From the NCBI RefSeq assembly GCF_964355755.1, contig NC_092678.1:8262422-8326421 (forward strand): DNA of 64,000 nucleotides, read 5' to 3'. This DNA comes from Antedon mediterranea (Eukaryota > Animalia > Echinodermata). The notes under the pieces are model-generated. The model saw only the letters and a list, made by a program, of their open reading frames with translations. It searched no databases and was not told the origin of the DNA. The first letter of the stretch is position 1; every line of letters starts with the position of its first letter. The position numbers and the translations under genes were made by a program. Of this stretch, positions 1 to 64,000 are shown piece after piece.

Positions 1-80
1 TGACAGCTGTGTACGTCGCGTGGAAATATATACGCCTGAGAAAGCTCGGAACCAACTAAAATAAATAAATATTCACTACA
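1..80 (+). repeat. 3' end of the 5' LTR
   Basis: Ends in ...TCACTACA, followed directly by the PBS; matches 5623-5698. Confidence 0.93.
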
Positions 81-94
81 TGGTGGCAGCGGTG
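81..94 (+). promoter_or_regulatory. Primer-binding site, probably tRNA-Leu
   Basis: TGGTGGCAGCGGTG directly after the LTR, complementary to the ...CACCGCTGCCA-CCA 3' end of eukaryotic tRNA-Leu. Confidence 0.8.
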
Positions 95-614
95 AAAATT
101 TTTGTTTACATGATTTAAGTATCAAGAAGAAGAAGAAGTGACAGTGCCTACTCTACGGGCCTGTTAAATCAGTAACCAAAAAGTTAAATGGTTACGAAGA
201 TCTGGATTCCTGACAGTTTTTATACCGTGCGTTGTTTGGATATTACAACGAAGAAGAAGTACTGTTGAGCTCAAGACTGCTGGATATTCATCGGAGAGAT
301 ATATATTCACCGAGATCTGAAAGAAGAAGACTGAAGTAACAGAAGGAAGCCCAGTAAATTTTGAGAAGATTTGCAAAGCTGACTTTGTAAACTATTTTTA
401 TTTCAAAAGTAAATTTTTGTACGGAGCGAACTTGGAACGTTGTTTGTGACTTTGAAGTAAATTAATGTCTTAGATTGTATTGCATTTAAAAATTTATGTG
501 GATTTCATATTTTTACATATCTGAATGGAATCAAGTTAATACAATTACAAATACTTTTATAATATATTTTGTATACATAAGTTTACATATTTCATTAATA
601 AAATTGTTATTAGC

Positions 615-3600
615 ATGACAACTTTAAGATCGGGTAAAAATATAGATAAGACTATGTCAGAAAAAGATACTAGGGAAGAAATGGTTGACCAAGAAGAGGT
701 TGACCAAGTCAATGAAATGTATGATAACATGGCTAGGGATATTGATTTGCCCGAAATACCCGGCGGTATGCCTAAAGATATGATGCTCGAATATTTTCGA
801 ATGAAGTTCGAGGCCGAGGCCGAAAACAAAAAGTTAGAATTACAATACCAACAAGACCAATTAAGATTAGAAGCAGATATAGAGCAAAGAAAAATTGAAA
901 ATGATGGAATTAGAAAATAGGTCTAGCTACAGTAATGCTAGGAATATAGTAGATGAAATGAAGGTAAAGGTTCCTACTTTGAAGGAATCAGATGATATTG
1001 ATATATATTTTAGAACATTTGAACACTTGGCAGAAGCCACAGGTTGGGATAAGAATACGTGGTCCGCTAGGTTAGCACCTGAACTGTCTGGTAAAGCTAG
1101 GACAGCATATGCATCCTTAACCGTAAAAGAATGTGTAGATTATGATACCTTAAAGAAGGCAATCTTAGAAAAGTATGATGTGTCCGCAGAGACCTACAGA
1201 TTTAAATTTAGAAATTCAAACAGAGTTAAAGATATGTCCATCAGGGAATGGCTGAATGAGCTCCCATTATTTAAAATGTTGGATGAAATGTGCTAATGTA
1301 AAAGAAGATGATGCTGCAGGCATTATTGAAATGATTATAATGGAACAGGCACTTGATAAAATGCCTGAAGATCTGAGGCTTTATCTTAGAGATAAACAAG
1401 TAAATAAGAGCTATGATATGGCTATGATAGCCGATGATTATATAGCTAATAGAGGTGGCCGTGGCTATTGGAATGCCGTAAATTCTGAAAATAAGCCTAC
1501 GTATTATAAGGGCCAAGAAAATAGTAAACCTAAGAATAGTACGACTCAGAATAACCCTGGAGCTAGGCAGCAAGGATACAATAGGTATCGCGGAAGGGAA
1601 GGCAAATTCCATATCTATGGTAGAAATTTCAAACAGAGAGAACCTTCAAATGAATGGATTAATGGCCTATGCTTTAATTGTAAGGAGAAGGGACATAAAA
1701 TAGGGGATTGTCCTAAGATGGTAGCAAAAGGAAAGACTAGTGACACTAAGAAGGGCCCGAATGTGAAAGATGGTTTAAGATGTGAAGAAATAAAATCAGA
1801 TAGACCCCAAGTAGTTATGGATAGTGTAGAAAATAAAATGGAGAAGTGTACATTAACAGGAAAATTAGAAGGACAGGATATAACTATGCTAAGAGACTCG
1901 GGATGTACCCAGTCAGCTGTTAAGGAAAGTCTAGTGCCTAACAAATGTTACTTGCCAGGAAAATGGGTTACGTTAAGAGGTATAGGAGGCGATATTACCG
2001 TCCCCTTAGCTAAGGTAGCTATAGAAAGTAAGATAGTGACAGGAAAAGTGATTGTAGCCGTAATCGAAGGATTACAGAGGGACATGTTATTTTTGGGTCA
2101 TGATTTGGACAAGAATTGTGGGGAAACAATGGCTAAAGAAATGTTCGTCCTAACTAGGGAGCAAGCCAGAATAGAAAATGATGTTAGAATACAAGACGAA
2201 ATGATATTGTTAGGGAAAGATAGTAACTTTAAGCCGATAGAAGAGCCGCCTAAAGAAACTAATGTACAATTGTTGAAAACAGTAGTAAATGACAACAAAG
2301 TAAATAAAACTAAGTGTTTAGATGATATGAATGAAACAGAAATGAATAATTTGTTTGACGAAAATGAGGATAAAGCTAAAGATAAAACAGTCAAACATAA
2401 AACTTATGAACAACAGCACAAGCTGAACCTAACTAAACAAGAACTGATCAAATTGCAAACTAAGGATGACTCACTCAAAGGAGTGTTTGACAGGGTAGTC
2501 CCTATAGAAGAAATAGGTCAGCATAGGGTATGTTTCTTTATGAGACAAGGTATATTGATGAGAAATTGGAGTAGTATTAAAGATAAGAATAACCAAGTGG
2601 AACAGATTGTATTACCCACTCAGTGTAGACAGGGTGTATTACACTTAGGTCATAATGTGCCATTTGCAGGTCACATGGGTGTTGAGAAAACTAAAAGTAG
2701 GATCCTGAACCAATTCTATTGGCCAGGTATATTTAAAGATGTGGTAGTCTATTGTAAAGTCTGTAAGGAATGCCAAAAGGTAGATAAGGGTAAAAGTAAA
2801 AGGAAACATACTTTGATACCATTACCGATTATAAGTACACCATTTAAACGTATAGCGATATACATTGTTGGACCCTTATCTAGAACAAGCCGTAATAACA
2901 AATATATGCTTACTATAATTGTCTATGCTACGAGATATCCGGATGCTATCCCGTTACCCAATGTTAGAGCTGAAACAGTAGCCAGGGCTCTAATAGAAGT
3001 CTTTACTAGAGTAGGATTACCCGAAGAGATTGTACATGATCAAGGAACTAATTTCATGTCTTCAATTATGCAATCTATATGTAGTATGTTGGGGATTAAT
3101 CAAAGACTACAGTGTACCACCCCCAAAGCAATGGGCTTGTTGAAAGATTTCACGGTACATTGAAAAATATGATAAGGACACTTAAATTGGGATAACTACA
3201 TACCCCCCTTTCTGTTTGCATACAGAGAAGTTCCTAGTAAAGCGACGGGCCATTCACCTTTTAAATTGCTTTATGGTAGAGAGGTGAGGGGACCCTTGAG
3301 TTTACTCAAAAGTAATTGGGTAGAAGATGAAGAAACATCTACTGATGTTATCAAATACATGTTAGACATAAGAGAAAAAATGGAGGAATTAATGAAAGAT
3401 GCTAATGTAAACAAACTTGAACAACAAGAAATTATGTCCCACAATTATAACAAGAATGCTATTGATAGAGAATTTGTAGAAGGGGACAAAGTGTTGATAT
3501 TCCTTCCAGTAGGAAATAGTAAGTTAGACAGTAAATGGCAAGGCCCCTTCACTGTTACAAAAAAGGTCAATGATGTAAATTATGAAATATAAATAGGAGG

Positions 3601-5199
3601 TAGAAGAAAAGAAAAACAAATTCTACATGTTAATATGTTAAAGAGATGGTATGATAAAGTAGAAATAAGTAAAGATGGTTATTATGTAGTAACAAATGTT
3701 CTGTCGATAGAAGAAGTAGACTTAAATGAAACAGTCCATGACAATGAGTTAGATAGTGAAATAGACATAGGATTGTCTTATCATCAATCACAAACATGGA
3801 GAGATGTTAACGTTAGTAGTAATTTAAATGATACACAAACTAAACAATTAACAGAATTGTTAAAGTACCAACAGAATGTATTCTCGGATGTACCAGGTAG
3901 AACTCACTTGGTGACACATGAAATTAAGACTAATGGTGAAATGCCTATAAGGCATAGGGCATATAGAACGCCCCAAGCATTAAAGGGTAAATTGAAAGAG
4001 GAATTAGATAGTATGTTGGCTATGGGTATAATAGAACCTACAGTTAGTGCCTATGCTGCACCTATTATTGCCCTGAAGAAAGGCCAGAATCAAATTAGAA
4101 TGGTGACAGATTTTAGATCACTAAATAAGACTACACAATTTGACCCTTATGTTATGCCTCGCATAGACGAAATGTTGGATGAGGTATCATCCGCAATATA
4201 CATAACTACGTTAGATCTAACTAAAGGATTTTACCAGGTGCCTCTGGATCCTAAGACCAAAGACAAATCAGCATTTATTACACAATTTGGACAGTATTGT
4301 TACAATGTACTTCCATTTGGTATGCAAAATAGCTCTAGTACTTTCCAAAGATTAATGGATAAGGTATTACAAGGTACTGAGGGATATGCTAAGGCATATA
4401 TAGATGACATATGTATTTATAGTCAAACTTGGAAAGATCATATTTTTCATTTGAATGATGTATTAGAAAGATTAAGTAGTGCTGGATTGACAGCAAAGCC
4501 TTTGAAATGTAAAATTGCCTATGCACAGGTAGAATTTCTGGGGCATAAGATTGGTAATGGAGAAATTAGACCCATGATTGATAAGGTTGAGGCTGTGGAA
4601 AAGTTCCCCAGACCTTTGTCTAAGAAACAAGTCCGATCATTTCTCGGATTACCTGGCTATTACAGAAAATTTGTACAGAACTATGCCGATATTGCTAAGC
4701 CATTGATTGATTTAACTTTAAAGAGTAAAAGTAATACCGTTAAGTGGAATGAACAATGTGAAAATGCCTTTGTAACTTTAAAGAAACGACTTACTGTGAT
4801 AATGTATTAAAAGCCCCAAATTTTGATAAGATGTTTATATTGCAAACCGATGCCTCAAATTATGGCATAGGTGCAGTGCTGAGCCAAATAGATGGTGAGG
4901 GTAATGATTATCCCATTGTGTACTTAAGTAGAAAGTTATCTGTACATGAGCAGAGATATTCTGTGCCAGAAAAAGAGTGCCTCTCTATTGTTTGGGCTAT
5001 CAATAAACTTAAGTATTATCTGTATGGTTGTGAATTTCAAGTTCATACTGACCACCAGGCATTGAGATGGATGGACTCAATGAAGGGTGCCAATGTTAGA
5101 CTTATGAGATGGGCTCTGTTTTTACAAGGATATAAATTTAAAGTTATTTACAAGAAAGGATCATTAAATGGAAATGCAGATGGATTAAGCCGTGCATAA
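615..5199 (+). pseudogene. Disrupted gag-pol polyprotein (SCAN-like capsid, CCHC knuckle, aspartic protease, integrase, RT, RNase H)
   Basis: Six ORF pieces split by frameshifts or stops (615-920, 895-1296, 1256-3163, 3266-3592, 3635-4810, 4831-5199). Motifs: CFNCKEKGHKIGDC, LRDSGC, HNVPFAGH..CKVC, DQGTNF, LPFGM..YIDD, QTDAS..EKE..TDH. The first integrase catalytic Asp appears mutated (RIAIYIVGP). Confidence 0.93.
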
Positions 5200-5300
5200 T
5201 AATATTATAGAGGTGTTATTTGTAGATAGTTTATAGTAAAATGGTTTTATATGTTAAATTTTTGGAAAGATTGACACAATCTTTTTTCCAAAAAGGGGAA

Positions 5301-5698
5301 TGTCATATTATTTATGTTGTGATTTTCTGTGTTTAGAGAAGGATGCTTTAGACCAGGTCCGCCTTATATTATTAGCCAATCAAAATCGTATAATTTTTGG
5401 AGGGAAAATGTTATCCTCCTCTGAAGCCTAAAATTTGCATATCCAGTATAAAAGTAGAATGTAATAGATATTAGAGGAGAAGAGAGATTAAGATCAGAGT
5501 AGATAAACGGAAAGATGATAAAGAAAATAAGGCTTGACTGGTAGTAAGATGTATTAATCGAGTTACAAGGAATAAAAGTTCTAGTTGAGTTAAATATACT
5601 TTTTGTATGAGTTATCATTCAGTGACAGCTGTGTACGTCGCGTGGAAATATATACGCCTGAGAAAGCTCGGAACCAACTAAAATAAATATTCACTACA
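5301..5698 (+). repeat. 3' LTR (398 bp, TG...CA)
   Basis: Starts TGTCA after the polypurine tract AAAAAGGGGAA (5290-5300). Contains TATAAAA and AATAAA. Ends ACTACA. Confidence 0.92.
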
Positions 5699-5739
5699 GT
5701 ACAATTAACCAGATAATTATATTTAAAATTCATGCCTGT

Positions 5740-6212
5740 ACCTGAGCTTTATGAAGGTCTGGCATGACCTTTCTATAGAAATTCTAGAGGTTGAAGGGTA
5801 GATTGTATGATATTAAACACAAAAAATATATTTGTAAAACCGTAATAAAATTGAATAAGAGGTGTGCCGTTGTAGAAGGGAATGGAACTGTAAGAGCTCT
5901 GACATGACTTACAACCTGGTGGTTTGTCAGTTTATGACTTTTTGGGTGGGTTGAAATTAACGTGAAGGGGGATATTTTAGGGCAGCTGACATGACCTTTC
6001 CGATCTCATTTTTTTTTTTTCCGGCCTGACTTTGTCAGTGTTATGTCCTCACACACTTCTATGTGTGTACCAAGTTTGGTCCATGGGTAAATAAACCGGT
6101 TTTTAAGAGGGTCTGAAGACTAGACCCGACCCCGGGGTCAGACGGACAAACTTGTTTGTCTTTATTAAAAACATTAATGGTTCAAACCTCCTGCGTGGAA
6201 AGCGGTGAAATC
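5740..6212. mobile_element. Probable non-autonomous Helentron/Helitron-like repeat in the NLR-1 intron
   Basis: CATGACCTT repeats, GTGTACCAAGTTTGGT and GACGGACAAAC motifs typical of such elements. Absent from the paralogous intron near 29900. Confidence 0.4.
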
Positions 6213-6400
6213 ATATTTTACCGACTCGCAGACTATAAATTGTATGGCTATTGGGTTTTTTTTAATTATTGGGTTTACATATTCTGTTTCTTAATTTGGA
6301 GGAAGCCTATACTTGCTTCTCATTTTATATATTTTAATCGATGTGTGGCACAATCAACCTGTTTTTTTATAAACTGATTTGATAACTATTTTGATTTCAG

Positions 6401-9348
6401 ATGAAATGTTTAAAAGCTTATTAACAGACCAGAAAAACATATTCAAAGAACCGAAAATGAGACCACCAACATGGAGATCAGATACGGAAATACCTTATGA
6501 TATTTCACAGATGTTTACCGATCCATTACTATATACTACTGAAATAAGGGAAGCAAGAAAAAAACTCACATCACTCCAACAATTAATGGACATTTTAAAG
6601 TCCAAAGATTCATGTAAAGTATTGATTACAGGTAATGGGGGAATTGGTAAGACAACGTTACTTAAATATTTATCTTATACCTGGGCAACCGATGCTGATG
6701 CCACGTTTGCTGGTAAAATACTATTTCTTGTAGACGTAAGAGACATCGAGGCAGGGCAAACAATCACAGATATAATAGTTGGTATAATTAAACGGGGAAA
6801 GTTTTATAAACACCAAGATCCTCATAAAAATACAATAGCTATAAATACATTTATAGAAAAATACAATAGAGATTTTGTTATTTTGATTGATGGATTAGAT
6901 GAGTTGAAACCTGGGGTAGATAATTTAATGTTTCACAATGATGAACTCGAAGACAGCACAGTTATTCTTACTTCACGGCCGGGATTTACATCAACGTTAC
7001 ATAAACATTATGATATACATGTGAAAGTAGAGGGATTCAATACAGAAAGCATAAAGCATTATATCAAAAGATATTTCAAATTTATCGAAAAGCATGAAAT
7101 AGGCCAGTTATTGATTAACCACTTTAAACTTAATTCACCTAATGTTACTATTTGGGGTGGTGAGCATAAACACATATTTGAACTCTTTTCATCACCTCTT
7201 TTGCTACTTAAAATGTGTACTATGTGGCAACACCACCAAGTAATTCCCAATGATTTTCAAGATTTTTTTAAAGAAATTGTTCGTTTGATTTTAAATCAGT
7301 ACATTAACAGAGGTGATAATAGACATAATATTAAAGCGATAGCAGACTTAGACAACATTCCGCCTGAATACAAACAAGCAATTATGATATTAGGAAACAT
7401 TAGTTACATTAGTTTAAAGAAAAATGAACTTTATTTTACTCAGAAAGCATTAGTAAGCTTAGGCAATGGAAGCTTAGTTGACTTACCGCTGAAATTAGGA
7501 TTTGTTTACGAAGATGACTTTACTAGTGTTCAGGATAATTTTGTTGCGACTTACCGATTTCAACTTAGGCTATTGTCAGAGATACTAGCTGGATTTTACT
7601 TGTCTAACAATATTGATACTTTAGATTTCGAAGAATTCGAGAAATTAAGGACGAACGAGTATTTACACATGACAAGAGCACTAACTATTAGTTTTCTAGG
7701 TCCCAATGCAGACACATTATTGAAACACTGGCTGGGGAATAGGGCGTCAAACTATTACTCCCTTTCAAAATATCTTAAATATGTAGGTCAAAAGCACGAA
7801 GGAAAAGTATTGATATCATTGATTGATAATATTTCTCAAGACATGAAAATACATGTTGATCATTTAACAAATTCCTTTAAAACATACTTTAATGGTGATG
7901 ATTCGCACTTATTCCAACTTCTTAAATTGTTTACAGATGAACTTACAAAAGACTCGGATAATGTATTAAATTATATCACATCAAAAATAAATAAATCAAA
8001 TAAAAAGACTTCTGAAAATGTGTGTAGGTTTGTAGCTCACATGTCCATCATATTACAATTATACCTTGATGACCGTGTGCATGCCAATAATGACATGCCG
8101 GCATTGGGTAATGAATATTTGATCAGACTAATTGAAAAGTGGGGGGATACAGCTCTTGACATTCTCTCAAATGAATGGAATCAATACCATTTAGGTAAAG
8201 AAATACGTTATTTTGTGTTTTATGAAGACGACGAATATAGGAAGACTACTGGCTTACAGATGTGCAGATTATTTCAAAACTTTCCTAACTTAGAAGTTCT
8301 TCAAATGAGTCTTTCCTGGTATAATAGTACATTACAAGGTCAACGCATTGATTCAATGATAAATGAATGCAAAAACAGTAAAGCATTTGCTAAATTAAAG
8401 AGATTTAGAATCCCGTTTCAAAATCTTCAATATATCAATGGAGCTTTATTAGGTCACATCATAAAAATTTCTGAAGATTTAGAATATTTGGATTTGTTTA
8501 ATTGTACATTATCAAGCTCTCAAATTGTTGATATGCTTAATGAAGTAAATATAAACATTTTCAAATCAAAAGGATATTTTATCAATTTAGAGCTAAATGA
8601 TCTTTCAAATATTGATAGTGATTCACTTGCAAATGTTATCAATGCGTTAAAAGTATATGATCAAAAAAAATCTGAATTGTCTTGGTTTCGTTATAATTTG
8701 ACCCCCAAACAATTACATAATCTTTTAAAATCACATTGGCGTTACAGATTTAGATGGAATAGACTTGTTTTGGATGATATCGATCTATCATCAATTGACG
8801 GAAGTACATTAGCTAATATATTTATAATATTCCCAGACTTAGTACATCTTTCTATGAATGATTGTAATATAAAAGGTGTCGCAGTTAACGGAATGCTAAA
8901 TGAGTGTTATAAAAACAATATTATTAAAAACGATTTGAATATTCTACAACGAAATATCAGTGATAGCTCATCAATCCTATCATTTATATTGAAGATGAAA
9001 AATAATAACATAACATTAGAAGTTAAAGAGTTTGAACATTATCTAATAACTTGTTATCGACATATATATAGATATATTGAAATACATATTTTTAAAGATG
9101 CCATCATGACATATTTTATAGGGTTGATGATGACTGTTATTTTTCGCCTCCTTTTTGAAAGACAGAGACAAAATCAATATAAAAAAAACAAAAAAAAACG
9201 TTATTCTTCTTATTTTTATTCATTCTTCATTTCTTTATTTTTTTCATTCCTTCTTACTATGATTTTGGCTATTTTTTTACATAACTATATTTCTTTTGCC
9301 ATAATTTTTTTTTTACCTTTAGGTACTTTATATATAAATAGTTTGTAG
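6401..9348 (+). CDS. NLR-like protein 1, terminal exon: NACHT + LRR-like region + 2-3 C-terminal hydrophobic helices; 5' exons probably upstream of the window
   Basis: Acceptor ttgatttcag at 6400 (phase 1). Walker A GNGGIGKTT, Walker B VILIDGLDE, sensor ILTSRP, SPLLL, LRR-like LEYLDLFNCTLS and LVHLSMNDCNI. Hydrophobic tail; AATAAA at ~9355. Confidence 0.9.
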
Positions 9349-9647
9349 AAAGTAAATAAAATGTATAATAACAATAATAATTGGAGACTTATAATATCCA
9401 CCACACACATAAACACAGATTGTTTTTCATCATTAAGGATATCAATTATTTATTGGTTGATTAATTTAGGGTGATTGGTATGTCTGGCACAGGTTAATTT
9501 ATCACTGATAATGTATTAATTGTCTACACTTTTACTGTTATTTGATGATGAAATCAAGTTTTGTTTTATTTACGGATGCATCTCTTGCAGAACAAAATTG
9601 AGAAGTCTTATGCATATTAAATATGTTCGTGTCTTACTATTACTTAA

Positions 9648-9951
9648 AGATGTATTGTCCCCCAAATACATGAAAAATGAAGAATAATTAAATCAGACTT
9701 ATATAATATGTTATTTTGTAGGGAAAAAAAACTTGTAAAATGACAAAATAATGGTTAAATTAAACAAAAAATCCATTGGCTGGCAGTCAATTTGACCATT
9801 TTTTGCTTTAAATTACATTTTTTTTTTCAGGTAAATACATTTTTTTTTCGATCCAATTTTTGGTCAAAGTGGATAACTATTATGTTATATTAAAATGGAA
9901 TTTTCCATAAAACAATTTTAAGAATTATTTTTTCAGAGGGACAATACATCT
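9648..9951. mobile_element. MITE with TTAA target site (Kolobok-like)
   Basis: TTAA-AGATGTATTGTCCC ... GGGACAATACATCT-TTAA terminal inverted repeats. Confidence 0.8.
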
Positions 9952-10291
9952 TTAAAAGTTAACCCTATAAATCTAATTATAATTAAATCTATTATTCCAT
10001 TTCCGAAACAAAAAACAATTATTATTACTACGCTGCTACAAACTAGTTACGTATAGCCAGGATATGCCTGCCAACCTTTTTCATACATAACTTACAGCAA
10101 TATTGTGTGAAAATATTTTGTGTGAAGATGGTTCCAAAAAAAAAATTACAATTGAAGTCTTTTTAAAATAAGGGCGCAAACAGTTGTTCTCAATCAACTT
10201 TTACCTTTGTGCTGAAAATAGACGACTTCACTAGACCCATGCTTTGCTATAGATTTATCAAATTTACTTCTTATTTTGTGGATTACACATT

Positions 10292-10679
10292 TGTCATAAT
10301 ATTATGCTTGTTGGTTTCCTCCTGTGTTTAAAGTATATAAGAATGTTTCATATTAGGTCTTTTGGAGAGACTAATTAGAAGCCCCCTAATTTGCATATGT
10401 ATAAATAGTAACATTATAGATATTAAGGAGAGCAGAGAATAACACTACTAGAAAGACGTATAGAGAAATAAATAAATGTAGCCTAGACCCAGATATTGTA
10501 TTAATTCTTAGAAGAATATTGTGTTACATGGTATAAGAAATAAAGTTATGGCTGTATATACTGTGATTGTGTGTCAGTCATTTGTCCAACTATAATATGT
10601 GTCATAGAAACATTTATGCTTGAGAACGCGCTACGCTCGGCAAACACATGCCAGCCTACCTTGCTGCTTTACTAAAACA
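10292..10679 (+). repeat. Solo LTR of a family related to the 5301-5698 LTR
   Basis: Starts TGTCAT. Shares AATTTGCATAT..GTATAAA, TAGATATTA..GGAGA, AATAAA and C(C/T)TGAGAA..GCTCGG blocks in the same order. No clear TSD. Confidence 0.6.
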
Positions 10680-10717
10680 TTGCTTGTATTGATGTTTATT
10701 TGTGAAAACATTTAACC

Positions 10718-12388
10718 TAGTCTGGGTTCCAGACGGAGTTTTGTAAAAATATAAATATTTTTGCACATATGGCGTTTCATACGTGTATTACTTGAGTTTG
10801 GATACTCCAGACAAAAATCGCGGTCGAAATAAAAACACTTTGACGAGTTAGTTATCCGCACCACGACAAACGCCACGTGCACGTCATACGTTGGAATACG
10901 TTGAATTCTGTCAATTTTGTGTCATATAGTATACATGCAAACACTACAGTATAATCTGCATACATATTACATACAGTGTAGAAAAGGTGAAATTACGGGA
11001 CCCGCCATTTATTCCAATTTTTAACATGGCGACGGTATCAAAATGAAACACTTAGATAGCAATTTCAGAAGGAAATTATCTTAGGAACAACATATTAACG
11101 TGTAGAAGAAATTTGAATACGTAAAATATAGATGCGCACCCTTTTAAATGTGATGAACTATTACGCAAAATATGAAAATACAACTTTTTTTATTCAACTG
11201 GCCATATGATGACGTCACAACATCCGATTGGCAAAATGTTTACATGAATTCGTATCTACAATCCGATAGCTTCCAGAAAACGTTTTAATCATGATTATCA
11301 CTTTTTATTCTGATGAGCTATAACAGATTGAAATTTACTGTAAAGATGAAAATAAGTGACCTACGTTATTTACAATTTTCGACATGATGACGTCATAAAA
11401 ATTAAAATATTTTTAACTCATGCGAAAGATAGTTCATTCACCTAGACAATATCAAAATCGGGGTGACAATAAAAAACGGATAAGTGGAGATGCGCTCTAT
11501 TAAATGTGATGCGCTATGACGAAAGATATAAAAATCCTATATTTTATATTCGCGTGGCCATACGATGACGTTATAATGTCCGATTAGCCATATTAATGCA
11601 TGATTCCATATCTACAACTCATCAACTTCCAGAATATATAATTTAAAAAAAGTTCACCTCGTAGTTTAGAATCTATGAATGTTTAAAAAAAGGCATAATT
11701 TTGACGAATTTTGACAAATTTTTGAACTTTTTCATCAAAAACGCCCGTAAATTATCCAATTGGATGTGCCCGTATGACGTAATTTTAGGTCAAAATTGTT
11801 CAAAAGTTGGTAAAATTACCAGAAAAGGCTGGAAAAACATGAATCACGCAAAAAAAATTTATTTTCAACGCTACGTGCGCACCGTGCGAGTAAAAATATG
11901 CGCGCGCGTGGGAATTTTTGACATGCTCAAAATGACATGAAACGCGTAGAAATTGATTTTTCGCATTTTGAAATTTTAAACGCCCGTGCGCGCGTAACTT
12001 CTTGTGAAACATGCCATTTTTTTTCCACAGTCAGTTAGCGCAAGATATAAATTAAACTTTTGTTAAGTTTCAATTTAAATTGCTATATGGTTTTCGATCT
12101 GTTAAATACGCGAAATTCGTTAAAACGCGCGTAAATCACGTTGCGCATTTCTGACGTCATTCACAATAGGAGGTGCACAATTTCACGTGAATGCCCACAT
12201 GTTGACAAAGTTATAAAATGTTTTGTTTACAAGTTTTTGAGATACGCGAGACACAAAATTAACAGAAAGAAAGAATAATACAGAAAAAAAAAAGATGATT
12301 TCATACAGTTACAAGGAGTTATCCGCTACTAAGCGGATAACTAATAAATTAAAAAAAAGACAATAAATACAGACTTGGGGCAAGTCTA
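10718..12388 (-). mobile_element. Non-autonomous DNA transposon (TAG...CTA ends, 9-bp TSD), split by a nested insertion
   Basis: TSD CATTTAACC at 10709-10717 and 12389-12397. Both halves match the 162-bp copy at 28762-28923. Confidence 0.85.
10840..12345 (+). mobile_element. Helentron/HINE-like non-autonomous element
   Basis: 5' subterminal TAGTTATCCGC (10849) is inverted relative to the 3' hairpin AGTTATCCGC-tactaa-GCGGATAACT (12317-12342). Internal degenerate repeats (ATGATGACGT). Confidence 0.65.
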
Positions 12389-13384
12389 CATTTAACCCAA
12401 TGGCACCATCATTACTTCTATCGATGTATTTTTACCAACAGAACTTTGTCCAATGATAAATAGGGGGTCGGGTGGAAATTTTAAATACTAACCCCTCCTT
12501 AAAATATAGAGCTGCTAATAAATCCCTGGAAATGGAATTTAATTTAAAATATGAAAAGCAATACATTCTGCGCGGCGTTTGAACGTGAGGCCCTAGCGAG
12601 GAAGGCTAGGCCTATACCGTATCACCAAAGCAAAGCAATTCAGAAGGGCCCCGCACCGCGAGACAGGGGAAGGAGAGAGATACTGTCGGTATTATAGCGT
12701 TATTATTCGTTGTCCTATTAACTTTCTGCGACGTAGGCCCGACGTGCTATTTCTGTTGACCCTTAGTGGGCCATACGCATTGGACAAACGTTAGCCCAAC
12801 CTCTTGGTTTAACGTCGGCTAAACGTCATAGAATACGTTATCCTAACTTTTGATGAATTGGCCTAACGTAATTTTGATTTGTTGGGCATTAGGTGGACCA
12901 ACGATGGCGTAGTAGGTGCATGACGTCGAATACATTGTCGAGCCTAATATGTACGTGGGAACATCGTCGGTTCAATGGCAACTTGGCACAAAGTAACAAA
13001 TACGGCATTAAATCTGTTGTAAAAAAACAAATATGATATTTAAGCACTGGGTGAGTTAACCGAATGGGTTTGTAGAGTTGCAACTAAAACCTGATAAAAA
13101 CGGACAATACCAATATGACATAACCCTGTTGTAAACACATAAATATGATTGAATATTCTTCAATGTTTTTTAGAAGTTACTTACTTATTCCGGGACATAT
13201 CCGAACATTATGACTAGATTCCTCCATAACTTCCTACCTGCCATTGTGACAGCCAATTTTCTCTCATACCAGTATCCGTCTCTCTTTCATTTCATGTTAT
13301 TGAATATCAAAATCGCAGCCAAATGCTGAATAACATGATACTTCCAAATAAAAAAACATTTAAAACAGGCATAAAACAATATAT

Positions 13385-13729
13385 ATCATCATATATATCG
13401 ACCGCAGTCGACCATCTTCATCAATCAGACATCAGCATAGCTAGATTTCCAAGTTTTGCGGTCCTCCATGACACAAGCAAGTTCAGATGTATTTCCTAAG
13501 CTGATATCCTCAAGAAGACCTTGACGTATGTTTTGTTCCGTGCACCTGATGATCCATGTTTGGGCTCCCAGAGCAGAAATCTTCTTCTGTGTGACGATAA
13601 AATGGCCAGCAGCACTTAATCTGCGGTGTCTTATTTTAAAGGTGGCTTTTGGAATGTCACCATACAGCTCTGATATTTAGTGCAGCTCTGAGTAATCTGG
13701 TGTAGCATCCATCCACACTTCTTTCCATA
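13385..13729 (-). mobile_element. 3' fragment of an RTE-type LINE
   Basis: Minus-strand decayed reading ...LLEDISL..ELACVMEDRKTWK resembles an RTE ORF2 C-terminus. Flanked by ~55-bp direct repeats (13301-13356 and 13730-13785). Confidence 0.55.
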
Positions 13730-14143
13730 TGAATATCAAAATCGCAGCCAAATGCTGAATTACATGATACTTACAAATATAAAACAACTGATATTTAGTG
13801 ATATATATCAAAGTACACATAAAAATCACAAGAACAAAAAAAAATGGAATCAAACATATTATTGCACAGAAAAATACAAAAACTATATACAAATTTAGCT
13901 AAAATTTATTTACAAATTTAAAAATATAGAATTTCAATTAAATAAGTAGGCCTAAGGGAAGTACGAAAATTGTTAATTTATTTAGAAAATTATAAATTTG
14001 ATATAATTAGAAAATGGGGAAATTATGGAGTTGTTAAACGATTGACAGTAATATTATATTTATTTGTATATAATTTACATATTATGATACATGTATTTAT
14101 ACATCCTCGTGTAATTTCTTTAGTTTTACTGTATTAACGTCTA

Positions 14144-16565
14144 TTTTTTTTTTTTTTATTTCATTCATTTCAATATCATTATCGCAGCCTTAGCTGAATT
14201 ACAAAGATATTTACATTTGTTCAATATTAAAATTTGTATAAAAGTATAAAACCAATGATAATTATATATAAAAAAGGACGGAATTTACACAAGAAATACA
14301 ATACAGGAACATTCAAAAAGTTTAGCTTAAAATATTAAAATAGAAAAAAAAAAAAAAAAAAAAAAACACCTAAAAGCATCAATAAGAATCTCAAAGCTGT
14401 ACTGGGTGATATATACTGATTATTCATTTAGAAGCGAGATAAGGTATGGTATTGCACTTTTTCTATATCTTTCAACTCTGCATTTGGGTTGTTGATACTT
14501 TACACGTCTTAGTTTCATGTTACTTACATTCTTCACTGGAAACCATTTTCCAAAATGAATACTTTTTTAACAATTCAGAGCAAACTTATAGCATAGATTA
14601 CGCCTTCTATCAGATAAAGTGTCTAAAGAAAGACCATTGAGTGCTTGGTCATAACATATGTAGTCATTACACAATATTATTCTGCAAGCCCTTTTTTGGA
14701 CAGATTCTATCATATCACTTTGTTTCTTAGTGAGACTAGAATGCCATACTGGGACAGCATATTCAACACTTGGTCTCATGTAACTCTTAAATACATCTAC
14801 AAGATCAAATTTCGGAAGATTGAACTTTCTTAATCTACATAATATATGCAGACGTCTGCTGGCTTTGGATACAATTTCTTTAACATTACGGTCCCATTTG
14901 AGGTTAGCTTGTATCCATAAACCTAGTAACTTAGTTTCATTAACGATTTCAATTGTAGCATTACCAATGAAAAGGGGTTCAAGTTCATATTGATTTCTTT
15001 GAAAGTTAAAATACATAGTTTTACATTTAGTTGGGTTAAGTTTTAGTTTGTTTTCATTATACCATACATTCAGTAAAGCAACATCATTCTGAATTGAGGA
15101 AGTTACATCCTTTTTTACTATCTGTCCTATGCACAAATCATCTACATATTTCCAAGTTTTACATGGCGAGTCTTGCATGGCATCATTAATTAGAGCAAGA
15201 AAGATCATAGGCCCAAGGAGCGTACCTTGAGGGACGCCACATGTTAGATTAACACTCGTTGATAAGGTGGATTTATAGCGTACTTGTTGGGTTCTGTTTG
15301 ACAAAAAGCTAATTAACCACGGTACAATTTCAGGTCTACAGCCAAGTGTTACTAATTTAGAAACTGCTATTGTGTGGTCAACACAATCGAATGCTTTACT
15401 AAAGTCAGTTAAAACTAACTGACCAACAGATTTGGGAATATTACTACCTTCATAGAACACATTTAGTAGATCAACCAAATTATGGGTTGTAGAAAAGTGT
15501 TTACGGCAACCATATTGGTTGTTATCAAGATTTTTCTCGATATCTGTTAAGAGCAATTTTTTAATGAAGCCCTCAGCTACCTTAGCTAGGATACATGTAA
15601 GTGAGATTGGCCGAAATTTGTCAACCCTAGTACAACCATTTTCTTTGGGAACCGGAGTAACAATAGCATCCTTCCACATAGTTGGGACATGACCCTCACT
15701 GAGGGAGGCATTTAAGATATTAGTCACAGGGATGCTTAGTTCGCATGCAAAATCTCTTATTAATCTGTTAGGCACATTATCAGGGCCCGGGGACTTATTT
15801 ACTTTAACTTTTCTTAATTGATTGTACATTTCCCATTCTTTTACATTAGGGGGTTTATTAGCAGGTAAATACGTAGGGAGCTTACATAAATCAATACTAG
15901 GTCTGCTTTGGGAAGTTATAGCAAAATGGTTGTTTACAAAATTACTTATACCATGATAGTCATCCTGCGGAATATCCTCAACACTAATAAGTGGTTGGGG
16001 TTTAGTTTTATTAGCTAACATCTGCACGCCTTGGTGCCATTTATGGGGATTAGTGGCTTTTAAGTTTAATAAACGTTCATTGTAAAAGTTCATTTTGTCT
16101 TTCTTGATCACTTTTTGTACCTTATTCCTATAGAATTTCCATTCCAGCGATTTACCATGATTAGTAAAAGCGTGTTGACGTTTCATTATAAGATCCTTTG
16201 CTTGTTGTGAAATCCATGGCTTATCAGTTGGATGTATCTTAATGGATTTAACCGGGAAGAAAGTGTTCATAGCAGAAGTCAATGACAAATAAAATGATTG
16301 CGTTTTCTGTTCAGTAGTACTCGCGTTAATAACCTCGTTCCAGTCATGGGTAGTTATCCAACGGCCAAATTCTTCAACACTTTTCGCTTTCATTGGTCTG
16401 ATTACACGCTTTTCGATTTTGTTGCTATTCGTCCTTGTAGTTGCTGACAACAGAACACAATTATGATCGCTAGCACCCATCGGCGACACAATTCGGGGAT
16501 CGCAATAATACTACTTCAGATTGGTGGCTATAATATCTAGTATTGCATCCCCTCGCGTTGGTATC
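14144..16565 (-). mobile_element. 5'-truncated CR1/L2-group LINE (RT ORF 14567-16489)
   Basis: KSPGPDN, FRPISLT, DFSKAFD, GVPQGTLLGP, YVDD; SDH endonuclease end at the 5' break. 3' UTR ends in AATAAA plus poly(A) at ~14144. Confidence 0.9.
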
Positions 16566-16649
16566 TATCTCTCATTAAGGAGGCGTGTAAGATAAAGCAT
16601 AGGGCTATAGTATCGATTTGTTTTACATAGGGGCTCAAACAATTCTTTT

Positions 16650-16972
16650 GATTGATTGATTGATTGATTGAATATAATTATATTTATACTGGGTAACCTC
16701 TTCAGTCAAAGACTGGTCTCCCAGAGGCCCCAGTTGGTGATCAGTGGCTGTAATGTACTAATACACCGGGGTAACCCCCTACTCGTCTCGAAAGATGTAC
16801 AGGTTCTTTAAAGTGCACACGAGCTAGATGTGTACACTGGACCTACGGTTTATAGTCCTTATCCGAGAAGACTCTACCACCAGAACCATGGAGTGAGTGA
16901 GCCTCGAACCCCTGCCGATGTTATGGCTACGTAATTACGGTTCCACTGTCTTTACCGCTCGGCCACTCACTC
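16650..16972 (-). mobile_element. tRNA-derived SINE with Deu/Nin-like core and LINE-like tail
   Basis: A box TGGCCGAGCGG, B box GGTTCGAGGC. Core GTGCACTTTAAAGAACC..GAGTAGGGGG..CCCCGGTG; (CAAT)n tail. Confidence 0.85.
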
Positions 16973-17089
16973 TTTTCTTTTCCTAAGACTAACAGAAAGA
17001 ATTTATTAGATATAATACAATCTGAAGCAAATTTACGACATATAATTTCGCGGCGATCATCTAGTCATTTAATATTCAAAATTTTAAGG

Positions 17090-18000
17090 GAAGTGTTGTA
17101 GTCTTTGAAATCTCTAGTACATCAATGTATGTGAGTGCTGGTCTTCCTTGTTTTGTAAGTCCTTGTTTTGGCTGCCACATCAGAACATCTTTATGATTTC
17201 TTCTTTATTGCGAAGACAGTGTTCAGCAAATATTTGTGGTATGGCCAAAGAGCCATTTGGTACTTTTTTACTTTGGTATTTTTTTTTTTTGGCCATTTTA
17301 TGCACATAGCAGCACGAAGTAGTAGTGACTGACTGCCATCAATTGCTTTCTCAAGTTTATTTTTAATGGTCCAACTTTCTGATCCATATAGAAATACTAA
17401 TTAAATAGTACCCTTGAAGAGCCGTAGTTAAGGTTTTTACTAATATTTGACCTACATATTCTTGATTAAATTTGTTAATTGCAGCCCATGTTTTTTCTTT
17501 TCTTATTTCAAAATCTTCCCAGAAACTGAAAATCATTCACGTTGTCTATCTCTATACCATTCTGTGTTTTAATTTTTCCGGATTAAATATGTGATATAAA
17601 TTTAGTTTTCCCCTCATTTAGGTGCAGCCAAACACTTGCAGAATACTGAAGTCTATGTAGCAACCTTTCAGCATCACATATCAAGTCTGAGAATATTAGG
17701 GCAAATCATCAGCAAAGCCAGCATAGCATCCGTTATGTTTATTGCAGGATATCTCCTACTACGCTGTCGGTCAAGAGCCTAGGTGTATCCCACAGTAGTC
17801 ATTCTTAATGCGTAATCAAGAGGAATCTGGAAAGCATGGTTGCCAATGTGTCCCCTTGTAGAATTCCATTCGAAATTGTGAAAAAGTCAGTGTTGTTTTG
17901 TTTTTTATATATCATTTCAATTGCTTTTACAATGCGCTATTTGATTCCATATGTTTCAAATTCAATCGTTCAAATTATCGATGTGCATACTTTTACATTT
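17090..18000 (-). mobile_element. Decayed RTE-type LINE RT fragment
   Basis: Minus-strand remnants GILQGDTL and LDYALR; no open ORF. Confidence 0.5.
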
Positions 18001-18516
18001 TAATGTTACATTTTAAGTAACCATTATTGCATTAAATTCTATCTTTGACAGAAGCAATTAATTTGATATCATCAGCAAACATCTACAGGTGGACGTCACA
18101 CAACCTGGTCAATCATTTATGTATACTTGGGGTAGTAAGCCTACTCCGCTATCAACACTTTATTAATTGTACTGATGATGCACAATTTACTGTAACTGAA
18201 TGTTATTTAAACCAAGTAATTTTCCATCCAAAGATTTCAACAAATTGGAAATAGATCAGGCTATTGGCCGAACTGAGGTAGGTACCACCTTTTGAGGTAG
18301 ACATTTTCATATGTTTTTTATATACCAGTTTTTGACGAAGAATCAGAATATATAAGGTTAATGGGCCGTAACCTGAGAAATTTTGCGTGAGGGCGCTTGT
18401 TTTTAGATGGCTGCCAAAATCCAATATCATGTATACACATAGTTAAAATTATCACTTTAGAGAGGTATGGTTGACCTGATGTTGACGTATATTAGTTCGG
18501 AAAAGAACTGTTGAAT

Positions 18517-18565
18517 TTCTCGACGTTTCGATCAATATGCTTTGATCGTCCTCAGGAGTGAGAAT
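18517..18565 (-). ncRNA. Minimal type I hammerhead ribozyme motif in the Penelope terminal repeat
   Basis: Minus strand CTC-CTGAGGA-C-GATCAA(agcata)TTGATC-GAAAC-GTC-GAG: CUGANGA and GAAA cores, 6-bp stem II, GUC cleavage triplet. Confidence 0.8.
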
Positions 18566-19193
18566 GCAGAAAGTCCAGGTAACTTGGAATATATAAGTGG
18601 AAAGGGTGGGACTTGTGTGAAAGCCAGAAACAATGGCAAGTTCACACAGTGGGAGGGATTGAAACTAGCTATAGCGAAGCATTGTTTCTCATGAACAATA
18701 GTGAATGGAAACTTGCTATAGAAGAGCATTGTTTCTGAAAGGTGTAAGAAGCAAGGTGAGACAAGCTAAAAACAATAGCATTGTCTCAAAGTTGGGTGTG
18801 GACTGGCCAAACAAGACATGTGTCCAGACTGGGTTGTGAAATGTAAACTGGCCAAAAACTATGGCATGGTTTACTGTCGATGAAGATTCTTGTTAAATAA
18901 AGATAGCCAGATGTCACTAATATCAAATCCAATATCTTGAACAGTGTTGTGTTTGTAGATTTCAATAGCTTCCCCGGTTCGTCTGGAGTGCCAAGAAGGA
19001 ACGGTAGTAATTAGTTCAGCATCTTTCCAATTAACTCGATGTTGTTTGTGAGAATGCATAACTATTGATTATTTGTTTTGCTCTCCTCTTCTGGCATGGC
19101 CTTGATGTTCTTTGAGCCTGGTCACGTCCCGTTTCCCCAATGTATACCTCTCGACATCCACATGAGATGCAGTATACATGATGGTGTGCGCTC

Positions 19194-20775
19194 CAGGGGT
19201 GGCGCCAGGATCTTCCCGACGCGGGGGCTACATTCCCCGACGAGGGGGCTATGCGAGCGAAGCGAGCATCACTAGGCTGGGGGCCAGGGGGCCGCCAAGG
19301 GCCCCCGGTGGGGGTCCAGGGGGCGAAGCCCCCGGAAGCAACGCGTTCTAGCGTCATTTGAGGTCATTTTAATCAGATTTAGGGTAGCCATTTTTTCCAT
19401 TTTTTATAATGCATAAATAAAATACTGCGTGCAAAAAAACGATGCGCGATGACTGTTTCAATCCATATTTTTAAATTTAAAAAATAAAATTTTAGAGAAA
19501 ATTTAGAAAAATAGAGTTGGAGGTCTCGGAAATTGGACTTATTGTGACTGAGCTAAGAAATGTTTGAAAAATAGAGATGTTAGGTCCCGGAAAATGCACT
19601 TCTTGTACTTCAAAATATGACCAGCTTTATTGTTGGGGCTGAGCTAAGAAACTGTTTAAAACTAGAGCTGCAGGTCTTCAAAAATTGCATTTTATACTTT
19701 GGAAACATCAGGCCTAGAGGCTTAAAAAACGCAAGCGTAGACCTTTTTCAGTCGGGGAAATAAGTTTATTCCTCCCAAGTGTATGCGTGCGTACCATCTG
19801 GACTTCCGAGAGTTGAGAAATTCATGACATACAGGACATTGAAAATGTAATAACTTAGCTATAATAAGATGTTGGCTAAGCGAAAATGGCATGTTTTTTT
19901 GTTTAGTAATGGATGAAAAATTTATTTTAGGTGCCCCACGGTACAGAGAAGGTTACTTGTAAATTAAAAAATTGGTGAACATACGGACAATTAACATAAT
20001 TCGTTTTTGCTGCTGTAGTGTAGCGTACGTCGACGCAGTACACGACGTAACCGTCAGTAAACTTCGCCTGGAAAATAACTACAGTACACATTTTGGTCCC
20101 TGGATGGAACATGATATCACGCGTCTCGACCCAACGTTGAACGATTCGTACAAAGGGATACCGACAGACAAGTGCGAACCTAGCTATTGTTTAGTAGTAA
20201 GTTAGATCGCTGGCAATAATGAATGCATATAAAGTGCATAATATCACTCTGACGTACTCTCACGGTCAATGAAACGTCGTGGTTTTCTAGGCGCTGAAGC
20301 TAGCTACGAAGTGAACGCGAACGCTTTTTACTGTATATTATATTCCCCGACAAAAAGTACCCGTGTTCCCTTCGGTAACCGCCGGTAAACTTCGCCTGGA
20401 AAATAACTACATTACACATTTTGGTCCCTGGATGGAACTTGATATCACGCGTAAGCGTGTCGACCCAACGTTGAACGATTCGTACAAAGGGATACCGCCA
20501 GACAAGTGCGTACCTAGCTAATGTTTAGTAGTAAGTTAGATCGCTGGCAATAAATGAATGCATAAAAGTGCATAATAGCCCTCTGACGTACTCTCACGGT
20601 CAATGGAACGTCGTGGTTTTCTAGGCGCTGAAGCTATATGAAGTGAACGCGAACATTTTTTACTGTATATTATATTCCCCGACAAAAAGTACCCGTGTTC
20701 CCCGACGGGGGGGCTAGGCTCTCCGACGAGGGGGCTAGAGCCCCCGTAGCCCCCCCCCCGCTGGCGCCACCACTG
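19194..20775. mobile_element. Non-autonomous hAT-type DNA transposon with an internal ~325-bp tandem duplication
   Basis: TIR CAG(G/T)GGTGGCGCCAG; 8-bp TSD GTGCGCTC on both sides; duplication ~20050-20380 and ~20380-20702. Confidence 0.88.
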
Positions 20776-21554
20776 GTGCGCTCTTTTGATAAGAGTTTTA
20801 CAAACTGATTTCTTCGTTGACGGATGGTGGAAAGATCGCTTGTGTAAATATCTGTCCGTGTGGGTGGGTTTGCGATATACTTTGTGGAACAGAGTGCCCT
20901 CGGGTTCCTTTGTGACAATACGTCAAGAAATGGTAAACTGTGTTCGTTTTCCTCTTCCATGGTGAATGCTATGTTACGATGTTGAGAGTTAAGGTGTATT
21001 AGAAAACTATCTAAGTTCACCTTGTTGTGCTGCCAGATGATAAAAGTGTCGTCTACATATCGAAGCCAAAGTTTTGGTCGCTTGTTGGCGGAGTAGAGTG
21101 CTAGATGTTCGAGCTCCTCCAGAAAGATGTTGGCAATAATCGGGGATAAAGGAGATCCCAAAGCCGTGCCTTCAGTTTGTTCAAAGAATTGATCACGCCA
21201 CTTGAAGTTGGTAGCTGTTAGACATAGTAGAAGTAACTCACGGATTTCTTCTGCAGGAAGTGCGGTCTTAATATCCAAACAAATTTGTTTCAAGCTGGTG
21301 GCTTTTAGAATCTAAAATTGTGTATTGATTGTTCTAAGGACCGCACAAAGTTCACCCTAGATATTAAATATAACAGTTTTAATTATTGTTCTTTTTCATT
21401 AAGTAATGTTTTATTACAATACTCACAAAACATTTATATCCAACGATAAAGGAAATAGATAAATGCTTGCACAGAATGAATACAATGTCTTTCACGGTCT
21501 GTAGCGCCCATTTTGTGACTATTATTCGATATTATTAGAAATCTATTGAAAACG

Positions 21555-22415
21555 TATTCAATTCAATTCAATTCAGTTCAATTAAAACTTTATTATCCCC
21601 ATGGGGAAACTCTGTTGGCCTTTTCAAAAGTACAGTACATACAAATATAAAATGGATACAGTACATAAAATATAAAATACGATAAAAAAAAAAGCCATAC
21701 AAAATATACATATAAAATCCTAAAAAGTCGATTTAAAATACTACAAAAAATAAAACTAGCGCATAAAATACGATTATACGATTATATAATGAATGATATT
21801 ATCATTCATTATATAATCGTATAGCGGCAGGGACGAATGAATTGCCATATCTATTTGTTTTAATTTTTCTTTGAAGGAGTCTGTCACAACGTTGACTTTT
21901 GTTAAATTTATAGTGCAGAGGATGAGCGTGGTCTTTTAAAATAATTTTCAATTTTTTAATTACTAATTCCTTATATAAAACTTCAGGTTGAATTTGTTCA
22001 GAGCCTACTATTCTACTGCCTTGTTTAACTATTTTATTAAGTAAAAGTCTATCTTTAAAACGTGAATTACCATAATAACATATTAGGCAAAAACTAAGTA
22101 CACTGTTTAAGATAGAAGTATAAAAAAGTTGTAAAATAGTACGGTCAATCTTAAAAGAGTTTAATTTGCGTAGAAAGAAGAGACGTTTTTGTAATTTATT
22201 GTATATGCACCTACTATTTGCATCAAATTTAAGTTTATTATCAATTTCAACCCCTAAATATTTGTAAGTTTTAACTTCCGGAATGGTCTCACCATTGATT
22301 TTGATCTTGGGAAGGTAGTTTATCTTCTTCCGAAAATCAAAAACCATCTCTTTAGTTTTATTTATATTTAGATCTAAAAAATTATCTTTTATTGTATTAA
22401 CAATATAGGCCACAC
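21555..22415 (-). mobile_element. 3' fragment of a Rex1/L2-group LINE
   Basis: ORF 21802-22413 (LNINKTKEM, YKYLGV, HPLH, SFVPAAIRLYN); 3' CCCCATGGGGATAATAAA and (TTGAA)n tail. Confidence 0.85.
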
Positions 22416-22672
22416 AAATTAAATATACATTGAAATTCTCAACTCCTAAAGTACCATAGTTGCCAAAAATTCAATGACATGTAACAGTGAACTTCAGTTT
22501 GCAATACTACATTTTAGAAATGGACTCAGTCATATTCATTTATAAACAAATTCCTGAAAGTTGTTATACAGACAACACCACTTTGAAACATAGTATAGAA
22601 AGTGATGTCTGACACAGCTATGGATTATATTAGACAGGAGAGAAATAGATTAGGCCTACATGGACTACTTAA

Positions 22673-23798
22673 AATGGACCTGAAATGGAATTTCGATTTT
22701 CAAGAAATTCACACATGTTATTTAAATGTATCAAATTAATACAAACCCATACAAATAAAAACAAAATGTATAGTATTTTGAGTAAAAACGAAATTTTAAG
22801 ATACCATGGTAAATTAGCGAAAATTACTCACGCCATTGCAATATTCTATTTCAACGGCCGTCGGAAGCCTCTATATTCACGACGTCACATATACACACGA
22901 TGATATCGAGAGCGTGTATGCCGCCCGATAGTCAGAGTGAATGATCGACGGCCTGGAAAGATACGCGAAGCGTTGACACTAATACTAATTTATTCAATAT
23001 CTAATGTTGAAATATAGGTCCCTAAAATGTACTTCGTTTGTTCTAAAACCCGAATTTAGAAGGCCTACCTCCCAAACCTTTACTAGGCCTAGGCCCCCAA
23101 TCCAGTGCGCGGAGTCGATCCACCACCCACATCATGCGGCGAGGCTCCGTTTCATGTGCATCCAAGGACCAAAGCGATATCAACAACTTGCTGCGATCAT
23201 TGTCCAGCCAAAGTAAAATATGAATAAAATTCGTTTTCGAACTGCCTGATTCGTGACAAATAAATTATCATCTCATATTATTAATTTAATTCTGCTAAAC
23301 TAAAAACTAAAGAAACTAACACATTTTTAGCAGTATAAATTACGAACGATACAAAATACACGAACGGAAAATATGGATACGCATCATTGCGCACGGAGCT
23401 GTATCCCGGACAACGTTGCCAGGCCAACTTCGGTATTGCCAGAAAAAAAACGTTGATTTTAAGATTTTAAATCGTCATTTACTCGATGAATAACCGTTTA
23501 TGCGGTAATAATTTTATCTAAAAAAATTCTAAATACGTTTCTGCAAATGCACAGGCATTTTTTAGAAAATACTCCATAGATTTCAAGAGTTATAGCCAAA
23601 AACTGCAAATTGTCCATTGGAGGGATAGGAATATATTCGCAAAGTGACGTCACCCGCGAATTTTTTTGATTTTCAAATGGGGCTTTCCCCAAAAGGGCCA
23701 ATTTATATTTTGTAACAATATACATTCTAGCAACACCTAATAGCCCCCAAAACATCATTCTAAAATGAAAAAAATTGAAAATCCATTTCAGGTCCATT
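22673..23798. mobile_element. Non-autonomous DNA transposon with TTAA target site (Kolobok-like)
   Basis: TTAA-AATGGACCTGAAATGGA ... TCCATTTCAGGTCCATT-TTAA inverted ends. Confidence 0.8.
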
Positions 23799-25089
23799 TT
23801 AACCATTACTTTCAAATAAAACACATTGATTTCTTTTACTTACTAAAGTGCAAGCTTTATTATATGTAAATGTGCCTGATTTGGTGATTTTTTATTGTAA
23901 AAATGGTTAACAAATGCTGGGTTGAAGATAGGTATGAATATTTCAATTTAAATATATGTATTTATTTGTTTTTCAAAAAGTTGGACATTTCATTGGTTGA
24001 GTGGGACAACGGGACACAGCATAAACAAGCTGGACAATCTGGAAAATTTGGAATCTATGCTGTCGAGTATATTATTATTATTTACCATTTTGACGTTGCT
24101 ATTTTGCGCTTCAGTGACAGTACGCAATAATTGCAGTAGTTTCTATACAATTGATTTAGCTTGAACAATGTACATTCAAAGCTTACACAGTACATGGTTT
24201 AGTTCAGTTCAGTATTTGGTTTCAACAACACAAACGACATTGAAAATAGCCCTGCACTGTGGTTCATCAGAAAATGGAAGCAACAATAGGTAAAGTACAA
24301 ATCAATACTGTAGCTAGAAAATGAGAATCTGTCACCATAAAATACATAGGTTTGCTGTTATTACAGGGGCACAACCAACATTAAATCGAAGCGTAAGTGA
24401 ATACTCTGCGAGCGTTTTTTTTTGTGCCAAAATGAGGGGGTACAGGACCCTATGAACGAATTTTCAAAAATGTACCTAATAACACAGTTTTGGCTACATT
24501 ATATTCATCTTTATTCACTAATATCCTTTACGAAGAAGGAGCCAACGCATGTAGGTTACAGTACTAACTAATTCCAGCAAAATGCCTACTAAATCTAATT
24601 TAGGGGCCTACGAGTCATAGCCATTTTCTCACTAACGTACTACTGTAACTGTAACATTGAGTCGTATTCATCATACCAGAATCGTTTCCGGTATACCGTA
24701 AAACTGTGTTTTTTTTATTTCTATCTTTCATTATTTTTTTTCTCTGATTTCATTCAGTATGACTGGTCCCTCCCTCTCATTAATTTTGTATGGTGTTCAT
24801 GGAATTATATTTTAGCTTAATAGCTCCCTGAGTTCATTTAAATTTGATTCATTGTTTTGACTCACTTTGTGAGGTAATTCGGAGATGTGAAATGTTATTT
24901 GATTACATAAATCACCATATCTGTATGGAAGACTGGTAATAGTTCCGCGGTACACAGTTAAGGGTCTTTCATACATTTATTGTACAGTATTTTAGAACCA
25001 TCTGTGGGCACGACAATCTAGTTGTACGAAAGGTGTGTAAAGAGATAAACTCTCATATTTATAATATGATTGGTTTCTTTATAGAAATT

Positions 25090-25696
25090 ATGTGCCTAGC
25101 ATTCAGTGCTGTCATCATCAGTATTATAGGACTAATACATTTATACTACTTTGTCTACGACTATGAAAAACCCATGGAGTTTACAACATTGAAAGCTACC
25201 CTCGGTACATACTACGAAGGTAAACAATACCGTTGGTTGAAATTCTGTTTATTTGAACATCTAAATGTGGCCGACATTACAAATTCAGACAAAAATGCAA
25301 ATGTCTTGTTTAATGATCTTGAACGGGAAGGCTTCATCACACCTACTAATGTTAACTTGCTATTAGAAATTACAAAACTATCACAAATTAGGATAGCTGA
25401 AGATCTTGTAAGAAGGTACATGCAAGTCAATACAATTCAGCATGTGCTTAAAATTGATAAAACAATGAAATTGTCATCTCATCGGAAGCGGCTGTTTAAA
25501 GCTATGAGACAAATTAGAGACACAGATTTATTATATATTACTTCTCGGTACGAACTAAGCCATTTGAAATTCACAAATGTTTTTGATGCAGTACTCAAAC
25601 TGGAGATTGACAACGATCTCTCGAAAGAACCAGACAAAGTAAACAAATTCGCAAGTTGTCTCAACCCAACTGCAAAAAACATATTAATTACTAATG
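25090..25696 (+). CDS. NLR-like protein 2, predicted first coding exon: hydrophobic N-terminus + tandem death-effector-like domains
   Basis: Acceptor ttctttatag at 25084, ATG 25090. DED-like pattern LKFCL..LFNDLEREGFITPTNVNLL..DLVRRY, then a second helical repeat. Donor G|gtaagt at 25696 is phase 1, matching the downstream acceptors. Confidence 0.75.
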
Positions 25697-26122
25697 GTAA
25701 GTTGATTATAACATGTTCTTTTTAATATCCATGAGTTACTGGTTCTTTTTGTAAAAACCAAGCAATTTGAGAACTAACCCTAACAGTTTCGCTGTCCTGT
25801 TCGGACGTATTCTTCAGAAGAAATGACAAAATCTGTCATTAAACAGACTGACCTCTCACGAGATAGAAGGCTAATTCTCTTTACACAATTTTAAAGAAGG
25901 CGATATAAAAGTGGCTTGTTATCTATTTTTACTAGTTTAAAAAAGCAGAATAAGATCAACACAAGTCAGTACAACTTACTATTTCCTACGGCAGAAAACA
26001 TCCCACGTGTCTATACTACACCTACGATACACAAAGAAGGTAAACAAGTTGAACCCATTGTTGACTACACACAGGATCCATAGCGTATGAAACCGCAAAA
26101 GCCGTTGCTGATATCTTTTCTC

Positions 26123-28128
26123 GAGGCAGCGAGGCACGCGAGGCAGGGAAGGCATGCGAGGCAAGTCAGAAATTTATGCGAGGCATCGTTTTACCATCAT
26201 CAAAAAATGCGAGGCATCATTTTATCATTTCTCAAAATTGCAAGGCAGGAAATCACCGAAATTGAAGTAGGCCTAGCCTAGGCCTAGGCCCGCTAGGCTA
26301 GTTTCCTTTTGCACCTGCCTTGTATTTTAACCAACTTTATCCTGAATACCACAGCTTAGAATTAGTAGGCCTACTTTAATGAAGAAAAATCACATAAAAG
26401 TAACAATAAATTCATTAAATTGGTGATTTTACAGACGTTGTTTTTCTCACATTTCGCACACTCAATGTTCAATATTTTGGTTTCTATGGAACGCCAAAAG
26501 AGCAAAATTAATTAGAGGGCTAAACACTCTGTGGAATCCATTTATATTTAACGCATTATTTGGTGAAAATCAAGTACAATTTCAATAGATTTTGTCACTG
26601 TCAGTAAGGAAAAATGTTACTGTTGATAATGTACACGGGTTCGTTAACCTTTTAAAGAATAAAATAGAAAAATTCATCATAATATCCTTAGTAGGATGTC
26701 CTAGGTCTAGACTAGGTAGTGATGTTGATTTAGGATCGATTATTATTCTTTGAAAACAGAACAGTATCAGCAGTAACATATTACAACATTTTTATTGACA
26801 AATTAACAAATATATTGAAATAAAACGTGTTTTTCACCAATAAATGCATGAGAAATTGACGCATTCCACTGAGTTTTAGTCCTCTATTATCGTTGTCCTT
26901 TTGGCGCTCCATAGAAACAAAAATATTGAACATCGAATAAGTGAAATTCGCGAACAGTGTGCGAGAAACACGCCTGTAAAATCATTAATTTAAGGATTTA
27001 TTTGTTACTTTTTATGTGATTCTTTCATTAAAGTACTCATGAAGTATACTTCTAAGGTGTGGTATTCACACGATAAAGTTAGTTATCAAATTTGGAGTAA
27101 AAATACAAGCGAAGGAAACTAGCGCAGGTTTATTAGTACGTACATGGACAACAATAAATAAAAATCGTTCGTAATATACCTAGCTTACTAAAACAGGAAT
27201 AGTGTATCATTATTAAATATTACACCAATTATTATTTTATCAAAATTAATTAAATTATTTTCTACATAGGCCTCTTATCTAGGTTAGGGCTAAGCATATT
27301 AGCTAAAGTTTAATTTTAGGCCTAGTATTACAATTGTCGGACGTAAGTCTTTTTTCACACGCGCTCCAGAATTCTGTCGCAATTTTTTTCTTTGCGGCAT
27401 GTTATTGGATCGGCATATCAGTTACCTTTTATTCACCGCCAGTTATTGAACTTGTCCTGGCAATCGCTGTTCACCTTATTTGCGAGAGAGGTACACGTGT
27501 TGTTCCTAGAGAATGGAATGTCAAAAATGTCTTTGGCACGCCGCTCAGAGAGAAGTATGTGCGTTGCTGCTGAAACCACGTGCTATAGGAGGGGAATGCA
27601 CCACAATCCTTTGAGCTGAGGGCTGAATCATTCCGCTACCTGCTAAATAGTAAATCTAGGCGCAGGGGTGTGACAAAATATTATTTTCACTCTGCTATGT
27701 TCGAGAGACATGTGAGTAAACACGCTCGAAATGCCAATAAACATTGCAGTCATTTGATGAGTGTGTCGCTATAACAATTATTGTTTATCGAAAGTTGAAG
27801 ACTGTCGTTCAGATTTTTGAACCGTAGTTTGGGCACTTTTGTAAAAGTAAAATTTGACACGATATGACTTGAATGAAAAAACAATCGTTACATAAAAATA
27901 AACAACATGATGAGTGTATACACGAATCTATTTAGATACGCTTGTATCGATTGATTATTAGGCCTATAATATAGCATAATAGCACGTTAAGATATGCCTC
28001 GCACCTTTTTGAAATTGTAAACTATATGCCTCGCATGCCTCGCACTTTTGGAAATGATAAAATGATGCCTCGCACAAATATTTAGCATGCCTCGCATGCC
28101 TCGCTGCCTCGCACTTTGTCAACACTCT
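26123..28128. mobile_element. Non-autonomous hAT-like element with GCGAGGCA subterminal repeats, nested in the Penelope
   Basis: 8-bp TSD CTTTTCTC (26115-26122, 28129-28136). Arrays of GCGAGGCA at the left and TGCCTCGC at the right. Left tip appears clipped. Confidence 0.75.
26293..27124. mobile_element. Foldback/MITE with ~280-bp imperfect inverted arms
   Basis: ~26293-26575 is the reverse complement of ~26825-27124 (for example TTTCTATGGAACGCCAAAAG versus CTTTTGGCGCTCCATAGAAA). Confidence 0.75.
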
Positions 28129-28761
28129 CTTTTCTCCTTTAGTAGGAAATACTCAACATCACATCAACAATTCAAAATCTAGCCAACGAAAATGTTAGAG
28201 GAAGATAAAATGTTCACCAGCTCCCAACTTCCAATAGACGATTCCTTGACCGTCATAACATCGCGACTACAAGAACACAATGATTTGAAAAAACAGAACT
28301 CTATTGAACATGCAATTATTCGTCGTCTTAACCACCACACATATTTTACATTCCGAGGTGTCATTTACCAATAAAGATTCGGGGCAGCCATTGAGAGCCC
28401 GGTCTCTCCTATTGTAGCAGATCGAAAAACGGAAGAGGCCAACATAACATCAGCTTTTTCCGGATGTGGTTATCCCAAGTGGGCTTTCAACCAGGTAAAA
28501 AAAAAACATCAATGCAAAGAAGAAAGAAAACGTCACAAAAAAAGCAAAGGATTTGTTGTCGTCCCATAAGTGGCAGGACTTTGGGAACGAGTTAGTAAAG
28601 GTGTTTAAAGAGTTTGGCATCAATACCCACACTTTTTTACTTTTCCATGCAAAAGACTTGGTTGACAAAACAAAAGTGGCAAACTGCGCATACGACATTT
28701 AATAATATGCTACATGATCACACTTACATTGGAGAAACGAGCTGCTGTTTTGGTATAAGGT

Positions 28762-28923
28762 TAGACTTGCCCCAAGTCTGTATTGTTTTATTTGTTTTTA
28801 TTTCGACCGCGATTTTTGTCTGAAAATCCAAACTCAAGTAATACACGTATGAAACGCCATATGTGCAAAAATATTTATATTTTTACTAATATTAAGAAAA
28901 AACTCCGTCTGGAGCCCAGACTA
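28762..28923 (+). mobile_element. 162-bp non-autonomous DNA transposon (TAG...CTA ends, 9-bp TSD)
   Basis: TSD GTATAAGGT; ends TAGACTTG and CCAGACTA. Confidence 0.88.
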
Positions 28924-30324
28924 GTATAAGGTTAAAACAACATAATAAAGAAACAAATCAGGTAACCCTACAGAGAAGGAACTTCACTCGTCAATCTCGC
29001 CGAGAATAGGAAAAGGATTTGAGCAAAACAGCTGAAGCAGATAATGCCGTTCAGTTAAATCACATACTAGAATAAAAAAGCCAATAATAATCGAAAGAGG
29101 AACAGGCATTAAAAACATACGCATAAAAAGAGGCTATATGAATCAGACGGCCCGGCCAGTCAAAAAGGTGTACACCAACTTAGTCACGTATATGACTTTG
29201 TCATTATACAGAATTGGCCCTCTGGAGGTACAGGTCAATCTGTTTCATGACAGATTGTGTCATTTCTTCTGAGGAAGATGTCCGAATAGGACAGCGAAAC
29301 TGTTAAGGTTTTAGTGATTTTTTGTTTTTTTTTTGCAGAAAGAACCAATAACTCATACTATTGGTAAGTTGTTTACAGATCAGATGCGGCCAAGAAATAT
29401 CTGTTGATCATACATTCCAATAATTATCTATAGTTTCCCCTATGTTTCATCATTTTTGTTAAACCATTTTGTTGAACATAATACCTTTCCTATAAAAGAG
29501 AGATAGTTCAAATTTCACAGTAAAATCTCTATTCCATTAAACACAAATGTTGTAAATAGATAGGCATTTAAAAAAAATAATAAAATAAAATAAACGGTGT
29601 CATAAAAATTGTTATCATCTGATGATGACTAAACAATTTTGCGTTGTTGGTGTTTTTATTAAATTTAAAACGTTAGATTTTTATTTTCATGCTTTGTCCT
29701 TTTGTCACTTTTTCCACTTTCTAGAGAGTCATCATTTTATTACATCACCAACTACTTTTACTACCTCTGGTTTTTATAGCAGAATTTTTCCAATTCTATA
29801 TGTGACCAAACTCTTGTTTTTTCGTCGTAATTTCTGTTACACATAATTGATTTATGTACATCAACCAGATATTATACAGGTATCTAAAATTCATGCCTGT
29901 ACCTGTGCTTCAATCTTCTATATTAAAATAATAAATGTAGGATACGATGCTATTGTTATAAAACATTCACCCCAGCTTCAACCAATCGAAATATATACCT
30001 AAATACATGATTTATTGTGGTAAATGACTACCGTAAGTTGTTAAGGTTTGAAAGTATTTTATTTTTAATTTGCTTTAAACCTATAGTACCAAATCGGGAT
30101 AACTGGATGTCTAAATGCATATCAAAGTTAAGTAACGGTAAGTGATAGGAACATTTATCTTAAACATATTATTTGTTTTTATTAAATTTCAGGAGAAATG
30201 AAAAAAAAATCTAACATTTGTGGAATGAAATGTACCTTTCAAAGGTTGCATACCATGATTTTAACTTCTTAAATAATGGCAAAATGGCAAATTAATGTTT
30301 TCTGTTTGTGTTTGTGTGTTATAG

Positions 30325-30411
30325 CTGCTTTACCAAATATAACAATCACCAGATGTACTATAGTAGGCCTACTCTCAATCGCAATCGTCGTCGTCACAAA
30401 CACATATCAAG
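30325..30411 (+). CDS. NLR-like protein 2, candidate 87-bp internal exon encoding a hydrophobic segment
   Basis: Acceptor gtgttatag and donor G|gtaatg, both phase 1. Encodes ALPNITITRCTIVGLLSIAIVVVTNTYQ. Confidence 0.55.
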
Positions 30412-30504
30412 GTAATGTGTACTATTTAGGGATTTTTGACAAAATAATCGATACAGTACGTCTTCTTTGTTGTAATTGTATAATAATCTTTGTATAATAT
30501 TTAG

Positions 30505-33166
30505 ATATCAACATTCGGAATTATTTAACAACAGAACAGATAAACAAATTCAAGAACCCACTAATAAGACCACCAACGTGGAAAACAGGTAATTGGTACA
30601 ATATTTCTCATATGTTTACCGATCCAATACTATATACTGCTACAGCTGGAGAGGAAAGAAAGAACCTCATATCATTTCAAGAATTATTGGACATTATAAA
30701 GTTGAGAGATTCATGTAAAGTACTGATGACAGGAAATGGGGGAATTGGTAAGACAACGTTACTTAGATATATTTCTTATACCTGGGCAACCGATGCTGAT
30801 GCTACGTTTGCTGGTAAAATATTATTTCTTGTAGACGTAAGAGATATTGAGGCAGGTAAAACCATCACAGATATAATCATTGATGCAGTTCAGCTTCATA
30901 AAAACGGTATCTATACAAAGGAAACTATTATAACTTTCTTAGAGAAATACGACAATGAATTAGTTGTTCTAATAGATGGTTTAGATGAGTTAAAATCCGG
31001 AATAGATATTTCACTGAAAGAAGAACTGAAAGACAGTATAATTATTCTGACTTCACGACCGGGTTTTAATGCTAATTTTAAAATACATTATGACGTACTT
31101 GTAAAAGTAGAGGCATTCGCTACTCAAACAATAAAGCAATATATTAACAGGTATTTTGAATTTCGAAATCCTAAGCTGGCTCAGCAATTGATTACTGAAT
31201 TTGAAAGTGATTCACTTGATATAAATAGTTGGGGTGGTGAGCACAAAAACATATTTGAACTCTCTTCGTCGCCATTTTTGTTACTAAAAATATGTAGTCT
31301 GTGGCAGGAAAAACAACAAATGCCAAACGATTTTCAAAATTTCTTAAAAGAAGTTTTTCGTTCCATAATAAATCAATATATTAACAGAAGTGACGGACGT
31401 ACCAAAGCTATTGGAAAATTTAAAGACATTCCAAATGACTATGAAAAGGCAATTCTGATATTGGGAAACATTAGTTACATTCGTTTACAGAAAAATGTAC
31501 TTAACTTTACTCACAGCCAATTATATAATTTAGTAGAAAATAAAACATTATTTGATTTATCATTAAAAATAGGATTTGTTTACAAAGATGATGAATATAT
31601 TAATGATCAGACTTACAGATGTTCACATAAGATATTATCAGAGGCACTAGCAGGCTATTATTTGTCTAAAATAATTGAGACGTTAGGATATGACGAATGC
31701 GAGAAAATAAGGACGAACCCGTATTTACACATGACAAGAGTTTTTACTATTAGTTTTCTTGGTCCCAATGCAGACAAATTTATGAAACACTGGTTGGTAA
31801 ATAGGGCCTCAAATTATTACTCATTTTCAAAGTATTTTAAATATGTAAATCAAGAGCACGAAAAAAAAGTGGCCGATGAAGTATTGAAATCATTAAATAC
31901 ACCAAAAATGAAAGAAAATGTCGAAACTTTAACTAAATCTTTAAAAGATTTTTTGTATTTCGCCCCAAAAGATGCTCAATTATTACAACTCCTTAAATTA
32001 TTTTCAAATGACCTTTCAAGTAACTCGATTTTAGTTATAAAAAAGGTGGTGTCATTTATAAATGACACGAATCAGGAAGATGTGTGCAGAGTTGTAGCTC
32101 ACTTGTCAATCATATTACAACTTTATAAAGCTGAACATCAAAATATACCACTAATTGATACATATTTGATAAAATTACTTGAAAAAAGGGATGACAAATG
32201 TCTTGAAATTCTTTCAACCGAATTCAAGAAATACAATTTAAGTGAAGAGATACGCTCTTTTATGTTTTTCGAAGATGATGAACTCTTAACAAATTTTTAT
32301 ATTAATGGCTCAAAGATGTGCACATTTTTTCAAAACTTTCCAAACCTAGAAGTTCTCCACTTAAGTCTTTATTGTGTTTCGACCATGGGTGCATTACACA
32401 GTCCACGTATTGAGGAAATGGTAAACGAATGTAAACACAATGAAACATTCGCTAAGTTGAAGACGTTTAGTCTTCCGTTTCAAAATCTTTCCTGTATCAA
32501 TGGGGCTTCATTAGGTCACATTCTAAATAGTTCTAGAGATTTAGATGATTTCAACTTGACTTCATGTAATTTATCAAGCAAACATATAGTTGATATGCTG
32601 AATGAAGTAGACAAAATATATTTAACGTCGAAACAAAATTTTATTAATTTAGAACTAAACGATCTGTCAAGTATTGATAAGGATTCACTTGGGAATCTTA
32701 TTAATGTATTAAACACTGCTGATTCGAAAGAACCTAAATTATCTTGGGTTCGTTATAATTTATCAGCCAACGAATTACATAATCTGTTGATTTCAACCTG
32801 GCGTCACAATTTTAGATGGAATAGTCTTATTTTGGACGGAGTTGACTTATCATCCATAAAAGGAAGTACATTAGCTAATGTATTTATTATATTTCCAAAT
32901 TTAATATATCTTTCTATGAACGATTGTAATTTAAATGGTTCTATTGTTAATTTAATACTAGATGAATGTTATAAAAATAATATAATAAAGAAAGGTGAAT
33001 TAATATCTCTTAAAGGAAATGACCTTTTGAATATTAATGATAAAGCAATAATCACATTATTTGTTTTCAGAAGAAATGACAACAATGTAACATTAGAAAT
33101 GGAAGAATGGCGTTATTACACCTTTAGCACACACCTTTTGATATGTGTCATGTTATTGGCACTGGG

Positions 33167-33200
<34 letters not shown>

Positions 33201-33263
33201 GTTATTGTTATTGTTATTATTATTATTATTATTCTGTCATTCTTCTGTCCCACTGTCACTTGA
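30505..33263 (+). CDS. NLR-like protein 2, terminal exon: NACHT + LRR-like region + C-terminal hydrophobic helix
   Basis: Acceptor atatttag at 30504 (phase 1); open through RPPTW into ORF 30612-33263. GNGGIGKTT, LIDGLDE, ILTSRP. Colinear paralogue of 6401-9348. Confidence 0.9.
33171..33233 (+). repeat. (ATT/GTT)n microsatellite inside the NLR-2 reading frame
   Basis: Encodes a run of about 20 Ile/Val residues. Confidence 0.9.
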
Positions 33264-33674
33264 TTTGTGTTTTCATTTGATTTGTGCTTTTGTGATGATT
33301 TCGCTTCAATTAAATATATTAATAGTCGATAAAATATTTTCAAATATGTTGGTAATTTATTTATTCCGATTCATTTAAATATTATTCGCTTACACTAGTT
33401 TAGTTCAGTCTTGTGTTTGTTCAAAGGGCCAATTCTCTACGTGTAACCATTATATTAAAGAGTAGACTCTATTGGCCTTCACCATTCAATCTTAGACTAA
33501 AGGAAACACCCTTAAAATTGTGAATATAATTTAAGGGAAGTACTTACAATTAATTAAGTAATAATTAAGGCAGATATATCACTCGCAAGTGTTGTTAATA
33601 CACGGCCCCAGCAAGTAATTAAGTAACGTCGAGTAATAAACATGTACGTCCGTCAGAATTATTTTAATAAAGAC

Positions 33675-33711
<37 letters not shown>

Positions 33712-34316
33712 TTAGAACAACTTACTATGTTCATATAAAATGTAATGTAAATATATACTGTATGTCAATGAAATAAACCATCATGAATTCAGGCCATTAG
33801 GCCTACTCACTAATTTCAGGATGGAAAACTATAATTGTATAAGATTTATATTTAAGACTGTAGGTTTGTAATTATTATTAGTATTAATTAATATGTTTTG
33901 TCTGCTAGTATTTAAATAATATTTTTGTTTACTTAAGAAAATAAGAATCTTAATTATTTATGTTTATTTCATAATTTAAATTGTAATTTTTATTCTGCTT
34001 TTATATATTTTTTCCATTCTGTCAAGAAATTTTCTTTTGATTTGATTTGATTTGATCACTTTATTTCAGAATAAATATTCCATATATACTATATATACAA
34101 CAAATAATACAAAACCGGAAAATTAAACTAAAATAAAAGTTTTTCCCACAAACAAGAAAAACAAACACCCCATTTTTTAGTCCTAATATTATTTCAATAT
34201 TAATACTACAGTATATGCTATAGGGGCTGGACTGGTGTATTTTTTTTCTAGCCCATTCCTATGTTATTATGTTATTTTACCATTATTGTACTTTTAGTTT
34301 ATGAATTGTGATAATA

Positions 34317-34572
34317 TAGGTGGGCAGATTAGAGACTATTTTTTGATTGAGGTAGCAATGGACGTACTACCAGCTAATTTTGATATTTTTGGAAAATATT
34401 GGTCTTGGAAAGGTCACAACCCAAAGGGATTCTGGCTAATTTTGAGTTGTGACCATTACCAAGACCAGGCCTATATTTTCTAAAAAATATCAAAATTAGC
34501 TGGTAGTCTGCCTACTTCCATTGCCACTTCAACCTTTTCTAAAGGACTTTTTGGTCGTAATCTGCCCAGCTA
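34317..34572. mobile_element. Palindromic MITE (foldback hairpin)
   Basis: TGGGCAGATT..ACTACCAGCTAATTTTGATATTTTT..GGTCACAAC is mirrored by GTTGTGACC..AAAAATATCAAAATTAGCTGGTAGT..AATCTGCCCA. Confidence 0.8.
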
Positions 34573-34914
34573 AAAGATCAAATAGTTAAATCCTGAATTT
34601 ATAGACTATTCACTAGATGCGCAATATTAACACTAGATAAAGTTTCTATTTTTTTAACATTAAGTTTTTACTTTCCCAGCTTTAACCATCAACTCTTTAA
34701 AACTGCTAAAAAATGCCGGGTCAAATTAGGAAGATTTACGATTTGATACAACTAATCTCATTGGCTTGTTAAATAAAATTCTTAAAACTGTTCAATTTGT
34801 ATCGGTAAACAGTAGACTTCAATAAATAATACAGTAATAATACAGTAGAAACTTTATGGTAGAGAGCAAACCAAATTATACTAAAACACAGCGGTTTTTT
34901 CTTTATTACTAAAA

Positions 34915-35455
34915 TATATTCATTTCATAATGACATTTCATAAACTTGATATCTTAACCATGTTCATATCTTAGAGCGTATTTATTTTTCTAAACGTATT
35001 CTTTCTTAACACATTCATATTTTTAACATATTCATTTCTTAACATAGGTAACATAATCATATTTTTGCGTATTCATTTTTTGTATATTAATTATATTTCC
35101 TAGCATATTTATTTCTTAACCCGTATTCATTGTTTTGACACATTCATATCTTTTCTTGTCATAATCATATTTAATCATATTTATTTCTTAATATGTTCAT
35201 TTCTTAACATCATCATAATCTTAGCGTGTTAATGCTTTGTTTATTTGTTAAGATTATTTATTTCTAAACGTATTCTTTTCTTAACGTATTGATTTCATAA
35301 CTTAACGCATTGATTTCTTAACGCATTGAATTCTTAACGTATTGATTTCTTAACATAATTATAATCTTAGCGTGTTCATTTCTTAACATATTTATTTCTT
35401 AACGTAACTATTAATTTCTTACCACATTCTTTTCTTAATACATTCTTTTTACATA
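34915..35455. repeat. Degenerate AT-rich minisatellite (ATTCAT(A)TTCTTAAC-like units)
   Basis: Many TTCTTAAC-containing ~17-19-bp units. Confidence 0.75.
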
Positions 35456-36076
35456 AATTCACTCAATTCCATAGTAGGCCTATACGGCATTCATTTCATA
35501 GCATATTAACTTCCAGGGAAGTGTGAAACTAAAGCATAGTTTCACTCTTCCCTTTTAATTTCATAGTATACGGCATTCAATTCTTAGCATATTAACTTCT
35601 TTTTTTTAACTATCACGTAGGCTAACATTTAATCCTGATCGGATGTCGCTTGATATCAAGAAACGGTATTTTAACCAACAATATGTATAATCTTAAATGA
35701 TAAAATAACATAATCATCTCATTTGCTTGTTAAATTTTCTCAAAGTAGAACTGTTCAATTTGTATCGGTAAACAGTAGACTTCAATACATAATACAGTAA
35801 TAATTGATTGAAGTGTACATATTGTATAATCATTATTATCTAATCGATTCAGTGCACAGCATATACTTAATTTCATGTCAAACGGGTGTTTCTGAATGAA
35901 TAAAACAAAAGTTAATTCATCAAGTTTATGTATCCGATTGGGAATTGAGTCATGCTCTTTTCTGTTTAGTGTATATCTATTATTATTTAACAGAGTATTT
36001 GTGCATGACAAGTGATCAAAGTTGCGTTATTTAACATTCACATACTACATATTTTATTATAGGCCTATATATATAT

Positions 36077-36532
36077 TCGAGTCTCGGTTGGGGCGACTTT
36101 TTCTCATTCTCACAGATTTCCTCATCTTTATCGTTTCAAATTAATTAATTAAATTTCAGTATATCACCGGGCGGTTTAGAATTAATGTTCTTTGCCTGAT
36201 TTGTTTATATATATAAAAGTATCTCTTCGGAGATCCCGCCTCGTGAATAAAAATACTGTAAGATGAGGGCGTATCAATTTGATCTCTGGTACGCGTGCGT
36301 ACAACTGAGGACTAGTGCTGTTCCGCCGTACCACGCCGAGAATGTTAAAGAGTCGCTATCCAATCGAGTTCGAACAATACCATGAAAGCCCCAGTGGTCT
36401 AATGGTTAGGACATCTGCATATCAAGCAGGCGGTCCGAGTTCGAGTCTCGGTTGGGGCGACTTTTTCTCATTCTCACAGATTTCCTCATCTTTATCGTTT
36501 CAAATTAATTAATTAAATTTCAGTATATCACC
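36077..36532 (+). mobile_element. TA-repeat-associated tandem element containing a tRNA-like sequence (about 1.4 units; tail resumes at 37502-37566)
   Basis: 36077-36170 repeats at 36440-36532. The tail resumes after the 9-bp-TSD insertion. A further inverted fragment lies at ~62420-62515. Confidence 0.7.
36388..36459 (+). tRNA. tRNA-like sequence (anticodon ATC, Asp-like), probably a repeat-borne pseudo-tRNA
   Basis: GCCCCA/TGGGGC acceptor stem, TGGTCTAATGG A box, CTGC-atATCaa-GCAG arm, CCGAG-TTCGAGT-CTCGG T arm, downstream TTTTT. Confidence 0.5.
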
Positions 36533-37492
36533 TAGACTTGCTCCAAGTCTGTATTGTTTTTTTTAATAATTTATTTGTTTTTATTTCGACCGCGATTTTT
36601 GTCTGAAAATACAGACTTGTGAAACACGTATAGAAATCGATTTGCAGACCGCAAACAACTGATAAGAATGACGTAGGTTATCATACCGTATTTGGCTATA
36701 TGGGGCGGGCGGTATGTAAATATGGATTTCAAATCAACCAATGATCATTTTGTTTCAAAATGAAAAAGATCGAGTACGTAACAGTGCTGAATGTACGATC
36801 GAGACTGTTGAAATAATGAAATCGTGTTGCCAAGTTGTTTTGTTTATTAATTGTTTAGTCCTTAGCCTAGGCCTCGCACGTATGATCTGCCAAATAAAAC
36901 GCCAATAAGAGGTAGGCCTACATACCACCACCGGCACACAACAGGATTCACACACAACAGACAGGGCTACGACACCCGCTACACAGAACAGGACAGGGTC
37001 TAGGTGGGATTTAAATCAAATTATCTCCGCGTAATATTAAATGATCCATTCAATGTTTGATTTGCGGAGAAGCAAGACGAGTTTTCATGTTCTTGGGGAA
37101 AATCCCATCAAATGTTTACCAGACTACTACTAGGCATATAAAATCATTTCTAGCCTTCAGAAACTTTCATCAATGTCCCGATCAATGTACCCAAGTACAT
37201 TGTCTAAACGTAACATAGCGCATGCGTACCATCTTAGTTGTTGAGTCTTTGAAATTCTGAAATATGAATATTAAAACAGTGTACGAGTGAGTAGCCAATC
37301 GCATGCAGCTGAAACTAGTCAACCGGATAATCTATGCACCAAGAATTCTTGGTGTCAAACCACGTGACTTTTGCGTGTTTCCCCAGACGGAGTATCCAAA
37401 CTCAAGTAATACACGTATGAAACGCCATATGTGCAAAAATGTTTATATTTTTACTAATATTAAGAAAAAAACTCCGTCTGGAGCCCAGACTA
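36533..37492 (+). mobile_element. Longer (960-bp) member of the TAG...CTA 9-bp-TSD family
   Basis: TSD TATATCACC. Both ends match 28762-28923, with ~770 bp of extra internal sequence. Confidence 0.85.
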
Positions 37493-38569
37493 TATATCAC
37501 CGGGCGGTTTAGAATTAATGTTCTTTGCCTGATTTGTTTATATATATAATATATATATATATATATTAATGCAATTTTATCTAATAAATTAATGTAAAAG
37601 GTATGTAATAACATTTTAATAAAAGGATGATTATCTTTTAATGTAGGACTGTATGTAGTATTGTTATTGTTTACCAATATTTTATCTGTTGGTAAATCAA
37701 AATCTGTAAACAAAAAAGTAAATAAAATATACTGTTTCGAAGAAGCGAAATAATCAGTGACAGTTTAGTTTGCATTGCATAATATCTGGTTATATGCACA
37801 TCTAAAGTAAACAGCTTAAGCGAAACCGAATTTACACTCCTAATCTATTCAAAGATTCAGCCCTTTCCCATCTCATCTCTTTTCTCGTCTCTCCCTGTAT
37901 CATTCCTTCCTCCATCTCTTCCCTTCTCTTATCTCTTCCCCGTCACATCTCTGTTCACATCCATAGACCATGTCTTTCCTCTTAATCCATTTCTCATCAC
38001 ATCATTTCCCATCCATTTTCTCTAATTCCTTATGACATCCTTTTTTGTTATGGTAGTGTCCCAGTTATGAGAATCTGTTACGTTGTTAAATGTGTGGTAC
38101 GTTGTGTTACGTTGATGTGGTACCGATAATTTAATGTCACGAATCAAAGCGTAGCACGAGAGGTCCGTCGCGCACAGCGTGTTAATATACCATTCAAATG
38201 ATAATTATTGTTCAATATATCTTACTCTATTTATATTCCCAATCAACATGACGCAGAGTAAATAACAGTATTTATATTACAGTTGATAAATTTAACATAC
38301 AAAAGAATCGTGTTTTATTAATTTGTACATTGGTGTGGTTTAGTTGTACCTTGAACTAAAGATAAACTGATTTCGTCTGATCTGGATGTCATCATAATAC
38401 ACACTAAAAACAATTCCCGATGCTGGATAAATCATTTGTAAAGGTTTGTAAAAAACTAATTTTAAATGCTGATGCTATATGTAGTAGACCTGTTCCACCA
38501 CCAAAACTAGGAGCGAGTCGGCCTCGAACCCTTGCCGATGTTGTTGGCTCTGTAGGTACGGTAAACGGT

Positions 38570-39160
38570 AGTAGACACTAGATGTAGTCGACCCCAGATG
38601 TAGCCGACACTATATGTAGCCGACACTATATATAGTATTTATTTATTTTTATTTTATTGTATGTCTTTAGACAATGTGGCCAAGGATTACAAATAGTAAA
38701 TTATTCACTGTCCTATCAGATAGGTGGTAATCCCCCTGATGCAGGGCTATTTTTTTAAACCAATTCACCGGGGTAACCCCCTACTCTACTCGAATAATGA
38801 ACTGGGTTCTTTAAAGTACACACAGGTTATAACTGTGTACACCAGACCTACGGTTTATAGTCCTTGTTCCACCACCAGAAATAGGAGCGAGTTGGCGTCG
38901 AACCCTTACCGATGTTGTTAGATCGGCCATTTGACATAGTAGTCACTAGATGGAGTAGACGACACCAGATGTAGTCGATTCTAGATGTAGTAGTCACTAG
39001 ATGTAGTCGACACTAGATGTAGTCAACACTAGGTGTTGTTGACACTAGATGTGGTCAAAACTAGATGTAGTCAACACTAGATGTGGCCGACGATATGTAA
39101 TCGTAGTAGACTCTAGATATAGTAAACACTAGGTCGACACTATTGTAGTAGACACTTAGT
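38570..39160. repeat. 16-bp minisatellite (GACACTAGATGTAGTC) interrupted by a SINE copy
   Basis: Units at ~38570-38635 and ~38935-39160. Confidence 0.8.
38660..38930 (-). mobile_element. Diverged copy of the Deu/Nin-like tRNA SINE
   Basis: CACCGGGGTAACCCCCTACT..GTTCTTTAAAGT..GACCTACGGTTTATAGTCCTT shared with 16650-16972. Confidence 0.8.
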
Positions 39161-39346
39161 TGAATAGTATTATACACTATACGTTTAAGCGTCTCATAGC
39201 TTTATTTTACTATCCTATACTTTCTATCAGTAATTTGTAAATACAATTTCATTGTTATTATTATTTGTCATTGTGACGTATATCACACAACTAGATACCG
39301 TCGAAAATTACCATTACCATTGCCGTATTCTTTTTATTTTTTCAGG

Positions 39347-42316
39347 ATGGCAAAGTTAGTACCTGTACCAGTTTTACTTGTTTTTATACAATTCATTTTG
39401 AGTGACGTGAAAGGTCATGAAATCCAGTTACACCACAGCCATAGAAGAAACAATGTCAATGGACAATCAGAAGAAGAATCTCGAAATAAACGTGATTCAG
39501 AAATAGTAAAACATACACTACATTCAACCGAGAGTATAAACGGGAATTGTTTGATACCGATAGATGCAAAAGATCTATTGGAAGACTTAACAGCTGGCTA
39601 CACCTTCATACATGTCTTTCTGTCCTTCCCCGCAGACGATAAGAACATTTTAGTGAATGACTCTGAATCAGTTGTTGTCAACCCAGCGCATTGGGTGTGG
39701 ATTGTAGGAACAGAAGGTGTTCATTTGGCAAGACTTCCTTTTGACTTCATCTTTCTATCTCTTGGAACCCTGAAACCTGGTGTAAGCAAAATCACAATTG
39801 AAACTAGCCAAACGCCTTGTTTTCTACAGGCCAATGATAACGAGCGACTGGATATAATCGCAAATTCTATTCTAAAAAGCGTGAACACCACCAACGAACC
39901 AATAAACTCAGTTTGTATTGAAATGATAAAATCGCGAGAAACACTTCAAATTCCTTGGTACTATATTCATTATGTTAGTTCATATCTGATATTCCAAATC
40001 GATACATACTATGAATGTTTTAACAGTTCTGCAACGACCTTTGACATTGACCATGAAGATGTCAGCGTTCAACTAACAGTTGTGTTTGTTTTAAGTTTTA
40101 TACTAAGTTTGTTTTTTCCACTTTTTATCGGTTTTTTCCATAGAAAAATGCCCGTTGTATTTAAATCACCAATTTCGTGTTCACACGTAATGGACGCTTC
40201 GTTATCCAGGAATTTTACATCGAAGGATGGCCCAGTTTCTCCACAAATAGTGGTTGATCATTTTAATCCTGGTAGCGCTGATGACATATCTATAGAAACC
40301 AACAAGTTTCTTAATCTTGAAACTGATTTATCTTTAGGAATAAAACATTTTCTTTTATTTTTTGGTAATCGTTACAACTTGATCTTCATAGCCAGGTGGG
40401 TTATTTACATTGTACTTTTCATTGCGTTGCCTTACATCCCCATTATCTTTGTTAGTTCGACAGAAGAACTTGACTTCAGCAAAAGGCGTGAAAAATCATT
40501 TATCAACGGCATTTTAAATGCAAACTTCAACACGTTTTCTCATATTTTTTTTAATCTATCGATCTTCTTAATGTTTATTATTGTTCTGTATTTTAAGTCA
40601 ATATATTCTAATAAATTTCATCTTGCTTTAAATGAGAAAGAAAATGAAAGAAGAAGATTGCTGTGGTGGCGAGATTTACCACATAGTTTGAAGATCCCTA
40701 ACGATCAGTACCAAGGAACCCAGAAGTTCCTCTTCCTAATGGTCACCCGAATGAAGATGGGAGCAAGCATTCAAGTTTGGAAATATGGATTTGATATCTA
40801 TAAAGACTTCATCAATCGGCATTTCAACAACAGATCTATTTTAAAGAAAATAATGTTTATTCTTTTATTTTTACCATTTTTCGCCTTGTTCTTGATTTCA
40901 ATTCTGGTTACATCAATTCCCACACTTTATTGCTTTACTCGAGTGATTCTGTTTAGTCTGTCTTTTCGAAGTGTACTCAACGACGTCGGCGATCCATCTG
41001 GTAATTTTACTCAAGACGTCAGGAGACGACTAAGCGCAACAATTGAAAGATATTTTGAAGAAGACACCACTGATGCTGATGATACTAATAAGAAAATGCT
41101 TGCTTCAGAACCTGGATATGATGCATGTTCAGTAAATGGAGAAACGGTTCTGCAAAGTTTACCTAATGATGAACTAAAGTCCATAGTAAATGATAAATCA
41201 GATGTGCTAGTCACTAATATTGATCCTATTACTGGAGAGAATGATGTTAAGCAATACACACAGATGCTAGATGATATTCAACTGACTTCAGTGGATACCG
41301 TTAGTGATGCCAGAGAAGAGGAAGATGGCAATGCTATAATTCCACCAGCAGTTAATGCAACTATAAAGCATGATGTCAACCGTTCTCTTTTATCTGTACT
41401 CTTCGTTTTTATCTATGCTATCTGGGTGGTTAGTTTTATCTTTGGTTGGTGGGGGATCATATCAAAGGTCTTCTTTATTTTTTTCTACTTGACCGAGATC
41501 GTCTGGTACACGTTTCTAGGAATAACATGGAATTCACATCAAGTTGCGCCATATGTCCTTTTCGTTTTGCTGTTTCTTGCGTACTCTGTTCCTGTAATAA
41601 CGGGCTATTACGACGATTATTGTCAATTGTTGACTAAAATTATTGTCATTATGAAACATATTTTGAAAGAAAAAAAGAAGGAAGAACGATCCTACAAAGA
41701 TAAAATGAACAGTGACCAATATTCTAACAATATGAAGCATGAGTCATCTAAAAAGAAAAACAATAGTGAAGGCGATCACGAATTACTAACCGCTCAGGAT
41801 GGTGAAGCTAGGCCTACTCTTGCGAAGAAGCGTTATGGACATGCCTACATCACTGCCGTCAATATGCCTTACAATATGGCAATTGACCGAGGACTGTTTG
41901 AGTTTATAGTTGATAAATACCAACCTACGGGTCCTAACAAAATCGCACGTTTAGTTCGCATACTATCGTTTGCGATCCTTCTGTACTGTGGCATAGAGGC
42001 TCTACTTGGACTTAATGAGTTTAGTAATGTCTCTGACGAGATAAAATTATTTGCATCTATATTAATAGCTGGTATCCTTCCAACACTGGCTAGAATCGTC
42101 CAGAACCAAGGACAGAAAACAAGGGAACAAAGCATACGCGTGATGGAGATTAGAAGAGATATTGAGGTGTACTTCCTTACTGGTCAACCGTATAGAGACG
42201 TCGGTTGTAAGTGGCCGTCTGGCGTTAATAATGAAGACCAGACGGCAAATGTGGATACAAAATTTGATTTTGAAGGATCACTAGAAAATGATATATATCG
42301 TTTGTCTGTTTATTAA
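39347..42316 (+). CDS. Uncharacterised ~989-aa multi-pass membrane protein with signal peptide, single coding exon
   Basis: ATG just after acceptor tttttcag. Hydrophobic leader, RNKR site, Cys-containing ectodomain, roughly 9-11 hydrophobic segments, long acidic loop. Uninterrupted 3-kb ORF. Confidence 0.85.
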   Translation: MAKLVPVPVLLVFIQFILSDVKGHEIQLHHSHRRNNVNGQSEEESRNKRDSEIVKHTLHSTESINGNCLIPIDAKDLLEDLTAGYTFIHVFLSFPADDKNILVNDSESVVVNPAHWVWIVGTEGVHLARLPFDFIFLSLGTLKPGVSKITIETSQTPCFLQANDNERLDIIANSILKSVNTTNEPINSVCIEMIKSRETLQIPWYYIHYVSSYLIFQIDTYYECFNSSATTFDIDHEDVSVQLTVVFVLSFILSLFFPLFIGFFHRKMPVVFKSPISCSHVMDASLSRNFTSKDGPVSPQIVVDHFNPGSADDISIETNKFLNLETDLSLGIKHFLLFFGNRYNLIFIARWVIYIVLFIALPYIPIIFVSSTEELDFSKRREKSFINGILNANFNTFSHIFFNLSIFLMFIIVLYFKSIYSNKFHLALNEKENERRRLLWWRDLPHSLKIPNDQYQGTQKFLFLMVTRMKMGASIQVWKYGFDIYKDFINRHFNNRSILKKIMFILLFLPFFALFLISILVTSIPTLYCFTRVILFSLSFRSVLNDVGDPSGNFTQDVRRRLSATIERYFEEDTTDADDTNKKMLASEPGYDACSVNGETVLQSLPNDELKSIVNDKSDVLVTNIDPITGENDVKQYTQMLDDIQLTSVDTVSDAREEEDGNAIIPPAVNATIKHDVNRSLLSVLFVFIYAIWVVSFIFGWWGIISKVFFIFFYLTEIVWYTFLGITWNSHQVAPYVLFVLLFLAYSVPVITGYYDDYCQLLTKIIVIMKHILKEKKKEERSYKDKMNSDQYSNNMKHESSKKKNNSEGDHELLTAQDGEARPTLAKKRYGHAYITAVNMPYNMAIDRGLFEFIVDKYQPTGPNKIARLVRILSFAILLYCGIEALLGLNEFSNVSDEIKLFASILIAGILPTLARIVQNQGQKTREQSIRVMEIRRDIEVYFLTGQPYRDVGCKWPSGVNNEDQTANVDTKFDFEGSLENDIYRLSVY

Positions 42317-42569
42317 CGCATATAGTGAGATGTAGTTTCCTTGTGTATCTTCAGAATCTATATAAATTGTATTTGATACGGTAATAATAGTGGCATGACG
42401 AAGAATAAAATATCCAAGTTATTTTTACTTCAGCGTCGTTGGTTTCGTTTAACGATAATCTGTACAATAAGCGTAATAGACACTTACAAAATAAGCGACA
42501 TCAATTCTTTTTTTCTTTTTTTTTTACGCCAGCGCTCAGGTACAGAAGATAAAGCGGTTATTTTTTAAA

Positions 42570-42705
42570 GCTCTGTCTACACTATCAAACTTTATGTGAT
42601 CGACAAAAACATTATTATGTGCGCATATATGGACACAATGACCTCATATCACTACCATATTTGGGCACATCACACTTTTTTTCGAACTAGTTTGATAGAG
42701 ACTAG
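42570..42705. mobile_element. Small MITE
   Basis: CTATCAAACT..GTGAT versus ATCAC..AGTTTGATAG inverted ends. Confidence 0.5.
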
Positions 42706-44192
42706 GTTTTACATGGGTTTGTTTCTCTGCTGCCAAGGAAATTAAGAGAAATAATCACAAACATTGCAATGAGATTATTTAACTAATTTAAAGAAATTTA
42801 TATTTTGTATTGTCAATTCCTATATGAGTAATGTATAATCAGGTCTGTATAATTAAATAAACATGGTAATTACTATAATGGTTTTGTAAGTAGGTATTGT
42901 TTATATTAATTTATATGAGCAAGAATGTATAAAGTCTGAATTAATGTCTAAAAGTGATACAAATATTTACCGTTCCTCTTTTACCACACTGGGGGTAAGA
43001 GTTTACGCTTGAGATGCCAAGGGTTAACTCTCCTCTGCCCACGTGACTTATAGTCTATAGATAAAATTAGTTCTTGTTACCGAATAGCACGACCGCTTGA
43101 AGTAGGTATGCTTAAATAGTATGGATATATTACTTTCATTATTTCAGACGGCCCTAATCTTTGGCCATGTTTCTGCAGCTAAAACAAAATTATCTGTTAA
43201 TGTTTTAATAACTAATGAATTAAATAAATTGCGCATGATCAGTACGAAACAACCAGGGGCCCAATCATAACGCGACAATTTTTCATTCAGGTCAAGGGTT
43301 AAAAAATGATCGCATTTGTTTGATAATTATCCGATTTGAATGAGATAATTATCGGTTAGTTTCTCTGGAGTGGAATTTGATTAAACCCCGTTTTCACAGG
43401 CAGTTTATCGGTTAATTATCGGTTAATTTTTATCGTTTAATTTTTGGTTTTTGAAACACGAGCTTTTATTTTAAACCACATAGTCTTCTTCTATACAACT
43501 TTATACTTGATGTATGTAGGCTATATATTATGGAAAATGAATGTATTAACTATTATTACATTAAAAAGCCTTACCTTGCATGATACAGGTACCACATGTG
43601 ATACACATGATATTCTGTTTTACGGAATTTCCTATGATACTAGGCAATATTGTATGATACAGCACTGAGAATGGGATATGTAAATGCACTGTGTGTGTGC
43701 GCGCTGTACTAAAGAGCAAACATAGGTGAAGAGAAGAAGCACGTTTTAAAATATAATAGGCCTATTTTGTAAATCAATGGCTTTTTACAATTTGTAATAT
43801 TATATGATCTTTGATCGCTATGCGTATTTTAAAATAACATACATTCCGTTTGTAATCATTTTGTAAGCTGCGTGTCTAAGGTAACGTATACAGTTCAGCA
43901 GTGTTTACTTAGTTGTTCTTCCAAAAGGAAACTGGTTTCTATATACATTCTGTAAAACTTGTTCTTAGAGTACTGTCACAATGGCAGTCTGTTTACCCTG
44001 CAAAATATTTGCCTGCAAACAATTTTTGTTTCGTCGTCGTCACTAAGGACTCGCCTTACTCGCTAAGCAACACGAATTCAACACAATCCCTATAGGAATA
44101 TTAGAGAAACACTTGAAACACACGGCATTCTGAACTTGTCTTCCAAACGAAGCATATACGTTACAGTGATTAAGAACGACAAATTAGACAAA

Positions 44193-45232
44193 ATGCCAAC
44201 CGAAATTCCGGATGAAGTTGATATGGTGAATCGAGATCCTACGGATTTAAATTCACATGTTAAGGTAACGTTATCAAATTCATTTATACAGATTTAACAG
44301 AAAAAAAATTACATATATACCTAGATATTTTTAAAAATTAGGATCAATGTTGATGGTTTTCCTGCTTTTCTGGAGAGTGGATCTGTACGTCCGTTATGGC
44401 CAACTCAGACACCATCGTACGACACGGTCCAACGACGGGAGAAAGTTAAATGTTTAAAGTTCTCTCGACGATCTAAAAACTACGCCCGACGTTATTATCT
44501 CAATACGACTCGTCTCGTGCGTGGGGATTCAACTCGGACAGCACCGAAGAGTCAAGATGTTTCGTCTGGCCTCATCGTATGATGCTGTCTGAGTTGGCCT
44601 TTAGGGTAGGCCCTACTGATATTTGAAATTTGCTGTATAAGATCAAACCAATCAAATGTATCGAATTGTTGGTTTTATTTAAAAAAAAATCGAATATTGA
44701 TATAAGTCGCATGAAAATTATGATTCATTGCAGATTCATGTTTGAATTTACAAAATTATTTATACTATGTTCATTTATTCATGAATGAGTAAACTATTAA
44801 TGTGTTAGGTAAGGGGTCTTTTTCGATAGTCTGATTATATAACTTGCAAATTGATTATTTGACACTCACTTAATTTGTATTATTTTGTTAAAGGTAGCTT
44901 TTGACGAAGTTCTCGGAGAGCCAGATGGTTCCCACAGTATCGATGGTGTCTGGAAATGCGCTTTCAAATGCTTCGAAGGATCCAAAAGCCTTTGCTATCG
45001 GATCTTGACGATACTTTGCGCCGTGCCACTATCGTTCTGCTGGGGTTGTGAGTTTGCCGCTCTTTCATTCTACCACGTCTGGTGTATAACCCCGTGCCTC
45101 AAGGCCTACATCATCAATGTCAATTCCTGCAAGTTTATATATCGAGCTTGTTGTTCGGCTTGTTGTGATCCATGCTTCGAATCAATCGGCCGATGTTTGT
45201 CGGACATTCGTGTTACGTATAACAATGCATAA
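44193..45232 (+). CDS. CAV: Caveolin, two exons (44193-44264 and 44894-45232), 136 aa
   Basis: Exon 1 MPTEIPDEVDMVNRDPTDLNSHVK|gtaacg. Exon 2 ag|VAFDEVLGEPDGSHSIDGVW matches the caveolin signature FEDVIAEP..HSFDGIW. Hydrophobic hairpin and Cys-rich C-terminus. Confidence 0.95.
44398..44600. mobile_element. MITE in the caveolin intron
   Basis: TIR GGCCAACTCAGACA..ATCGTACGA / TCGTATGATG..TGTCTGAGTTGGCC. Confidence 0.75.
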
Positions 45233-46217
45233 TCCACTCCAACCAAGATTTCAGTCGTGTTACCTTTACCAATGGATAGTCGTTTAATACCAATCCAACA
45301 GCCAAGATTTCAGTCGTGTTACGTATAGGCCTACCACATGCTTAGTCTAGTCGTTTAATACCAATCCAACAACCAAGATTTTAGTTGTGTTACCGAAAAG
45401 TGTTTCGTTTAATACCAATCCAACAGCCCAGATTTCAGTCGTGTTATGTATACCAATGGATAGTCGTTTCATACCAATCCAACAACCAAGATTCCAGTCG
45501 TGTTACGTATAGGCATACTACATGCTTAGTCTAGTCGTTTAATACCAATCCAACAACCAAGATTTCAGTCGTGTTACCTAATACCAGTGTTTCGATTAGT
45601 ACCAATCCAACAACCAATATTTCAGTCGTGTTATGTATACCAATGGATAGTCGTTTAATACCAATCCAACAGCCAAGATTTCAGTCGTGTTACGTATAGG
45701 CCTACCACATGCTTAGTCTAGTCGTTTAATACCAATCCAACAACCAAGATTTTAGTTGTGTTACCGAAAAGTGTTTCGTTTAATACCAATCCAACAGCCC
45801 AGATTTCAGTCGTGTTACGTATAGGCATACCACATGCTTAGTCTAGTCGTTTAATACCAATCCAACAGCCCAGATTTCAGTCGTGTTATGTATACCAATG
45901 GATAGTCGTTTCATACCAATCCAACAACCAAGATTTCAGTCGTGTTACGTATAGGCCTACCACATGCTTAGTCTAGTCGTTTAATACCAATCCAACAACC
46001 ACGATTTTAGTTGTGTTATGTATACCAATGGATAGTCGTTAGATACCAATCCAACAATCAATATTTCAGTCATGTTACGTATTAGGACTACCACATATTA
46101 GTCTAGTTGTTTAGTACCAATCCAACAACCAAGATTCCAGTCGTGTTACCGAAAAGTGTTTCGTTTAATACCAATCCAGCCAAGATTTCAGTCGTGTTAC
46201 GTATACCAATTCATAGC
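45208..46217 (+). repeat. Modular minisatellite: ~16 copies of a ~44-bp core separated by three recurring linker types
   Basis: Core GTCGTTTAATACCAATCCAACAACCAAGATTTCAGTCGTGTTAC. Linkers GTATAGGCCTACCACATGCTTAGTCTA, CGAAAAGTGTT and GTATACCAATGGATA. Confidence 0.95.
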
Positions 46218-47553
46218 TGGTAACATCAACAACTATTCTTCCGAGGACATACCTGTACTGAACATTGAAATAAACATATTTACAACTTCCTTATTTTCTA
46301 AAGACATTAGTTTTCTGACCTGTGCTGATAACAACAGACCCATCAGTTGTGTAACACCAAGGCCCTTGGTTTAGGAACCCCCAGTGGCCCTCCAATGCTG
46401 GAAACTACAGTAGCCAATGAGCCCTTATAGCCGTAACGCCACTGAGGCCATAGTATTTAAATTTTAAATAATTAATACTCTTCCCTTTATCCGCTCATAT
46501 AGGATAGTCAAACTAATATGAAATGAATGAATTAAATAATAATGTTCTAATAAAAATATTATTAAAATGAAAATTATAAGTAATGAAGTTAATTTAGGAA
46601 TATCATATCTGTAGTTGTACTTATTTACGTTACAATATTGTAAAAAGTTTTTAAATATTACTTGCGAAGTCAGAGTTTCGTATTCGAATACAGTACATGC
46701 TTCCAGCTCAGGGTTCGATATTTTGTCATTAATATTATGATGAGTAATGTTGTTATTATTTACCTTTGATTGTATCGTGTGTTTTACAAGCATACTACAA
46801 TGACGATGTGTGTGACTACCGGTATTTTACGAAATTCAATTTTGTTCATTATTTTATTCATTGACAATTTATGTACTGTGAATTTGTTTTAATTTTTACA
46901 TAATGCAGTTCTACTAAATTTAAAGTAAGTCTATATGGAACAATTTGATTTTAGTATTTTCTTCTTACGTAAATTAAATGATATTTTTCCGAGAAAATCA
47001 GCTTGTAAATTGTATTGTCTTTTTATGTTTAGTATTCAAGTCGGTGTTTGGAAAATCATTCTGTTGTGACGCGAAAAGCATCACCGCTGCTGATAAGAAA
47101 AGTTGCTTGGTACAATATTTCTGCGTTTTTGTGAATTTTTATTTCGAGATCATAAACCGTATAGTGTCATTTATCTAAAACAATTAATTAGCTATACAAA
47201 AAACATCGTCGGACACATGCATGTCATAGTTATTTTTAAATTTGTTGCAACTGTTGTAAAAAGTAAAACCTGAATGATGTGATGTCCCTCTGTTGACCGT
47301 CCATTTATTGTTCAAATTTAGTTGTTGTAGATTTGGCTATGGAAAAGATAGAGCCTCAATATGTTACCGAAACAATAGTTTATCAATATTTTGTGTTCTT
47401 GGACTTAACATAATTTACAGTGTTAATATTCTAGTGCAGTACCGTATGTTCTAAAATTATGAATCACAAAATGAAAAAGTGATATATCTGTAGTATTAGT
47501 TGGTATGCTTTGATCTTCTTTCGTGTACAACAGGTTGCAGTACGTGGCTTGGC

Positions 47554-48033
47554 CTACATGTCCAATGATGCAAGATATTCAGCAATAACTGCCACACCTT
47601 TATTTGTGTGTCCTTGGCTTCCTCCCTTTTTTGTATGGGCGATAACTATGGCAGTTTTTGAAGACTGCATCGTAATTGCTCCATTATCCTTCTTTTTACC
47701 CAAAACAAGTACTGTGCCGTCTTTTTTCTCTTCGCTCCTCAAAAATTGGTATTTAACCCCCTCAGCTTGTATACCACTTGCCTGAAACGTTGAGAAATCC
47801 TTAGTTCTAAAAGGCACCGCTATGTCCGCACCCTCACCAGCTTCTAGTATAAGAGCGTTCGAATGGTCCGCTGTTGTCCAAGATTCGCCATCATCTAAGC
47901 CAATTATACAGGCTTTGTCTACTTGACCAGCAGTGTGACCGATCACATTATTAATGTATGAATCCCAACTGCCCGTGTACACCGGGCTTATAAGTGAAAA
48001 ACAAATCAAGACAACCAAACTAATGAAACCCAT
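47554..48033 (-). CDS. Profilin-family protein with a predicted N-terminal signal peptide, intronless
   Basis: SWDSYINN, DKACIIG, GVKYQFLR, QSSKTAIVIAH, NKGVAVIAEYLASL match echinoderm-type profilin. Preceded by MGFISLVVLICFSLISPVYTG. Confidence 0.92.
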   Translation of the reverse strand: MGFISLVVLICFSLISPVYTGSWDSYINNVIGHTAGQVDKACIIGLDDGESWTTADHSNALILEAGEGADIAVPFRTKDFSTFQASGIQAEGVKYQFLRSEEKKDGTVLVLGKKKDNGAITMQSSKTAIVIAHTKKGGSQGHTNKGVAVIAEYLASLDM

Positions 48034-48561
48034 TTTTCCTTCTTCCAGTTAAGAATTATGTGAGTTTTAGACTAACGCGCGCTTTAGAAGGACTGAACAT
48101 ATTTCCACAATTTGTATCCCTTTTGTTCTTATAACGATTACAGTTTAATTACAGCAATATTTATTGTATTATGATGATTAGTATTGTCATATAGACAAAA
48201 GTCGTGAGATCGCAAAGGTGTATTGATAATTAAAATTGACCTTAACTGGATGACCCCGGGTTTCCCTTTGTACCTTCTAATCCTCGTTGTCAGCAACGTA
48301 TTGTTTTCAGCATATTTATCATTTAATTTTTAATTTAATGCATATTAAAACAAACAAACAATTGTTGTAATTCAGAATCATTTAATTTTTAATTTAATTT
48401 AGCATATTGAACAAACAAACCGTTGTTGACATAACTCGATGTTTATTTTGTAAGTTTTTAATGGACCGATAATTTTAAAATGGCTCTCTTTTAAATTAAC
48501 CTTTCGAGTTTGCGACAACACATTTTAGAATTTGGCGTACATTGGGATGCCTATCACAACG

Positions 48562-48743
48562 TAGCCTGGGTTCCAGACGGAGTTTTGACTTAATATTAGT
48601 TAAAAGATAAATATTTTGGCACATATGGCGTTTCATACGTATACTACTTGAGCTTGTAAACTTGTATTTCCAGACAAAAATCGAAACGTCGACTGGTGGA
48701 GTAACATAAAAAAGACAATAAATACAGACTTGGAGCAAGTCTA
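48562..48743 (-). mobile_element. TAG...CTA 9-bp-TSD non-autonomous transposon copy
   Basis: TSD ATCACAACG; matches 28762-28923. Confidence 0.85.
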
Positions 48744-49293
48744 ATCACAACGTAGCGACCGACCGATGTAGGCATGCTTATTTCTAGACTTGCTCCAAGT
48801 CTGTAGGTACTGTGTAGGCCTACATAAAAATAATTCAGGGTTTATAAAATTACGAATTAGACCGCGTGGTGGTGTCTAGACAAAAGTTTATATATAGCAA
48901 CTAATTAAATAGCGTGTTTATAAAATCTAAAAAATAGAAATTAATGAAGTTAGTAGTGCAGTAATTTGAATTATATTTTCTTTATCAACAAAACCAGATT
49001 AAACAACATTCATTAAATCTGGTTTCAGTTTTCCAAGAGATTCCTAGGCCTCAGCAATTATTGATCAATTTATTTATTTATTTATTTATTTCGTTTTCTT
49101 TTAGTAGGGTAGCCCTCTCAGTAATAAAATAAAACTGCTCTTCCGAGGGGCCCTACGGCACATTTAAACAAAATTTGAAAACAACTTAAACTAAACTTAA
49201 ACTAAAACTTAAACTAAAACTAAACTTCAATGCATGTTCTCATTATTATTATAACTTTTATACCATATTTAAATATATTTCACTGGAACCATC

Positions 49294-51634
49294 CTAGACC
49301 ACCGGCAACAATAAATGAATCTTAACAAGTGATTTAAAACGGTTATAATTGTTTTGTTTTCTTAATTCATAAGGTAGGCCATTCCAGAGTGAACTTCCAT
49401 AATAAACAAAACTACGTTTGTATATTTCGAGGTTACATCTGGGCAAATACAACAGATTATTTTCATAGTTTCTGGTTTGAATATTGTGTACACTACTAAT
49501 ATATTGCAAAACATCACATAAGTATGAAGGTACAGATTCTTGTAAACATCTAAATATTGTACAAATTGTATGATATTCAATTCTTGTCTTAATTGTTAGC
49601 CAACCTAAATCATAATGCATTTGTCTAACAGGAGTTCGAATATCAGCACCTAGTATTAATCGTGCAGCTCTATTTTGTACCCTTTGCAATTTTAAAATAT
49701 GGGCGTTTGAACCAGTACCCCAGACTGTTGAAAAATAGTCAATATGTGATAAAAATAGAGCATTGTATAATCTTTTAATAATTTTAGGAGATGTAAAACT
49801 TTTCAATCTATAAAACAGATGTAGAATTTTTGATAGTTTTGCACATATAGAATCAATATGTACTTTCCATGAGAGTTGTTCATCAAATGTAAGTCCCAAA
49901 TATTTAAACGTTTCAACTTTCTCAATCGGAATGTTATCAAAAATTACTGTTTCATCTGTTGTTTTATTAACACGTGCATGAGTACCAAAAAGCATGTATT
50001 TGGTTTTATCAATGTTTAGAGTTAATTTATGTTTATCTAACCATTGTTTTACATTTTCCAACTGTTCAGTTAAAACTGTTGTAAGCTCTTCATTTGATTT
50101 ACATGCATAAAAAAGCGCAGTGTCGTCTGCATAGAGGACTGTTTTACAAATCCCATCAACACTATCATGTAAGTCATTTATGTATAAAATAAACAACAAA
50201 GGGCCAAGAATTGAGCCTTGTGGTACCCCATAGTTGACATTTAAAATTTCAGATTTTTTTCCATTAAAATTAACAAATTGTTTGCGATTTTTTAAATAAT
50301 TACTGAACCATGCAAGCTCAGTGTTTATCATTCCAAAGGTGCATAATTTACGTAATAAAATATCGTGGTCTACCGTATCAAACGCCTTTTTTAGGTCAAG
50401 AAAAATTGCTCCAGTTACCAAGCCATTATCAATATTTTTATATATATAATTGCATACATCTATCAGTGTAGTAGAAGTTGAATGTAACGACCTAAAACCA
50501 GATTGATTTTTACATAATAAATTAAACTCATTTATATGATTCATAACTTGATTATGGATGCATCTTTCAAAAACTTTCATAACAATAGGTATAACAGATA
50601 TTGGACGGTAGTTGTTAAGTTCATGTTTACATCGTCCTTTATAAAGCGGAGTAACCTTAGCACATTTCCATTCACTTGGAATAACACCAGATCTTAATGA
50701 CCAGTTAAACAAAAAGGCAAGACTTTGAGAAATTTGTGAAGATGCAATTTTAAGTAACCTAGCGGAAATCCCATCAATTCCAGTAGCTTTTCCAATTTCT
50801 AACTTTTCCAACAAAGCTTCAATTTCATTTCCATTAATATCTTTAAAGTTGAAACGTTGTTGAAATTGTGATAACGATTCAACGGTAATATCGTTTTGGT
50901 TGTCATTAAAATGGGATGCAAGTTCATTAGAAATTGAGCAAAAATATTTATTAAAATGATTAGCAATATCAGTTGGATTGTTTATTTCATTACCGTTTAC
51001 ATTGAGAGTTGTTTTAGTTTGTTTCTTTTTATTGGGTAAAAAGTCTTTCATGGTTTTCCATAATGTTTTAGTGTCATTAACATTATCCTTTAATTTATTA
51101 TTTATATAGTCGCGTTTTAGTGATTTAGACAAATTATTTAATTTATTTCTTGCCTTTTTGTAAGAATTCCAATCATCTATGTTCTTAGTTTTTTCGGCTT
51201 TTTGTTTTAAATAATCACGGTCACGAGAAAGGGAAACAAATTCGTCTGTAAGCCATGGAATATCAGTTCCCTTCCTCCTGACCGTCACCATAGGAGCATG
51301 AATATCACAAATATCAGTAAAAATGTGTTTCCAAATGTCCCAAGCCTCGTCAGCATCCTCGGACGCCTCACAAATACTCCACGGAGCAGATGCAAGATCA
51401 GAAATAAACAAATCTTCGTTAAATTTCCGGAAGGTTCTCGTATGTAAAATACGCGGGGGCAATTTTATTTTAATTTTTTTACGTATTGCATATATCAATG
51501 AGTGATCGCTAATTCCAATTGGTACAACTCCAGTTTTGCTTATAAAGTCATCCCTATTTGAAAAAATTTAATCAATACAACTACTACTGTTTTCCGTTAC
51601 GCGCGTTGGAGTTTTAATATACTGGTTTAATTGG
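49294..51634 (-). pseudogene. L2-like LINE ORF2, C-terminal part (end of APE + RT)
   Basis: PTRVT..ISDH upstream of ORF 49294-51498; NYRPIS, DLKKAFD, GVPQGSILGP, YADD. Confidence 0.92.
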
Positions 51635-51651
51635 AAAATGTTTAATTAATG

Positions 51652-54600
51652 ATGACAAAGATGAACCTGACAATGTACAAACCGTAATTGACGTGTTAGA
51701 AGACCTGTTAAATAAACCGTCTACACCTAGAGATACCTTAGGCTCGATTGAGTTGGAGGAGAAGGTTCAGTTGATCATGAAAGATGCCATTGACAGAGTG
51801 AAGTCAGTCAACTGTGAAGACGTGTCTAACAAGATAAAGAAGGATAAAAGGAAAGTAAAACAACGGGAAAAGAAAAAAAATGACAAACCTGAACAAGAAT
51901 CGACGACAGAAAAAACAAACAAAGCTAGCAAAGGAATGAGACCAATAACCGACTTTACCACTACTACTGCTGTTACCGGAGATCAAGAAGTCGAAAGCGC
52001 GAATGAAACATCTGCCGCAATTAGCAGACAGAACTTTGCTACAAGTAAACGAAAGAAGATTACGGTGAGCGGTGAGTCAAAAAATGCAGAAAAAAAAGAA
52101 AAAAAATCTGACTCGGTTAGCTAAGGAATCTTGCAAAATTCTGTAATCAGCAATACCGTCTTAAGGTAATGCATTTTTGTTTTTAACTATAATAATAGAA
52201 ATATTTTATATAAATATAAAAAAAAAAAATGAATAGACCTAAACTATCTAATGATCATCTACAGTTAGTTTCTCTTAACATTAGAGGTCTAAGAGATGGA
52301 AAAAAAATAAGGAAATTTTGTCAATGGTCAAAAGACCAAAGGTCCGATATTATTTTATTACAAGAAACTCATTTTGATAAAAAATCAATTCATATATTTG
52401 ATGCAGCTTGGAAAGGTAGATTGTACCATAGTTATGGAACGACCAATAGTAGAGGAGTATCCATTTTATTTAAGAACGGTTTAGATGTAAAAGAAATCAT
52501 TCATAAGTATTCTGACGAAGATGGAAGAATTATTATACTTGGTATATTACTTAAGAATAAACAAATAAATCTTATAAATGTATATGCACCAAATAACTAT
52601 AAAGAGAGATCAATTTTTTTTAAGAAGCTTGACAAGAAAATTGATAATCTTTGCAATGTTAAAGATGAGCATATAATAATGGGGGGTGACATGAATTGTG
52701 TTTTACAACATAATGCTGACCAAAGAAACAGCCTGTATCTAAGCTATGACAAATCTCCTGCAATTTTAAAAAAATGTATTAATAAATCAAAGCTCTGTGA
52801 TATTTGGAGAATAAGTCATGAAACAAAAACCCAATTTACTTGGAGACGTAAAAATACATATAGAAGGTTAGATTACTGGCTGATATCTAGAGTATTATAC
52901 AAACATGGTGATGTTATTGACACCGATATCAGACCTTCTGTTCTTTCAGACCATCAAGCTATTTCGTTGAAAATTATAAATAGTCATGAAAAAAAAGGAC
53001 CTGGAAATTGGAAATTCAATAATAGTTTTTTGGAGAATAAAGATTTTATACAAAGCATTTTAAATATTATTGAAAATATTAAAAAAAATGAAAACAAGCT
53101 TAATCCAAGTCTCTTATGGGAATACCTAAAAATTAAAATAAAGGAATTCTCGTGTAAATACGGAATAAATAAGAAAATGCAAAAAAATATAAGAAAGAAT
53201 ACATTAATTAAAGAAGTGTATAAGTTAAACGATGAGCTTGATGGTGCGTATGATCAAAAGACAGAAAAGATATTAAATAACAAATTAAACGAGCTAAACC
53301 AAATTTATACATCTGAAGCAAAAGGAGCACAAATTAGGGCTCGAGTAGAATGGACTGAAAAAGGAGAAAGAAATACTAAGTTCTTTTTAGGTTTAGAAAA
53401 AAACAAGGCTAAGAAAAAACATATTACGTCAGTACTTAAACCAAATGGAAAAATTACGACAAACACCCAAGAAATTCTTAACGAGCAAGTTAGGTTTTTC
53501 AAAGAATTGTATAAAGAAACCCCTTCAAACCAGGAAAATATTAATAGTTATTTTGGTAGTACTAAAATCAATACACTGTCATTTGAAGAAAAGCAAAAAT
53601 GTGAAGGTATGTTAACAAATTATGAATGCAAGATGGCTCTTTTACACATGAAGTTAAATAAAAGTCCTGGTACAGATGGGCTAACAGTCGAATTTTATCG
53701 CACATTCTGGGATTCCTTAGGAAATTTATTGTGTGATTCTGTTAACTTCAGTTTCTTGAATAAAAAACTGACATCTTCGCAACGTAAAGGTATTATTTCA
53801 TTACTGTATAAAAAAGGTGAAAGAGAGAAACTTCATAATTGGAGACCTATTACTCTTTTGAATATTGATTATAAGATTATTGCACAAGTGTTAGCCAATA
53901 GGTTACATTCGGTCATTAGCTCCATAATTAATAATGATCAAAAGGGATATATCAAAGGCAGGTTCTCTGGTGAAAGCATAAGATTAATAGAAGATTTACT
54001 TAATTATAGTGACGTACATAAACAAGAAGGTGCTTTGATTTTTATAGATTTTGAAAAAGCCTTTGATTCTGTAGGCAGATATTTTATGTTTAAAACTTTA
54101 GAAAAATTTGGTTTCGGTATTCAATTTATACAATGGGTTAAAGTTATGTATAACGATACTGAAAGTTACATTGTAAATAATGGATGGATGTCAGAAGGTG
54201 TTTTAATGAATAGAGGAATCCGTCAAGGTTGTCCACTCTCAGCACTTTTATTTATTTTAGTAGTCGAAGTTATGGCAACAAATATAAGAAATAATCATTT
54301 GTGTAAAGGTATCAATTTGCCGTCAGTAACTAATGAAAATGTTAATGTAAAGATTGCGCAATTAGCAGACGATACTGTGATTTTTGCCAAGAATGAAAAA
54401 GCCATACAAAGTTATTTTAACGAAATAGATTGTTTTTGTGAAATGTCAGGTCTGATGCTAAATAAATCCAAGACAAGGGGAATGTGGATTGGTTGTGATA
54501 AAGAGAAAATTAGTAACTATTGCAACATTACCTTTAATCAAGAACCTATTAAGTTTCTAGGTATTTACATTGGTTATGATAAGGATATTTGCAATACAAA

Positions 54601-56320
54601 AAATTGGTATGAGAAAATTGAAAATCTAAAAAAGATCCTTAAAACTTGGGAAAAAAGAAAAATATCATTCTTTGGGAAAATAACGGTAATTAAAACGCTA
54701 GCGTTATCAAAACTTATTTATAATGCAAGTGTCACAGACTTGCCAAAATCTATTATTCCTGAAATAAACAAGATTTTATACAACTTTTTATGGAGTGGTA
54801 ATAAAGAAAAAATTAAAAGAAATACTCTGATACAAAACATTGAAAATGGTGGGATTAAAATGATAGACTTTAACTCTATGATTGAATCTTTAAAGTTAGG
54901 CTGGGTAAAACGTTTACTAAGCCCGGATCCAGGAAAGTGGAAATGTATTCCATTATACAATTTATATCCAATTGATTATACATTAAGTATGACGGAAGCA
55001 AACTTTGAGAAGCATAATGCACTCAAATATGTGAATACATTCTATATAAATTTGCTTAAAGCCTGCATACGGTTTAATAATATTTATACTAAAAAACCTC
55101 AATGTATATGTGAAATAAAAACTCAGAGGTTATGGGAGAATATATATGTCATGCATAACAAAAAATCACTATTCTGTAAATCTTGGGTGAAATCAGGTAT
55201 AAAAACAGTAGGAGATATTATGGATAAGTCTAGATTTAAGCATATTAATGAAATAACTCCACTGTTGAAACGAAGGGAAAATGCATTTTTAAAATATATG
55301 GCACTAATTGACGCTATTCCAAGAAACTGGAAAGTTATAGTGGTTGAGAAACCCTATTGTTATATACATAAAGAGGTTGATACAATAGACAAAAATGTTA
55401 ATGTTACTTCAAATTATACAACTGTCAAACAATTCTATTTCACTTTTACCGAGGTAGCATATAAAGCGTGCATACCAAAAGCACAAGATAAATGGGAAAA
55501 CCAACTTCAAAATTGTTTTATCGACTGGAATCTATGTTGGAAAAACAAAGTTAAGAGTATGTTGCACATAAAAAGAGTGGCTTTCTTTAATTTTAAGTTG
55601 CTACATAAAATTTTACCAACTAGGTGTAAGCTAAAATTATGGAATTTGTCAAACAGTAATTATTGTGAATATTGTAATGAGGAGGTTGAAAATGAAAAGC
55701 ATATGTTATTTACATGCAAAGAAGTAAAACATTGCTGGGTAAAATGTTGCGCTATGCTGAAAACATGTTTTGCATTTACTCAGGAAGTTACATGGGAGAA
55801 AATTTTACTAGGAAAATATGATGTCAAAATTAATGAAATATTTTCCATTTTAACTTTCTGTGTTTATAAAAATAAAGTCAAACACAGACTAGGACTTGTT
55901 AAAAAATGTCCATGGTTAATGTTCACTGCGGAGTTAGAAGATATAATCAATTGTGAGTTTTTAATAAATAAAGAAAAGGCAAAAAAAATGTGGTCAGATA
56001 TTGACCGTAACAATTTAGCAAGGTATAAAATTAACGTTTATAAAATTGATATTTAGGTAAAGTAAAATATAACTTGCCTGAAAGAGATAAAAAGAGTTAT
56101 AAAATTAAGAATTCTGTGGTAAATTATACGTACATTGTTAAGGATTGAAAAATGTGTAAAGAGTGTATAACATAGAGGAATTTTTTTGTACTGAAAGTTA
56201 GTTAATGTCAATTATATTGTATTGTATCATTACATTACTCATGTGCTCAATGTACTCATTGTAAACGAACATTTATTGATGAAGAAATAAAAGTGGGTCG
56301 ATCCTACATAAGACAAAAAA
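51652..56320 (+). mobile_element. 5'-truncated Tx1/L1-clade LINE
   Basis: ORF1 tail 51652-52124, intact ORF2, 3' UTR with AATAAA and poly(A). Flanked by a 17-bp duplication AAAATGTTTAATTAATG (51635-51651, 56321-56337). Confidence 0.92.
52229..56056 (+). CDS. Tx1/L1 ORF2: APE endonuclease + RT + CCHC zinc finger, 1275 aa, uninterrupted
   Basis: SLNIRGL, LQETH, NVYAPN, GGDMN, RLDY, SDH; KSPGTDG, DFEKAFD, GIRQGCPLS, LADD; CEYC..EKHMLFTC. Confidence 0.95.
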   Translation: MNRPKLSNDHLQLVSLNIRGLRDGKKIRKFCQWSKDQRSDIILLQETHFDKKSIHIFDAAWKGRLYHSYGTTNSRGVSILFKNGLDVKEIIHKYSDEDGRIIILGILLKNKQINLINVYAPNNYKERSIFFKKLDKKIDNLCNVKDEHIIMGGDMNCVLQHNADQRNSLYLSYDKSPAILKKCINKSKLCDIWRISHETKTQFTWRRKNTYRRLDYWLISRVLYKHGDVIDTDIRPSVLSDHQAISLKIINSHEKKGPGNWKFNNSFLENKDFIQSILNIIENIKKNENKLNPSLLWEYLKIKIKEFSCKYGINKKMQKNIRKNTLIKEVYKLNDELDGAYDQKTEKILNNKLNELNQIYTSEAKGAQIRARVEWTEKGERNTKFFLGLEKNKAKKKHITSVLKPNGKITTNTQEILNEQVRFFKELYKETPSNQENINSYFGSTKINTLSFEEKQKCEGMLTNYECKMALLHMKLNKSPGTDGLTVEFYRTFWDSLGNLLCDSVNFSFLNKKLTSSQRKGIISLLYKKGEREKLHNWRPITLLNIDYKIIAQVLANRLHSVISSIINNDQKGYIKGRFSGESIRLIEDLLNYSDVHKQEGALIFIDFEKAFDSVGRYFMFKTLEKFGFGIQFIQWVKVMYNDTESYIVNNGWMSEGVLMNRGIRQGCPLSALLFILVVEVMATNIRNNHLCKGINLPSVTNENVNVKIAQLADDTVIFAKNEKAIQSYFNEIDCFCEMSGLMLNKSKTRGMWIGCDKEKISNYCNITFNQEPIKFLGIYIGYDKDICNTKNWYEKIENLKKILKTWEKRKISFFGKITVIKTLALSKLIYNASVTDLPKSIIPEINKILYNFLWSGNKEKIKRNTLIQNIENGGIKMIDFNSMIESLKLGWVKRLLSPDPGKWKCIPLYNLYPIDYTLSMTEANFEKHNALKYVNTFYINLLKACIRFNNIYTKKPQCICEIKTQRLWENIYVMHNKKSLFCKSWVKSGIKTVGDIMDKSRFKHINEITPLLKRRENAFLKYMALIDAIPRNWKVIVVEKPYCYIHKEVDTIDKNVNVTSNYTTVKQFYFTFTEVAYKACIPKAQDKWENQLQNCFIDWNLCWKNKVKSMLHIKRVAFFNFKLLHKILPTRCKLKLWNLSNSNYCEYCNEEVENEKHMLFTCKEVKHCWVKCCAMLKTCFAFTQEVTWEKILLGKYDVKINEIFSILTFCVYKNKVKHRLGLVKKCPWLMFTAELEDIINCEFLINKEKAKKMWSDIDRNNLARYKINVYKIDI

Positions 56321-56337
56321 AAAATGTTTAATTAATG

Positions 56338-56975
56338 TTCCGAGAATGCTGTTTATCAAATATATTCCAATTTAAGTCACCAACAACAATATTCTCTCTT
56401 ATACTATCTAGTATAACAGATATTTGATCATGCATTATATCAACAAATCCAGTACACGAATTTGGTGGTCTATAAACATTACCTATAACGAACGGTTTAG
56501 TGTTAACCGGCTTAATTTTTATCCATACCGATTCAATTGTATTTTCACCAAAGTCAATGACATCAAAATCAACATTTTCGTTTACATAGATAGCCACCCC
56601 ACCTCCGTGTCTATTTCTGTCTGTTCTAACTAATAGGTATCCTGGGATTGCAAGTTCACTATTATGTATATTTTGATCTAGCCAGGTTTCACTAATTCCT
56701 AAAACATGGAAACGGCATTCCGAAAGTACACTCCGAACATGGTCCACCTTATTATAGAGACTTCTGACATTTAAATGACCAATTTTAAAACCCTTTGTAC
56801 AATCAATCTCGCATAATTTGCATAGTATGCCAAAAGCAGGATAAACAATAGAGTCGTTACGTAATTCAGCGTCGTCTACGTCGTTGTCTAAAAGGCTTCC
56901 CGTACGATGTTCGTTTAACAATTGAATTGGTTTAAATGGTTTATTACATGCGTTACAAATAAAATCTAAAATCAT
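56338..56975 (-). pseudogene. L2-like LINE ORF2 N-terminus (APE endonuclease)
   Basis: HLNVRSL, ISETWL, DRNRHGGGVAIYV, YRPP, GDLN. Confidence 0.9.
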
Positions 56976-57607
56976 CTTATCTACATAAAATACAATACAG
57001 ATTTAGGACATTTAAAATTCTTACACATTACCTTTTACATTTAGGTAATTGTTTAAGATCGGAAGTTCTGGATAAAACAACTTTCTCGTTACTGCCAGTG
57101 ATTATGGTATGTATGCGACCATCTTGTGTCCAAACTGCAGATACCACTGATGCATAGTTTTGCTTTACAGTACGTAGTAAACTTGATCTTTTGCTCGTAA
57201 GGTTTTCATGAATGTAGATATGGCTCCCCTTTAATTTTTTCTTTGCTCTATATACTTCATTTCTAACATTATACGAACTAAACTTTACTATTATTCCTCT
57301 TGCTCTTCCGTTTTTCTTAACTTTTGGCCCCAATCTATGACTCCTGTCTATGCATGTTTTATCTACTTCTACGCTTAGCTTTTTCTTAAACAAATCCAAA
57401 ACTATATTGTCTGTTATCTCACCTTGTTTCTCTTCTATTCCTTGAATAATCAAACAGTTCCTTCTTGAATATTGTTCTGCTTCATCTAGCTCATATTGTA
57501 AGTTCTCTACCTGTTGTTCTACTTTGCTGAGACGATCTTTAGTATCGTCAAGTTCGAAACGTATTGCTTCAATTGCTGCATCCGTTACAATTTGTGTAAT
57601 GCTTTCA

Positions 57608-60600
57608 CAGTGGGAAAGCCACTTCGCGTTTTGACCGTTAAATCGTGTAAAATCGACTTACTTCCGCATTGACGATTTTGAAGCGCCACCTATCGTTGAA
57701 AACTGAAACCACGATTTTTCGTCGCCTAGCAAATAAGTGCTGTTTTATTTTAAGCTCTCATGAATATTTAAGAACCGCCCAACATTACCTATTATGGTAA
57801 AAGCATTTCCTAATAAGTATAATTGAATAACCAATCGGTTTCCTTCAAAGAAACCGAAGCTAATACAATACATTCGGCGACTGAAGTCGGGACTCGTGAA
57901 ATTTATAAATGTGGTACGATTTGACTACTGTTTTGTTGTCCATTTTCTGAATAGTCGGAGGTGCATCCCAACAAATTAAAAAAATTGTAATCAATTGTTT
58001 TATCAAGAATAATATTAGTTTAATCGAGTATGATATATTTCTATCCTGTTCAAAATGTGTTGGTGTATTCTCAGGCCTCGAAAGGTAGGTACATTTTCTA
58101 GCTGTGAGCGTGGTTTCGGCAACGCGAGACACGTGTGTCAGTATAGGCGATAGCGAGACGTGTGTTGTACCATGGAGTAAAGCTCCATGGTTGTACTGTG
58201 TTGATGCTGATCCGATAGTCGTTAAGTTGTACTGATTACGAGTATCATTGGTCCTGGCCGGCCTAGCCTGGTGATCTGATCGGGATCCCCCCAAAAAAAT
58301 ACTTTTTTTCAATCAGTATTAATATTATTATTTTATTTTTCATTTATTATTTGATTTATTAGGCTCAATAGATGCCTAGCTAGGCTACTAGTAGGCCTAG
58401 ATTATATACAGCCAAATCAAAACCAGGCATTTGTCGTAAATGTGACATTTTGAGTTTTAAAGATATTTGTACAGAGCACATAATTTGCTTTAAAATACTG
58501 AAAAAATTATTCAATTTGGTCAAGTATTTTTAGAGTTATGATACAATAAGTAAAGAAATACAAGTAAGAATTAATTTTTATTTAGCAGTGAAAAATGCAT
58601 TCAAAGATAAACAATAGTTCAAACAGGAAGTTTAAATGTGCTGGCAGACAGCGACTCATGTTCACCTTGACAACGCTAACTTCTAGTATACCTATGACTT
58701 TGAAATTTAGCACAAATGTAACTAATACATTTTTCTATAATCATTGAAAATTTCAAAGAAATCCAGTAACATTAACATTGTCAAATGAGACTTCAAATAA
58801 CAACATACGTTAGTAAACTTTTTTTTACTAAACTTATGTTATGTGTGAGGCTTGTAATAACTATAATAAGTACTATTAATAAAGTGACAATAAAAATACA
58901 ACACATAGAAACGAACCAAAATTAAAGATACACAGACAGTTGATTGTGTTTGATGTGTTTAAATTTATTTACAATTGGTACACTTTAAATTATAACATTT
59001 TGGTCATTTCAGGCTGCGTGTTACAACAACAGTATTTTCATCTTTTGTGCCGGGTCTTTGAAATACATACATATTTTTCTATACAGTTATTTCACGGTTT
59101 TATTCAGGGTTACGTTGCATAATAGAATACATGTTTCATGTGTCAGAATCAAAGTCATTTTTGTAAAGTTATATTAAGCACCGTATCACCATTATTGGAG
59201 TTGTTTGAGAAGAGAAAGTAGCAACAGCATCACCACCACTGTCAAAACTATTGGTATTACATTACAGTATTACCAATCAAGATCTGAAAACAGAATGAAA
59301 AATTAAATTAAACTTTTTTAAACACATTAAAAAATCATTTTTTTCGCCTAGGCCTAGACCAAGGTATGCTAGGTGGTTTTACTAGGCTAACTTGAAGTAC
59401 TAAGCTGGCATACAGTTCATCTCTTATCTTATGCCTAGGCTAGGCCTAATATTTTGATCAAAAGTGTTTCTGTGTTCACCAAACTGAGTGTGTCGCGCTA
59501 GAAAGTCATTTCGTACTTTCTAACCTCTTGTTGTTTATGATTCGCTAGCGAAGCCAATATTTCTACTTTTCATATTATATAAATCATTAAACTATTCTAT
59601 GTTGATTTATTATTATCTAGGATGCATAAATAGCAAGTATAAATTAATATTGAATGTTTTTTACAGTAAAAATGTTTTGTTAAAACCTTACCGCTTCCTC
59701 AGTGTACTTTGAATAGCTGTTAAAGGCAAATTTAACGCTTCAATGACTTGAGCCACTCTGTTAGCCAATCAAATTGCCTGTTTCAGGATTCCGTAGCAAC
59801 AAGACTGGTTTGCTTATACCAAAAGGTTATTAAAGAATGTGTTTGATTGGCTATACTATTATTTTATATGACCTACAACCTTTATCTTTGGAAAGATTAT
59901 TTCACCAGCTTTCTAAAAATACCACACATTAAGGGGTCTTCTCATAATCAAAGAGGTAAAAGTTGGTTAGAAATAGACACAAATTACAGAATAGAACTTG
60001 ATTTTTTCACCAAAGACGAAAAAGGGGGTCTCATTAAAATGTTATTTTCATTGATTTATACTTATAATTTCTTTAAAATACATAGATTTTTGGAATCTAC
60101 GGTAAATTTTCTGTAAGATTATTTAAAAAACTAAAAATGGTCAAGATATAGGTTTTACACATTCAGAAGCATTTTACAGAAATCCCTTGCTGCCGACAAA
60201 CGCCTGGTTTTGGTTTGGCGGTACACATTAATAATAATAGTAAATAAAATAAAAAAATAAAATACAGCTTCCATTTGCCTTACTTTTATGTCATCATATA
60301 ATATTATAATTATATATACAACCAGACATTAACATTTTTTTTAAATAATATTTATTATTTTTTCTGACACTTTCAGGAATCGTTGATGATGCAGAGTTCT
60401 TTGTCTTTGTGACTTCAAACTGAGAGTGAAGTGGATAAAAAGATGACACCGGTACCTACCGACATTGTCATACCCAAACTATAATTTAATTATTTAAAAA
60501 CAAAATGTTGAATTACAAATATATAATATGTATGTTGTTTGCAGAGGATTTAGATGAATTACAATACAAATATTTATGTTGAATGCAAACCTACTACACT

Positions 60601-61593
60601 ATACTCTGTAAATTATGTTATTGTCATGTGGTAGACCTTAAAAATTGAATATTTATTGTATGTTAGGCCTATTTTATATTTTATTAATAGTAATACTGTA
60701 TTAGTTTAATATTACTATTAATTTTGTACATGTTTTTACCCCAAAAAAATGAATAAATAATTTGTTATTCAATCTAATTGCTTGTTTGCTCATCAATAAC
60801 AAAACAATTGTAAGCAAGTATATAACAGTTCTTGTTAGCCGCTTATTTCAGGTCATATTATTAATATTAGCTAGGCCCGATCACAACGTCACTAAGTGAC
60901 TTTCCGCCCCTGGAACAATCGCTCGCTAATAGGGCTAGGCCTCGGACTCGTATAAAAGCTATTATAATAGTTATGATAAATATTCCTCAACTAAAATGTA
61001 TATAAACAAGTAATAATATATGTTGTATTGGAATGTATTTATTTATATGAATTCTTATACGCGGACAATTATAAACATCGCGTATATCGTTCGCTATAAA
61101 TAAATTCATAAACACGATGACGATGTGTTTACAAAATGGCGGTTTCGCTAGTTTTCGATGGAACAAATAGTGGTACCTTTAGTTTGAATAGTCGGAGCTG
61201 CATCCCAACCACCGAATTTTGTATCTTAATATCGTATTCTGTAGATTATTAATTTTTCTAACAGGGATTTTAAATTCAGGACTGTTCAATTTTTCTAAAT
61301 ATTTTATTTTAATGATTTTCTAGGGTACAATTTCGGAAAAAAGACATTGGTTGATTTTGCCGTTAAATTACAGATTATCGTTTTGTTCAAATACATTTAA
61401 TTTTACATGACAATATATTAAAACCATTTATGAATTTATTTCACTAACAACATTTTTCCGATAATCAACTAAATTTACAAATATTGTGTTTTTCCAACAC
61501 CCTAAAATTTAGCAATTTTGAACTAAATTAGAAAAGTAGGGCGCCCTCTCCGAGTCGAAATTTGACACGATTTGTCGACTGGCTGTCCCACTG
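57608..61593. mobile_element. ~4-kb non-autonomous DNA transposon, unclassified
   Basis: Ends CAGTGGGAAAGCCA / TGGCTGTCCCACTG, with TTCA on both sides. Removal restores the ORF1 frame. Confidence 0.82.
58405..60225. mobile_element. Probable nested TIR element
   Basis: TACAGCCAAATCAAAACCAGGCATTTGTCG versus CGACAAACGCCTGGTTTTGGTTTGGCGGTA inverted ends. Confidence 0.6.
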
Positions 61594-62879
61594 TTCAATC
61601 AGCTGGTGTTTAACAATGCTCGCAATTTTCTCGGCTAGGTCATTGAAAATACTCGTATTTCCTTTAATTATATTGGAAATTTCATTTTGTACAGTAATAG
61701 TAAGCGGTTTCACATCAATGACAGGTGCTGTATCAACACTCCTTACCGCTGTCCTTTTTACCACCTTTCCTTGTATTCTTTCCGGCATGATGGTGTATTA
61801 ATACGTACATGTACAGCAGACAAAAACCGACAAGTAAATGCTAGGCTACAGGAGTGCCCTAACACAACAACTGTCCTGCGGTAAATTTGAACTGTCACCG
61901 CGTAGTGAGGCTGAATGTAGTGAGGCTAGAGAGAGCGTTGATACGGCGTCACCAGCAAATGTGGAGACATGCACGTTTTATGGACCTAATTATGGACCTA
62001 TCCATCTGTCCATTAATTAGGTTCATGGTTGAAACATCGAGAAACAGTATTTCAGAACTAGAAAGCCACTCCGAGAGTGCATACCTCCGCCTACTGTAAA
62101 TTCTCCGGATTTCTCCGGAATATATATTATATATCTATCTATAATGCTGTTTGTGATTTAGGCTAATTTCTCTACAAACATGTGTATGCGAGTTTGGTGT
62201 AAATGTTATGTAACCAGCCTTTCAACTAACAATAGTTTCAGCTGACTATCAATAATTTCAATTAGTTGAAATTGTTTATAGCATGCCGATCTATGTTATA
62301 TACTGTATATATAGATATATATAGATGAATTATATTTTCTTTATCAACAAAACCATTAAATCTGGTTTCAGTTTTCCAAGAGATTCCTAGGCCTCAGCAA
62401 TTATTATATCAATTATTATATATATATAAACACAATAGGCAAAGAACATAAATTCTAAACCGCCCGGTGATATACTGAAATTTAATTAATTAATTTGAAA
62501 CGATATATATATATATTTTATCTGTATTTTATTTTTAACCGTTTTTGATGTTGTATTGTTTTATGTTTCAAACCTGTCAGTGGCGGTATTTATCGCTGTT
62601 GGTTTTGACTGAATAAAAAAAAAAAATAAATAAATAAAATTAAAAAAAAAATTAAAAATAAAAAAAAAATTAAAAAAAAAATAAATAAAAAAAAAAAATA
62701 TAGGCCTAGGCCTATAAAAAAAAAAAAAAAAAAAAAAAAATAGAACAGGAACGCAAAAAAAAAGGAGTGAATTTGAAAAGAAATAGGTATCAAAAAACCT
62801 CTTCATCAAATCAAATTTTGTAAGTTAAGTTTTAAAAGTACAAATAACTCTGTCATATTTGCAGGTCTGAAAATAATAC

Positions 62880-63048
62880 TAACAAGTGGTCCAGAATTGG
62901 GGCCTGGTCCGGATTTCCTCCAAAATTTAATGGAGTGGTCCTTGATCACATTCATTTTGGTAAAGATCTTGGAATAACCTTTTGAGTAATCCTGCTAACA
63001 AACAAACAGGCACACGCGATCGCTTACATACCTCCTTGGCGGAGGAAA
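62880..63048 (+). mobile_element. 3' end of a Helentron/HINE-like repeat
   Basis: (AAAC)n followed by the ACATACCTCCTTGGCGGAGG terminal hairpin. Confidence 0.5.
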
Positions 63049-63327
63049 ACTATACATACGACGTTGGTGTATCGCAAACGTTATATCAACATCTGTCCAT
63101 GGTTATATCAGAGGGCAGTCAACAATCAGCGTCAAGTATGATCCGCCAACCAATCACGATTAAGTTTGCAGTTAGGATTTAGCCTATCCGCGTTGTGTAA
63201 TTCCTAATAATGTAATAGGGAATCTTCCAATCATCAAGCAGTTTAATCATCCAAGAGATTCAGCCAATCGCGGTGACTGTCTATTATGGCTTTTAGTTTT
63301 TATAAATATCAGTATATCAGTATAAAT

Positions 63328-63790
63328 TACGGCCACACTGCGTGAAACACCGGTTCTCGTTAGATCACCGAAGTTAATATACGTTGGGCCTGGTTGGTTG
63401 CGTTCTGGATGAGAGACCGTCCAGAAATCGCGGCCGGTGCTGCTGTATATACTGGAGAGTGATGGTGTAATGGTAATATCGGACTAGCATGTGATAGGCA
63501 TGGGTTCGAGGTTATCTGTACCATACTAATTACATCATTAGGCAAGATGCTTTACTCGCATTGCCTCATCCTTCGGATGGGATGTAAAGCCGTTGGTCCC
63601 GTGTACTTAACAGTGCACGTTAAAGAACTTGGTACATTATTCGAAAAGAGTAGGGGATCGTCTGGTCTGGTGTGCTGATCTGATAGGCACTGCACTGCTG
63701 GTTGCCGTGGGTCCGTTGAGGGTCTAATCCGAATTTCCTCAGTTTCCAGTTAAGCTTGAGGACAAATATAAATACCTTTACCTTTACCTA
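63328..63790 (+). mobile_element. Composite SINE: 5S rRNA-derived head + tRNA-like segment + Deu/Nin-like core + (TACCTT)n tail
   Basis: 63328-63447 aligns by eye to 5S rRNA (TACGGCCA..CTCGT..GATC..GAAG..GGGCCTGGTT..TGGATG.GAGACCG..GGTGCTG). A/B boxes TGGTGTAATGG and GGTTCGAG. Core GTGCACGTTAAAGAAC..GAGTAGGGG. Confidence 0.8.
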
Positions 63791-64000
63791 TTTTATCATT
63801 GTCTTAATTACTTTGTTAAAAGGACGAATTAACAGTTTACTATGCCAATATTTGTTTCCCTTAACATATATATATTACATATGTTACATTAAAATAACTC
63901 GGTTAGTATACAACTTAACTGATATGATACAATTAAGTAGACTTTTTTCCCCAATGAGCTAATTTTCGTGCTTTTAATTTTGCTCGTTAGCCTACTGTAC

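Follow-up and report, generated by a model that had tools for sequence, protein, structure and literature searches.

Profilin is regarded as a cytosolic protein, and profilin and actin form a textbook pair. To our knowledge, the identity of the actin-monomer buffer in animals without Gc-globulin is an open question. The described scavengers of extracellular actin are plasma gelsolin, Gc-globulin, leaked profilin-1, and thymosin beta-4, among which profilin-1 binds G-actin much more weakly than Gc-globulin (PMC13763760). In the available portion of this 2026 review, profilin-1 and thymosin are presented without an extracellularly specialised form, and their sources are given as platelets and damaged cells (PMC13763760). 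In Drosophila, alternative splicing of one gene was experimentally shown to yield a gelsolin with a signal peptide, which is found in the body fluid (PMC2119988), and extracellular actin acts as a damage signal (PMC5138034). Meloidogyne MiPFN3 and Toxoplasma profilin act outside the producing cell, and MiPFN3 is described, in the accessible part of the source, as lacking a canonical signal (PMC5871015). The cyanobacterium Microcystis carries an intracellular eukaryote-type profilin, PfnM, together with a co-transferred actin, ActM (PMC3254629). Actin has been reported among the sea-urchin extracellular proteins (PMC6763604); the text matches to “profilin” in the available part of that source are to the word “profiling”. 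Among the titles and abstract openings of the top matches of larger result sets, we found no natural profilin with a signal peptide. Since leader-bearing proteins are already databased as “profilin-like”, the sequences are known, while the class is undescribed as far as we searched.

How does the crinoid locus compare with these systems? We analysed a 64,000-nucleotide stretch of the Antedon mediterranea genome, hereafter called the window. The original prediction placed an intact, intronless open reading frame in it without stating the strand; the frame is present as a complete, intronless sequence of 159 residues plus stop (P0001; 47554..48033) on the minus strand (48033-47554), where the plus strand is riddled with stops, and the exact protein sequence is found in NCBI and UniRef. 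A tblastn search detected no second profilin copy within the 64-kb window. P0001 resembles the cytosolic echinoderm profilins (PROF_HELCR and PROF_CLYJA), with 62% identity to PROF_HELCR over 143 columns, the same fold, and the same 15 site residues. In contrast to them, it has a 20-residue leader, lacks an initiator Met ahead of SWDSY, shows a four-residue insertion and a five-residue deletion, and its domain contains one cysteine, as compared to two to four in the crinoid and sea-urchin forms examined. The canonical cytosolic architecture, with a Met right before the first Trp and no targeting leader, is absent from P0001. The job that we propose for it, the holding of actin monomers outside cells, is that of the known scavengers, whereas P0001 is a separate gene with a predicted export signal, lacks a severing domain, and is unrelated in sequence to Gc-globulin. 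Like the secreted Drosophila gelsolin, it would be the signal-peptide form of an invertebrate actin-binding family; unlike that gelsolin, it belongs to another family, is one of several separate paralogues, and is exported by prediction. The released parasite profilins share with the proposed P0001 the action outside the producing cell.

The profilin domain itself is unambiguous. The Pfam Profilin family (PF00235) matches residues 22-157 over profile positions 2-125 of 127 (E 2.5e-23), and the score of 83 bits, against a cut-off of 25, clears the family threshold across the whole domain. The AlphaFold model, built from a 14-row alignment, has a mean pLDDT of 87 and a pTM of 0.80; the pLDDT ranges from 83 to 97 from residue 21 onward, in contrast to the leader region, which is modelled with low confidence. 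The top Foldseek matches of this model are all profilins, the best being yeast profilin (E 2.2e-9, TM 0.87 by target), and both the model and these matches identify the profilin fold. In the ESM Atlas, only profilin clusters were matched, below 0.9. The predicted mature profilin (residues 21-159; 47557..47973, minus strand) contains one cysteine and no N-glycosylation sequon. As for the short charged insertion in the original prediction, four residues (47710..47721, minus strand) are truly extra relative to sea-urchin profilin, while the remainder is the normal loop of the family. Three to four residues are inserted at the same place in all three leader-bearing paralogues described below, and none in the leaderless one. 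Relative to sea-urchin profilin, P0001 also has a deletion of five residues after His33-Thr34.

Next, we investigated the leader. Residues 1-20 (47974..48033, minus strand) form a predicted signal peptide, as judged from hydropathy, a -3/-1 scan, and the leaders of the paralogues. Our home-made filter finds the Sec/SPI features, with a short n-region, a hydrophobic core, and a VYT|G site; the core is free of charge, and the maximum hydropathy over eight residues is 3.38. Among 522 ATG-opened stretches of 27 codons taken from the window as a chance control, six reach this hydropathy and ten pass the same crude filter, which the leader of P0001 passes. The strong start context claimed earlier is there as well: the ATG lies in GGAAAAATGG (48030..48036, minus strand), where position -3 is A and position +4 is G. 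The 400 nt before it contain eight further ATGs, none of which opens more than a short frame. Within residues 1-122, Met occurs only at 1 and 122. Codon 21 is GGC where the leaderless relatives have Met, in line with the statement that Met was replaced by Gly; the paralogues carry Gln at this position, and the phrase is therefore a description of the alignment, in which a single step is not demonstrated.

Where would the leader be cut? Small residues are expected at positions -3 and -1 before a signal-peptide cleavage site. Cleavage after Gly21, as originally proposed to leave SWDSY at the mature N-terminus, would put Tyr at -3, while the VYT|G site, which is common to all three leader-bearing paralogues, fits the rule. 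The cut in P0001 is thus likely to fall after Thr20, not Gly21. The mature paralogues would then start with Gln, as would P0031 and P0143, which are unrelated leader-bearing relatives, and this Gln could be capped as pyroglutamate. Read-through noise is an unlikely source of the leader, and we consider it probable that it mediates SRP-dependent entry into the ER and is cleaved there.

Three further profilin-like proteins of A. mediterranea bear on this reading: P0002 (XP_071959987), P0284 (XP_071959986), and P0071 (XP_071959988). P0002 and P0284 retain the same leader, ending like that of P0001 in PVYT, and P0071 is an ordinary, cytosolic-type profilin without it. In all three pairs of leader-bearing paralogues, the leader is more conserved than the domain: 14/20 against 92/138 identical positions for P0001 and P0002, 16/20 against 59/143 for P0002 and P0284, and 15/20 (75%) against 60/139 (43%) for P0001 and P0284, the most diverged paralogue. 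Our trees separate P0001 from P0002, a split that we do not trust, as the union of the two is not rejected (p-AU 0.11); a common origin is favoured because the shared leader and insertion argue for it. The housekeeping role likely stays with the leaderless P0071. Thus, the idea of a duplicate redirected to the secretory pathway appears well supported by the leader kept in three paralogues, the separate leaderless paralogue, and the recurrence of leaders in other animals.

Does the predicted secreted protein still have the means to bind actin? We selected ten positions that we take to be on the actin face of profilin and five that we take to form the polyproline site. All ten actin-face positions of P0001 equal those of the sea-urchin and crinoid cytosolic profilins, and all five polyproline-site residues (W23, Y26, W52, Y153, and L154) are retained. 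Moreover, of the 65 columns that reach a conservation of 85% or more in its leaderless relatives, P0001 agrees with 60, the five departures comparing with a median of two. The 60 columns and the 15 site positions together suggest that ligand binding is likely retained, and the mature protein, if secreted, probably binds actin. We considered a specific loss at the equivalent of Lys115 of Acanthamoeba profilin, which is named as cross-linked to actin in a reference title in PMC2119855, and rejected it, as Val149 of P0001 is the consensus of the subfamily. Secretion and actin binding in the same protein have, in our estimate from sequence, an even chance or slightly better.

Leaders of this kind recur beyond the crinoid. 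Two word-indexed searches (the best 120 of 239 and the best 120 of 835 matches), together with cluster members, yielded 179 proteins, of which 150 have the usual Met start, eight are extended with an inner Met, 18 are extended without one, and three were unparsed. Two of the 18 Met-less extensions are not leaders; the others include proteins of Owenia, Mytilus galloprovincialis, and M. coruscus, as well as two bacterial genes. A region search added a Patiria miniata profilin with a leader plus a pro-piece, and a cluster look-up added a Met-less leader profilin of M. edulis. Together with the Ruditapes protein below, Met-less hydrophobic leaders occur in named proteins of Owenia, three Mytilus species, Patiria, and Ruditapes. 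A full profile search, from which the best 150 of 740 matches were taken, gave 148 new identifiers; 97 of these reach the domain start, and 30 of the 97 have at least ten extra residues, which we labelled by eye as signal-like leaders (16, including P0284 and a Ruditapes protein), internal hydrophobic stretches (seven, of which five also carry a fused actin domain), and other extensions (seven).

Some relatives have a more elaborate architecture. P0188 (Patiria), P0135 (Mytilus), and P0214 combine a leader with extra modules, namely a pro-piece of about 30 residues with a basic C-terminal end, a module rich in cysteine, or an ShK domain. In P0207, P0211, P0278, and P0305, the profilin domain is followed by a hydrophobic C-terminal tail whose end is basic, and three of them also have a signal-like leader; from sequence they are predicted to be cell-surface-anchored profilins. 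P0229, P0234, P0277, P0279, and P0326 (459-574 aa) start with a hydrophobic stretch, after which a profilin domain and a divergent actin domain are fused, a seemingly membrane-anchored arrangement that looks unusual; one protein in the same cluster as P0229 bears the label Polykrikos kofoidii, a dinoflagellate.

We also compared the cysteine content. In the first set, a single cysteine is present in all 13 leader-labelled domains (one of them, P0111, being a partial sequence labelled by likeness), as compared to 11 of 151 leaderless ones. In a more diverged set, at most one cysteine is found in 7 of 12 leader-bearing and 10 of 58 leaderless domains (Fisher p 0.006, uncorrected for the tree). 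An independent-pairs test, with too few pairs to reach significance, gave four pairs, about two in the same direction, none in the opposite one, and two with no difference. Exceptions among the leader forms are Patiria P0188, with two cysteines, and P0212 and P0311, with three each, and some leaderless sisters have one cysteine as well. The low cysteine content of the leader forms is thus suggestive of life in an oxidising compartment.

To see how the gene varies within the species, we compared the window with a second haplotype, for whose main contig 17 of 19 differences were visible. The listed differences include 15 in the coding sequence, 11 nonsynonymous and four synonymous over about 368 and 109 sites, respectively, and ten differences of the second haplotype are also present in the DNA run X3 at about half depth. 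The resulting pN/pS is about 0.8, and therefore no purifying selection is visible between the haplotypes. Neither a stop nor a frameshift is among the listed differences, and each of its three leader changes is to a hydrophobic residue. Within 47814-47952, two haplotypes of one DNA run differ at 10 sites in 139 nt of coding sequence, which is unusually dense.

In a rival reading, the protein is secreted, but not mainly for actin: it would belong to a fast-evolving defence or matrix protein family, whose profilin scaffold binds microbial surfaces, anionic lipids, or proteins rich in proline. In secreted defence-peptide families, the leader is conserved while the mature part diverges, and the crinoid paralogues display this pattern. 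The richness of the allelic change in amino-acid replacements, the added ShK or cysteine-rich modules, pro-pieces, and membrane tails of some relatives, and the loss of many actin-face residues in P0284, P0267, P0311, P0330, and P0353 all fit this idea. P0284 retains five of the ten positions and has lost the first Trp, and it and several other leader-bearing relatives keep three to six, the leaderless rows of the set being equally variable (p 0.34). In contrast, 9-10 of the ten positions are intact in P0001 and P0002 as well as in the Owenia, Mytilus, and Patiria copies, and the pN/pS does not exceed 1. We consider a role mainly apart from actin unlikely. The near-neutral alleles and the site loss in P0284 suggest a family whose function may be diverging or whose constraint may be relaxing.

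In another reading, selection is relaxed and P0001 is a once-secreted duplicate that is drifting to loss, its leader real and its activity small. The near-neutral alleles are compatible with such decay, as are two residues of the window haplotype, N28 and K136, at columns in which D and E are 99% conserved; the other haplotype carries the consensus residue at both. The end branch of P0001 is also long, at 0.48-0.58 compared with medians of 0.20-0.23. On the other hand, five allelic indels are listed in the gene flanks, while no listed change in the coding stretch is a stop or a frameshift, and the retained conserved columns and a contig of presumed RNA over the gene (see below) speak for a working copy. 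We therefore regard decay as improbable, and return to the duplicated gene with a conserved leader, whose product would be a secreted binder of actin monomers.

Could the leader be no leader at all? It might be the 3′ end of an intron or a 5′ UTR that happens to be in frame, with an upstream ATG exon spliced to an AG before the Trp codon, so that an ordinary cytosolic profilin would be made. The leader DNA includes a T-rich stretch with two AG sites in one frame (47969..48010, minus strand; ending at 47987 and 47969), one of which immediately precedes the conserved Trp codon, and both might serve as acceptors. Moreover, the read-through before leaderless relatives reaches a hydropathy of 2.6-2.9. 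Such read-through is hydrophobic in several of 44 metagenome loci, yet their inner Met is retained, and the only Met-less hydrophobic leader among the parsed loci (eight of the 44 being unparsed) belongs to a bacterial gene. The composition fits coding better than splicing, as the pyrimidine fraction ahead of the proximal AG is only 0.42 and T peaks at the second codon positions of the leader (0.55); the conservation of its amino acids above those of the domain in three paralogues is likewise contrary to an intron or a UTR.

The contigs of run X1 also bear on this point. X1 is RNA by guess only, and consists of the contigs of one study; paralogue-like pieces at a depth in the thousands, as compared to about 126 in the DNA run X3, suggest that it is indeed RNA. 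One X1 contig covers an unspliced stretch (47653..48357, without an assigned strand) that crosses the leader–domain border and reaches 324 nt upstream of the ATG, and no joint or loose end was found at AG 47987 or 47969 in the contigs of this presumed RNA; bins without X1 cover were given no evidential weight. The 25-nt loose end of an X1 contig at 48357 was considered as an upstream exon and rejected, since the window offers no good match for it and its joint lacks an AG. Taken together, the splicing explanation appears very improbable. Downstream of the stop, X1 contigs over 46474-47365 and 47398-47682 and AATAAA motifs at 47309, 47143, and 46858 mark a possible 3′ untranslated region (46474..47553, minus strand). 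Within it, 47049-47190 is a short element shared with a very abundant X1 sequence, at a depth of about 1,200-5,000 in X1 and 40 in X3. An Rfam search over 46300-48800 gave no matches.

How often did leaders arise? Our trees are weak, resting on 139 columns, and were made for sets of 39 and 40 rows and for 170 rows. Nine near-duplicate, partial, or fused rows were left out of the 179, and the smaller trees also omit most rows without a species name. The 170-row tree is largely unresolved. A single clade can be rejected both for the full set of ten leader rows (p-AU 0.0002) and for the eight non-bacterial ones (p-AU 0.003), and therefore at least two leader origins are required; a clade of the six leader rows from named animals is compatible with the data (p-AU 0.129). 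In Owenia, the leader copy and a leaderless profilin come out as sisters (support 98/93). Judged from these trees, leader profilins probably have more than two origins. As regards an origin as a retrocopy, which the original prediction named beside a duplicate, an intron near codon 47 is present in the leaderless L040, L043, L044, and L047 and absent from the P0001 gene; other genomic relatives are intronless as well. We saw no clear target-site duplication around the gene.

Among 185,579 species genomes of bacteria and archaea, 8 also contain an animal-type profilin, amid bacterial neighbours. These eight genes (L001-L008) belong to marine cyanobacteria (Calothrix, Moorena, Caldora, and Dapis) and a gammaproteobacterial genome; two have export-like leaders, and several are misnamed “DNA primase”. 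The carriers resemble Microcystis in having a eukaryote-type profilin in cyanobacteria, and differ from the PfnM/ActM pair in that four of four genomes tested contain no eukaryote-type actin, their matches to the actin family being weak and partial. In animals the subfamily is widespread, whereas few bacteria have it, and transfer from a eukaryote to a bacterium is therefore favoured. The reverse, in which the crinoid acquired its gene from a marine bacterium with an exported animal-type profilin, would account for the bacterial carriers, their two leaders, and the missing intron, but is scarcely credible given that this distribution is against it, that the bacterial leaders are unlike the crinoid one, that P0001 does not group with the bacterial rows, and that a single all-leader clade is rejected.

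The gene lies in animal DNA with pieces of LINE and LTR elements and NACHT genes. A nested tandem array (45240-46205; periods 34-371) flanks it on one side; on the other lies a short repeat of very high copy number (about 48560-48810), which contains a 29-nt inverted repeat. Further away, two NACHT-domain ORFs and an upstream ORF without a Pfam match, maybe a separate exon, are located at 6406-9348, 25066-25725, and 30612-33263, and the profilin gene may have an NLR-like immune gene neighbourhood 14 kb away. An intronless ORF of 989 aa at 39347-42316 (plus strand) has a signal-like N-terminus and many hydrophobic segments, with no Pfam family above the cut-off.

Based on these comparisons, P0001 is a real feature and a variant, likely secreted, of the known profilin family. 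We propose the following scheme, in which a duplicated profilin gene with a conserved leader encodes a secreted actin-monomer binder, and which we consider evenly balanced between right and wrong. The leader would direct P0001 into the ER, and the cut after Thr20 would release a 139-residue profilin outside the cell. In the seawater-like body fluid, the released profilin would bind the G-actin spilled at wounds, arm autotomy, or immune-cell lysis, thus filling the niche that Gc-globulin occupies in vertebrates. Such a scavenger role is plausible, and we put its actual use as a monomer buffer for released actin somewhat below an even chance.

Beyond the crinoid, we tentatively suggest, with less confidence still, that profilin may repeatedly and independently have been rerouted to secretion, in marine invertebrates (crinoid, sea star, annelid, and bivalves) as well as in lineages of bacteria and protist-like organisms, yielding overlooked extracellular actin-monomer buffers, an invertebrate counterpart of Gc-globulin, with the crinoid set expanded to three genes, one of which is diverging to a new ligand. 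A recurrent small, export-tagged profilin would be a direct candidate for the extracellular monomer buffer. If the actin role fails, the family would still be a case in which the profilin scaffold was recruited repeatedly for secreted proteins.
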